A DNA stretch of 64,000 bases, from NCBI GenBank assembly GCA_976551045.1, contig CDPCPM010000103.1, positions 11,594,001-11,658,000 of the forward strand, written 5' to 3'. Positions 1 to 64,000 of the stretch are shown one piece after another (positions within the stretch are counted from its first letter, which is position 1; the number at the start of each line of letters is the position of its first letter). The stretch is from Glaucostegus cemiculus. Lineage: Eukaryota. A program made the position numbers and the translations under genes. The notes beneath the pieces were generated by a model. That model did not search any database. It was given only the letters and a program-made list of their open reading frames with translations, and had not been told where the DNA came from.

Positions 1-289
1 CTCCAGCAGCACCACCACCAACAGGAACAGCAGGAACAGTAACAGCTTCCTCACTACAGACTTCCAGGAGAAAAAAGATCACCAGGCAGGTACAGAGCAC
101 AGGGTAATCTTTGTTGATGTGCATCATAAACAGCCTGCTGGAAGTGAACCTGGTGGGCACGCTTTATCATTGGCAAAGTTGCTAAAACTTTCTAAGATTG
201 TGCAGGGAATGCCTGTAGCACATGATAGTCAGCACACACAACTGCAAGCAACAGGAGACTGATGGCCTGTTTTCCAGAACAGATAAGAG

Positions 290-460
290 AAACAAAGGAC
301 TGCAGATGCTGGAATCTAGATGAAAAACACAATGATGCTGGAGGAAATCAGCAGGCCAGGCAGCATCTGTGGAGGAAGCAGGCGGTCAACGTTTTGGGTC
401 AGGACCCTTCTTTAGGACTGAAGATAGGAAAAGGGGAAGACCAATATATAGGGGGGAAAA
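290..460 (-). mobile_element. Penelope-like element terminal fragment with decayed hammerhead motif
   Basis: ctgcagatgctggaatc...cagcaggccaggcagcatc...gttttgggtcaggacccttctttaggactg. The same module ends the GIY-YIG-bearing copies elsewhere in the window. Confidence 0.65.
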
Positions 461-644
461 GTTCCAGAACAAATAATCGTGTACATTTTCCTGTGATGCC
501 ACCAGTTGGAATGCAATGGATTTGTCTTGATGTGCAGCTTATCACTGACACTACACGTGTGAAAAATAAGGCTCCAAGTCGCTCAGGGGTGTTTATAACC
601 ATAACATCTGCCACTTCACCTACAGATAGCTGTTTTTCAAATGC

Positions 645-1165
645 AAAAGGCCAAGTGTAAAGATGTTTTGCTGAAATATAGAGGGTCCTGGTGAGACCAC
701 AGCTGAAATATCGTGACTCCATCTGATGTCCATATCTCAGGAAGAATATCATTATTCTAGAGGGACATTCACCAGGTTGATTTCTGGGATGGGGATTTGT
801 TGTATGAGGAGAGAGTAAGCAGACTGGCCTTATACACTCTTGAGTTTAAAAGAATGAGGTGACCTCTTGTACAAAATTCATATGGGGCTTGACAGGGGTG
901 ATCCAAGTCTGATATTTCCCTTGCTTGCAGTGTCTAGAAACAGGATTAACAGTTTCCAAATAAGAAATCAACCATTTAGGTTGGAGGAGGGAAGAAATTT
1001 GTTTACCCAGAAGATGGTGAATCTTTGGAGTTCCCAAACCCAGGGGCTGTGGAGGCTCAGTCGCTGAGTACATTCAAGACCGGGATCAATAGAATTTTAG
1101 ATATGAAGGGAATCAAAAGATCTGGGGTTACTTCAGAAAGTGGCACCTAGGTAAAAGATCAGCCA
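645..1165 (+). mobile_element. CR1 LINE 3' fragment, degraded
   Basis: Remnants of LVRPQLKY, GDL..MYKI and RNLFTQKMVNLW, typical of the CR1 ORF2 C-terminus, followed by a 3' UTR (gatcagccatg). Confidence 0.75.
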
Positions 1166-1182
1166 TGGTTTTATTGAAAATC

Positions 1183-1835
1183 AAAAGAACTGCAGACGCT
1201 GGAAATCTGAAATAAAAATAGAAAATGCTGTAAATTCTCAGCAGATCAGGCAGCGGGTGTGGAAGGAGAAACAGAGTTAATGTTTCAGGTTGAAGGAGCA
1301 AAGCAAGTTAGTTTTAAGTTCCAGAGTGGATGGGGGTGAGAGGGGTGGATGGTACAAAGGGAATGCCTGTGATAGGGTGAGGCCAGGATTGTCATCATAA
1401 GCTATTGATGAAGTCATCCAGCTGATTAGGTTAATGAGGGAAGTTAGAGGGAGAGAATGCAAAGGTATGTGTAAAAGCTGTGAAGCTGTAGGAAAGTCTC
1501 AACAGAAGAAGACATGCCAATGGAGTGAGAAAAACTGAGGCAATATTTCAATTGGCCATTTCTGACAGAGGCAGGAGAAAGTGAGTTATTTGAAATTGTT
1601 GCATCTAATAACAAATCCAGCTGCAATGTGCCCAGATGGATGAAGTGCTATTCCTCAAACTTATGTTGGGCCTGATTATAAAATTGCAGAAGGTCATAGA
1701 GAAATAGATCATTGCGAGTGAGTTGGAGGACTAAAATGACAGGCAAATGGCAGCTCCACAATGTGTTTGGTTTCTCCAGTGTAGAGGAGACCACATTGTG
1801 AACTGTGAATGCAGTACACTAGAATGGAAGAACTG
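1183..1835 (-). mobile_element. Penelope-like retroelement fragment (GIY-YIG endonuclease remnant plus terminal repeat)
   Basis: The minus ORF 1709-1918 contains FICSSSILVYCIHSSQCGLLYTGETK, a PLE GIY-YIG motif. The terminal module lies at 1183-1290. Confidence 0.75.
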
Positions 1836-3699
1836 CAGATGAATTGTTTGGTCTTTTTCTCTTGAATTCTAAACCATTTCCAATCCTCAGGCTCGTAATT
1901 TTTTTCTGACATCTTCATATGATTCCTCTTTGGATTTAATACAATCCTTAATTTATTTGTTAGACATGGTTGAGTAGCTTTTCCATTTGTGCTTTTGCAT
2001 TAGAAAGTAATTTTTGTCTTTTGTCTGTTCCTATGTCAGCCATTGCCTATCTATCCTCATAACTCCCCAGTCTATCAGAACCAACTCACTCCTCATACCT
2101 TCGTAATTTCCTTTGTTTAAATTTAGGACCTAGTTTCATATTAAACTACTTGACTTTCTATCTTAATGAATAATTTTATCTTCCTTAAAGGACCATACAC
2201 AACAAAATTATTAACTAACCTTTTCTAATTGCATGGCACCAAAACCTTGTTCTTGGATTCTCAATATACTGGTCTCAAGACGTCACCCTGTACACGCTCC
2301 AGGAATTCATCCCCCATAGTATATTTTGCTGATTTGCTTTTGCCAGACTATATGTAGATTAAAGTCACCCATGGTTACTGTAATATCCATGTCATATGTG
2401 TCTCTAATTTCCTATTTAATACCTAGGACTCAGGTTATGTGGTTCTGGTGAATTTATCAACCTCCATTTCTTGTTGTTTTCTCCAATATGCTTTTATTAC
2501 TAACATTAATTTCTTATTTGTTTAATTTCTCTGTCATTTCCTTGATCCCTGTATAATTTCTTCTGTCTGGGGCTGTAATTGTTTCTGCTGATCTTTCCTT
2601 TTTTACATACCCATGATGGTTAAGCTCTGCTCTCAGCTTAACAGCAGTCAAAACTGTCAGCAGTTTAAATGTCAGTGAAAGTCATGGACATAAAGAAATT
2701 ATTAAAATATTACCAAAAACTTTTGAAGTTCTTAATTCTTTCAAATACAATTCAAAGTAAAGTGAAACAGCTAAAGGCAATACATTTAAATTACTTCATG
2801 TAAATCACTTCTCTCCAGCTGATTTTCTCCATTAAAGTGAATAGATCTGTTGGATGTGACATTTTAACCTGGTACAATTTCTGTTGGCAGCTTTCCCCAT
2901 CTAAGTGCTGGGAAATCTGTGGAAGATTACACTCTCCTGCTGGACTCCATGAGCAGAACTCAGTTGTCAAGTCAGCAGCAATTAGCTATGCAGAAGTTTG
3001 GGACTTCCGCCTTTGCCCTAAATCCTATAAGTCTGAACAGTTAAAAGCAGGCAGCTTCATCAGAACTGCTGGTTCAGAAATCCCAGGCCATTATCTGGCC
3101 ATATCATAATGCTCTTTGAGTGAACTCACAGAATGTGCAGTGACTGCAGCAACACCTACATCACAACAGCGACTGTACTTCCAAAAGATTCCTCACTGTA
3201 AAGTGCTTTGAGATGTCCTGGACCTTATTGTTTAGTGTATTTTGTTCATGCACTCCATGAGCTGCGTTTAAATCCTTTCAAACAGAATTTAATGGAGCAG
3301 TAGACCAACAACACCAGACAACATTAGGTGGCAAGACTGAAGCACTGATGAAGAAATCATAGCTTTGGGGTGTCAGGAGGTGAGTCACTCATCACAGGAT
3401 ACCCAGCCTCTGATCTACTTTTGTAGTCATGGTCTTTATGTGGCTGGTCCAGTTGAGTTTCTGGTCAATAGTGACCCCCAGAATGTTGATGGTGTGTGGT
3501 GGAGAAATCCTGGCCTAAGTTATGCCTGTTTCTTTGATTGGTACATCAAACAAATCCTGTTTCATCCTATTCAGGCCCCTGCCCTCAACTCTGTTTCCAT
3601 TAGATTCATGACTGTATCAATGTTGCTTCCTGCACTCAAATAGAACACAAACATTTCATGAATTTTGCTACCAATTTCTGCCTACTCTCATTTCCTAGT

Positions 3700-4780
3700 G
3701 GACCAAATCTGACTCTTCTCCCTTTCCTGACACTCTATCACCTTTCAGGTAATAGATTCACTACCAATATCAATTGTAGCCGCAGGCTCTCACACCTGTC
3801 TCAACTACACTCCCTCCCATCGTGCTTTCTGTAAGGATGCTGATCCATTCTTCCAGTTTTTCTACCTCCATTTTATCTACTCTGATGATGAAATTTCCCA
3901 CACCACTGCCTTTAAGATGCTTCCTTTTCTTTTTAGCTATAGCTTGCCCTCTAGCATGATTGACAGGGCTCTCAATGGCTCTCATCCCCTCCTAGAATGT
4001 GGACAGCATTCTCATTGGCCTTGCCTTCCACTGCACCATTCATCACATTCAACAAATCTTTAATTTTCACCAACTCCATTGGGATTTCACTGCCATATCT
4101 TCCCCTCCCCTCCACTTTCAGTGTTCTAAAGGGATCATTCCTTTCACAACCTCCTGGTCCACTTTTCCATTCTGCCAACAACCCTCTTCTCAAGGTACAT
4201 TGCAATGCAACCATGGGAGATGCAAAAACTGTCCTTTTACATCTATCCAGATATCCAAAGACCCCTTCCAAATAAGGAAGCAATTCACTGGCATTTCTTC
4301 CAATCAATTCTACTGCATTCAGTGCTCACAATGTGGTCTTCTCTACATCAGGGAAGCCAAGTTCAGAATGGATGACCACTTTGCAGAGCACCTGCATTCA
4401 GTTCGCAGTGGCGACCCTAAGCTTTCAGTTGTCTGTGCCTTTAATTCTCCATCCCGCTCCCACACTGACCTCTGTCTGTGGCCTCCTGCATTGTTCCAAT
4501 GATGCTCACTTCAAAACTGGGTATGTTCTATGCTGAATTCTAAAGTAATTGCTGCCTTCACAACTTTGGTCTGCACCCTGTCACAGACATTCCCTCTGTT
4601 CTCTCCATTGTCCTCTCTCTACAATTTAAAATATACCAGATTTCTCAATTCTCCAGTCTTGAAGGGGATTTAACTTGAAACGCTTACTTTGTTTCTCTGT
4701 CCACTGATGCTGGACAATCTGCTGGGTGCTCCCAGCATTCTCTGTTGTTGTTTCGCATTACTGGCATCAACAGGTTTTAG
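3700..4780 (+). mobile_element. Penelope-like retroelement, 3' portion, degraded
   Basis: ORF 3999-4502 contains CNHGRCKNCPF and FTGISSNQFYCIQCSQCGLLYIREAKFRMDDHFAEHL (Cys linker plus GIY-YIG). A terminal module with a decayed hammerhead follows at ~4655-4780. Confidence 0.85.
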
Positions 4781-5603
4781 CTCCAAATTTTGAAATGGCA
4801 CCTTGTTTGAGACCTCTTTAAACTTGAAGAAGCTGCTCTTGTACTTCCTTCTTACAAAGATAGTTTGTCATTGGATAAAATGGTTAGTTTAAACCCTCCC
4901 AACTGAACTTGAAACAAGCTACATACATTTGGAAATCATTTGGTAACAGGAATCACAAATACTCTTGAGGCATTCACTGGCTTTGGGACAAATTTTGAAT
5001 TCTGTGGCCAAAGCTCAGATGAGTGACAACATCACAAGCCCTCATAACTCTAATATCAAAAAGGCTGCATCACAAGAACAGATTTTCCAATTTACCTCAC
5101 TTTAATGCTCACCTTAACCTCAGGTCTTGTGAAACAATCAAAAAAGACTTTCAGATCCCAAAACTCAGAATTAACAGAAGATGAAACTGAACTCTTTGCC
5201 ACATCAAGTCTGATGAAAAACTAATCAAAGAAATGGTGAAATCATAGACATGAGTGAGTAAAAATGAGGAAAAGAAAAGGCTTATATTCAATATTTGTCT
5301 ATTGTATCCATATTTCAAAACCTCAGGATATCTCCAACCACTTTACACCCAAGTGAATGCTTTTCAAAGTGAAATTCACCCAAAGGCATAGAAAGCCTTG
5401 GTATTTCTTGGAATTGCTTGTATGAACACTTACTGGAATCATGCTTCATTTGCATTTCACTGCTCTGCATCCACCCACTTTGACGGTATTCCAAACATTC
5501 TCCAGAAAAGTTTTTTTTTCCCTATTCTTCCTTTGTCGTTCTTTGAGGTTAACGTTCAATGGGATTTGCAAGTTAAATTATGCACAGCAACAATGACTGT
5601 TAT

Positions 5604-8600
5604 ATAGAACATAGAACAGTACAGCGCAAAAACATGCCCTTTGGCCCACAATGTTGTTCCAGACTAGTTAAACTAGTAATTAAATGCTGAACTAAACTAA
5701 TCCCTTCTGTCTACACAATATCCATATCCCTCCATTCTCTGTACATTCATGTGCCTCCACTATTACCCCTGGTGGTCCATTCCAGGTACCCACCACTCTC
5801 TGTGGAAAAAACTTGCCCCGCACATCTCCTTTGAACTTTTCCCCTCTCACCTCAAATGCACATTCTCTAGTATTAGACATTTTGACCCTGGTTAAAAGAT
5901 ACTGGCTGCCTACTTTACCTATGCCCCTCATAATCTTATAAACTTCCATCAGGTCTCCCTCAGCCTCCACCACTTCAGAGAAAACAACCTAAGTTTGTCC
6001 AACCTCTCCTCATTCTACATGCCCTCTAATCCAGGCAGCATCCACGTAAACATCTTCTACATCCTTTTAAAGCCTTCACATCCTTCCTTTAATGGGGTGA
6101 CCAGAATTGAATGCAATACTCCAGATGCGGCCTGACCAGTTTTATAAAGCTGCAATGTAACTTCCCAACTCTTGAACTCAAAGCCTCGACTAAAAAAGGC
6201 AAGCATGCCATACACTTTTGTTACCACCCTATCAACCTGTGCAGCTGCTTTCAGGGAGCTATGGACTCGGCCCCAAGATCCCTCTGTACATCATCACTGT
6301 TAAGGGTCTTGCCATTAACAGTGTACTGTCCTTTTACATTTGAATTCCCAAAGTGCAACACCTCACATGTAGCTGGATTAAACTCCATCAGTCATTTCTT
6401 TGCCCATGTCTACAACTGATCTATATCCCGCTATATCCTTTGGCAATCTTCTATGCTATCCACAACACCACCAATCTTTGCATCGTCTGCAAACTTACTA
6501 ACTCACCCATCCACATTTTCATCCAGGTCATTTATATATGTCATAAACAGCAGAGATCCCAGTACAGATCCCTGCAGAACACCACTAGTCACAGATCTCC
6601 AGCCAGAATAAGTCCCATTGACCACTACCCCCTGTCTTCTATGGACAATCCAATTCTGAATCCAAATTGCCAAGTCACCATGGATCCCATGCATCTTAAT
6701 CTTCTGGATGAGCCTACCATGAGGGAACTTGTCAAACACCTTACTAAAATCCATGTAGACACCATCCACAGCTCTATCTTCATCAATTACCTTCGTCACC
6801 TCCTCAAAAAACTCTATCAAGTTAGTAAGACATGACTTACCCCACACAAAGCCATGCTGACTGACTGTCCCAAATTAGTCCAGGGTTTTCCAAATGCACA
6901 TAAATCCTGTCCTTAAGAATCCTCTCCAATAGCTTCTACTCACTGGTCTATAGTTTCCAGAATTATCCCTATTTGCCTTCTTGAATAACGGAATAACATT
7001 TAGCTACTCTCCAGTCCTCTGGGACCTCGCCTGTAGCTAGTGAGGGCACAAAGATCTTGGTCAAGGACCCAGCAATCTCATCTCTTGCTTCTCTCAATAA
7101 CCTGGGGTACATCCCATCAGGCTTGGAGACTTATCCATCTTAATGTTCTTTAAGAGACCCAAAACTACTTCTTTCTTTACCTCAAAATGCCCTAGCATAT
7201 TAGCATGCTCCACACTGATCTCAGTCTCCTCCACGTCCTTCTCCTTGGTAAATTGCAATGCAAAGAACTCCTTTAGGACCTCGCCCATATTCTCCATGCC
7301 AAGCACATGTTCCCTCCTTTAGCTGCGGGTGGTCCTAGCCTCTCTTCAGTTATCCTCTTGCTCTTGTTGTATAGATAGAAAGACTTGGGATTCTCTTTAA
7401 TTTTACTTGCCAAAAACTTTTCATGGTCCCTCCTGGCTCACCTAATTTCCTTTTTGAGTACTTTTCCTGTTTCTTTATAATCCCCAAGGGCTCCAATTGA
7501 TTTTACTTTCCTAACCTTTACATACGTTTCCTTTTTCTTCTTGACTAAGTTCATCACCTCTCTCAACATTTAAGGTTCCCTAACCTTGCCTTCTTACTGG
7601 TCCAGTTGGTCCATAAACACCTTCAACATGTCAGATGTGGAATTGCCCAAAAACAGCTGTTCCCAGTTAGCTCTACCTAGTTTCTGCCTAATATTCTTAT
7701 AATCTGTCTTGCTCCAATTTAATACTTTCCTGCAAGGTCCATACTTATCCTTATTTATTGCTATCTTCAAACTTCAGGAGTTGTGGTCATTGTTCTCCCA
7801 CTGAAAGGTCAGTCACCTGGTCCAGTATGGCCTCTCCTCTCATTGGACTATCTACATACTGATTTAAGAAACCCTCCTGGATACACCTAACAAATTCTGT
7901 CCTGTCTAAACCTCTTGCACTACAGAGGTCTCAGTCTATATTGAGGAAGTTGAAGTCACGCACAACATCAACCCTGTTGTTTTTACACCTTTCCCTGATC
8001 AGTTCCTCAATGTCCTGGTGGCTATTGTGAGGTCTGTAGTACAATCTCATCAGAGTGATTGCACCTTTCTTATATTTGAGTTCTACCCCTGAAGACTCAG
8101 TGGATGAGCCCTCCATTATGTCCCATCTGCATGTAGCAGTGATAGTGTCCCTGATTAATAGTGCAACTCCCCCCACCCCTTTTACCTCCATCCTCTTTTA
8201 CCACCATCGAGGACATTTTCAAGAGGCGGTGCCTCAAGAAGGCAGCATCTATCATTAAGGACCCTCACCATCCAGGACACATCCTCTTCTCATTAGTACC
8301 ATTAGGGAGGTGGTACAGGAGCCTGAAGACCCACACTCAACGATTCAGGAACAACTTCTTCCCCTCTGCCCTCGGATTTCCAAGCAGTCCATGAACCCCC
8401 GAACACTACCTCATTATTCCTTTTTTTTTGCACTGTTTATTTTGTAATTTATAAATTTTGTCTTTCCACTGTACTGCTGCTGCAAAACAGCAAATGTCAC
8501 CTCATATGTCAGTGATAATAAATCTGATTCTGATTCCTGCTCTATTTTTTCTAAAACATCGAAACCCTGAAACATTAAGCATCCAGTCCAGTCCCTCTCT

Positions 8601-8895
8601 CAACCATGTCCCTGTAATGGCCTCAACATCAGAGGTCCATGTACTGATCCATGCTCTAAGTTCATCACCCTTGCCCTTAATACTCCTAGCACTGAAATAA
8701 ACACACTTCAACCCATCCATCCCATCATGTCTATTACTGTGCTCTTGCCGGTTCTTCCTTACAGACTTACTGGTCATAGACTCTACCTTCCTCTTAATCC
8801 CTCCATTTTCTAACCTGGTGCTCTGCTTCCCATTCCCCTGCCAAACTAGTTTGAACCCTTCCCAGTAGCACTAGTGAACCTCCGAGCCAGGATGT
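5604..8895 (-). mobile_element. CR1 LINE (endonuclease plus RT remnants), interrupted by a Rex1 fragment
   Basis: Minus ORFs contain [51 protein letters not shown] and AITGTWL. The 3' end has a (ttctatg)n-type tail at ~5604. Confidence 0.9.
8200..8537 (+). mobile_element. Rex1/Babar LINE 3' fragment nested in CR1
   Basis: Encodes RCLKKAASIIKDPHHPGHILFSLVPLGRWYRSLKTHTQRFRNNFFP. It ends aataaatctgattctgattc, and CR1 sequence resumes afterwards. Confidence 0.85.
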
Positions 8896-9109
8896 AGAAC
8901 GAGCACTCAGAAATTCCACAGCAGAGTGTATTTGTTCTGTGCTCTTCTTGACATGGGTAAACTCACTTATATTTGAGACAATATTTGTGATACAGTGGCT
9001 AAATGGATTACTTGATGTAATATTAAGTGTTCCCAACTAGGATGACAATGACGAGAGGGTTCAGTTTACTTTGATGGTCTTGCACTGTGAAAGGATAAAC
9101 CAGCAAGAA

Positions 9110-9500
9110 CACAAGAAACTAGGAGAAGGAATATGCTACCAGGTCTCACAAGCCTGCCTCATCTTTCAATATGATCATGGATGATTTGTGCCGGCCTCAA
9201 CTCCTCTTCTGTGCCAGTTCCCCATAACCCTCAATTCCTCGATCTTTCAAATATTTATCTAGCTCCACCTTAAACATATCTGACAACCTGGCCTCCACCA
9301 CCCTCTGAGACAGAAATTCCAGAGATGTCACTGCCCTCTAAGGAAAGAAATTTCTACGCACCTTAGTTCTAAATGACCAGCCCCTTATTCTGTAGCTACT
9401 TCACATCTACTCTGTCAAGCCCCTTTTGGACCTTATATGTTTGAATAAGATCTTCTAAACTCGTTCTTCTAAACTCCAAGGAATATGGACCCAGCTAGTA
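9110..9500 (-). mobile_element. CR1 LINE 3' fragment
   Basis: Reverse CR1 3' UTR motifs (atgatcatggatgat, cccttattct) and ORF2-end remnants. Confidence 0.6.
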
Positions 9501-10212
9501 CCTGATCATTATCTACATGTGGTTTGGAGGGATGAATGGGTTCAGCTGTGTTAGCCTCTGAGATAAATAAAAGCATTGACAGTTTAAGTTCATGAAGAAG
9601 GATCAGCATGCGCATAATGTACTGATTGCAATGCCATTGCATTGTTGGAAAGAGATATTGATTTGATAAATATAAGGGAAGTCATGAGATTAGTGCTGGT
9701 AGATCTTTTTTCTATAAAATGCTTTCATTTTCCTACCAGTTTTGTGCTTGTGCCGGAAGGTTTGCAGTTTGAATCAATATAAAAGTTGCAGCATAGAGCA
9801 AGGCTCAGAACAGTGAAATGACTCATCAGGCTGAAATGAACAACTTAATTCAGCTGAGACAACCACTAGTGGGCACTCTCCCACATCAGTTGAATTCCAA
9901 CTCCAGTTTAATAAAATATCCACCTGACCTGTTGGGCATTCTGGAAACTTTTAAAATTTAATTAGAAATCATTTCAATGTTATATGTGAAGGAATGTTGC
10001 AGATGGTGTTGTTAAAGTTAACTGATCAGTAGCTAAACCACATGTGCAAACATTAATATTAATTATCTTCATGATTAGGAGAATGCAGTCTACATACGAT
10101 GAAGTCTACTGTGTAACTTAGGACTAGCTAAGCAAAGCACTGTGCAAATTATGTCCTCAGTTTGATATCAACTTTATAAGAGCAACCAAAAATATTTAAT
10201 AATACCATAATT

Positions 10213-10515
10213 CTTTTCCCCAGGGTAGGGGAGTCCAAAACTAGAGGGCACAGGTTTAAGCTGAGATGGGAAAGGTTTAAAAGGGACCTGAGTGACAACT
10301 TCTTCACACAGAGGGTAGTGGGTATATGGAATGAGCTGCCAGAGGAAGAGGCGGGTACAGTTACAAGATTTAAAAGGCACCTGGATAGTTACAGGGATAG
10401 GAAAGGTTTAGAAAGACATGTGCTAAGCGCGGGCAAATGGGAGTTAGGCAACTTAGTTGGCATGGACAAGTTGGGTCAAAGGGGCTGATTCTGTGCTGTA
10501 TGGCTCTATGACTCT
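10213..10515 (+). mobile_element. CR1 LINE 3' end
   Basis: aactagagggcacaggtttaag...aacttcttcacacagagggtagtg...gggtcaaaggggctgattctgtgctgta, then a ctctatgactct tail. Confidence 0.85.
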
Positions 10516-10529
10516 CTGGCTCCTTAACT

Positions 10530-13030
10530 CTATTGCAGCCACTGCTGGCAGTGGAGGGAAGGAAGGTTTGGTGTGATGGAAGGAGTGGCAGTGAAGTTTG
10601 TTCCTTTGTCCTAGATAGTGCTGAGCTTCTGAGCATTGTTGGTGCTGCACTCAATCAAGCAAGTCGAGGGTATTCCACATTCTTGACTCGTACTTTATAG
10701 ATGATGGAAAGGTATAGGGGTGTCAGGAAGTGAGTTATCAATCCTTAGATAACCAGCCTCTGTCCTCCACTTGATAGCTGTTCCACTTGAGTTTCTGGTC
10801 AATGGCAATCCCCGCTATGTTAACGTCAGAGGATTCAGTGATGGTGATGCCATTGAAAGTCAAAGATGGGTGGTTAGACGCTCTCTTATTGGAGATGACA
10901 TAATGTGGCAATTTGTTTCATGAAAGTTATTTACCACTTATCAACCCATATCTGAATGATGTCTTGGTCTTATTGCATACGGGGTGGATTGCTATATTTG
11001 CTGAGGAGCTGCAAAGAGAATTGAACATTGTACAATCATCAACAAACATCTCTACTTTTGGATAAAGGTCATTGCTGAACCAGCTGAAGATGGTTGGGCC
11101 TAGGCCACTCTTTCTGACGAATTCCTGTGTGATATTGTGGGGCTGTGATGATTGACCTCCAACAACCATCTTCCTTCCTGTGAGACTCGACAGACTGCAG
11201 ATGCTGGAACCTGGAGTAACAAACAAACTGCTGGAGGGACTCAGCGGGCTGAGCAGCATCTGTGGAGGGAAAGGAACTTCCGTCATTTTAGGTCAAGAGC
11301 ATGCATCAGGGTTCCTGTATCTATGGATCCCATATGGGCAGTACTGTAGCGTAGCGGTTAGCGTGATGCTATTACGGAGCCAGCGATCAGGGTTCAATTC
11401 CTGCTGCTGCCTGTAAGGAGATTGTATGTTCTCCCCGTGTCTGTGTGGGTTTCCTCTGAGTGCTCCAGTTTCCTCCCACATTCCAAAGACATACGGGTAG
11501 GTTGGCATGGGTTTGGGTGGGCGGCGTGGCTTCGTTGGGCTGCAAGGGCCTGTTGCCATGCTGTATATAAATAAAGATACTGCTCGATCTGCTGAGTTCC
11601 TCCTGCAGATTGTTTGTTGTTCCTCTGTGTGAGGTATGACTCCAGCCATTGCAGTGTTTTTCTTTTGTCTTCAGTTTCCTAGGGCACCTTGATGCTTCTG
11701 TCAAATTTGCCAAAAAACACTTGGCCAAATACTCCCTTAATACCAAAGGCAGTCATCCTCACCTTGCCTCTAGAATTGTTTGGACCTTGGCTGTGAAGCG
11801 GTCCGAAGCCAAGTGGTCGTGATAAATCTCAACATGAGCATGGTTGAGCAGTTTCTAGGTGAGTTAGTGCTATTTGGCACCTTCTGCCACTCTGCTGATA
11901 ATTGTAAACAGATTAATTAGGCAGTAATTATCATGATTGGCTTTGTCCTGCTTTTTGTGAATTGGACATATGTGAGCAATTTTCCAAATTGTTGGGTACA
12001 TACCAACATTACACCTGTGAATGGAACAGTTTGGCTAGTGTTGTGGCAGGTTCTAGGGTGCAGGTCTTCAGTTCTACAAGTCAGAATGTTGTCTGGTCCC
12101 TTAGCCTTTACTGCATCCAGAACTGTCAGCAGTTTCTTAATGTCACGTGGGATGAATTGAATTGGCTAAAAACTGTGAAGGAGGAAGCCATAGCAGATCA
12201 TCACTTCACTCTGAACATGATTGCAAATGATTCAGCCTCATTGGTAGCACTCACATCTGAGCCCTGCCTTAGTTGACCATGGGATGTTCTTGGAGCCTCC
12301 TCCCCTTCCCATTAGTTATTTAACTGTCCATTGTCATTTAGGACTCAAAGTAGCAGGACTGCAGGTGGTTTAATCTGATATATTAGTTGAGGAATTGCTT
12401 TGCTTTGTCCATTGCAGGCTGCCTAACTTGTGCTTAGGCTTGTTTTGCAGCTCTTTTTGACATCTCATTTTTAGGCACATCTGGTGTTACTCCAGTTGAT
12501 TACCTGCTTTGGAATAATGGTGAATGAGGTTACAGATTTGGTGGGATACACTTTTGCTGCTGCAGATGATCCAGTGCTGCATGGGTCCCTAGGTTTGAGC
12601 TGCTAGATCTGTTGATCCCATTTAGCATGACAAAGTGCCACACAAGATGATGGAGGGTGTTCTCAGTATGAAGATGGAACATTGACTCCATGAGTGTGCA
12701 GTCATCTGGAGCAGATAGAATGCTGAGAAGTTCATTCTCATGCTGGTTCACAGATTTAGGACTTGGCTAGTCTTGGTGATGGACACTCTGTACTGTTGCT
12801 ATCTTCAGTGCTTCTTCCAGGTGGAGCTTCACTGCAGGGGGTGACAATTGGTGACAATCTGGGAGAGGTTTCCTTGTCCATGTTTGACCTAAATACATGA
12901 GACTAAATGGGACTTGGAAAGATCATTAGGAAATCCCATGCCTGTTCCCTCCTGTCTGTCACTCACCTCAGTGAGACAGAACATATGCAGGGTTTGTGAT
13001 ATATCATGTGTAAAGTATGATTCTATGAAT
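10530..13030 (-). mobile_element. Old CR1/L2-clade LINE remnant with younger insertions
   Basis: Minus ORF 10927-11286 contains SGLGPTIFSWFSNDL..MFVDDCTMF, a decayed RT PQG/YADD region. A related piece lies at ~3330-3495. Confidence 0.55.
11337..11575 (+). mobile_element. tRNA-derived V-SINE with CR1-type tail
   Basis: A box (gtagcgtagcggttagc), B box (gggttcaattcc), V-domain (gtgggtttcctctgagtgctccagtttcctcccaca), tail aagggcctgttgccatgctgta followed by taaataaa. Confidence 0.85.
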
Positions 13031-13049
13031 TCAACTATACAAATCTGTC

Positions 13050-13765
13050 ATAAGAAAATAAGATATAGGGACAGGAGTAGGCCAATTGGCTTCTCAAGCA
13101 TGCTCTACCAGGGCTGATCTTTAACCTCAATGTCATTTTCCTGACCTATCCCCAACATCTAGCAATTGATTGAACTCCACTTTGAATGCAATTAATGACC
13201 AAAACCCCACAGCCCCCTGGATGGACAAATTCAAAGATTTACCATGCTTTGAGTGAAGAAATTTCAGTCCTTAAGAATCTACTCCTCACTTTGAGGGTAT
13301 GATCCTTGGTTCCAGCCAAGGGAAAGAATCTCCCAATATATGCAGGTTTAACTTGGACATGTATGAGGTGATGCATTTTGGGAGGCTAAATGCAAAAGGA
13401 AAAAGGCTTACAGTAAATGGCAGGACCCTGAGGAGCATTGATGTACAGAGGGATCTTGGGGTGCAAGTCCATAGTTCCCTGAAAGCAGCAACTTAAGTGG
13501 ATAGGCTGGTAAATAAAGCATACGGCATACTTGCCTTCATCAGTCAGGGTGCTGAGTATAAAAGTAGGAAAAACATTGCACTTGTAAAAAAAACCTCTGG
13601 TTCGACCACATTTTGGAGTTTTGTGTGCAGTTCTAGTTGCCACACTATAGGAAGGATGTGGAAGATTTGGAGGGGGTGCAGAAGATGATTACCAGGATGT
13701 TGCCTGGATTGGAGTTATAAGGAGAGGTTGAATAAACTTGGATTGCTTTCTCTGGAGCATCTGAG
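13050..13765. mobile_element. CR1 fragments: a minus 3' end (~13050-13330) joined to a plus ORF2 piece (~13335-13765)
   Basis: Plus-strand RFNLDMYEVMHFGR..QRDLGVQVHSSLK, with a reverse CR1 3' UTR upstream. Confidence 0.7.
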
Positions 13766-14861
13766 ACTGGGGTTGAGGGTTGTGGCTGAAAATGGATTTG
13801 ACTGGTTGAACGGCCACCCTTTGTGACCTTCTGGATCTCTAACCCCAGCCATCCCTCCCCAAATTGCCCGGCCACCGATCCTTGCTTAGAAAGTGCTGAA
13901 TGTAAATTAAGGCCCCTCACCAGTATGCTTTAAGTCTCACATTGGCAATGTGGGTGAGAGTTAATGGTTGCTCTTCCCATCCCAATATGCATTGAAGGTG
14001 AAAGAATTCATTGCTTAATATGCCATTCTTTTGAACATGATGTTCATTTTCACTTGTGTAATTATTAAACAATAAACGCTAGTCCTTTGACAGTGTTTAC
14101 ATGTAATTTGAAGAACCCGTCTCAGTATTTCCTAAAATAGCACTGATTTTCCAGGAATCTGGAATGCATCGAATGCTAATGGTTATATGATTCTAAGCAC
14201 TTGTCTGTGCTGCATCAGTCAAAGGAACCACAAATACACCAGAAGGAAAAGTGCTATTTTGGGGAACGATGCAGAACTGCACTCTGTGAGCAGAACAAGG
14301 ATCATGGTTGTGTAGTTACCCCAAGGTTATTGACAATATTTCAAACTACATAGCAAAACAAATCCAAACCTGGCAAAAGTCTTTACAGGCTTTTTATACT
14401 CTCCTCATTTGTTTTCCACTTTTGTATCATCATCTAATTTGGCTACCATTCACACAGTTTCTTCATCCAAGTCATTAGAATCAGAATTCAGAATCAGAAT
14501 CAGTTTTATTGTCACAACCACATACATACAAAGTATGCAGAGGAGCGATATACCGTCCTCCTCATGGTCTCGTCCCATACAAAAAAATGACATAACAACC
14601 AACAGAGACACATACACACTTGGCAGAATACATAGTATAGATCATTACACCTTAAAAGCTAAGGGGATTGAACTTAAATTCAGGATCGATTTATCGATTT
14701 TCACTTACACGTATACATGTGCAAAAGACATCAAAGACAACAAAGGACACCTGGACAAAAACATCAAAACATTAACAGCCCCCCTGCCTCACCCCACACC
14801 GATGACCACCTCCAACCCCCCCAGTCCTACAACCTCAGGGCCCACAGACCATCAACAACCC

Positions 14862-14954
14862 CCGGCCCACAGTCCGACCACCTCCGGCCCACAGTCCGAC
14901 CACCTCCGGCCCACAGTCCGACCACCTCCGGCCCACAGTCCGACCACCTCCGGC
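14862..14954. repeat. 22-bp minisatellite, 4 perfect copies
   Basis: The unit ccggcccacagtccgaccacct starts at 14862, 14884, 14906 and 14928. Confidence 0.95.
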
Positions 14955-14968
14955 ACCTTCGCCTCTGA

Positions 14969-15276
14969 CTCCGCAGTCCGACGACCTCCGACCCGAATTC
15001 CGGCCTCGCATTCCGACGACCTCCGGCCCCGAACTCCGGCCTCGCAGTCCGACGACCTCCGACCCGAATTCCGGCCTCGCAGTCCGACCACCTCCGACCC
15101 GAATTCCAACTCCGCAGGCCGACCACCTCCGACCCGAATTCCGACTCCGCAGGCCGACCACCTCCGACCCGAATTCCGACTCCGCAGGCCGACCACCTCC
15201 GACCCGAATTCCAGCCTCGCAGTCCGACGACCTCCGACCCGAATTCCGACTCCGCAGGCCGACCACCTCCGGCCCG
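14969..15276. repeat. 35-bp GC-rich minisatellite, about 9 copies
   Basis: Unit ~ctccgcaggccgaccacctccgacccgaattccga. GAATTC occurs at 14995, 15066, 15101, 15136, 15171, 15206 and 15241, with the variant gaactc at 15031. Confidence 0.95.
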
Positions 15277-16381
15277 AGCAGCCCCCTCACCGCCCGCATC
15301 CCGATGCCACCACGAGGCTCCCGGGCCTTCAAGACGCTGCCGCCTCCGACGAGCTCCGACGAGCCGTCGGAGCCGACAGTGCCGACAACGACTCCATAAA
15401 ACGGCACACAAACAACAGAACAAAGAACACACAAGAAAAAAAGACTACTGAAAACACTAGAAGACTAACAAAAAAACCCAAGGACTACAGACCTGGGAGA
15501 GGCCGCTGCAACCAGGTGCGCCGCCATCTTAAAATTGTGAATGGCTGAGGCCCCAGCACTGATCCATGGCACTAACTAGCTACAGCTTCCCAACCAAAAA
15601 TGGCTATTTCATCCTGATTCCCTATCTTTTATTACTTAGCCACTCTTCTCACCCTGCTAACCTATTACACACAATGCCGTGAGTTCTCACCTTATGCAGT
15701 GATCTTTTATATGGCAGCTTACCGAATGCCTTTTGGAAATCCAAATACAACTCTTTCTTCCTTTTCATCTGCCTGCTCATTCTACCTTCAAAGAACTTTA
15801 ATAAATTTGCCAAACATGATTTCATAAAACCATGTTGATTATACTTCACCACATTCTGGTTTTCCATACTTCCTGCTGGGACTATCATAATAATGGATTC
15901 CAACACATTTACAATGTCACTTCAGACCAATGAGCCTAGCTTCCTTCATTCAACCTCCCTCTTTCATGAACAGTGTTACATTCGCAGCTTTCCAACACAC
16001 TAGGATCCTTCCAAAGTGTCTGAAATATCAGGAGATCACAACCACTGCATCCACTATCTTTTCTGTTAAGAGCTCTGGGTGCAGGCCATCAGATTCAGCA
16101 GACTTGTCAACTTATAGTCCTGTTAGTCTGCTTAGGAATTTTTCATGTATTGCTAGTGATTATTTTTAAGTTCAAGTTGCTCCCAGATTTCTTACTATTG
16201 TTCAAGTGCATCTACTGTCTACTACTCTGAAGATCGGTGCAATTTGTTTATGAATCTTATACAAAATAGAATTTTTTTAAAAACATGCATGAAAAGAAAG
16301 GAAGATTTTTTTCAAATACAAGCTTGAAAAGCCTTTCAAGTTTTTTTGCCTTACATTTCAAATTTCAAATTAGACAAAAAC

Positions 16382-16575
16382 ATTCCTGTCGCTGTCTGTA
16401 AGGAGTTTGTGCATTCTCCCGTGTCTGCGTGGGTTTCCTCCGGGTGCTCCGGTTTCCTCCCACATTCCGAAAGACATAGGGGTAGGTTAAGTTGGGGGTT
16501 AAAAATGGGTGGCGTGGACTCGGAGGGCCAAAAGGGCCTGTTACCTCGCTGTAAGTAAAATTTAAAAATTTAAAT
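16382..16575 (+). mobile_element. 5'-truncated V-SINE with CR1-type tail
   Basis: gctgtctgtaaggagtttg..gggtttcctccgggtgctccggtttcctcccaca..aagggcctgttacctcgctgta followed by a taaaatt tail. Confidence 0.85.
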
Positions 16576-16594
16576 TTATAAGATAAAATTTATA

Positions 16595-18192
16595 AGATGG
16601 CAGATGGAGTTTAATCCAGGCAAGTGTGAGGTGTTGCACTTTGGGTGGTCAAATGTGGGAGGTGTGTTACAAACTAGGTTACTGTTGGTGAATGTCCTTT
16701 TAAGATAGAGCATTGTGTGTGTGTGGGGGGGCATGGTTACGGCAACATAAGATAAAGGACGTAATGACATTTTTGAAGCAGACAGTAGGAGTCAGTCCGG
16801 GGAGAGAGAGAGAGGGAGAGAGGGAGAGAGGGAGGGAGGGAGAGAGACCAGCCTGCTAGTTTCTCTATCAATGGATGGGAAACAGTAACTGTGTCTGTCA
16901 CAACAATCCACGTATGGATTTTTGGAATAATTGGTGGAGTCCAATTTGTCGTTAACCTGTAGAGGGAAACAGGTATTTGTGTGGACGGTTACGTCTCGGA
17001 TGCTTTTCAGGGTGGCAGATACTTCGGAACAAAGCAGTGGAGCTCACTTTGTTGTTGACCTGTAGAAGGAAACAGGTATTTGTGTGGATGGCCACAATTT
17101 GAGTGCCTTTCGGGGTGAGGCGGATGCGATAGAGTAGTCACTGCTGAATAGACACTGAGGTGTCGTTTGGGTTCTAAAGTGGAACATTTGGATTTCATAA
17201 TTACTGTCTATTTTCTCTCTACATCTACGTTTTGTCTTCAGTCAATGGTTGAAGAAGCTTTTGCTCATGTTTCACCTTACGGCTTGCTGAACTGAACTTC
17301 GAGAATTATTCCTGGACTTGGAGTTTGGGAATTTGCCACAGACACACTTTGAGTTTAGTTTCTGGGGTTAATGTTTAAGTTTTAACATTTTTACTTCTAA
17401 CAATCTAAGATTTTTACTTTTATTTTTCTTATTATCACAAGTAATTATTAATAGTTTTTAACACTTAAACATGACTCTGTGTGTTTCTTTTGTTGCTGGT
17501 TCGTAACAGCAGGACCCTTAGAGGCATTGAAGTACAGAGGGTGGGGTCCCAGTCCAAAGCTTCCTGAAAGTGGCAACACAACTAGATCAGGTGGTAAAGA
17601 AGGTATATGGCCTATTTGCCTTAATTGATCAGGGCACTGAGTATAAGAGTCAGGAAGTGATGTTGCAGCTGTATAAAACTTTGGCTAGGCCACATTTGGA
17701 GTATCGTGTGCAGTTCTGGTTACCTTATTTCAGGAAGGATGTGGAGGCTTTGGAGAGGGTATTGCCTGCATTAGACAAAAGTAGCTATAAGGAGAGGTTG
17801 GGCAAACATGGATTGTTTTCTCTGGAGAGTTGGAGGCTGAGGGGCAACCTGATAGAAGTATACAACATTTTGAGAGGCACAGGATAGAGAGTCAGACCCT
17901 TTTTCCCAGGGTAGAAATGTCAACTACTAGAGGATATAGCTTTAAGGTGAGAGGGGGAATGTTTAAAGGAGATGTGCGGGGTAAGTCTTTTTACACAGAG
18001 TGCCAGGAATTGGCTCCAGTGGTGTTGGTGGATGCAGACCCAGTAGTGGCAATTAGCCAGGCACATGAACATGCAGAGAATGGAGGGATATGGATCATGT
18101 GCAGGCAGATAGGTTTAGTTTAATTTGGCATCATAGTTGACACAGACATTGTAGGCCAAAGGGCCTATTCTTGCGCTGTACTGTTCTATATA
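16595..18192 (+). mobile_element. CR1 LINE 3' portion interrupted by a solo LTR
   Basis: tggcagatggagtttaatcc (WQMEFN) lies before 16665. After 17508, ORF 17570-17887 contains MLQLYKTLARPHLEYRVQFW; the 3' end is near 18190. Confidence 0.85.
16665..17508. mobile_element. Solo LTR-like element (844 bp; Gypsy-type termini)
   Basis: Begins TGTTACAAACTAG and ends CTGGTTCGTAACA (11/13 inverted match). It has an internal (GA/GGGA)n tract and a ~37-bp direct repeat, and it interrupts a CR1. Confidence 0.7.
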
Positions 18193-19389
18193 ACATGAAC
18201 AAGCCATTAAACCTACTGTGCCATTACAAACTTAAATTATCCCAGAGATAACCTGGAACAAAGACAATGTTCTGGACATTGGACATATGAAAGTTAAATG
18301 AGAAATAATGAATTAGAAGAGTAACTGATATAAGGGTAGGGTCGTTTTTTCACGAGCTCCAAACAAAAAAAATTACCAGAAATGCTCCATTACTGGAAGG
18401 GAAACAACATTTTAGGTAGCGTTCTCTCCCTTTGCACTTGCGCATTGTACTTTATGTAGGAACTTATTTGTTCTTGGATTATTGCAAAGGAACATTTGCC
18501 CAACTCCCACAGTAATCCTGCGCATTCTGTGGAAAAACTACACATAGAGAATCTGTTACTCATAAAGGGAGGGGAATAATTAAAGAGCTTTCAGTTAACT
18601 GTCGTCTTACTGAATCCTCAGGACATCCAAAAGCACTTCCATACGAACTACTTTAAAATGCAGCCTTAGCTCAGGTGAAGGAAACAAAATGGCAAGATAC
18701 CACAAAGAACTGTAATTGTTGACGGTTATTGTTGGTGTGGAGTGTGGGAGAAATGCTGACATGGAGAAAGGAAGAATTTTCTGCTCCTTTTGAAACTATT
18801 ATAAGGAATCTGTGACATCTGATTAACTGAAGATTTCATGTACAAGCCAGCAAGTTTTTAAACTTAGTGCTACCTTGGTTGCAGTTTCTATCCCATTTTG
18901 GACACATATGATAATTTTGGGTCAGAGATCTTCAATCAAGCACCCCACAAGACTTCAGTCCAGTAGCACTGGTACTGATAATGGCCAAGCCTGGGAGGCA
19001 AAGAAATGGCTTGAACTTTTTTCAGAGATTATCTTGTAAGGTTGTTTATGACTGTTGGGTGGAGGTGTACATATCTTCAACTTACAAAGCTATTTCTTGC
19101 CATAATGAATAATACACCATTCTCTATGGATAGGAATACACCACTCCAAAATTCCCAGAATGCATTTTGCTCAACCTTTTGGATTTACAAAATTTTGCTT
19201 AACAAGATGTTTTTCATGAATGCAACCTTTTGTAAATTGAGGAATGGCTGTACAAAACGCAGCAGATCTATCCAGTGATGGATTTTCATTTTCATTTCCT
19301 TCTACAAGTGAGAAAGGGGATTTAGACAACTTCCTGTATTTTGCTGTGGGTTCAAAGCCAACCTCCAGCATGAAGAAAGAAAAGTATAT

Positions 19390-19530
19390 GCTTCAGGCTG
19401 AGACTCTTCATCAGTCCATATGATGGGTCTTAACCTGAAATGTCCATTTCCCTCCATAGATACTGCCTGACCTGCTGACCAGCATCTGGTGTGTTGCTCA
19501 GATTCCAGCATTTCAGTCTCTTGTGTCTCC
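19390..19530. mobile_element. Penelope-like terminal modules in head-to-head arrangement
   Basis: Minus ctgatgaagagtctcagcctgaag lies next to plus tgatgggtcttaacctgaaatgtc, followed by agatactgcctgacctgctga..gattccagcatt. Confidence 0.65.
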
Positions 19531-21331
19531 TGGAAAGAGGAAAGTTTGAGCCAGGGCTGCAGGGGACCATGGGAGGTGTCCATCATGTCACAGCAGCTTC
19601 TGTACTTTATTTTAGAAATTGTAAATGAGCTGAATGAGGAAACTGAGGGACTTGAAGTGGCTCCATGTCAGTAAGTAATAATAAATAAAAAAAGCAGGTG
19701 GTGTGACACCAGTCAGCTTGGCAGCGTGTATCAGGAGCTTAAGGTGAACTTGTATGGTTGCTGTAGTTTAAATCTGACAACCTGGCTTTACGGAAACATT
19801 GCATCAGGAGCCAGCTTCCCCAATTTTCTGTGTGTCCCAGTCTTTTAAAAAAGTATAGGCGATAAAAATAGTGACAAGGTGAATGAACTTTACAGTCAGA
19901 GTATTTTCAGTTTCTAAACAAATATGCACATGCTCAAAGAATGTAAACTCTTTACTAACAAGGCTCTCATAATTGAAGCATGATTTATAATTTGATAATT
20001 ACAGCGGACATTAACCATCGCCCTTCAACCTTGAACCACACCCTGAGAGATGTTACCTAAAGATGTTGTCTCAAAGAGCTCGGTAAAACCCCAGTTCTTT
20101 GAGACAATACTCTAAAGGACAGGTTGATAAACGCCTTTGTATCTTCATAGAAGCTCAGATTCACTCCAGCCTAAATTTTCAAAATATTATAGGACATGTT
20201 ATTTGAAGTATATCACGCGATCACCTGTTTGTTACCATGGGACTTCTCAGTTTTATTAGCTGTCTTTCTGGGCAGCAACTTGCTAATAGAAGTGGGTTTT
20301 ATTTGACTATTTTCTGTTGTTGTGTTTCTCTAATACTGAGACCTGTGCTGGAGACTGTGTTCAAGTGGTATTTAACTAATTCATATTTGCTGTGTCTGTG
20401 AGGAAAATTAGATCTGTATGTTCACTTCTGTCTGTTGCACTTGTGCAATCTGAGGGCAGGTCCCACCATGATTAAAATCATAATTTCAAAGATCTTGCAC
20501 TTTTAGCTATGCATACTTTACAATGATTGAAAGACTGAGCTATCAAGTAGAACTATTCAGTGTGATCTTATTTTCTCAATGCTACCAGTGGTGTTTATCT
20601 TCATCTTTACTGAGAATGATCCTTTGTAGACCCATTGGATAATAAATTGCAGATGAATTTTTGTGGCAGCCAAACTTGAAGAAGGTGTTCCACAGTCCCT
20701 CCAATGATGGAGTCAATGGTTTTGGTGAGATCGAAAAAGGCCAAGTATAACGGCTGGTGCAGCTCCCTGCACATGATGAAGATCATGTCCATTGTACCTC
20801 TGGATGGATAGAGCCCTTGAATCATAAAGGAGCAGCTCTTCAGCCACAGTGAAAAGAAGATTGAGGAAGACCCTGGTGCTGATTTCTTGTGTCAGACTGC
20901 AAGGACACTCGTGTGTGTCTAATGAAGCTGCTCATTGCTTCAACATCTTTCTTGCCACAATGTTGCACCTCACCTGTAACGAATCTCTTGTGGGAGGGAA
21001 GCTAATCTTCAGAACTAATGAGAAACTGTTCAGACTATGACAACTATACACTGGAACCAAGATCACCCCAACCTCAGTAGTTAGGCTGCAGTATACACAC
21101 AATGCACACACTAACATTCAGAGGCAAGCTTCAAGCCATCATCAACTCTTTCACTGAGGCATAAGAGACAGGTCTTACACTTAACATCTGTATGACAAAG
21201 TCCTCCACCAATGTGCTCCCCCTGCATCACACTGTCCTCCACTTGCAAAGATTCATGGTGAGGCCCTGGAAAACACGGATGACTTCCTGTATCTTGCAAG
21301 CCACCTCTTGGTGAAATTCACCATCATCTTC

Positions 21332-22140
21332 ATAGGACAGGAACAGCCCCCTCAGCCCATGAATGTCTGGGCTGACCACTGTGCCAAATTAAACTGAACC
21401 CATTTGCCTGCACATGATCCATATCCCCTCATTCCCTGCCTGTTCATGTGCCGGTGTAAATGCCTCTTAAATGCCACGATTGTCTCTACGTCCACCATTT
21501 CCCCTGGCAGGATGTCTCGGGCACCTACCACTCTGTGTATAAAACTTACCCTGAACATCTCCTTTAAACTTTGCCCTTCTCATCTTATAGCCATGTCCTC
21601 TAGTATTTGACATTTCCACCCCAGGTAAAAAAAAACTCTACCTGCCATGTCTATGCCTCTCATAATTTTATAAATCTCTATCAGGTCTCCCTTCAGCCTC
21701 CAATGCTCCAGGGAAAATAATCCAAGTTTGTCCAACCTCTCCTTATAGCTAATACTCTCTAAACCAGGCAGCATCCTAGTGGACCTCTTCTTCACAGCAC
21801 GGTAGCATAGTGGTTAGCATAATGCTATACAGTGCCAGCGACCCGGGTTCAAATCCAGCCACTGTCTGTAAGGAGTTTGTACGTTCTCCCTGTGTCTATG
21901 TGGGTTTCCCCCGGGTGCTCCAGTTTCCTCCCACTTTCCAAAGACGTAGGTTAGGAAGTTGTGGGCATGCTATGTTGGCACCAGAAGCGTGGCAACTCTT
22001 GCGGGCTGCCCCCCAAATCACTACACAAAAGATGTATTTCACTGTGTGTTTCGATGTACATGTAACTAATAAAGATCTTACCTTATCCAAAGCTTCCACA
22101 TCCTTCCTGCAGTGGGGTGACCAGAACTACACACAGTGTT
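21332..22140 (-). mobile_element. CR1 3' fragment nested in RTE (itself interrupted by a SINE)
   Basis: Minus ORFs contain TRMLPGLESISYKERLDKLGLFSLE..GDLIEIYKIM and HRVVGARD. Confidence 0.85.
21796..22088 (+). mobile_element. tRNA-derived V-SINE with alternative (non-CR1) tail
   Basis: gcacggtagcatagtggttagc, then gggttcaaatcc, V-domain, and ttcactgtgtgtttcgatgtacatgtaactaataaagatcttacctta. Confidence 0.9.
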
Positions 22141-22849
22141 TGAAAAAAATAGAATTTGAAGATCAGGACCTCAAACTTGGCAGAAAGCTCATGACCTACA
22201 GGCAACAGTGAGCCCTGAGATCTGGGAAAGATATCAACAACAGTGCCAATGCAAAATCTCCAAGTTCACTGAAAGGATAAGCAAACCAACATAAGTGTTT
22301 TCTCCATGGCCAACTGCCAGTACTGAAGCTCTAGTTAAATTCAGTTAGTTACATTTACCCTGAACATCTCCTTTAAACTTTGCCCTTCTCATCTTATAGC
22401 CATGTCCTCTAGTATGTGACATTTCCACCCCAGGTAAAAAAAACTATATCTGCATTCCTGAAACAGATATTCTTTTTTGAGCTCTGTCATCACAAGAGGT
22501 TACCAGGCAGATGAAGGAAAAGATTCACGAATGTGCTCAACGCTTCCTCCAGAAATGTAACATCCCCACTGACTCCTGGGTAGCTCTGCCTTAAGACTAC
22601 TCAAAGTGGAGAAAGAGCATTTGGGTCTGCATTCAGGCTCTTGAAGTCATGGATGGGGACCATAAAGAGATCCCGTGTAAACAGCAGAAGGAAGGTGGTA
22701 CCTCACCAACTACCCATTGCCCATCTGTGGTTCCATCATTGGCCACATCAACCATCTCAGAACCTACAAAACCCAAGTGGAAGCAAGTCATTCTTGATGG
22801 GGAAGGACTGCCTAAGAAGAAATCTTAAATTAAGGTTAAGTCGCTTTGC

Positions 22850-23932
22850 TTTCAGAATGAAGTAGTCAATTGGATTCAGCGTTGGCTTAGCAGCAGAAGC
22901 CAGAGGGTTGTAGTAGATGGTTGTCTCTCTGACTGGAGGCCTGTGATAGGTGGTGTGCCACAGGGATCAATGCTGGGTCCATTGTTGTTTGTTGTCTATA
23001 TTAATGATTTAGATGATAATGTGGTAAACTGGATCAGCAAATTTGCAGATGACACCAAAATTGGGAGTGTTCTGGACAACGAGGAAGGCTATCAAAGCTT
23101 GCAAAGTGATCTGGACCAGCTGGGAAAATGGGCTGAATAATGGCAGATGGAATTTAATGCAGACAAGTGTGAGGTGATGTTCCTTGGGAGGGCAAACCAG
23201 GGTAAGACATACACAGTGAATGGTAGAACAAAGGAACCTGGGAATACGGATCCATAATTCTTTGAAAGTGGCATCACAGGTAAATGGGATCATAAAGAGA
23301 GCTTTTGCCACATTGGCCTTCAGAAATCAGAGCACTGAGTACAGTAGTTGGGATGTTATGTTGAAGTTGTATAAGACATTGGTGAGGCCAAATTTAGAAT
23401 ATTGTGTGCACTTCTGTTCAGCCTACAGGAAAGATATCAATAAGCTTGAAAGACGGTAGAGAAAATTCACACAGATGTTGCCAGGACTTGAGGACCTGAG
23501 TTACAGGGATAGGTTGAATAGGTTAAGACTTTATTCCCTGGAGTGCAGGAGAATGAGGGGAGACCTAATGGATGTATACAAAATTATGAGGGGTATAGAT
23601 TGGGTGAATGCATACAGGCTTTTCCCTCACAGGTTGGGTGAGACTTGAATTAGAGGTCACAGGTTTAGGATGGAAGGTGAAATATCTAAGGGGAATCTGA
23701 AGGGGAACTTCTTCACTCAGAGGGTGGTGCAAGCGTGGAAAGAGCTGCCGGCGGAAGTGGTGGGCGCCAGTTCAATTGTAACATTTAAGAGAAGTCTGGA
23801 TAGGTACATGAATGAGAGAGATATGGATGGCTATGGTCTGGGTGCAGGTAGATGGGACTAGGCAGAAAACTAGGCCTGCATGGACTAGATGGGCCGAAGG
23901 GCCTGTTTTTATGCTGTAGTGCTCTATGACTA
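22850..23932 (+). mobile_element. CR1 LINE 3' ~1.1 kb (RT core to 3' end)
   Basis: Encodes GVPQGSMLGPLLFVVYINDL..ISKFADDTKIG and LYKTLVRPNLEYCV. Ends gggccgaagggcctgtttt..ctctatgact. Confidence 0.9.
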
Positions 23933-24146
23933 ACAATAATAACAGCAACACCAAAAACATGTTCACGATCTGCGAATACTGATTTGAGAGAAGTATATCA
24001 AACATTGTAAATCAAAGCTCTTTACTGCGGGTGACGAAACCCTAATGCAGAGATATAGTTCACACCCAAATGCATTAAATGGGGCTAATTTTTCAAAAGT
24101 TTGAATCAAAGTTACAACCCACGGAACTCGAACAAACCATGTTGGT

Positions 24147-24152
24147 TTTAAT
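24147..24152 (-). terminator. Candidate ANKRD9 polyadenylation signal (ATTAAA)
   Basis: ATTAAA lies ~165 nt past the stop codon and is followed by GU-rich tggtttgttcg..gtgggttgt. Confidence 0.4.
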
Positions 24153-24316
24153 GAACATTTTCACCAAGTTTCTAATTCCATAGTACACTTCACTAAAGTT
24201 CTTAAATAAAAGGAGCCACCGACTTCCATCTCCAGGGGGCAGAGGACGCCTTATAAAGGGCGTGTTTGTAACCAGGATCCTTTTTTCCCTAAAATTCCTC
24301 GAACACAAAAGTTACA

Positions 24317-25219
24317 TCATTTACAGCTCGACTGGGCAGTGTCCTCCGCGGTCAGTTTGAAGTCCAAAGGTTTAAGTAGATGGGATATGGGCAATTCGTC
24401 CAACCCCTCCGGGAATTTCTCAGGAGCTATGGCCGCGATTAAAGTCTGCATGGCCTTTACGAAGAGCGGCGGCGGGCTGCGGCCCGACAGCCACTGAAAG
24501 AGGTCCGGGGTCAGCAAACTCTGCCAGAGGCCGACGTTGCTTCTGAGTGCCGCCTTCATTTTGAACTTGAGTTCTGGCATGAAGAGCAGGAGGCTGTGCA
24601 GGCAGGCGTGCATCCTCGGCAGCTCCAGCCGGCTGTCGCACAGCTGCAGGAGTAGTGTGTCCAGCGGGGTGTTGCCCTCGCAGTCCGTGATGTAGGGGGA
24701 GGAACCGTGCGCCAGCAGCAGGGGCAAGCACTCGGCTCTCGCCAGCTCACAGGCCACATGCAGCGGCGTCTTGCCGCTCTCCACATGCACGCAGCCCCTG
24801 CGGTTGATGTAATCCGAGCGGTTGATGCCGGGACAGTCCCGCAGGCATTTCAGGAGGTGTCCCAGGGTGGCGACTCGGTTGTAGCGCACGGCCATGGCGA
24901 GGTGCGGCGCCGAGGAGCGGCAGCAGCAGAAGCTGTCGCTGGGCACAGCCAGCGCCGCCCGCGGGTGCTGCCTCAGCAGGTACTGGCCGTAGCGCTGGTG
25001 GTCGTGCACCAGGGCGTAGAGCAGGGCTTCGGACGGCGAGTAGGCGCTCATCCGGCCGCCCTCCTCCCAGTGAAACACCTCCATGGTCCTCATTTCCTCC
25101 AGGATCCAGACGGGCAGGAGGTCCCGCACCGCCTGGTAGAAGGCGAAGGATGACTTCTTGCAGCGCTTCTGGCAGCGGTAATCGCGGCCGTGGGTCGGGG
25201 TGCCCAGGTCCCAGGGCAT
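24317..25219 (-). CDS. ANKRD9: Ankyrin repeat domain-containing protein 9 (300 aa), uninterrupted CDS
   Basis: MPWD..KSSFAFYQAVRDLLPVW..YSPSEALLYALVHDH..AVRYNR..TPLHVACELARAECL..FQWLSG..LDELP..PLD matches vertebrate ANKRD9. The ATG at 25219 is in Kozak context gtcaccATG; TGA is at 24317-24319. Confidence 0.95.
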   Translation of the reverse strand: MPWDLGTPTHGRDYRCQKRCKKSSFAFYQAVRDLLPVWILEEMRTMEVFHWEEGGRMSAYSPSEALLYALVHDHQRYGQYLLRQHPRAALAVPSDSFCCCRSSAPHLAMAVRYNRVATLGHLLKCLRDCPGINRSDYINRRGCVHVESGKTPLHVACELARAECLPLLLAHGSSPYITDCEGNTPLDTLLLQLCDSRLELPRMHACLHSLLLFMPELKFKMKAALRSNVGLWQSLLTPDLFQWLSGRSPPPLFVKAMQTLIAAIAPEKFPEGLDELPISHLLKPLDFKLTAEDTAQSSCK

Positions 25220-26120
25220 GGTGACAGGGCTCCGGCACCCGGCCTCTGACCCGTCTCCAAGGCGACGTGAAGCTTCTCTCCCCCAAACTCGCACTTGTCG
25301 GACTCCCTGGCAACAGGTTGGCGACTCCAGTCGTTGCTGCTGCCGGTTCCTGGGAAGCCGCTGTCCCGGGACTCGGTGCTGCGGCGGCAGCCGGGCTCTG
25401 GGCTCCTGTCAACCCCTTTATAGGAACGGTCCCCCGGGCGGGGGCTCCAGCATTGGCCGTCCTCGACACACCGCCCTGATCCTGACTAATGACAGAGCTG
25501 CAGCGGGAACACCCTCTCACTGTCTGTAAACTGATACTGAAACCACATCCTACGAGGAGTCAAACAAACCCCGCAGGCGGATTGCGTGAGCAGTATTCCA
25601 TTACCACCCTTGTTTTCACCTTATCCCTCCCGATATACACCCTTATTTTACCTTTATATTTAATTTAAAAAAAATTACCTTAAACTTAGGACTGTCGACG
25701 CGTTGAAGCGGAAACTCTGAAACGCACCGCTCCACGAGTTATTACTTGTTTACGACGGGAAGAGGCCCCTTTAAAAAGAAATTATGGGATGCGTCGACAT
25801 CACTAAAACCCAGGAACTGGGATTCACCGACAATTCTCTCCTCCCTCCGCGGAACCCGCTGACTGCAGCCAAGTGTCTCACTGATCTTTGGCGGGGAAAT
25901 GGCGGAGAGACATAAAGTTAGAATAGGGGCGAATTGTACTTATACAGAGAATTTAATCACTCCCAGACTTCGCTCAGTTTTTCAAATCTCGTCTTTGTCT
26001 TAAGGGAGGTAATCTCGCCCGCAGTTAGTGCAGTGTCGTCCCGGAGCAGTGTCCAAAGCGCGGGAGGAACTCAGCGGGTCAGACAGCATCTGTGGCGGGA
26101 AATGGACAGGCGATGGTTCG
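24340..26120. promoter_or_regulatory. CpG island covering ANKRD9 and its upstream region
   Basis: Abrupt rise in GC and CpG density against the AT-rich, CpG-depleted background. Confidence 0.8.
25415..25456 (-). promoter_or_regulatory. ANKRD9 core promoter: CCAAT box, GC box, TATA box overlapping a CArG box
   Basis: Minus CCAAT at 25452-25456, GGGCGGGG at ~25436-25443, minus TATAAA at 25417-25422 inside CCTTTATAGG (25415-25424). This is ~200 nt upstream of the ATG. Confidence 0.65.
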
Positions 26121-26680
26121 GGTCGAGACCATTCATGTGGACCGAATGATAGAGGGGAGAAGGCCAGTGAAGAGAGGTGAGGGGAAGGGGTGGACAAAAG
26201 CTGGCAGGTGATAGGTGCATCTAGGTAAGGGGTGAGAAGCAGATGGGGGAAGAGAAACAGAAGAGTGGAAGGGAAGAGTGGAAATGTCAGGAGGTGGTGA
26301 TAGGTGGGACAGAGGGCTGAAGATGATGGAATCTGATAGGAGAGGGAGGGAGGTGGGGAGGGGAATAAAGGGAGGGAGTGGGGAGGGGAAGCAGTGGGAG
26401 GAGTGTAAGGGGTCGATGGGCAGAGGGAGATGGTTTTACCAGCATATTCTGCTTATGTTGCATCCTCCTGCCATCATATTTACGGAAAGTCAAAGGACTA
26501 CAGCTGCTAGAAATGTGAAATAAAAGCCAGAAAATGCAGGAAACACTCAGTAGATCAGGCAGTATCTGTGAAAAAGAGGTCCTGTTTCAGGTTAAAAACC
26601 CTTCGTCCAAACTAGTTTTAATTTGGAGAGAAGGTGGGGGAGGAAAGAACAGGACAAAAGGAACATCTCTGATAGGTCTG
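26058..26680 (-). mobile_element. Two Penelope-like terminal fragments
   Basis: ggaggaactcagcgggtcagacagcatc..ggttcgggtcgagaccattcatg plus a purine-rich tract. A second module lies at ~26490-26610. Confidence 0.65.
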
Positions 26681-27681
26681 CCATGGAGATGTTGAAGCAG
26701 ACACCTGGTTACTGGCTTAATGAAGGCATTAATAGAAATTAATGCACTATTTCATGGAAATAAAGCTATTATTAGGATCAGTTTTGTTTTGATGAGATAA
26801 AAATGAAATCATTCTAAAATACAACTTTAAAACTCACTGAAAGTAGGAAAAACCTGTCCAGAATTAGACTGCTGAATTCAATATTTGCATACAACTACAA
26901 AATGGTACCATCAGACTGAGGCATCAGGCTGATTGCGGGCTATCAGCAATGGGGGGGAATATCATACCCCAGACAACACCCATATTTCCTTTCGTTTTGT
27001 CAAGATTCAGAGTTCCCCTTTAAAGCTTTCTTCTCAATAATGATTTCTGACCAATCTCCCTTCAACAACCCAGTTTGGCATGATAAAACTTAGCAACTCC
27101 CAAACCACTTCTCCACTGAATCCCAGGCTTATCCCACTCTTCCATCATAACCCTATCCACTGATAACAAAACCCAGGACTTCTCCCAGCAAACCAAATGC
27201 TACTCACTGCTACTAAATACAGGGTAACTATTTCCACATCTTATGCCTTAAGATGACACAGTATAATAATTAAATAGGTACCATTATATATTTATTTTAC
27301 CAGAATAATGGAGGCTCATGTAATTTAATTGCAAAGATTATAGCAAGAAAAGATTGTATCAACAGAATGAGACACCCAATTTGCATAAATCAGCAGGCTG
27401 AAGATTTGGCTTGATTTGATACTACTTTATGCTGGAATTGCCATCCTGATCCTATTCCATCAGACTGGCACAGGATCCAAAACTCTATTGGCTGAATGAG
27501 GAATTTAGGAGAAATTTGTTTAGGTTAGAAATAAATTTTTAAAAATCCAGCTAACTTTAAAATATGTACTTCAATTTTTAAATGCCTCCAAGTATCAGTT
27601 TTGACTGAAGGCTCCATCCTTTCACCTCTGTACTGTTTGTTGTCAGTAGATTGCTCAGAAGCACACTCAGATTGCTCAAAC

Positions 27682-28160
27682 TTGGCACAGCTAGAAGAAC
27701 CACTGTATCATAGCACCAGGGACCCATGTTCAATCCTGGCATTGGGTGCTGTCTATATGGAGTTTGCATGTTATCCCTGTGACGGCAGGGGATTTCTCCC
27801 ACATCCCAAAGGTGTACTAGTTGGTAGGTTAATTGGAGCATCTTCTAACACAATATTGGCCTGGATAACACAAAGTCCAGAATCATCCACGGTCCCTGTA
27901 TGCCTACCCTTACCTTGACACTTAGAACAGATGTGCAGGTTCTATCTCACTATCATAGAGTCATTGAAGGATACAGTACAGAAACAGTACATAAATTGCC
28001 CCTAGTATGTAGCTAAATGGTAGAATTTGGGAAATTAATGTAAAGAATGGGGAGTGATGAGAATAAAAGTTGGGATTAATGTAGGATTAGTGCAAATGAG
28101 TGGTTGGTGGTCAGAGTGGCTGAAGGGATGGTTTATATACTGTATCCTTCTATGACCATG
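27682..28160 (+). mobile_element. Old V-SINE containing an inverted templated insert
   Basis: tggcacagct..gttcaatcc..ggagtttgcatgtt..ggttaattgg [insert] taaattgccccta..CR1-type tail. Confidence 0.7.
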
Positions 28161-28273
28161 AGATAGACCAGATATGCAGGGTTTAAGTATCAAGGTAAGG
28201 GTAGGCATACAGGGACCATGGATGATTCTTGACCTTGTGTTAACCAGCCCAATACGTGTTAGCAGATGCTCCA
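27834..28273. repeat. Long imperfect inverted repeat (arms 27834-27985 and 28131-28273)
   Basis: agaatcatccacggtccctgtatgcctacccttaccttga matches the reverse complement of tcaaggtaagggtaggcatacagggaccatggatgattct. The homology extends out to tggagcatc/gatgctcca. Confidence 0.9.
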
Positions 28274-29621
28274 TCACTTGCAGATCCAGAGTATGATGAA
28301 ATACTCTCATCTGAAAATGATGCAATTACCACAGCACAAAAAAACACAACTTTACCCAGAACTATAACCCGCTTTATCAGCACCTCACCCAGTGGCTTAA
28401 ATCATCTTCTCACTTCACAATTAGCATACTGCGGTTGAAATGTTGACTAGTTAAGGATGCCCTGCAGCAAGTTTCTAGGGGCTCTTGGCAGCAAACCCAA
28501 GCCTAAATGTATTCTTTCCTTCTCAGGGAGGGAACATAAAGTGTATGGGAATAATGTCAATCTTCAGTTTCCAGCTTGGTTAATGCCCTTCTTAATTAGA
28601 TACAAATCATTATTCCTTCATCACTGTGGGGAGAACATCCTAGGACCTCCTATTTATCATCTCATGGAATGCATAAAACCAAGATGATTCACCAGTTCAG
28701 GGCCATAATTATCCAACTCACCAACAAAGCCCTGAAACAAACTGAAGTAAAAATCCATTCAAAAGCTATAACTCCCCAAATATTTTTGTTTGCATGCAGA
28801 AAAAATTGATTTATCACTGATGTGTTCTGAAAGCTAGTAATATAAACCAAAGAATTTTTTAAAAGTCCGCTATAGAAGCTACCCATTTTTTTTTTTACCT
28901 TAAATTTATTTTGCAAGTTGCCACCTGAATTTTAAATCCTGTGGCTATCTGACAGCAATATGCATCTGTCAAAGAAGCATTTTAATAAAATTGTTTTGAT
29001 TGATTTTCAAAACAGCACCAGTGAGCAGGATCTGTTTACACGCTGTTAGTGAAGACTCGTGGAGGTGGCACTTTGTGGGTCAATAGGGCATAGTGTTAAA
29101 TGCAAAGTGACACAGTACAAACAGCACTTGGGGCTTGGCATCAATTAGTGGTGTCACATTTGTAGAAGGAGAAAACATGTTAAAACACCACAATTTACTG
29201 TATTTTCTATGCTATCATTCTTTTTTTTTCCAATTTTTTTTTCAGTGGCTTGATAAGCCAAGTGACCTATTTCTGCTCCTAATTCATTTGTTAATATGTA
29301 ACCGTTCAGTCAATGTTCAATGTTCCTCCATCATGATCCCCTGGTATACTTTATCACAACAGCAGAGAGAAAATAATTCAGAGACAGGGGTGAAAGTAAC
29401 ATTTGGTACAGCTGAGTAGAGGTGACAGCACAGGGGGGGGGCAGGGAGAGTGGTCCTGAAAACATTCAGCATCAGGTCCAGATGTTGTAAACTTTCCCTA
29501 AGTTGAACACAAGATTACCACTTATCATTTTCCTACAGCTGTTGAATTAGTACTGTGATGAACAGTATTTATGGCGCAGAATGCACTTTGGGTGACAGCT
29601 TCAGTGTCCATCACTAAGAGC

Positions 29622-29916
29622 AGCTTACGGTAGCATAGTGGTTAGCACAATTGCTTTACAGCGCCAGCGACCCGGGTTCAAATCTGGCCATTGTCTGTAA
29701 GGAGTTTGTACGTTCTCCCCATGTCTGTGTGGGTTTCCTCCGGGTGCTCCGGTTTCCTCCCACGTTCCAAAGACGTACAGGTTAAGAAGTCATGGGCATG
29801 CTATGTTGGCGCTGGAAGCGTGGCAACACTTGCAGGCTGCCCCCCCAAAAATCACTACGCAAAAGATGTATTTCACTGTGTTTCGATGTACATGTGACTA
29901 ATAAAGATCTTACCTT
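29622..29916 (+). mobile_element. V-SINE with alternative tail (same family as 21796-22088)
   Basis: acggtagcatagtggttagc..gggttcaaatc..gtacatgtgactaataaagatcttacctta. Confidence 0.9.
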
Positions 29917-30220
29917 AGCAGCAGAGTCAGAGGCTGAGCCCAATCAGTTTGCAAGAACAACACCAGTGATAAACCTACTTGACTTCAGACAATAAATCAC
30001 CTGACACAGCTGGCCTCACCAATGTTGGTGGTAATGACTTGGTACGAAGTCAAATGCACAGTCCAATGTTTTGCTGAACTGCCAGAGTGTTAACTGAGAT
30101 CAATTCAGAACATATCCAGCAGCTCAGAAATGTATCTTCATCAGGCACTATAGGCCATCAGCTGCAGGATCTGCCAGCTCATGGCATAAAATATCCCTCA
30201 CTTCACTACTGCCATCCAGT

Positions 30221-30332
30221 TTGGTTCAATATGTAGACAAGCATACTAGCAGTGACAGACATAACTAAAAATGAGGTTGGTTCAATATGTAGACAAGCAT
30301 ACTAGCAGTGACAGACATAACTAAAAATGAGG
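30221..30332. repeat. Perfect 56-bp tandem duplication
   Basis: ttggttcaatatgtagacaagcatactagcagtgacagacataactaaaaatgagg occurs at 30221 and 30277. Confidence 0.95.
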
Positions 30333-31080
30333 TGTTAAACTGTACCAGATTCTACACATGCTGAATAGTAGCAACAACACAATGTAACCAAAGCTAACTG
30401 ACCTCACAACCAACAGATAAAATCTCTTTCAGCCAGAATGCTGTCAGCCTTCTCACAAGATCCACACCTTCACAGACACAAACTTGCAGTCAACTTATTT
30501 CACTCCCAGACATCAGGGGATAAAACAGACCATGGACATGAATACCTCCCAGAGGTAACTGAGGTGCTCCAGAACCAGCTTCATATCCACCAAATCTGCT
30601 CCAATACAGCGACAACACTGGTACCATCCAATGGAGCAGATGCAAGAAATCCAAAACAAAAACAGAATGATGGAAGTACATGGCAGATCAAGTAGCCTTG
30701 GTGGGGAGGGAAACAGTGTGCTTTAAGCTGCAGAGAACAGAGGCAAGAAGGCACATGGGAATGTCACCACTTGAAAGTTCCTTTCCAATTCACACACAAT
30801 CTTAACTTGGAAATATATTGCTTTTCTTCACTGTTTGTTAAAGTTCTGGAACTCTCCAAGTAACAGCATCATGAGATGATATTCACCACTCATATTGCAA
30901 TAATTCAAGGTGATTCTCATCATTCACGTCCACTAACTAAAATTAATGAAAAATGAGGTACAATTGTTTTTAGGTCATCTTTAATTCTTGAACTGTCAAC
31001 TTCAGAATTTGTAGCTTAAACTAAAGGAGGAACTTTAACAAATAAAACAAAAACAAATGTAAAAAGGATCCTTTAGTTTT

Positions 31081-31086
31081 TTTATT
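31081..31086 (-). terminator. Candidate TECPR2 polyadenylation signal (AATAAA)
   Basis: Minus AATAAA followed by U/GU-rich tttttacatttgtttttgttttatttg, at the end of a ~2.8-kb AT-rich, repeat-free tract after the stop codon. Confidence 0.5.
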
Positions 31087-33860
31087 TCACTTTTGCTAGA
31101 GTATGCAAACAAGTACAGGAAGTATTTTAGGAACAGGACTATTTTTGAAACACAAATGTAAAACATTATAAACTTTAAAATTAAGTTTTGTTGTTAGTTG
31201 TAATGATAATTCAGTCATAAATAATAGTTTAAATATACATCATGCATGTAGTACATTTCTGGTTATAACATAGCTTAAATACCCCCAAAGCTTTTTTCCT
31301 GTGAATTCAGCCACAGCCAAGACTCTCAATTATCTACAAATTACATTTTATTATCTACAAGTATTCTGGACAGCAAAAGATTTTAAATGAAATGTCAGAA
31401 AAGGCCACAAGCATGTAAAGCTGCAATGCCATGTTAATGCATACAATCCTTTGAAAGTCTTAAAGCAGCACATTACTCACTCAAAATATTACCCTCATCC
31501 AGTCACAGGATTAACAATCACAGTAAATTTAACACAATGTACTACTTGAGACATTTTTATAAACAGCTTAAAAATATTTTACATTTGTATACTGCATCTA
31601 AGACATTGAATGAGTAACAATTACTAGGATTCTTTCAAAGAATGAAAATTAAGTTGAGCAAATGAGTTTTTTTTAAATAATACATTAGAATTCTCTGCAT
31701 CTTTAAGGAAGTGGTAAACCAGTTAACACACACTGGTTAGTAATTTTAGATGTGCAAACTAATTTTCTAACATAGCAAACTTTTGCAATTTCAATACTCT
31801 AGTTGGAGCTATTATTTTTAAAAAATCTTTTCACATTGAATTTAAATTGTTTTATGCCCAAGTGAGAAAGTCCAGGGGAAATCAAGCACTTCCATATTTA
31901 GCTTCTTAGTGTCATATTCACATATTATTTTCAGCTTAGAGTATATCCAAAAAGCCCAGTGTAATTATTTACAGTCCACACACAGTGATGGTGGTTATGG
32001 GGAGGGCCAAAACTATACAAAACTCATTTGATTGAACATAATTAAACCCAACAAAAACAAAAGACCATTCATTAATGTGGCCCAAATTGAAACTCAGAAT
32101 ATTTTGCAAACCCATATTATCCAGTTCTCTATTTTTAAAATCATATTTTCAGTTTCACCCACCTAAAAATCACACTTTACATTCATAAAACTTTTAAACA
32201 GACTTTGATAAACATTCAGCTTACTGGGTTCCAAGGTAAAGGAGAATGATCAGACAAGTGGGCTTCTCATTCCCTGCAGAGCATCAACCATCAGCACAGA
32301 ACGATCTTTCAGGAGTTTACATTTTTTTCAGACACTTATCTGGAAATCTGGCATGTACTGCTCCACAACTACAATGCTGATTACACAAATCCTTTGTAGC
32401 TTAAAGGATTTATATACAAAGTTGAATAAAAGGGCTGCTTTATAAAGGCTACATTTCAGAATGAACTAGCAATGTTTGGGCAACTGAATTAATGTTCCAT
32501 CTACTGTTAGCTTTTTACAAAATGTGCTTTTGTTTGTGGAATATTTAACTTTCTACAATTAATTCATTTTTGGATATTTCATACTGTCATTTATACTAAA
32601 GAAAATTGTCATTGACAGACTTCCAGAACAAAAGTTAGGCATTACAGTATAATAGGACACAACATACAATACAATAAATGCAAGAAATCACTTTATAATG
32701 TTACCTCAAAATCTAAGTATGTAATTTCACAAAATACACAGTAGAAATGCTCAAAGTGCAAATTGCAACTGACTAAACTTTCAGAATGTACAGAAACTGC
32801 ATCTCATCTGTACATAAGCATCTGGTTAATATTTATCTGGAAAGTGTAAACATTGTTACTTTTGCAGTGGGCTAGGCAAAAAGCATCACTCATCATTTTG
32901 GCTATAACTTATTTATAGCTTAGTTCCACCACTTCTTAAAAGGAGTAAAAAAAAGTCAAAATTCACTAAAACCTCAAATTATTACTACAGTTGTGCACAT
33001 TTACTATTTACAATAATTGATATTTAACATAAGGCTTTTTTTGGAAGATAGCATAATAATTCAACAGCAAATGTAAATAAATGTACAACTTATTTCTAAG
33101 AAACTTTAAATCAGTCAGCATTTTGATAATGTTCTGTTTTGATATCTACAATTATTGTCTTTTTTTCGGATTTTACTGTCAGATACCAATACCTTATGGC
33201 CCAAATTGCTCCAAATTATCTCACTACAGTATTGTATAATATTATTGTACCCAAGTTTACTACTTAAAATCCATGATAGAATGATATTTTAAATTGGAAA
33301 TTTCTGGCTTCCAGTCATAGAAATTAATTTGAGTTCCATGTGACTCTAAGTTCAGGGAAATGCACATGCTTTCACTATAGCTACATCTTGGGTGTAGATG
33401 AATCACTGAAAAAAATCATTTTACTCCATAAAATACACATTCATATCCATATGAAACAACAAAACAATATGCAAAGCTTTCAAGTAATGTGGGTATGTCA
33501 AACAGCTGCAGGAAAGCAACAATTCAGAGGCATTTATATGGATTAGTAAATGATTGGCAACAATGCCAGTCCAAATATGGTATTCTGTCAGGAGCATACT
33601 CTGGCAGTAGTTGTCCAATCTGAGGGCAAGACTCCAAGCACTTCAGTTGCTTGACTGAACAATGTAGCAATCTGTATATACCAATACTGGCAGAAACCCC
33701 AAAGCCATATAATTATAACAATAATAATGTACAAATATGTACAAAACTTTAACCAAATGCAATATTTAACCTTAATAGGCTTAAGATTGTATACAGAAAG
33801 AAAATGTGAAATGTTTGATTACATGGTCTTAAATGCTACAAAAAGCTCTGCTTCCAATCT

Positions 33861-34018
33861 TCAGATAATCTCCCACTCATCATCAAAGTCGTCACATTGG
33901 CCCAAAACTACATTACGGTTGGGGTTAACCAATGAATCTGTATGGCTAAAGTTCTTGGTAAGTCGTTGAAGGAGGGAACCTCCATTACTAATGCCCCACA
34001 GTTCATCTTGAGGAGTCA
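33861..34018 (-). CDS. TECPR2: TECPR2 terminal coding exon
   Basis: Acceptor cccacatag|TG. Encodes (V)TPQDELWGISNGGSLLQRLTKNFSH..DDFDDEWEII-stop, with the C-terminal LIR corresponding to human EDEWEVI. Confidence 0.95.
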
Positions 34019-34163
34019 CTATGTGGGAAGTGAGAACAAAATATGATACTAACAACTTAAACACAAGAAGCTCAAAAACAAATCTAAATACTATGACCCA
34101 GTTATCCTTGGAGTTACTCATATTTTCATAATGCTGTATCAAGACAAAAGGTGTATATTTTCT

Positions 34164-34478
34164 TCAGAATCAGTTTTATTGCCACAACCATATACATATA
34201 TAGTATGCATAGGAGCGAGATACCGCCCTCCTCAGGTGCTCGTCCCATTAAATAACAACCAACAGAGACACACATACACACTTAACAGAATAAACATTAA
34301 AAAACATTAAACATTAAAAACTACGGAAGTTAAAATTAAATTAATACGCAGATTAAAAATGGCTGGTAAATAAATAAATAGTTATTAAAGTGAACGGGCT
34401 GGTGTCGGGCATTTAAAGTGCTGGTGCATTTCTGTGCACCTAGCATCTCTTAGTGTTAACAAAGGAAGATGGAGGGAT
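34164..34478 (-). mobile_element. 5'-truncated Rex1/Babar 3' end in the last TECPR2 intron
   Basis: Near-identical reverse complement of ~56838-57162; TCAGAA is present at both junctions. Confidence 0.9.
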
Positions 34479-34759
34479 CAGAAAAGTTATCAGAAATTTG
34501 TAGCAAAAGTCATTTCATTTTTCAAAAAGATGGTATGTGTAAAGTATCATAATTGCCAAATAATTACTTCATAACAATGAGAAGACAGCACAACAGCAGT
34601 CAATGGTAACAGTGATAACAGACAGGTTAGTGCATGTAGCAATCTTGAAATGGTTATACAAATCAACTTGTAGGTTTTTAAACCACTTTAATCAAATCTC
34701 AGTCACTATGTTACTCTGATTGCAGAAATAAATATTAGATGAAATAACTTACAACTTAC

Positions 34760-34909
34760 CTGTTATGCAAGCCACATTGCCAGGAATCTTTTTCCAATAA
34801 TCACCCGGAGGATTTTTGTTAGTTATTCCATAACGACGTGCCACATCCCCATTACAACAACGCACCCAAACTGTTCTGTTGCTCACAGTTAACTGACTTG
34901 CCTGCAAAC
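34760..34909 (-). CDS. TECPR2: TECPR2 coding exon (150 nt)
   Basis: gtacag|GT TTG...ACA G|gtaagt. Encodes GLQASQLTVSNRTVWVRCCNGDVARRYGITNKNPPGDYWKKIPGNVACIT. Confidence 0.95.
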
Positions 34910-35649
34910 CTGTACAAACAATTTGACAAGTTATTGTTTTGCTATATTAAAGCAGCTTTTCATTTAAATTATATAAATTGCAGGGTTTGTGGATGAAGTA
35001 TTGAAACCAAAATAGTTTTTACTGTGGAGCAATTAATTCCTCCTGCTGATCCAATTATTTAAAAATTTCCTTAAAAAAATCATTTATCATTATACACCAT
35101 CCTCCAACTGTATTTCAGTGGAGGAGGAAGTACAACTTAACTTGCCTCTGTGTAAGAAAGCTGAGGAAGTTTGCAGCCTAACAATTGGGGGATATTTGGG
35201 AAACAGAAATTCTGCCAAAATTAGAGTGTGCGCAAGAAGAGAAACTTTGTCCAGAATGAAATAAAAACAAAAGAATTAGATCAGTAATATGAAATATTTC
35301 AAACAGAAATTGCAAATAGTAAAACTCAAACATTTCAATATAGGAAACAGAATTGAAATGCTGGGTAAATACATTCATAATGAACATACATTAAAAGGGA
35401 TAGCATTTACATGGTGGATAATAACATCTCTCAACAAATATGTGAAAAGGGAAATCTAAAGGCTAAGAGGAACTACAAATGATAAGTTAATTGTCTGAAA
35501 ATGCAATAAAAAGTTATGTTTTATAAAATTAGCATAATGTTGCAGTAAGAGTTTAGCCTAATTCTGCTCCTATGTCTGCTGAGATTATGCTGGAAATCTT
35601 ACAGTGGAGGTTAAACATACCAGAAGTATCATGAAAATTTTTTACAAAT

Positions 35650-35860
35650 TGCAGTAGATGCTGAAAATCTGAAATAAAAACAGAAAAATGCTGGAAATAC
35701 TCAGCAGGCCTGTGAAAAGGGAAATAAAAAGTTACTCTTTCATGTCTGAGGCACTTTATCAAACTTGGCCAGTTTTGACAAAGTGTTTTGCACCCAAAAC
35801 TTTAATTCTGTTTCTCTTTCCACATATGCTGCCTGACCTACTGGGATGTTTCCACTATCA
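35650..35860. mobile_element. Palindromic Penelope-derived terminal dimer
   Basis: The left arm (agatgctgaaaatctg..ctcagcagg) and right arm (atgctgcctgacctactg) surround the hairpin cactttatcaaacttggccagttttgacaaagtg. Confidence 0.55.
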
Positions 35861-35878
35861 GTATCATGCCTCATAGTA

Positions 35879-36173
35879 CGGGCTGTCCCTGGGTTATGCA
35901 AGGGTTCTGTTCCTGAGAACTGTCCGTAAGCGGATTTCTCCGCAAGTCAGAAATGCCATTTTCTATAGTAACCCATACTGTATCTCTCTACATACACTTG
36001 CTTTAATTCTTTCATTTCATCTATGCTACACACATTTGAACAATGGAACATGTACTGTATCCAGTCATTAATACCGTGAAGCATTTCATTATTACTAACT
36101 TAAAATGTATGGGAGAATATGCATAAGGTTAGATTTACCCAAGTCAGGACATTAGTAACACAGTGAGCCCCTG
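35879..36173. mobile_element. Tc1/mariner (Tigger-like) MITE remnant
   Basis: TA flanks and degenerate terminal inverted repeats, CGGGCTGTCCCTGGGTTA / TAACACAGTGAGCCCCTG. Confidence 0.45.
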
Positions 36174-36491
36174 TATATGGTAATGGATTGCAGAATCAGA
36201 GATAAACAAGTGGGAATGGTATTAAAAATCACATTAAAGTAAGACATAGAAATCATTATCTGGTAGTTTGGAACCAAATACCCTAAAGAAATTAGGGTGA
36301 GAAATGGAAGTGGCCTGGGTGATTATTTGGCAAATGCTACAAGAGGAAAATTGTGCCAGAGATTACCAAACATGTTCTTCAAAAATTAGTGTAACACAAA
36401 ATAATAGGTCAGTAATATTATTCCAGCATTTGATATAGATGATAACTAAGGACTATAGTTAGATTACAGCATAAAATGATTTCTATTTTAC

Positions 36492-36633
36492 CTGGCACGT
36501 GCTCCCAGTTAGTGCCAACAGGCATGGCTTCTGTTATTCCAATTCGAACATGTACATTTCCACGAATGTCAATGGCCCAAAGCATCTGGTCATTGGGGCT
36601 ACAATAAATATTGATCAGTTGTGTTCCTAATGG
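36492..36633 (-). CDS. TECPR2: TECPR2 coding exon (142 nt)
   Basis: tttaaag|CCA...CCA G|gtaaaa. Encodes PLGTQLINIYCSPNDQMLWAIDIRGNVHVRIGITEAMPVGTNWEHVP. Confidence 0.95.
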
Positions 36634-37849
36634 CTTTAAATAGAAGATACAAATATTTTTAAAAAATGAAAAATTTTAATACCACAAACATACAAACAAA
36701 TGACTAAGTGTTCTTTAACCATCATCATGTGACTCCATGCACATTAAGACACAAAGTCTGCTTGCAATTGTGCAAGCACCAGATACATTCACTCAGTTTA
36801 CTATTCAAACTACAAATGTCTGCCTCAGCTTGCTCTTTTCTTAAATAACACTATTAATGCTAAATAAACTTTGCAAATGAATATGTCGATGTTTGCTTTT
36901 GGAAAATATAATGATACTGAAACTGGTGTACATTCTAAATGCAAAGTATTTATTAAATTATGGGTTATATGAAACTCTGAAGCTTATACTACTTGGGAAC
37001 TTGGAGGTCATGCTACTTAGTTTTAAATTATCACACTGGTTACAATGATTGTAATGAAAAGACAAATTTACTTCAGAAACTTTTCTTCCTTATTTTAACT
37101 TTTTGTGTTGTGTTCTTTACAAAGAGACGCAAAAACACTTTACAAGGTACATAAAACTGTGATAATCTGTTATTTGACTATTCAGAAACGCCAATGGTCT
37201 GTCCTCTAGCTCATCAGGTGATGTTTACCATGCTTCCTTCTAACTTACTGGTGGCCTTGTTCCTACACTCTCTCCCAACTCACTGATGCCCCCGTTCCTG
37301 CGCTCCCTTTAAACTAGCCAGGCCCCCGTTTCCAACAATTCCCTTAAGCTTGCTGGGTTCACCAGCAAATTTAGTAAAATACTGTATAATATCTGGGAAA
37401 AATGCAAATTAAGTGTTGAAAAAGAATAACATCCAATAGTCTGGAAAACCTGCTGGTCCAGCTCTGTTAAAATCCTGAGCATGGGAGATTATAGGAGTAT
37501 TACTGTAGTGCCTTTGTATAAAAGCAGGCAGGAATTATGTGCAAAAAGAACTCTGGATGTAACATGAACTACATTGTAAATATATTCTCACGTGATGGAA
37601 AATCATTTTTTCTGTTAATGAGTGCTGGTAGCCTCATGAATGCTGCAACAGTCACGATTGGAATTACAAAGGCAGCTTTTCTTTTCCATGCAGCACAATG
37701 CTTTACAAACCATTTTTTTCATCAAATCCTTATCAGTATTTAAAATCCAGTGAAATGTGGTTTAATTAATTGCTTGCCAGAAAGCTGAAAGAGCTGTTGT
37801 GCACAGACTTCAAATTTCTTCAACAACTGTCCTTCTAGTTTCAGTGTCT

Positions 37850-39500
37850 TCATGTTAAAAAAGAGCAATTACAGAAGGTCTGAAGGAAGAGTTGTCTAAG
37901 AGTAGACTGGTAAAAGGTCAATAGATGAGCAGTGGCAGATATTTTAGCAACTATTTCATGGTCATCAGCAGAAAGAGTGACTCAATGACAGAGGTGAACA
38001 GTCTGTGATTAACGAAAGAGGTCAAGGAAAATATTGAATTAAAACTACAGCATACAAAGTGGCAACATTCTGTAAAGGATTATGACGGAAGCCTTCAAAG
38101 GAATACTACAGAATTTCCAGATTATTCCAAAGTATTCCAGATTAGGAATTTTTCAGGAATCAGCAGCACAAGACTGGAAAGCTAATAAGAAAGGAGAAAA
38201 CAGGGTAGCTTAAGTATGGAACTACTGCAAAGTAAACTGGGGAACTATTAACCAGAAATAAGGAAATAGCATATAATTTTAACCAATAGTTTGTAACAGT
38301 CTTCATTCTGGGGGACACTACAAATATTCCAAACATAACAGATAGGATAGTTTTAAGCAGGAAGGAAGAAACTGTAACACTCCCAATCACAAGGGACAAA
38401 GTATTAGTAAAACTGATTGATCTAAAGGCAAACAAGTCACCAGAACCCAGTGATCTGCATCCAATGGTTTTAAAGCAAATAGCTGCAGAGAAAGTAGAGT
38501 CATGGTTTACAGTTTTTCAAATTTCAACATGTTCCAAGAGGATATTGGTGGATTGGAAAAAACACAAACGTGACAGCTTGTTCAAGAAGAGAGGAAGAAA
38601 AAGAGCAGGAAACTATAGGCCAGTTAGTTTAATATATGTTGCTGGCAAGACTTTGAACTCTATAAATCAAGGAAGAAACAACTTGCCATTTAGAGAAGCT
38701 TAATCAAACCAAGTCAAATGTTTTATGAAAATCAAGTATGACAAATTTTCTAGAGCTCTTCAAGGATATAACAAGCAGAGTTGAAAGAGGGGAACCTGTA
38801 GAATGAATGCATTTGGATTTCCTGAAGGCACTTGATATGGTGCTGCATTGAAGGTTCATGTCCAAGAGCTCATGGTATTGGGGGAAAATATGCTAACATG
38901 GATTGAAGATAGATTGTCACAAAGAAGTCAGAGTTGAATAAACAGGTCTTTTTCAGACTGGAAAGACACAACTAGTGGAGTGCCCCAATGATCAGCCAAT
39001 TACTTACTACAGTAAAACTTCATTAATGAGGTATACTCTACAATTTAGTGGTACCAGACAAGTTGATTTTCCAGACTATCAGACGTTATTCTTTTAGCAC
39101 TCTGACACTCTCTTAGTTCACCTCTTTAAAAAGAGAACAGCAGAACGGTAAATTTTCCAGTGAACCTGGTGAGTTGAAAGGGAGTGCAGGAACGAGGGCT
39201 CCAGCAAAATTGAAAGGATGCGCAGGATCCAGGACCTCGGACTCCAACGATTTGAAAGACAGCATGAAAACCAGTTCCTGAATAGCCAGATGCTGAACCA
39301 CTGGGTTTTCCAAATAGTTAAAAAGTGGATTATTGGAGTCTTGATGAATCTATAGTAATGATTTGAAGGAGTAGATATCCATGTTTGCAAATGAAAGCAA
39401 CTGGGAGGGCATGCTGTGAGAAGGATATGTGGACTCTGCAACATACGACAGACAATTTGAGTGGATGGACAAAAAGTTGGATAATTGATTGGAAATAAGG
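37850..39500 (+). mobile_element. Degraded CR1 ORF2 fragment with a probable MITE insertion at ~39010-39350
   Basis: Encodes LFKKRGRKRAGNYRPVSL and has agtggagtgccccaa. It is interrupted by a segment starting ta-cagtaaaactt. Confidence 0.65.
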
Positions 39501-41371
39501 AGGTCTACGTTACACAACTGGGCTTAATCTCCTTATGTTACAAATGGTGCCGAGAAAGGAATATAGAAACATTTTCAAGTATTTTGAAGTTTCCTCTCCC
39601 TATGGTAAATGCAACGGCATGATTGTGGCTTGCAGGGCTGGTGAACCAATTAATACTCACTGTTGGAGTTTGCACTTGAATGACAAACATATGAGTAAGC
39701 AAGAGTTTATGAACAGAATTGCACATTTGCAATTGAAATACAACAATTTTGCAACACGACTTGCATGTCAGAGCAGAGTTCACTGGCTTTAACTTGGGCA
39801 TTGCTGCAGACAAATCAAAACAGTAGAATCAGAACAAATACAAGAGGCTGATAGTCATATCTAGCTCAGGTAACTAGGCTGTGCTTTCGCAATAGGCAGA
39901 GTTTATTTGCTGCACCAGCAATTGTTGAGAAAAGATCTGAAGTTTAAACTAGGAACAGAACCACTCCCCCAGTAAAGCTGTTGATGCTTTTAAGTAACAA
40001 ACAAGTTACCACAGCTACAAGAGTAAGGATATGAATTTTAAACAGCAGGAGCTGAATGAAAAAATACTAGTATTGTTGCTCATGTATGCTTAGCTTCAGC
40101 TTAGTGAATCAAGAGAAGTTGATTCTAGATCATAAATTTTATTCTGATTTATTTGCCACCCAAGTTAGTATTAATGATACCATATTAAAAAGAGTTTAAC
40201 TCTTAGCACATAAAATTTCTCTGTACCAAAGAAATAAATTGTAAGGGTTGTGAAATCACCAGGATAATAATGTGGACAAATTGCAGCTGAGAAAAATTTT
40301 ACCAGAAGAAAAATGAATTCACTTGCTTTTTGGAAAACTCCATGTAACACGCTCACTATTGCATTCTTATAATTGATACCAACAGTAGAATTCATGGTTA
40401 TGTAATGTGATAAAGCAGGTTCAATGTGAAACAAATATATCCTACAAATGAAGTGGCCTTCAAAAAGGCAATCTTCCCAAACAAATATTTCCCACAGCAC
40501 ATAACGAATTGCTGAGAAAAATACCATCAAATGTAAAGAATTACAGTTAAAGTTGCATCCCACAAGTTGATATCAAGTTTCTCATTTGGTTAGGAAAAAA
40601 ATGTCACTGTTTATAAAATATTTTTCATGTTAAAAATAAACACACCTCTAGCTTACTATGAGCATAAAATCAATGCATGCAGCTTCATTTAAGCTAATTC
40701 TTGACTTAAACCAGAATTGCAAGTTTTATGATCATAAAAAATATGACATCACTTTGGGTATCTCACTATTTAAGAACTTCCCATAAAACCTTGGTGTGTC
40801 TAGAATAATCACCAAAAATTGGATTAAAATATAAATATAGCTTTCTGTACAAGCACCTTTCCATTTCAAAATTAGAATTATTGTATTCCGAAGTACTTTA
40901 AACATGTTACGATATGTAAAATAGGTTTGAGAAACCATATCTAGATGGTACTCTAATAAAGCACTATCGACACAAGTAAATGATGACATTCTATATGTCC
41001 ACCATTGAAATAATAGATTCATTTCCCAAAAATGCTGGCTTGGAGACATTCAAATGTAAACCATAAAATTATAGATATCAATCCAAAAGAGCTTTGTGAA
41101 AAATTCTGGCTTTATAATTCAGACCAGTAAAAATGGTTTGTAAATCCTCTTTGAAAAACTGACTGAACCATAAAGGCAGACTCATCAGAATTATAAATCT
41201 ATATACAGACACACACACACATACAAATATATATCATAAAACCCCTGGATTGTACAGGGAAATACCAGCAAATATCACAGAATTGCTGGCACTTCCCTTC
41301 ATAATCAGCACCAATTCTGGCATTTCTACAAATGGGCATGAATACAGAGGTCCCAAACACACTGGTGTAAC

Positions 41372-41945
41372 ACACAAAAGAGCTGAGGAACTCAGTGGGT
41401 CAGGCAGCATCTATGGAGGGAAATGGTCAGTTGACATTTCAGGTCAAGACCCTTCATCAGGACTAGAAAGAAAGAGGGAAGATAGCCAGTATAAAAAGGT
41501 GGGGGAAGGGGTGGAGCAAAAGCTTGCGGGCAAGGGGTGTGTGTGAAAAGAGTGGGAATGAAGTGAGAAGCTGAGAGGTGATAGATGAAAGTAACAAAAG
41601 AGCTGAGGAAGTTGGAATCAAATGGGAGAGGACAGTGGGCTATGGAATAAAGGGGAGGATGCAAGGAGGGGAACCAGAAGGAGGAATGTGTGGGTAATGG
41701 GCAGATTGAGAGGGTGGGAGAGGGGAAAGAGATGGGATGGTGGGACAAGGGAAAACAAAAAAGAGACAGAAGAGTGGTTACTGGAAGTTAGTGGTTGCTG
41801 TCAGGTTGGAGACTACCAAGGCAGAATACAAGGTGCTGTTCCTCTAATCAGCATCTAGCCCCAACTTGGCGGTCGAGGTGGACAGACATGTCGGTGTGGG
41901 AATGGGAAGTGCAATTAAAATGGCTGGCCACTGAGAGAAGCTGCA
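41372..41945 (-). mobile_element. Penelope-like element 3' end with hammerhead core
   Basis: Terminal module plus a pyrimidine-rich spacer and remnants of the ORF end. Confidence 0.75.
41428..41465 (-). ncRNA. Minimal type I hammerhead ribozyme motif (partly decayed)
   Basis: Minus tagtc-CTGATGA-agggtcttgacct-GAAA-t-GTC-aactg: both catalytic boxes, stem II and the GUC triplet are present. Confidence 0.6.
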
Positions 41946-43236
41946 CCTATTTGTTGACTTTTTTCAAACCGTGATCTAGGACTGAATTCAGTATTGACCA
42001 AAATAATCAACATATTAGAAGGCATTTGGAAGCATAAAAGCATCAACTGCAGGCTCAAAACTCTTAGTAAAAGCCTGTATTTAGGAATAAATGAGAAATC
42101 CAACATAACTAGCTTGGTTTATTGATCTGAATGGTGCTATCAGAGCTCAAGAGGTCATCAACACCAAATGGAAAGAACTCTCCCAACATGTCACAGATAG
42201 GTTAATGCAACTAGGGAATCTCTTTGGAAATTGTGGATATACGTACACGACAGAGTGTTGCTGATGTTAAAATTCTGCCTTAAGTTCCCAATTTATGTAG
42301 CAATTTTATATATAGAAGTCTCTAAACCTGGAAGTACATTAGAAGTTAAGACTGTACAATTTACCAGTTGGATATAAACAATTCATTTAGGTGTAGATGC
42401 CTTCTGAGAGCAGGTGAAGGGGAAATTCAAGGCAGTTAGTCTAGATATAGTTATCAGCTTAGTAGGCAAATTTACTCAGGAACAGACAGCACCTCTGTAG
42501 ACGGTTGTTCATAATTGCAATGCCTCAGAAACTATGATAATCCATTCTCAAAGGACAAGCTCAATTAAGTTCTGCAACTATTCCTAATCACACAGGATTG
42601 AATCTCTTTCAAAGTTTCATTCACCAGATCCATTAACTTCCCAATTATCTGCAAAGACTAAATCATTAATTTCTATTTGGTTTAACATTGGAACTCATTT
42701 GTAAATTTATAATCAAATAACTGTTAATGACTGCTAGATAACTGGCTGTACTTAGAATCTCCACAGACTAATTACTTGCAGATTCAGTGTTTAAAATGGA
42801 TTAAATTTGGCTCAAAGGTCAAGGAAAACTATTTAAATTCATGTGCTTGATGTCACACCTTTGTAGAAAAATGCTCTAATCAGACCTTCAAACCAACATT
42901 TGGATGTTTGTTTTCCACATTTAAAAAGGTACATGCTATTCTAGTGTTCAACTTACAAAGTGGTTTGGCTATCTACTCTTGTTATTTTGTTTAATCACAA
43001 AGCCAAGAACTATTGCTTTGGGACAGATATCTGTACAATTTTTAAAATTCATCAGTGGTGCTGATGGAGAAATCAATTAGACTTTATGCCCTAAATATGA
43101 TATTTTCCCCCCTGCCCTACTGGAGTCCATACATACAGATATAGGACCGACAAAGAATCACGTTCATCTTCCATAGTTAAACAGCCTTGCTTTGATCATC
43201 ACTTTTGTACATGTACAAAAATTCACTCACGAGATT

Positions 43237-46200
43237 AAGACCATAAGATAAAAAAGCAGAAGTTAGCCAGTCAGCCCATTGACTCTGCTCTGCCATTCTA
43301 TCATGAGCTGATCCATTCTCTCATTTAGCCCCACTCTCCTGCCTTCTCACCATAACCTTTGATGCCTTGGCTACTCAGATACCCATCAATCGCTGCCTTA
43401 AATACACCCAATGACTTTGCCTCCACAGCCACCCATGGCAACAAATTCCACAGATTCACCACTCTGGCTAAAAAAAATTCTCTGCATCTCTGTTCTGAAT
43501 GGGCGCCCTCCAATCCTGAAATTGTGCCCTCTTGTACTAGATTCCCCTACCATAGTAAACAACTTTGCCACATCTACTCTGTCCAGGCCTTTTACCATTC
43601 AAAATGTTTCTATGAGGTCCCTCCCCACCCATTCTTCTGAACTCCAAGGAGTACAGCCCAAGAACAGTCAAACATTCCTCATATGTTAACCCTCTCATTC
43701 CTGGAATCATTCTAGTGAATCTTCTCTGAACCCTCTCCAATGTCAGCACATCCTTTCTTAAAAAAGGAGCCCAAAACTGCACACAGTACTCCAAGTGAGA
43801 TCTTACCAATGCCTTATAGAGCCTCAACATCACATCCCTGCTCTTATATTCTATTCCTCTAGAAATGAATCACCTTCTTCACCACTGACTCAACTTGGAG
43901 GTTAACTTTTTTGGTATCCTGCATGAGGGCTCCCAAGTTCCTTTGCATCTCTGAATTTTGAATTTTCTCCCCATTTAAATAGTAGTCTGCCTATTTATTT
44001 CTTCTGCCAATGTGCATGACCATACACTTCCCAAAATTGTATTTGCCACTTATTTGCCCATTCTCCTAGTCAATCCAAGTCTCTCTGCAGACTCCCCTTT
44101 TCCTCAACACTACCTGCCCCTCCAACTATCTTTGTATCATTGGCAAACTTAGCCACAAAACCATTTATTCCAAAATCCAAATCATTGATATACAACATAA
44201 GAAGAAGCGGCCCCAACACAGACCCCTGTGGAACACCACTGGTAACTGGCAGCCAACCAGAATGGGATCCCTTTATTCTCACTCTGTTTCCTGCCAATCA
44301 GCCAAAGCTCTATCCATGCTTGTAACTTCCCTGTAATTCCATGGGCCCTCATCTTGTTTAGCAGCCTCATGTGTGACAAAAGCCTTCTGAAAATCTAAAT
44401 ACAAGCATCCACTGCATCTCCTTTGTCTAGCCTGCTTGTAATTTCCTCAAAAAATTGCAATAGGTTTGTCAGGCAGGATCTTCCTTTAAGAAAACCATGC
44501 TGAGTTCGCCCTATCTTGTCATGTGCCTCCAGGTACTCTGTCACCTCATCCTTGACAATCAACTCCAATAACTTCCCAAACACCGATGTCAGGCTAACAG
44601 GGCTATAAAATTTCCATTTTGCTGCCTTGCACCCTTCTTAAATAGCAGAGTGACATTTGCAATTTTCCAGTCCTCCGGAACCATGCCAGAATCTATTGAT
44701 TCTTGAAAGATCATTACTAATGCCTCCACAATCTCTACAGCTACTTCCTTCAGAACACGAGGGTGCATTCCATCTGGTCCAGTAGATTTATCTACCCTTA
44801 GACTATTCAGCTTCCTGAGTACCTTCTCTGTTGTATTTGTGACTGCACACACTGCTCTTCCCCGACTCCCTTATTCAGTATACTGCTGATGTCTTCCTCA
44901 GTGAAGATTGATGCAAAATACTCATTCAATTCCTCTGCCATCTCCTAGTCTCCCATTACAATTTCTCCAGCGTTGTTTTCTACTGGTCCTATATCTACTC
45001 TCGCCAGTCTTTTACTCTTAATATTGTTGAAAAAGCTTTTAGTATACTCTTTGATATTATTTGCGAGCTTCCTTTCATAGTTCATCTTTTCCTTCCTAAT
45101 GACCTTCTTAGCTGCCGTTTGTAAGTTTTTAAAAAGCTTCCCAATCCTCTATCTTCCCACTAATCTTTGCTTCCTTGTATGCCCTCTCCTTTGCTTTTAC
45201 TTTGGCTTTCACATCTCTTGTCAGCCACTGTTGTGTTCTTTTTCCATCTGAAAATTTCTCCTTTTTTGGAATATATCTGTCTTGCACCTTCCTCACTTCT
45301 CGTAGAAACTCCAGCCATTTCTGGTCTGCCGTCCTTCCCGCTAGTGTCCCTTTCCAGTCAACGTTGGCCAGTTCCTCTCTCATGCCACTGTAATTTCCTT
45401 TACTCCAATGAAATACCGACACATCGGATTTCGGCTTCTCCTTCTCAGATTTCAAAGTGAACTCAATCACTGCCTCCTAAGGGTTCCTTCACCTTTAGCT
45501 CTCTAATCATCTCTGGTTCATTACACAATACCCAATCCAGTACAGCCGACCCCCTAGTGGACTCAACAACAAGCTTTTCTAAAAAGCCATCTCGTAGACA
45601 TTCTACAAATTCTCTCTCGAGATCCAGTACCAATCTGATTTTCCCAATCCACTTGCATATTAAAATCCCCCACAATTATCATAGCATTGCCCTTCTGACA
45701 AGCCTTTTCTATTTCATGTTGTAATTTGTAGTTCACATCATGGCAGCTGTTTGGAGGCATGTATATAACTGCCATCAGGGTCCTTTTACCCATGTGATTT
45801 CTTAACTCCACCCATAAAGATTCTACATCTTCTGATCCTATGTCACCTCTTTCTAATGATTTAATATTATTTCTTACCAGCAAAGCCAGGGCACTCCCTC
45901 TGCCTACCTGCCTATCCTTCCGATACACTGTGTATCCTTGGATGTTCAGCTTCCAAAGACATCCATCCTTTAGCCATGTCTCAGTGATGGCCACATCATA
46001 CCTACCAATCTGTAGCTGTATTACAAAATCATCCACTTTATTTCTTATGCTGCGTGCATTTAAGTATAATACTTTAAGTCCAGTATTTGGTACTTATTGC
46101 TTTGACTGCATGGCAACGCTATTGCACTGCAACTCATCCCACTCACTGCAAATTTGCCCCATCACCTGCCTGTCCTTCCTGTCATCTTTACTGCATGCTG

Positions 46201-46760
46201 TTTTTGATTTATTACTGTTTTCCCCTTCCTCAGCCCTATCACTCCAGTTCCCATCCCCCTACCAAATTAGTTTAAACCCTAACAGCTCTATTAAACCTGC
46301 CCACTAGGATATTGGTCCCCTTCATGTTCAGGTGTAACCCATCCTTTTTGTAGAGGTCATATTTCCCCCCAGAAGAGATCCCAATGATCCAAGAATCTGA
46401 ATCCCTGCGCCATGCACCAGTCTCTCAGCAACACATTCATCTGCCTGATCCTGCTATTCTTGCCCTTACTAGCATGCAGCACAGGCAGCAATCCTGAGAT
46501 TACTACCCTGGAGATCCTGCTTCTCAGCTTCCTTCCTAACTCTCTGTATTCTCTCTTCAGGACCTCCTCCCTTTTGCTACCTATATCATTGGCACCAACA
46601 TGTACCAAGACTTCTGGCTGCTTGCCCTCTCCCTTCAGAATACCCTGGACCTGATCAGAGATATCCCGGACCCCGGCACCTGGGAAGCAACACACCACAC
46701 AGATGTCTTTCAGGCTCACAGAATCTCCTGTCCGTTCCCCACACTATGGAATCCCCATAG
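43237..46760 (-). mobile_element. Near full-length CR1 LINE (SGNH-esterase ORF1 remnant, APE and RT ORF2 remnants)
   Basis: ORF1 contains CCFPGAGVRD..HVGANDIG..VVISGLLP..FLDHWDLFWG. ORF2 contains VAITETWL, IVGDFN, DWKIANVT, QHGFLKGRSCLTNL, SGVPQGSVLGP and KFANDTK. It has several frameshifts. Confidence 0.92.
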
Positions 46761-47417
46761 GCTCCAGATGAGTCATTGTCATGTGAAGATGAAGTGGAGA
46801 AATGAAGATGACTGTGGAAATTTGAAAAGTGAACAGCACAGCAGTTTCAAGGTAATGTCGAAAGGCATATTCTGTATGCAATTAGTATTAAAATCCAAAT
46901 CACTTCCAAACATGAAGCATAAAGAAACACAACATGGATAAATTAATTAGAATACAATGTATCCTATTCTATTTCCCCCACCACATCTTCTCCATTTATC
47001 TATGCAATTCATCTCAACCACTCATTAGGATAGCAATTAATACCTTCTCAACTCAGTTGTTTTTCCTCATATTCACCCTAATGGATTCAATAACTTGAAA
47101 TTTTTCCTTTGATACTAACAGCAAAATCAAGGTCAACAGATCTCTCTTTAGTTGACTCCATGTATAATCACCACCTACCAATCACTATCAAAATAAATAA
47201 TTTCAATTTGGTGCAAATTTTTGCCTAATCTCATAGATTGATACAGAAACCATAAGTGCAGATAATTTGGGAAGTCAAAACCTTCAAGTTCCAATTTCAA
47301 GATATTTTGATTAAAGTTTTGGAGCTGTTAGGAGTTAACTTTACACTGCTTTCTGACGAGCCATACCCAAGTTAGTATACTTGATAAGAGAAAGATAAAT
47401 ATCTGTCTGCCACCTAC

Positions 47418-47566
47418 CTGTTCTGGTGGTTCAATGGTTATCCAAGCAGGCAGCATCATGCTGGGGTTTAAAGGTTGCGTCCCCACACGGAAATAAACAA
47501 TTCCATCAACATCACAAGCCCACACGTGCTGACCTCCACAAGCTAGGCCTGCTAGTTTTATGCTTC
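47418..47566 (-). CDS. TECPR2: TECPR2 coding exon (149 nt)
   Basis: ctattcag|GA AGC...GAA CAG|gtaggt. Encodes GSIKLAGLACGGQHVWACDVDGIVYFRVGTQPLNPSMMLPAWITIEPPEQ. Confidence 0.95.
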
Positions 47567-48049
47567 CTGAATAGAAAAACAAACACTTTTAGCAATGTGA
47601 GGCAGCCACTGAGCCCATAAGGATAAAAGAGTTTGCAATTTTGTTTAGAATCACAGTCAAAAGGAAGAATGAATGTTGATTATTCCCCACACATGAATTT
47701 TTACTCCAGTCATCCTGAGACACTGGATGTAAGGAGAGAGTGGAGGGCAATTTGAGCAAATTCTATAAAGAGGAAAAAGTGGAGGGGAGGCCAGAGGAAG
47801 AGAGATTGATGAATGGCAGTTGTTCACTTACATCTCTTTACAATTATTGTAGGTGCTCTTGACTACATATTACAATGCCTGAAGCTTCAAAAGCAAGCTG
47901 GAAGCCTCAAACTAATCATTTAATTAAACCTTTTATATTAGGGAAAAACACATGTACATAAAAAGGCAACAAAATTTTTCATCTGGAACATTTAACTTTC
48001 CTCAAAAAATGACATCTCCTTAGTTATAACCAGTTTGGTATTCCAAAAA

Positions 48050-49800
48050 GAAAGATAATTGATGGGCTGTATGATCCCTTGCACCAGCTCCATTCAACCT
48101 CAGGACTGATCCCAAGTAGACAAAGGAGATCCAAAAATCCCTCAATTTCCTCAAGACTCTAGAACTCCACTTATCTCAGGTTTGAATATACTCAACAACT
48201 AAGCAAGATCAACCATGGTCTTCAGGCACAAAGAATTCCAAAGATTTACAACATGTGTAGCAAAGAGAAGTCATCTCATCATATTGAGTAGCCTAACCAT
48301 TCAACTTCTATTTATAGATTGTGCTCAGTACCTTTTTTGACTCGATGGGATCACTTCTTATAGTCATTGGAATTTAGAAGAATATCAATCTTAAAATCAT
48401 TCCTTGTAAGACAATTCCCTCATCCTATGAATCAATCCAGTAAATCTATGCTACAGTCTCCAAGGGGTATATAACTTTTTATTTAGCTACAGTGACCAAA
48501 ACTGCACAGTATTACAACAGAGATCTCACAAAAAATTCTTGTCTATTAGAGCAAGATGTCTGTACTCATGTACTTGTACAACTTTGCAACGAAGGTAAAG
48601 ATATTGCTTGTCTGCCCATTTAAACCTTGCTGCATCAGGAGGTTTGCTTTCCGCGTGAAACAAGCCTATGAATCTTTGAGTACCAACATTTACTCATATT
48701 TCAGCGCTTAAAAATATAATCGTTAAGTCACACAGCACTGAAAGTAAACCCACCACGTCCAATCCGACCATCAAATACCCATCGATACCAATCCCATTTA
48801 CCAGAACCTGATTCGTAGCCTTCTATGCCTTAGTAATTCAAGTGCTCATCCAGGTACTTCTTAAATGTTGCGAGAATACCTGCCTCCACTGCTCTCTCAG
48901 GCAATGTGTTCCAGATTGCAACCATTCTTTAGAAGCAAACATTGTGGCTTTCCAATGTGTAGATTAATTTTCTACCTCATTTTCTTTCGCCCAATGAGCT
49001 ACTGATGCTAGACTCACCGACCTATAATTATCCAACTTATCCTTGCTGCCCTTCTCAAATAAAGAAACCACATTTGCTGTCCTCCAATCAAATGGCACTT
49101 TGGTTGTCACCAGTGAAAATTTAAAAATGTTTGTCAGAGCCTCAGCAATCTCTTCCCTTACTACTCATAGCAGCCTGGTATACATCTCATCAGGCCCTCT
49201 CCACCTTTAAGCCTGCTAAAGCTTCTAATACACCGCCCTTTTTAATGTTAATGTGTTGTAGAATATCCCTGCCCCCTTCCTGAAGTCTGCAATTACAATG
49301 ACTTTCTCCCAAGTTGATTATAAGTATTCATTCAAGACTGCACCTATCTCCTCTGACACCAGGCACAGATGGCCCCTTTGGTCCCCAACAGGCCAATAGT
49401 CTTTCCTGGGTTACCCTCTTATAAAGTGCCTCAAGATTGTCCTTAATCTTGTCTGCCAGTGATATTTTTGTGGAACTTTTATAAAGTACCCCCATATGCA
49501 TTCCATGCTCCTGAAGGACCTCACCCATTTTCAGTACTCCACACATGCCACATGCTTACTTTTTTTTCCCCTAAAAGAAAATGATCTAAACTCTCAATAG
49601 CCCTTGACATCCAGAGTTCCTTGGAATTCTCTTTCTTCCCCTTTGCCCCTTACAAGGACATATTGGCCATGAAAATCCAGACTGAACATGTCCACTATTT
49701 CCTCTATCTAGTCTGTTATTTATATCTCTATTAGATTTGTCATACATTATTTAAATTTCATAAAATCACATTGACTCTGCCTGATAATGCTTTGATGTTC
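48050..49800 (-). mobile_element. Cluster of degraded CR1 fragments
   Basis: Reverse CR1 3' ends at ~48060 and ~48725, plus ORF2 remnants (gcagcctggtatacatctcatcaggccct). Confidence 0.55.
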
Positions 49801-51079
49801 TTACTGTGACAGTCAAGGTTAGCTGTAATTCAACACTATTCAAGTGGTGAAGATCAAAAGAGTGTTAGGTTGAGCTCATATTCTCTTGCAAGTTTAATTC
49901 TGGTAGCGTACATTGAAAAGCTATATTTCAATTCCTTTAAAACACAAGCCTTGATTAGAACAGCTTAAATGATAAAATAAAATCATAGCTATGCTGATAG
50001 AAGCTTTGTTCCACATGTCCTAGAGTGGATATTATAATATCATGCAATATTCCAGATGGCAGAGTGTTTCCACAGTTAAATATTTCAAGGGTAACATTCC
50101 ATTGACAGCACCGTGTGCAACCAATGACAAAGCCTTTCCACTGTCTCTGGAATGTTGTCAACTGGAAAGGCATCTGGATAAATTGGTTAGAAAAGCTAAT
50201 GTACAGAGAGTGCAATACAGTATGTTAAGGACATGAAGCGTATTTTTGCATTGGTGCCTCTGAAATACTATAGTTACATTGATGCAGCAAATGTAAATTG
50301 AATACTGTTTCAAATCTAGTTTTGTTTAGTAATATTAAACATATATACTTTTAACAATCAAATACAAATAGCATTCTTATGTTACTCATAGAACATTTTC
50401 TTTTAAATACTCAATGAACTGCATCTGGACAAACATACAGCAGTTTCTTGGCAGAGAATAACTTGGTGTTGAATCACCTCCACTATTAAACACATCTAAA
50501 ACATGCATATAGATATACATGCTTGCATGAGTAATGCACAAACTATTTTTCCCTTTCTTATTGCACTCATTGATTGATTGTTTTTATAAATACATTCTTG
50601 CTCAGTTTAGACAGGTATAATATTTTTCACAACCCAGACTTAGGAACAAAATTGTAGGATCCTTTTAACACCAACAGAATTCCCTAATACTTGCACCCAA
50701 AGAGGACCAGGATTTGAAATACTTAGATCATTACAAGAAAATAAAAACTGTGATAGCTCACAAAAAATTAAATAATCCAACAGTGGGAAAAACTTGATAA
50801 ATATGAGGAGCAACAGTCTATGCATTTCTCATACAAGGTTATCACATCAGCAGTAATCACCAAGTCATATGCTTTAGGTATCACTAATGCAATCACATGA
50901 TACAGCTGTTAAAATGTGTTTTGATTTTAAACAGCGTCACCATGATCCACAACACGGGGTCAGATAACGTCTACTCTGCATTGCTGATTTTATTTTTGAT
51001 CCGAGGTATGTTCTAACATTCAGAAGGTCTCTTAATAGAAGAATATCCACAAGCACTTTGTGCTACAAAAAAAATTATC

Positions 51080-51250
51080 TAGAACATAGAACATTACAGC
51101 ACAGTACAGGCCCTACGGCCCACAATGTTGTGCCAGCATTTTATCCTGCTCTAAGACCTATCTAACCCCTGTCTCCCATATAGCCCCCTATTTTTTTTTC
51201 TATCATTCATGTGGCTATCTAAGAGTCTCTCAAATGTCCCTGATTTATCT
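51080..51250 (-). mobile_element. CR1 3' terminal fragment
   Basis: tagaacatagaacattacagcacagtacaggccctacggcccacaatgttgtg. Confidence 0.8.
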
Positions 51251-53206
51251 ACATTATTTTTTTTCTATTTTTATTGATTAAATAGAAAAATGTGCAAATT
51301 AATTTGTATACCCTTTGTACTGCATACCCAGAAGGGTTAATAAGTTTTTACTTAACAGCTTGAGGCAGTACTATATAAGCATTTTTTTTTAAATGAGCAG
51401 CTGAAGAAGCCCAGAGTTGGACTCCAAACTTTATCCAGTTTGTCGGGACTATTTTGGGACTATGACAGACAGTCACTCACAAATGAACTTACAGAATAGC
51501 TTATTGAATGTACATTTGCATAAACAAATTATTTAATTTTGGTTTTTGAACATCATATTTGATGGTTATGCTAAGCTCCACTAGTCGCCTACGTGCATCA
51601 TTGTAGCAAAGCATTGCCTGCGTTAGGGTTAACAGTTACTCAGCAGAAAAGCTGCCCTTTAAAATTTGCAAGAAACATGAAGCAACATAAAAAAGGAAAC
51701 ACTCCGTGAGGAATGTACTGGTTAGGACCTCCAATATTTTACACCAGTCCCATAGGATAGACATTTTCAATTGGTATTAGTGGTTGGGGTGGTGGGGGAG
51801 GTTCTGGAGGAAGGAAGTGCAGTTTTTGAGCTGAGCGAAAGCTAGTGTGTGTTTTGTTTTGCACTTTAATTAACTTACTCTAGCTAAATGTGCTTTTAAA
51901 TACATGTTGTCAAATTATTTCAAACACCTTATTTCTAATGTTTTGAATTATTTATATCCCTATAAATTGCTTTTTGTCCACAAATAGAAACATTAAGAAA
52001 ATAGCCATAAAGACCTGTGATAGCATGAGTTTTCAAAGGACCACAAGGATGATCTGGAGAGCAGCTTATCAGGATAAGTTATCTGAAAATTACTGCATAT
52101 TGCAAACTGCTCCATTTGCAGGATGGCTATGGGGGTAAGGTCTTGAACTCAAACTAGCTTTGAGGCTATAAAAGTGTAGCCTCAGGCATTACATGGAGAC
52201 CAGGATGGAAGCAGGATTTCCAACCCACTGTATAAAAGATAATAGGTAAATATACATCAAACTTAAACTGCATGAAATAGCAGCAAGGCCACAGGTGTTC
52301 ATTTATTTAAACTCTGAACTCTAGATAAGAACAATCCAAATTAGTACATCAGGATTTTTCTAATACCCTAAAAATTTAAAGGAATTATAATAAGGCTTCT
52401 ACTAACCCACTATGTGCAGTATGTAGTTTTGTTGGTGTTAATTTAAATTTAACTGTATCAATTTAACCTATAAAGAATTATGGAAACAGATTTTCTGAAA
52501 TGCCAATGTCTATGCAACCTATTGCATGTAGTTGGCCACATTTTAAAGCAATACTCAATAGAACCAAAGCAGCAATAACTGTTCATCATCAACACAACAG
52601 ACCACCTGAACAAATCTCTTATCATGAAAAATTGTTAGCTATTATGAAGGTACTACACTGCAAATTACTGATGGTAACCAATTAGTAACTTATAAATACA
52701 TTAAATGAAAAATGGAATTTCCCTCTTGATCATAATTACTGAATTCTCATTAATTGGTATATACATTTTTTCTTAAATTTCCATTTATATTATCACCTGT
52801 GGCACAGTAACACACTGAGGTGTTTTGCAGGGGTAACGCTAAACCACAGAAGGTACTATGACATGAGTAAAATCTTGGTCAATAGTTAGTTTTTAAAAGA
52901 AGTACCTTAAAAGAAGGAAAAGGGCAGAGAGGAAGGTAAGTTTAGGGAGAGAATTCCAGAGCTTTGGACCTGAAAGCATAACTAATGGTTGAGCAGGAAA
53001 GTTTAAGAGGTCGGAAATGGAGAAGCCAAGACATGTTGAATACTATAGGGTGGAGAAGATTTCCGAGAATAGTAAGAAATAAGATCAACAATTGATATGA
53101 AAGCAAGGGTGAGAATTATAAAATCAGTGGGCTGCTTAATTGGGAGCCACAGAATAAAAGGTAAAATGCTTTTCGTAACGAAACTGTTCAAGAAAATAAA
53201 CCTTAC

Positions 53207-53440
53207 CCAACTGTGTAAGATCTAGTTTGGTCCAGTGCATACCACTTGGGCAGTTTTCTGACAACGTCCTTATATGGATTTTGCCCTTCACATCCAGACC
53301 CCATACTGCATCATGACTGGCAGAAATCTGTACCATCTCTACATCTGGAGGTAACTGTACAGTAGAGGGCCGAAACTCAGGATTTTGATCACTGATGCAG
53401 AAAAGATCTTTATTGCTTTGGCCCAGCCACAGGAAACTTC
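53207..53440 (-). CDS. TECPR2: TECPR2 coding exon (234 nt)
   Basis: ttctgcag|GA AGT...TTG G|gtaagg. Encodes GSFLWLGQSNKDLFCISDQNPEFRPSTVQLPPDVEMVQISASHDAVWGLDVKGKIHIRTLSENCPSGMHWTKLDLTQL. Confidence 0.95.
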
Positions 53441-53869
53441 CTGCAGAAGAAACGTTGCATGATAATTATTTTTAGTATTACTGCAACCATTGTCAATGAA
53501 TTCAGATACGAATAGAAAGCACCAATATTTCCATAATTTAAGGAACCTGTTGCAAAGCAGATGAATTAATCAGTGCGCACAATTGACCATGATTTAGATT
53601 TTATTCAACACCGTCAATTACTAATTTGGATACCGCATGGCTCTCCATGTTTCATTTGGTGTTCTAGAGGAGTTTGACATAAAAGGTCCAAGTACTACAT
53701 TGCATCTATGCTCTAGTTGAGTGGAACAGCTCTTCTCTACTTCAGTTACTAGCTCAAATACAAACAAATCTCAGTTGAACTTAATAGCGGTGTCTGGGAA
53801 ATTTTACAATTTGCAAATAGTCGTGGCTTAGTTGACAGCTTGCTAAATTCTATGTGTTCTAGGTTAAAT

Positions 53870-54320
53870 CCTGGAATAGGGTATAGTCTTATTAAGAAAG
53901 ATTATGTAGATTGCAGCTCTACTTTCTGGAGTTCAGGAAAATGAAGGGTTAGCTCACTAATATATAAGATTTTGAGGAGGCCAGACAAGGTAGGTGCAAT
54001 TGGAACATTAGCCCTGGAGGGGGAAACTTATTTCTTGGGCATAACCAAGGGATGCCCATTTAAGATCGAGATAGAGGAGGTGTTCCTTCTCTCAGAGTTG
54101 TGACCCTTTGTAATTTTCTATCCCAGACAGTAATCTGATTCAACAACTATGTTTTACGCTGAAAGCTAGACATAGTACTGGGGACTCAATGATTATGAGG
54201 AATCATACAGGAAGTTGGAGTTGAGACCAACAATTGGATCAGCCGTGATCTTACTGAATGGTAGAAGAGGTTCAAAGGGCTCTCTGGCCTATTTCTGGTC
54301 TTGGATGTGTTCTTATGTTC
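53870..54320 (+). mobile_element. Degraded CR1 3' end
   Basis: ORF2-end remnants and 3' UTR gatcagccgtgatcttactgaatgg..ttcttatgttc. Confidence 0.6.
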
Positions 54321-54607
54321 ATTTACCAGTCACACAAATTCAAGAACACTTAGGGAGGTTTCAGGTGGAGACTCTTGTACCACCATTTTACAGCATATGA
54401 GAAGCAGCATGATAAAATGTTAAAAAATTAAATTGGAGTACAGAGAACAACATGGTTTACAATGCTATATTATGTATATTTTTTTAAATCTACTTATTTT
54501 TCAGGATATGAACAGAAGTACAGGTTTTATTGCTCATCTCTAATTGCCCCTGAACAGAGTGGCATTGCAGAAGATATTTAAGAGTCAGCCACATTGCTAT
54601 CATGAAT

Positions 54608-54833
54608 TTTTTTCTGGGTGCTCTGGTTTGCTTCCACATCCCAAGGATGTGAGGGTTGAGAGGACAACTGGCCACTGTAAATTATTCCTGGTATGTAGGC
54701 AAGGGGTAGAATTGGGAGAGTTTACTGAGAATGTTGGGAGAATAAAATGGGATTAGTGTAAACTGGCAGTAAGTATGGTTAGCACAGACTCAGGGGGCCA
54801 AAAGACCTGTTTCTTGTGAAATGACTATGACTC
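54608..54833 (+). mobile_element. Old V-SINE fragment
   Basis: gggtgctctggtttgcttccacatcccaagg..ggccactgtaaatt..gggccaaaagacctgtttc. Confidence 0.65.
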
Positions 54834-55171
54834 CCAGTCTGGAGTCACAGCCAGGGCCAAATGGTAAAAATGGCAAAAATCCTCTCCACCCCATGCCTAC
54901 CAAAGGACATTATTGAACTAGGTGGGTTCTTACAACAATATGGTAGTTTTGTGGTCATCAATGCCAAGACTAGCTTTTAGTTTTAAAAAAAAGTCAAATT
55001 ATTAAACAAATTTAAATTCCACAGCTGCCATGGTGATATATGAACCAGTGTTGCTCAATGGTTAATCAAAGTCTCTGGGTTACCAATCTAGAAACTTAAC
55101 CACCATAATATGCAAGGAAATGATGAAAATAAAAATAAAAATGGTTTCTTTTTGAAATAATTTGACAACTA

Positions 55172-55477
55172 AGATAAGATAGGTAAGATCTTTATTAGTC
55201 ACATGTACACCGAAACACACAGTGAAATGCATCTTTTGCGTAGTGATTTTGGGGGGCAGGCCTCAAGTGTTGCCACACTTCTGGAGCCAACATAGCATGT
55301 CCACAACTTCCTAACCTGTACGTCTTTGGAAATGTGGGAGGAAACCGGAGCACCCGGAGGAAATCCACACAGACATGGGGAGAACATACAAACTCCTTAC
55401 AGACAGTGGCCAGATTTGAACACGGGTCACTGCCGCTCTAAAGCATTATGCTAACCACTATGCTACCTTGCCTGCCT
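55172..55477 (-). mobile_element. V-SINE with alternative tail
   Basis: Reverse complement of the 21796/29622 family, with an (atctt)n tail. Confidence 0.9.
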
Positions 55478-55842
55478 GTATTGTAAAAGTAGGGGGAAAA
55501 TGTCCAATTAAGTTCCTCTTCAATAGGAGGTGTGGACTACAAAAATCTGGATGGTTTGATCAACCTAATGTAATATGAAGATTTTCAACAATAAATATAG
55601 AAGGGGAATTAGAGAGTGATGGAATATAGGATTCATTAGACATGGACAGCATCCAAAAGAAAACCATAATATGCACTTTGCATTCAAAAGATTACATATG
55701 CCAGTTAGAATAAGGTGGAAAATGTAAAAGGAATTATATTTATTTAACATTCATTAGATGTACCCAGTTAATGTGAAGCTGAGATCGACCTGATTAAATA
55801 AAGTAACATATTACATAAATATGACTGTAAATCAGAAACTTT

Positions 55843-56005
55843 TAGAACACAGAAAAACTACAGCACAATTCAGGCCCTTCGGCCCACAAAGCTGTGCCGA
55901 ACACGTCCCTACACTAGAAATTACTGGGCATTCCCATAGCCCTCTATTTTACTTATCTCCATGTACCTATCTAACAGTCTCTTGAAAGACCCTATTGTAT
56001 CCGCA
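55843..56005 (-). mobile_element. CR1 3' terminal fragment
   Basis: tacagcacaattcaggcccttcggcccacaaagctgtgccg. Confidence 0.75.
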
Positions 56006-56195
56006 TAGTTTATTTAAAACTTTGTTTTAATTGTGCAAAGCAATGGGAAAAGACCATGTGTAGAAATAATATTCTATGCAATTTTAGTCAATTCTCAACA
56101 AGACAATAACCTGCTATTATCCAATAATGCTGATATACTTAAAAGCTGCCTGGCCATAACTGGGGCTTGGAAATTTTGACTTTTATACAAAATCA

Positions 56196-57162
56196 AATGA
56201 CGATGAGTCGGACTACAGAGAGGAGGTGAAACAACTAGCCGTGTGGTGCCATGACAACAACCTCTCCTTGAATGTGGATAAAACCAAGGAGATGATAGTG
56301 GATTTTAGGAGGGGTCACCGTGTGCACGTCCCGCTGACCATCAACGGGTCTGCTGTGGAACAAGTACGCAGCACCAAGTTCCTGGGGGTGCACATCACCG
56401 ACGACCTGACCTGGTCCACTAACATTACGGCCCTCACGAAGAAAGCTCAGAAACGCCTCTACTTCCTGCGGAGACTGAGGAAAGCGTACCCCCATCCCTC
56501 CGTCATGAAAACCTTCTATAGGGGGACCATTGAGAGCATCCTAACTCAATGTATCACTGTTTGGTTTGGAAGCTGCTCAGCTGCTGGGCGGAAGTCCCTC
56601 AAGAAGATAGTTAGGGCTGCGGAGTGGATCATAGGTGTCTCACTTCCATCCCTCGCAGACATATACAAAGACCGTTGTGTGAGGAAGACCAAAAGCATAA
56701 TGGCCGACTCTTCTCACCCCTCCCACTACCTCTTCACAATTTTGCCATCAGGGAGGAGGCTTAAATGTATCAGGGCAAGAACGACCAGGCTGAACAATAG
56801 CTTCTTTCCGCAAGCCATCAGAACTGCAAACTCTCTCATCCCTCCATCTTCCTTTGTTAACACTAAGAGATGCTAGGTGCACAGAAATGCACCAGCACTT
56901 TAAATGCCCGACACCAGCCCGTTCACTTTAATAACTATTTATTTATTTACCGGCCATTTTTAATTTAATCTGCGTACTAATTTAATTTTAACTTCCGTAG
57001 CTTTTAATGTTTAATGTTTTGTAATGTTTATTCTGTCAAGTGTGTATGTGTGTCTCTGTTGGTTGTTATGTTATTTTATGGGACGAGCACCTGAGGAGGA
57101 CGGTATCTCGCTCCTATGCATACTATGTACGTATATGGTTGTGACAATAAAAACTGATTCTG
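56196..57162 (+). mobile_element. Young 5'-truncated Rex1/Babar LINE with intact ORF2 C-terminus and 7-bp target site duplication
   Basis: Open frame NDDESDYREEV..WCHDNNLSLNVDKTKEMIVDFRR..KFLGVHITDDLTWS..KKAQKRLYFLRRL..SFFPQAIR to the stop at 56876. Tail is aataaaaactgattctg; AAAATCA occurs at 56189-56195 and 57163-57169. Confidence 0.92.
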
Positions 57163-57949
57163 AAAATCAGCATCATAAAATGGAAACCATCTTCTCAGAA
57201 TCTGCACTTGTATTAATCAAGGTTTGGGAATAAAACATCTAACTTCAGTACCAAGCTCACCCAAATCAGTCCTGATTGATGCTGAGATCACATACATCAT
57301 CCCATATATGGTTCCTCCATAAACTCTACTGCGAGGAAAATGACTAACCACTGCTCTTCCCCATTCCCAGTTTTACTACTCATGTCAGTGCAGTATTTTT
57401 GTTTCTCTCCTAGTTTTTACTGCACTCCTTCTTCAATCTCTTTTCAAAGACATTGCCTAATAGTATTAAATACAAGCTCAGATTATACAACAGGCCATAC
57501 TTACCAGCAAATGATTATTGTTACCTTCTCTCAAGCAGTGCCTTGGGGTAGAGGAGGGATTTTCTTCCACTCCATTTGATGAGTGGAGCATGCTTGAGAG
57601 ATTATTTTTAAATGATGGCTATGACATGAAATTGAAAGAGTGAAGTCTTAGTCAAATGATAAGGTGGTCCAATATGAAGACCAGGACATACCTTCCTTAG
57701 TCTCTTCTTTTACTCATCACTTTTCCTCTTAGCACCCTTTCCATTCTCTTATTCTTCCCCACTTTCTTCTCCTCCATGCGCGCTTTCCCTCTGATCTCTA
57801 GTCGCTGGTTGCTCATTCTCTTCCAGAGCAAGACTGCCTCCACCTGTTGCCACTTGTTCTCTTACTCAAATCCAACAACCAACATCCCACATTGTCCAAA
57901 ATCGAGAGCCTAAACAAGAACCCCTGACCATTGCCCAGAAAACCCTGGG

Positions 57950-59010
57950 AGAATCTTCAGCTGGCTGCCTGGTGCTGACTAACATTGGCAGATCACTATC
58001 CACATACTCATATAGCACTGCATCTTCAGTGAACTTGAAAATATTACATTTGGTCCTCTAGAACAAGTCTTTGCTTTAGATTGTGAATATCTGGGAATCA
58101 AATACTGATCCCTTTGGTATCCCACCACTCACTGCCTTCCAACATGAGAAGGACGTGCTTTTCCCTGCTCTGTTTTTGTATGTTAACTGATTCCCAATTC
58201 ACACTGGTATATTACTCCAATTCCACATGCTGTAATCTTGCTCACCAGCCTCCTGTGCAGAAACTCATTGAAAGCCTTCTGAAAATCAAATACACCATGT
58301 TCACCAGTTCTCTCTAATCTTCTCATTGGATATTCTCAAAGAACTCAAATAAATCGCTCTTTCAAGAATCCAATGTTCATTCTGCTCAACTATTCATATT
58401 TTCTATCTGGCTTGAAACTGCATTATTTAATATTGATTCCAACATCTTCCCATCTACTGACATCAGATTAACAAGCAAGTCACTCGCAGTTTCTCCGCTT
58501 TCCCCTTTTTTTAAAAAAAAAACAGTGGCATCACATTTTCTCTATTATGGAGGAACCAGTCCTGAACATTAAATTTTGGAAAGCACCACCAGAATATCCA
58601 TCATCTCCACAGCCATCCTTTTCCAAAAGTCTGGGATTTAGATCGGTAAATCTTTGGGATTTCAATTTTCAAGCTCACTATTTCTACAAACAATGAAATT
58701 AGTAGCAGTAGGACATTTGGCCACTGAAGCCTGCTCTGTAAATTACTATGATCATGGCTGACCTGATTTTAACCTCAACTCTGCATTAAACCCCTCACCC
58801 CTCTTATCAAGGATCTACCTCTGCCTTAACAATATTCAAAGGCTTTCCATCCTCTGAACTACAAAGATTCATAAGCCTCAGAAAGATCTTTGTTCATTTA
58901 TCTCAAATAGACAATATTTCTTTCCAAAACAGAGACCTATAATTATAGATTCTCCCTCAAGAGGGAGCATCCTCTTCACATGCAGTCATCTCTCACCTAT
59001 TTTAAACTCC
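57950..59010 (-). mobile_element. Degraded CR1 fragments
   Basis: aaagccttctgaaaatcaaatacacc (reverse VYxDFQKAF) and a CR1 3' UTR near 58700-58800. Confidence 0.6.
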
Positions 59011-59482
59011 AGCAGACTTTACTACTCTGCTTTCCTTAACTTTAGTAGCATTTCTTTACTAAAATATCATTTTTACTTTCTTACCAATTTCCTTCCTCTT
59101 TAAACCTTTCAGTTCTATACTATAAAAATGGGATGCTGACCATTCATTTTCATTCCTGATGCATTCAAAATGATGACACAACTTCTCTTTAAAGTTGCCA
59201 ACAAATCTATGCATTATTGCATTTTCCTGGCTTCATTTCAGATTTCTTTCTTTTTAAAACTTACTTTTCAAACCTTTCTCCTCCTCGTAATGTACCAATT
59301 TTTGCAATGGACTCTACAAGAAGGTGTGCTGATGCAGAAAAATTTGGAATCACAGAAGTTTGAAAAAAACAGAAGTGGCAGATCTACAGTGAAGGGCACT
59401 CAACAATGCAGCTCATTTAGTATGAGAGAGCTAATATAACAAAGTTAATGCTATTAACTGAATTGTTCTGGCAACTACTAAC

Positions 59483-59572
59483 CTTTTTTTGTAGGGGCCA
59501 TGGAAGCCACAACAAAAGCCCATTTTATAGCTGATACTGTTCCTCGTGGGACAATTGATTTCCAATATGTAG
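59483..59572 (-). CDS. TECPR2: TECPR2 coding exon (90 nt; absent from the ORF track)
   Basis: ttttatag|CT ACA TAT TGG...AAA G|gttagt. Encodes ATYWKSIVPRGTVSAIKWAFVVASMAPTKK (human GTYWNHVVPRGTASATKWAFV). Confidence 0.93.
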
Positions 59573-60430
59573 CTATAAAAGCAATTAACATTTGTTAACA
59601 TCTTACTGACATGTAAAGACCAATTTCATTTGTATCAGTAACTAAAAAAGTTATGCTCACTAGTACTTTAATAGTAAGGGACATAATATACTAGCCCATT
59701 AGAAATCAAATAACTTTGTTCTGATGTTATCAGCCTAAAATAGCAAGACTTCAGAGCATTTTCACTTCAATACTCTCACCTTCAAAATGAATGTATTTAA
59801 CAGTCACTTCAGTCCAATGCATGAATATGCTACTTAATACATTTTAGTTAGAAACTGTTACACACGCAACTAAGATTTATATATGCAATTTAGTACGTGA
59901 ATTTTCTTAAGTTCACAAAATTCCCAAACAGCTGGGTAGGTACTTAATCATTTTCATTCTGATGTTTATTCAAATATTAAGCCAATGCCAAATTGGATTT
60001 AGTATATTTGGTGTATAGTTGACCATTCCTCTGACATAACATTCTAAAAGTTTTATTAAGAATTGGAATATTTACTTTATTATACAGGTTATGTACTATA
60101 CAATGTTGCCTTCATCACAAATGTTATGATGATTATTTAGATAAACCAGCCATCTATTGGCAAGTGAGCAAGACCACCCAAGTTATACCAAAAAAAGGAC
60201 CTTGCATTGCATAAACGTTTCTTGTGAAAACCAAAGACTATCTACTTTCCTCTTCGGTTAAGAATAGTGCATTGGATGAGATTACAGTGATAGCACAATG
60301 AACATGACAAACTAAAAGTCTCTCAAAATCATACTGAATTTTATTTCTTTAAAACCTGCTCAAATGTTTTAATCACCCACGAGGCAAAGCCAATTATAAC
60401 AGAACTTTTATTTCAAAAAAACTGACTAAC

Positions 60431-60671
60431 CTAATAGATTTCCTTTGGCTACATGGAACTCGTTTTTCCCTGATGTAATCCACACACCACAGCTGTTTAC
60501 ACTGATGAGACTTGGCTGAGACGGAGACTGTTGTGACCATAACACACCCCGCAGTTTGTCTGCTACTTTTTCTACTGGTGCCTGAGCAACTGTCGCCACA
60601 GTCTGTGTTGCGTGAATTATTGTCTGGAAGATATTGCACTGATCGAAGACCACATAATCTGTAATGCTCAC
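60431..60671 (-). CDS. TECPR2: TECPR2 coding exon (241 nt)
   Basis: gtttatag|GTG AGC...TTA G|gttagt. Encodes VSITDYVVFDQCNIFQTIIHAT..APVEKVADKLR..SGKNEFHVAKGNLL. Confidence 0.96.
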
Positions 60672-62010
60672 CTATAAACAGAAGAAATGCTTCAAAAATT
60701 CTATTTCTGAAAAGAATACTTTTATATTTAGGTTCTCTATTGGCAAAGATTTTTCAAAACATCACCAAAGCATTTCTCATGCTATCATTTTCCACAAGTT
60801 AGGATTTAATTCTGCATTTTTGCTAATACAATGGGCAGGAAAAAAACCTAAAAACTTTCATGTAATAGTAACTTAATTCATAATGAAAAACTGAAAGACT
60901 AATTCTCAGACTATTTGGAGATTTATCATTTCACAGCTTTTGATAAACATCAAATTCCACATGCATTATTTTATTCACCGTGTTTTTAAAAGGGAGAATT
61001 GCTAAAAGAATATGGTGTACGTTTTATTTTAAACCCACCCCCACAGCATCTTGTGTGTTAGATCAGATTTACTTGGAGAGCTGCATTAATATTGATTGGC
61101 ATTTACACTGAGTACTATCAAGCACCGCAAAGATTAATTACATATCAAGTGATGAAATTATTATGACACTCCATATTTTCCAAAAAAGTTGTGCTGCTTC
61201 ATGGTTACCTTGCATTGATAATAATTAGAAGCTAAGTTTTATAGCTCCATTCAACCAAAATCAAAGATAATTATTTTGCTGCAATATTAAGTACTTTTTG
61301 CCCCACTGCTACCTAGATTTAAAATAGCTGCATAATAGCTGAGTTTTAGCTGATGAGCTTAGCTGTCATTTTAACTCATAGCAGAATATAATAGTTTTGT
61401 AGTATGTAATCTTTTAGAAAAATAGATGCTCAAATAATAAACATAGCGATGTAAGAGTTAGCACATTTGGAATCTCCAAACTTCACAATTCTTGATGTGC
61501 CTCGATTAAAAGAACCCCAATCAATTCCATCAAGAGATCCCTAGTGAGAGAACAACTTAGGAGCAATGCTAATGTTCAGATTTACATGAGAATAGATTAC
61601 TGTCTGAATAGCCACACTACCAGTTTACCTCCACCCTCTGTGGAGCAAATCCTTACAAAGTAGTACACCTAAATAGGAATTTATTGACAGAAATATTGCG
61701 TGCTGGAGGCCTAAATTTTGCAGTCTGAGTCACTGCTGAAAGAAAACCTGAGGCTAGGGTGGAGCACTTATAGAATGCCAGGCTAACTTATTGAATACAG
61801 TTCCAGTTTAAAAAAGTGTTCTTCACACACTTGGTTACTGGATACTATAGATAATTTGTTAACATTAAAAAATCATTTTCCCTCCATTTTATACCTTGTA
61901 TTGTCAAAGATGTCCACAATATTCATAAATTAAAGCTTAATTTTGATCACCCATATCAACTTTGTTATCTTTCTCAGAAAATATTTAAATATAAATGACA
62001 AAGTTCTTAC

Positions 62011-62152
62011 CTGCCACCAGTGGTCATCTTCACCTTGAGGTTTCTTTGAAGATATGCCAGTACGGAACCAGAGGTTGCCATTTGTGTCCAAAGCCCAGAC
62101 TGTCTGCTGGTCTCCCAGTGCTATACACACCAGCTCCAGCATTTGTCTTTCA
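62011..62152 (-). CDS. TECPR2: TECPR2 coding exon (142 nt; gene continues beyond the window)
   Basis: ttatatag|T GAA AGA...TGG CAG|gtaaga. Encodes ERQMLELVCIALGDQQTVWALDTNGNLWFRTGISSKKPQGEDDHWWQ. Confidence 0.96.
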
Positions 62153-62499
62153 CTATATAAAAGAAGCAAAAATATGTATTTTTAAAATGCAATCTTTTGT
62201 TTAAAAATTGTTGTATTTTTATCATAGAACCTTTGAAATGATTAAAACCTATCTATGAAAGTAAGTATCATGATGACCATGTAAACACATTGATAAGCAT
62301 CAGGGTAGGGCATAAAATATTGAGAGTCAATTTAAGCACAAACTCCTCAAAGCTCTCTGTAGATTCCTTTGAGTGTAGTAAATAAATTCTCTCAGTGTGC
62401 CAGTTTCTACCCTACTCTCACTTTCATATAGTCTGTCTCCAACTCTTTCCTTTCTGGATCTTTCCATTTCTGTGTCATGGAATAGATTAACAACAAACA

Positions 62500-63680
62500 T
62501 CCTTTGCGAGCTTGTAGTCTCCTTGTGACTACATTTCCTCCCACCCTGCCTTCTGCAAGGACTCTATTCATTCTCTCAATTCTTCGGTCTCTGTCATATC
62601 TACACCAGTGATAAGACTTTCCACAGGTGTCTTAGCTAAGACACCTCAAGAGGTGTCTTAATCATAGCTTCCCTTCTTACCATGGCTGAAAAATCCCTCA
62701 ATATTCTTTTCATGACTCACTGGTCTGTTTTTCAATCTTCACTGGTTACTCCCTTCCCATGTCATTTTCCCATGCCACTGCAGATGTTCCTTTGCCTCAA
62801 CCTTTCCCACATCTGGGGACCCAAATAGTCCTTTCAAGTGAGGCAATGATTCACTTACACTTCTTCGAATTGAGTATACTACATTCAGTGTTCATGATGT
62901 GCTCTCCTTTACACTGGTGAAACCAAATGTAAAATTGGATGCCCTTTGCAGAGCACCTTTGTTCAGCTCACATGAGCAATCCTGTGCTTCCAGATGTCCA
63001 CCATTTTAATTCTCCATCCTACACCAATGTCTGTCTGTCTCTCTCTCTGTGGCCTCCTGCACTGCTCCACAGTAGCTTGGAAAATTAGCACATCATGTTC
63101 TGTCAGGGCACACTGAAGGGTCTGACGACTGAATTCAGCAACTTCAGGTAATTTATCTTTTCTGTCTGTACCACAGCTGGCCAGCTGTTGCAAGGTCATC
63201 CATTTATTGTATTAATTCAGCTTTTCTCTTTCCATAGATACCTAACATGTTGGGCATTTCCAGAATTCTCCTTTTGTTTTATTCATACAGCACAGTAACA
63301 GGCCCTTCTGGCCCAATGAGTCCACAACAACCAATTAAATCCATGTTAACTCACCCATACATTTAATCTCTTTGAACTTGCTCTGATCTGCATTTCACAG
63401 CTGGTTTGTTTTCTTTTTCTCCACCTGTCCACATTCATCTCTCAGCTAGATGACTTCATAAATAGTGCATCAGCATAGCAACTCCAATCTTGCCTATCAC
63501 AGATATTCCCTTTGTTCCTCCCAAACCTCTCTGCAAGTTAAAAACCAACTTGCCTTCTCAGGTCTTTACCCAAAAGAAAATTAACCATTTTCCCTTCCCA
63601 TAAGTGCTGCCTGAACAGCTCCCTAAGTATTTTCTGCTTTTATTTCAGATTTCCAGCATCTGCTTTTTATTTTCTATGGA
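62500..63680 (+). mobile_element. Degraded Penelope-like element
   Basis: GIY-YIG remnant tacattcagtgttcatgatgtgctctcctttacactggtgaaaccaaa, with a terminal module at ~63590-63670. Confidence 0.7.
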
Positions 63681-64000
63681 AGTATTATTTTGAAGTGTCA
63701 AATAAACTCCTCCTATGATATACATTTTTACTGTGAATTATTTTTCAAGTCAATGACTCATGTAGACTAGTCTAGTGACAATTGTCAATGCAGCACAAGC
63801 TAAAATCAACAGCAAGGATATATGGCTTTGGTCTCGCTGGACCAAGTTACCAGGAAAACTGCTGTTAAAAGATACCCTGGATCACTACGAAATGTTTTAA
63901 CCAAGCAAAAAGGTGAAATATTTTATCTAAAGGGCAATAAACAAAGTGTACCAATAAAACTTGAGGGAAAAAGTCATAGACAGCCACATTCAAAACAAAC

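What the first reader, a model, noticed from the sequence alone, without database searches (positions are those of the whole stretch)
14477..15530. Candidate undescribed bipartite non-autonomous retroposon: YY1-type head, double minisatellite, Rex1 tail
Seen: a 1054-bp insert splits an old CR1. On the minus strand it starts exactly at AAGATGGCGG, followed by a U-rich tract, 35-bp and 22-bp CpG-rich arrays and unique sequence. It ends with ~140 bp matching the 3' UTR of the young Rex1 at 56196-57162, including the GAGGAG..CTCCTC stem-loop, AATAAA and a (GATTCT)n tail. It has no RT remnant and no tRNA A/B boxes, and its CpGs are largely undecayed. Established: AAGATGGCG is a YY1 motif that marks LINE internal pol II promoters, and non-autonomous elements borrow a LINE 3' stem-loop for mobilisation. 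Inference: this is a recently active pol II-driven element, loosely SVA-like in its VNTR architecture, mobilised by Rex1/Babar and delivering a mini CpG island.
Basis: partly seen in the sequence, partly recalled or inferred. Interest (0 to 1): 0.7.

Follow-up and report, generated by a model that had tools for sequence, protein, structure and literature searches.

The report
Rex1 parasite that swapped its tail
This 1-kb insert is one of thousands of copies of a gene-less jumping element built from the two ends of a fish-type Rex1 retrotransposon around a CpG-rich tandem repeat; it still carries the broken remains of an older tail in front of a newer one, so the family likely switched to a more active helper element along the way.

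Summary
Real and multi-copy. The genome holds 1,752 exact heads, 1,340 old-tail motifs and 2,094 old-tail/new-tail junctions. None of 100 heads examined leads into an ORF. Most copies are 5'-truncated with intact 3' ends (19 of 30), as expected of LINE-type retrotransposition. The head is a Rex1 5' UTR, so this is an ORF-less bipartite LINE derivative, a kind listed in 2018 only for RTE, Ingi, Vingi and R2 (PMC5786205). A captured 170-nt tail follows, 98.8% identical to Rex1-B in the earliest copies and 91.6% in the youngest. Of 100 full-length copies, 42 start with an inserted T7-T59 run. CpGs decay with age, so the 'CpG island' is transient. Untested: pol II/YY1 function, expression, Repbase/Dfam status. 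The parent LINE of the head was not found. The scan noted similar elements before, twice in this genome and twice in other genomes.

The parts
15533..15790 (-). Upstream half of the host CR1-type RT fragment (frame reads ...GSVLGPQPFTI); the far boundary is approximate
   Evidence: translation and tblastn to CR1 paralogues
15531..15534 (-). T4 run before the head; short instance of the family's 5' oligo(T) leader (two T's may belong to the CR1 Ile codon)
15522..15530 (-). AAGATGGCG, YY1-type motif; same 8-nt core as the L1 YY1 site quoted in PMC2912911
15278..15530 (-). Head derived from a Rex1 5' UTR (motif, U-rich tract about 15480-15396, GC-rich stretch)
   Evidence: 74% over 113 nt to a full-length Rex1-B; alignment with Rex1-B and Rex1-C 5' UTRs
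14967..15277 (-). VNTR, 35-bp variant (22-bp core plus 13 nt), about 9 units
14858..14954 (-). VNTR, 22-bp variant, 4.4 units
14774..14857 (-). G-rich linker shared by all subfamilies; looks like degenerate VNTR units or the 5' UTR end; no significant match to Rex1 in this copy
   Evidence: z 1.4 or less
14680..14773 (-). Relic of the older Rex1-type tail A: U-rich part kept, hairpin deleted (junction 14722-14711), AATAAA and GATTCT repeat decayed (14704-14680)
14504..14680 (-). Captured tail B: last about 170 nt of the Rex1-B 3' UTR, with predicted hairpin 14563-14540 and AATAAA 14510-14505
14477..14503 (-). (GATTCT)n terminal repeat
14417..14476 (-). Downstream half of the host CR1-type RT fragment (NDLDEE...)
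56196..57162 (+). 5'-truncated Rex1-B copy; same family as the tail donor, but a different subfamily (83% to this tail)

Best explanation
[quoted passage not shown] History: an ancestral Rex1 lost its ORF, leaving 5' UTR plus tail A (homology shown; the parent itself not found). A unit inside the UTR region grew into a VNTR (length variation shown; origin of the unit inferred). One master then acquired the last 170 nt of a Rex1-B element directly behind its own GATTCT repeat, either by insertion of a 5'-truncated Rex1-B or by template switch (structure shown; route inferred). Its old hairpin was deleted and its old AATAAA lost (shown), which would let transcripts read through to the new tail (inferred). 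Serial subfamilies followed, and this copy belongs to the youngest (shown). Transcription would start a few bases upstream of the motif, so each master passes on a short leader: (A)TCC in the oldest copies, a T-run later, an A-run in Rex1-B (leaders shown; mechanism inferred).
For: Copy numbers with reversed-pattern controls of 0: 1,752 heads, 1,340 tail-A motifs, 2,094 relic/tail-B junctions, 943 youngest-subfamily tails. Of the first 100 listed heads, 45 end in tail A, 55 in relic plus tail B, and none contains an ORF; the 9 LINE-protein hits within 1.7 kb all lie beyond the element's tail. 19 of 30 youngest copies are 5'-truncated and 30 of 30 keep the 3' end; 7 of 30 tail-A copies have a full head. 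TSD-like repeats of 6 bp or more occur in 11 of 91 copies, against a mean of 1.9 (maximum 4) in re-paired flanks. Paralogous empty sites were found for 27 of 128 copies. All 30 loci fetched with the Rex1-B head carry the RT ORF downstream, one only in part. The oldest VNTR-poor copies align with Rex1-C 5' UTRs beyond nt 130 at z 5.4-7.5, 0 of 300 shuffles. Tail B identity to the best of 47 Rex1-B tails falls from 98.8% in the earliest-branching copy to 91.6% in the youngest. AATAAA is absent from 50 of 50 parsed relics (5 of 55 not parsed), and the old stem from 30 of 30. Tail-B copies form one side of a 100/100 branch (86 rows, 15 of 100 copies dropped as not parsable). VNTR CpG decay is 16%, 5.4% and 1.0% in tail-A, early/middle B and youngest copies. 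A T-run of 7 or more precedes 42 of 100 heads, against 0.04% of window positions, and is absent from empty sites.
Against: No autonomous element with this exact head or with tail A was found (0 of 100 heads, 0 of 30 tail-A loci). Element heads are about 0.56 substitutions per site or more from both Rex1-B and Rex1-C, so the direct parent is missing. With six Rex1 heads as outgroup, the free tree put the root among early tail-B copies, although a tree holding tail B together scored 5.3 log units higher, p-AU 0.71; the outgroup does not settle the direction. For this copy, nt 130-253 match Rex1-B (z 5.6) but not Rex1-C (z 1.3), and the linker and the 60-nt segment of old copies match neither. 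The tail hairpin is no more stable than shuffles in tail A, Rex1-B or Rex1-C, and the joint fold failed. 53 of 100 heads have fewer than 4 T's. No database names the partner 'Rex1'; that label rests on motif and architecture.
Confidence: 0.83

Rival explanations
1. A simple internal-deletion derivative of one Rex1 family, head and tail from the same parent, with no partner switch; the 'relic' is just part of a longer 3' UTR of an unsampled Rex1.
For: Head and tail both have homologues in Rex1-B; only 100 of 1,752 heads were examined; outgroup rooting was ambiguous.
Against: 1,340 copies end at an intact tail A. In Rex1-B the sequence upstream of the 170-nt piece is ordinary 3' UTR, not the relic. 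The head is far from Rex1-B while the early tail B is 98.8% identical to it, so the two ends have different ages.
Confidence: 0.07
2. An SVA-like composite whose VNTR is functional (promoter strength or RNA structure) and selected for, rather than a passenger.
For: The VNTR is present in nearly all copies, and its median length rises from 287 to 360 to 402 nt from old to young groups; CpG o/e is 1.5 in the 35-mer array.
Against: Copies with almost no VNTR were mobilised (L185, L209), and length ranges from 77 to 824 nt. No Alu-like, CT-rich or poly(A) parts are present. Length drift along one master lineage explains the trend equally well.
Confidence: 0.25
3. The 5' T-run is added by the reverse transcriptase or repair machinery at each insertion (non-templated A's on the cDNA end), not inherited through the RNA.
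For: Lengths vary from 0 to 59; empty sites usually have 1-3 T's at the junction, which could seed slippage; over half of the copies lack it.
Against: The leader follows lineage: (A)TCC in the oldest clade (C at -1 in 29 of 34 tail-A copies with fewer than 4 T's), a mode of T8-T10 later, and A7-A10 in autonomous Rex1-B. None of the 19 5'-truncated youngest copies shows such a run in the printed junctions.
Confidence: 0.2
4. Spread at the DNA level (segmental duplication or carriage inside another element).
For: A few pairs share flanks: L019/L020 and L255/L257.
Against: Flanks are otherwise unrelated, 3' ends are fixed while 5' ends are ragged, and TSDs and empty sites exist.
Confidence: 0.02

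Closest known systems
Bipartite ORF-absent non-autonomous LINEs: RIME/Ingi, NARTc/L1Tc, Bov-A/BovB, RTESINE, Vingi-1_EE derivatives (PMC5786205: passages and section 23; PMC7245038: passages)
   Same: 5' terminus plus 3' terminus of a LINE, no ORF, no pol III head, many independent copies; pol II transcription presumed.
   Different: Derived from a Rex1-type LINE, whereas the 2018 paper lists only RTE, Ingi, Vingi and R2; an expanded VNTR in the middle; head and present tail come from different Rex1 families; 5' oligo(T) leader.
SINE tail exchange, e.g. ERE4B, IdioSINE2 (PMC5786205: passages)
   Same: A LINE-derived 3' end superseded by another LINE's tail, leaving a remnant in the body.
   Different: Occurs here in an element without a pol III head; the new tail is appended behind the whole old tail; before, intermediate and after states and the donor subfamily are all present in one genome.
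Rex1-tailed tRNA SINEs, e.g. SINE2-5_NV with Rex1-24_NV (PMC3747384: table passage)
   Same: Non-autonomous use of a Rex1 3' end is known.
   Different: Those have tRNA heads; this one has none.
SVA/LAVA of apes (PMC5174737: search listing only; other features recalled)
   Same: Non-coding, about 1 kb or more, central GC/CpG-rich VNTR of variable length.
   Different: No CT-rich, Alu-like or SINE-R parts; ends in a GATTCT repeat instead of poly(A); both ends are LINE UTRs; no sequence relationship is implied.
Human L1 YY1-directed start with 5' extranucleotides (PMC2912911: passage)
   Same: AAGATGGC core near the 5' end, and extra bases upstream of it in full-length copies, attributed there to upstream initiation.
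   Different: Here the extra bases are a homopolymer that differs by lineage (T in the parasite, A in Rex1-B).

Membership tests
Bipartite ORF-less non-autonomous LINE | Begins with the 5' terminus of a LINE | tested here: met
Bipartite ORF-less non-autonomous LINE | Ends with the 3' terminus of a LINE | tested here: met
Bipartite ORF-less non-autonomous LINE | No LINE ORF | tested here: met
   0 of 100 copies with an internal tblastn hit
Bipartite ORF-less non-autonomous LINE | Amplified as a family by retrotransposition, not a one-off deletion | tested here: met
Bipartite ORF-less non-autonomous LINE | Both ends from the same parent LINE | tested here: inconclusive
   Plausible for the tail-A ancestors (both ends closest to Rex1-C by score), but the parent was not found; for this copy the working tail is from Rex1-B and much younger than the head
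Bipartite ORF-less non-autonomous LINE | Transcribed by RNA polymerase II | not testable with these tools
   inferred from the YY1-type motif and AATAAA
SINE (SINEBase definition, PMC3531059 passages) | Head at least 60% identical to tRNA, 5S or 7SL RNA over 60 nt | tested here: not met
   no Rfam hit at E<=1, no tRNA
SINE (SINEBase definition, PMC3531059 passages) | At least 100 interspersed copies | tested here: met
SVA/LAVA | Central GC-rich VNTR | tested here: met
SVA/LAVA | CT-rich hexamer head, Alu-like part, poly(A) end (partly recalled) | tested here: not met
   sequence; no 7SL-type hit
Rex1/Babar clade (partner LINE) | Single ORF with endonuclease and RT, no ORF1 (PMC13343379, PMC6274825 passages) | tested here: met
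   full-length copies of about 3.5 kb with one frame starting about 300 nt in; RVT_1 and PF09004 hit; PF03372 was not hit in this copy but is listed for many close homologues
Rex1/Babar clade (partner LINE) | RT motif targeted by the Rex1 primer RTX1-F1 (encodes FSSAFNT; PMC3728117 passage) | tested here: met
Rex1/Babar clade (partner LINE) | 3' UTR followed by an oligonucleotide repeat of variable length | tested here: met
Rex1/Babar clade (partner LINE) | RT phylogeny with named Rex1 references | not testable with these tools
   no named reference among the 120 listed homologues, which are unnamed or mostly teleost RT proteins

The most novel reading that the evidence does not exclude
A pol II parasite of Rex1 that outlived its parent LINE by capturing the tail of a successor Rex1 family, silencing its old poly(A) signal and hairpin, and that rebuilds its own 5' end from a self-renewing oligo(U) leader. 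This would be an independently evolved SVA analogue in cartilaginous fish whose partner switch can be read step by step in one genome.
Probability: 0.35. Interest if true: 0.7.

Novelty: new variant of a known kind. Interest (0 to 1): 0.48.

Why it matters
It adds a Rex1-type clade to the short list of LINEs reported to spawn ORF-less bipartite parasites, a bias that PMC5786205 leaves open as sampling or mechanism. No self-cleaving ribozyme was detected at its head, so it bears on the idea that such ribozymes are the cause. Tail exchange in SINEs is mostly inferred from short remnants. Here the state before (1,340 copies), the intermediates, the state after (2,094 copies) and the donor subfamily coexist, which makes LINE-tail recognition and partner switching directly testable. 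Lineage-specific homopolymer leaders give a handle on how internal pol II promoters regenerate their 5' ends. The young copies are also ready-made insertion and VNTR markers.

Tried and rejected
The T-run seen in 30 of 30 loci was biased, because the query included upstream T's; it was redone with a pattern lacking them (47 of 100 with T4 or more). Search for the direct autonomous parent (tail-A pattern, head pattern, walks along Rex1-B and Rex1-C, tblastn over 1.5 Mb of fetched loci): not found. Origin of the 60-nt segment of old copies: no match above shuffles. Outgroup rooting: unreliable. Tail hairpin: joint fold uninformative. DNA-level search for the empty CR1 site found nothing; the protein-level search worked. 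An antisense frame is open across this whole copy (351 codons). It was rejected as compositional: there are only 15 antisense stop triplets, all outside the arrays except one, and VNTR units are not multiples of three. Sequencing runs: no RNA holder listed. The look-up of earlier findings by sequence gave nothing. Literature searches listed no paper describing a bipartite or VNTR-bearing Rex1 derivative; Repbase and Dfam could not be searched, no supplements were read, and the family may be catalogued there. PMC9004415 passages added nothing.

Full report
Observation. The insert is real at 14477-15530 on the minus strand. It has the only AAGATGGCG of the window, GC 0.57 and CpG o/e 1.12 against 0.26 for the window. 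It contains a 35-bp array (14967-15277) and a 22-bp array (14858-14954), and ends in AATAAA plus GATTCT repeats. Its last 190 nt match the Rex1-type copy at 56196-57162 at 83%. It splits a CR1-type RT frame, where paralogues show two more residues between the flanks, so about 4-6 nt of target are gone. Rfam and ARAGORN find nothing. The two arrays are one repeat: the 35-mer is the 22-mer core plus 13 nt.

A family, not a one-off. In the 2.85-Gb own genome the head has 1,858 first-look candidates, the best 40 at 99% or more, and 30 of 30 fetched loci carry head, linker and tail in order. Exact patterns, each with a reversed control of 0, give 1,752 heads, 1,340 copies of an older tail motif, 2,094 junctions of a relic with the newer tail and 943 copies of the youngest tail variant. 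I examined the first 100 listed of the 1,752 heads. 45 end in tail A, 55 in relic plus tail B (23 of them the youngest type, B2), and none contains an ORF; nine have a LINE-protein hit within 1.7 kb, always beyond the element's tail. VNTR length runs from 77 to 824 nt. Among 30 B2 tails, 11 are full length, 19 are 5'-truncated at scattered points, and all keep the 3' end. Short TSDs are a minority but above chance: 6 bp or more in 11 of 91 copies against a mean of 1.9 in re-paired flanks (9 of 100 left out for too little flank). Paralogous empty sites for 27 of 128 copies show small duplications or deletions. This is the pattern expected of target-primed reverse transcription (established knowledge, recalled).

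The head is a Rex1 5' UTR. Following the window's LINE upstream gave full-length copies of about 3.5 kb with a single ORF; 1 of 8 has an uninterrupted frame of 1,035 codons. They begin with a homologous head (74% over 113 nt), and all 30 loci fetched with that head carry the ORF downstream, one only in part. An older family, here Rex1-C, has the same kind of head. The oldest, nearly VNTR-free parasite copies align with Rex1-C 5' UTRs beyond nt 130 at z 5.4-7.5 (0 of 300 shuffles) and with Rex1-B at z 3.2-3.6. Against this, the window copy's nt 130-253 match Rex1-B (z 5.6) but not Rex1-C (z 1.3), and the linker matches neither. Parasite heads form their own clade about 0.56 substitutions per site or more from both families, so the direct parent was not found. 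The label Rex1 rests on three things: the single-ORF layout (PMC13343379 passages; PMC6274825 passages), the FSSAFNT motif encoded by the Rex1 primer RTX1-F1 (PMC3728117 passage; present in the ORF), and close homologues that, where named, are teleost proteins. No source names it Rex1, and Pfam gave RVT_1 and PF09004 only.

Tail capture. Older copies end with a short tail A that has its own hairpin-like motif, AATAAA and GATTCT repeat and scores closer to Rex1-C (80-83) than to Rex1-B (62). In the window copy the same tail survives as a relic at 14773-14680. The hairpin is deleted (old stem in 0 of 30) and AATAAA is gone in 50 of 50 parsed relics, including the earliest-branching ones (5 of 55 not parsed). 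Directly behind the decayed GATTCTGA begins the last 170 nt of the Rex1-B 3' UTR. Its identity to the best of 47 Rex1-B tails is 98.8% in the earliest-branching copy, 96-98% in the next, and 91.6% in B2 (ungapped columns). A tree of head plus linker puts all 47 tail-B rows on one side of a 100/100 branch in a ladder that ends in B2, which includes the window copy (85 of 100 copies plus the window, 15 not parsable). The direction A to A+B follows from three observations: the relic itself, CpG decay in the VNTR of 16%, 5.4% and 1.0% in A, B and B2, and mean pairwise identity of about 94.7%, 96.2% and 99.2%. Outgroup rooting did not confirm it: the free head-only tree rooted among early B copies, but a tree holding B together scored 5.3 log units higher, p-AU 0.71. 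Insertion of one Rex1-type element at or in another's tail is seen in L216 and L004, which makes DNA-level capture plausible; a template switch would give the same structure.

5' leader. My first sample was biased toward T's. In the unbiased 100, 47 have T4 or more and 42 have T7 or more (background 0.04%), with a mode of 8-10 and up to 59 in B2. Empty sites have at most 1-3 T's there, so the run is inserted DNA. The oldest clade instead has (A)TCC, and Rex1-B has an A-run, mostly 7-10. For human L1, extra 5' bases in copies with a complete YY1 site are attributed to upstream initiation (PMC2912911 passage). I infer the same here: starts a few bases upstream of AAGATGG copy the master's leader, and a homopolymer leader would renew itself and slip. 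Non-templated addition is the rival, and long runs may also include assembly error.

CpG sites mutate 5.2 and 3.1 times faster than other sites in two older groups and 1.6 times faster in the young ones, and 3 of 4 substitutions in this copy are CpG transitions. The CpG richness therefore marks youth, not a protected island. A hairpin is predicted at the same place in all five tail types, but it beats shuffles only in B2 (z -2.3) and weakly in B (-1.6). An antisense frame open across this copy is explained by composition.

Comparison. It works like the bipartite ORF-absent non-autonomous LINEs, which PMC5786205 (section 23 read whole; passages) reports only for RTE, Ingi, Vingi and R2; that paper also describes tail exchange in SINEs. 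PMC7245038 (passages) adds RTE examples, and Rex1-tailed tRNA SINEs exist (PMC3747384 table passage). It fails the SINEBase head criterion (PMC3531059 passages) and shares only its layout with SVA/LAVA. Nine literature searches listed no description of such a Rex1 derivative. Repbase and Dfam were not available and no supplements were read. After I had formed my reading, the scan's notes showed the same kind of element twice in this genome and twice in other genomes; the short notes shown do not mention a tail relic or a T-leader.

Verdict. A new variant of a known kind: an ORF-less Rex1-type derivative with a VNTR, a documented tail capture and a lineage-specific homopolymer leader. Confidence in the overall explanation 0.83; interest 0.48.

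Noticed in passing
window 14334-15548 (+): Stop-free frame of 404 codons antisense to the element; long antisense ORFs occur in most B2 copies but follow from the A-poor sense strand.
   Followed up: yes
L216 (G000:C10:25129000-25131300) and L004: A 5'-truncated copy sits right behind the GATTCT tail of another copy; another copy sits inside a Rex1-B tail with a 6-bp overlap. Rex1-type insertions may favour such tails.
   Followed up: partly
L111-L140, L359-L387: Full-length Rex1-B copies start with an A-run, mostly A7-A10, before TGGCGG, mirroring the parasite's T-run.
   Followed up: partly
L333-L352 (contigs C110, C469, C591): About 14 near-identical Rex1-C fragments with the same upstream flank cluster on three contigs, which points to a large tandem or segmental amplification.
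   Followed up: no
L014, L019/L020, L023, L253: Several copies lie in tandem satellite-like arrays with dozens of empty units in the same locus.
   Followed up: no
window 34164-34342 (-) and 8194-8536 (+): Another Rex1-type 3' tail (78% to this one) and an older, distant LINE fragment that also ends in AATAAA plus GATTCT.
   Followed up: no
window 24317-25559 (-): Overlapping stop-free frames of 363 and 270 codons; not identified.
   Followed up: no
window 30221-30333: Perfect 56-bp tandem duplication.
   Followed up: no
L091 ORF: The partner's best database relatives are 60-67% identical, teleost proteins where named; PMC13343379 reports many Rex1 transfers between rays and teleosts. Horizontal transfer was not tested here.
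   Followed up: no
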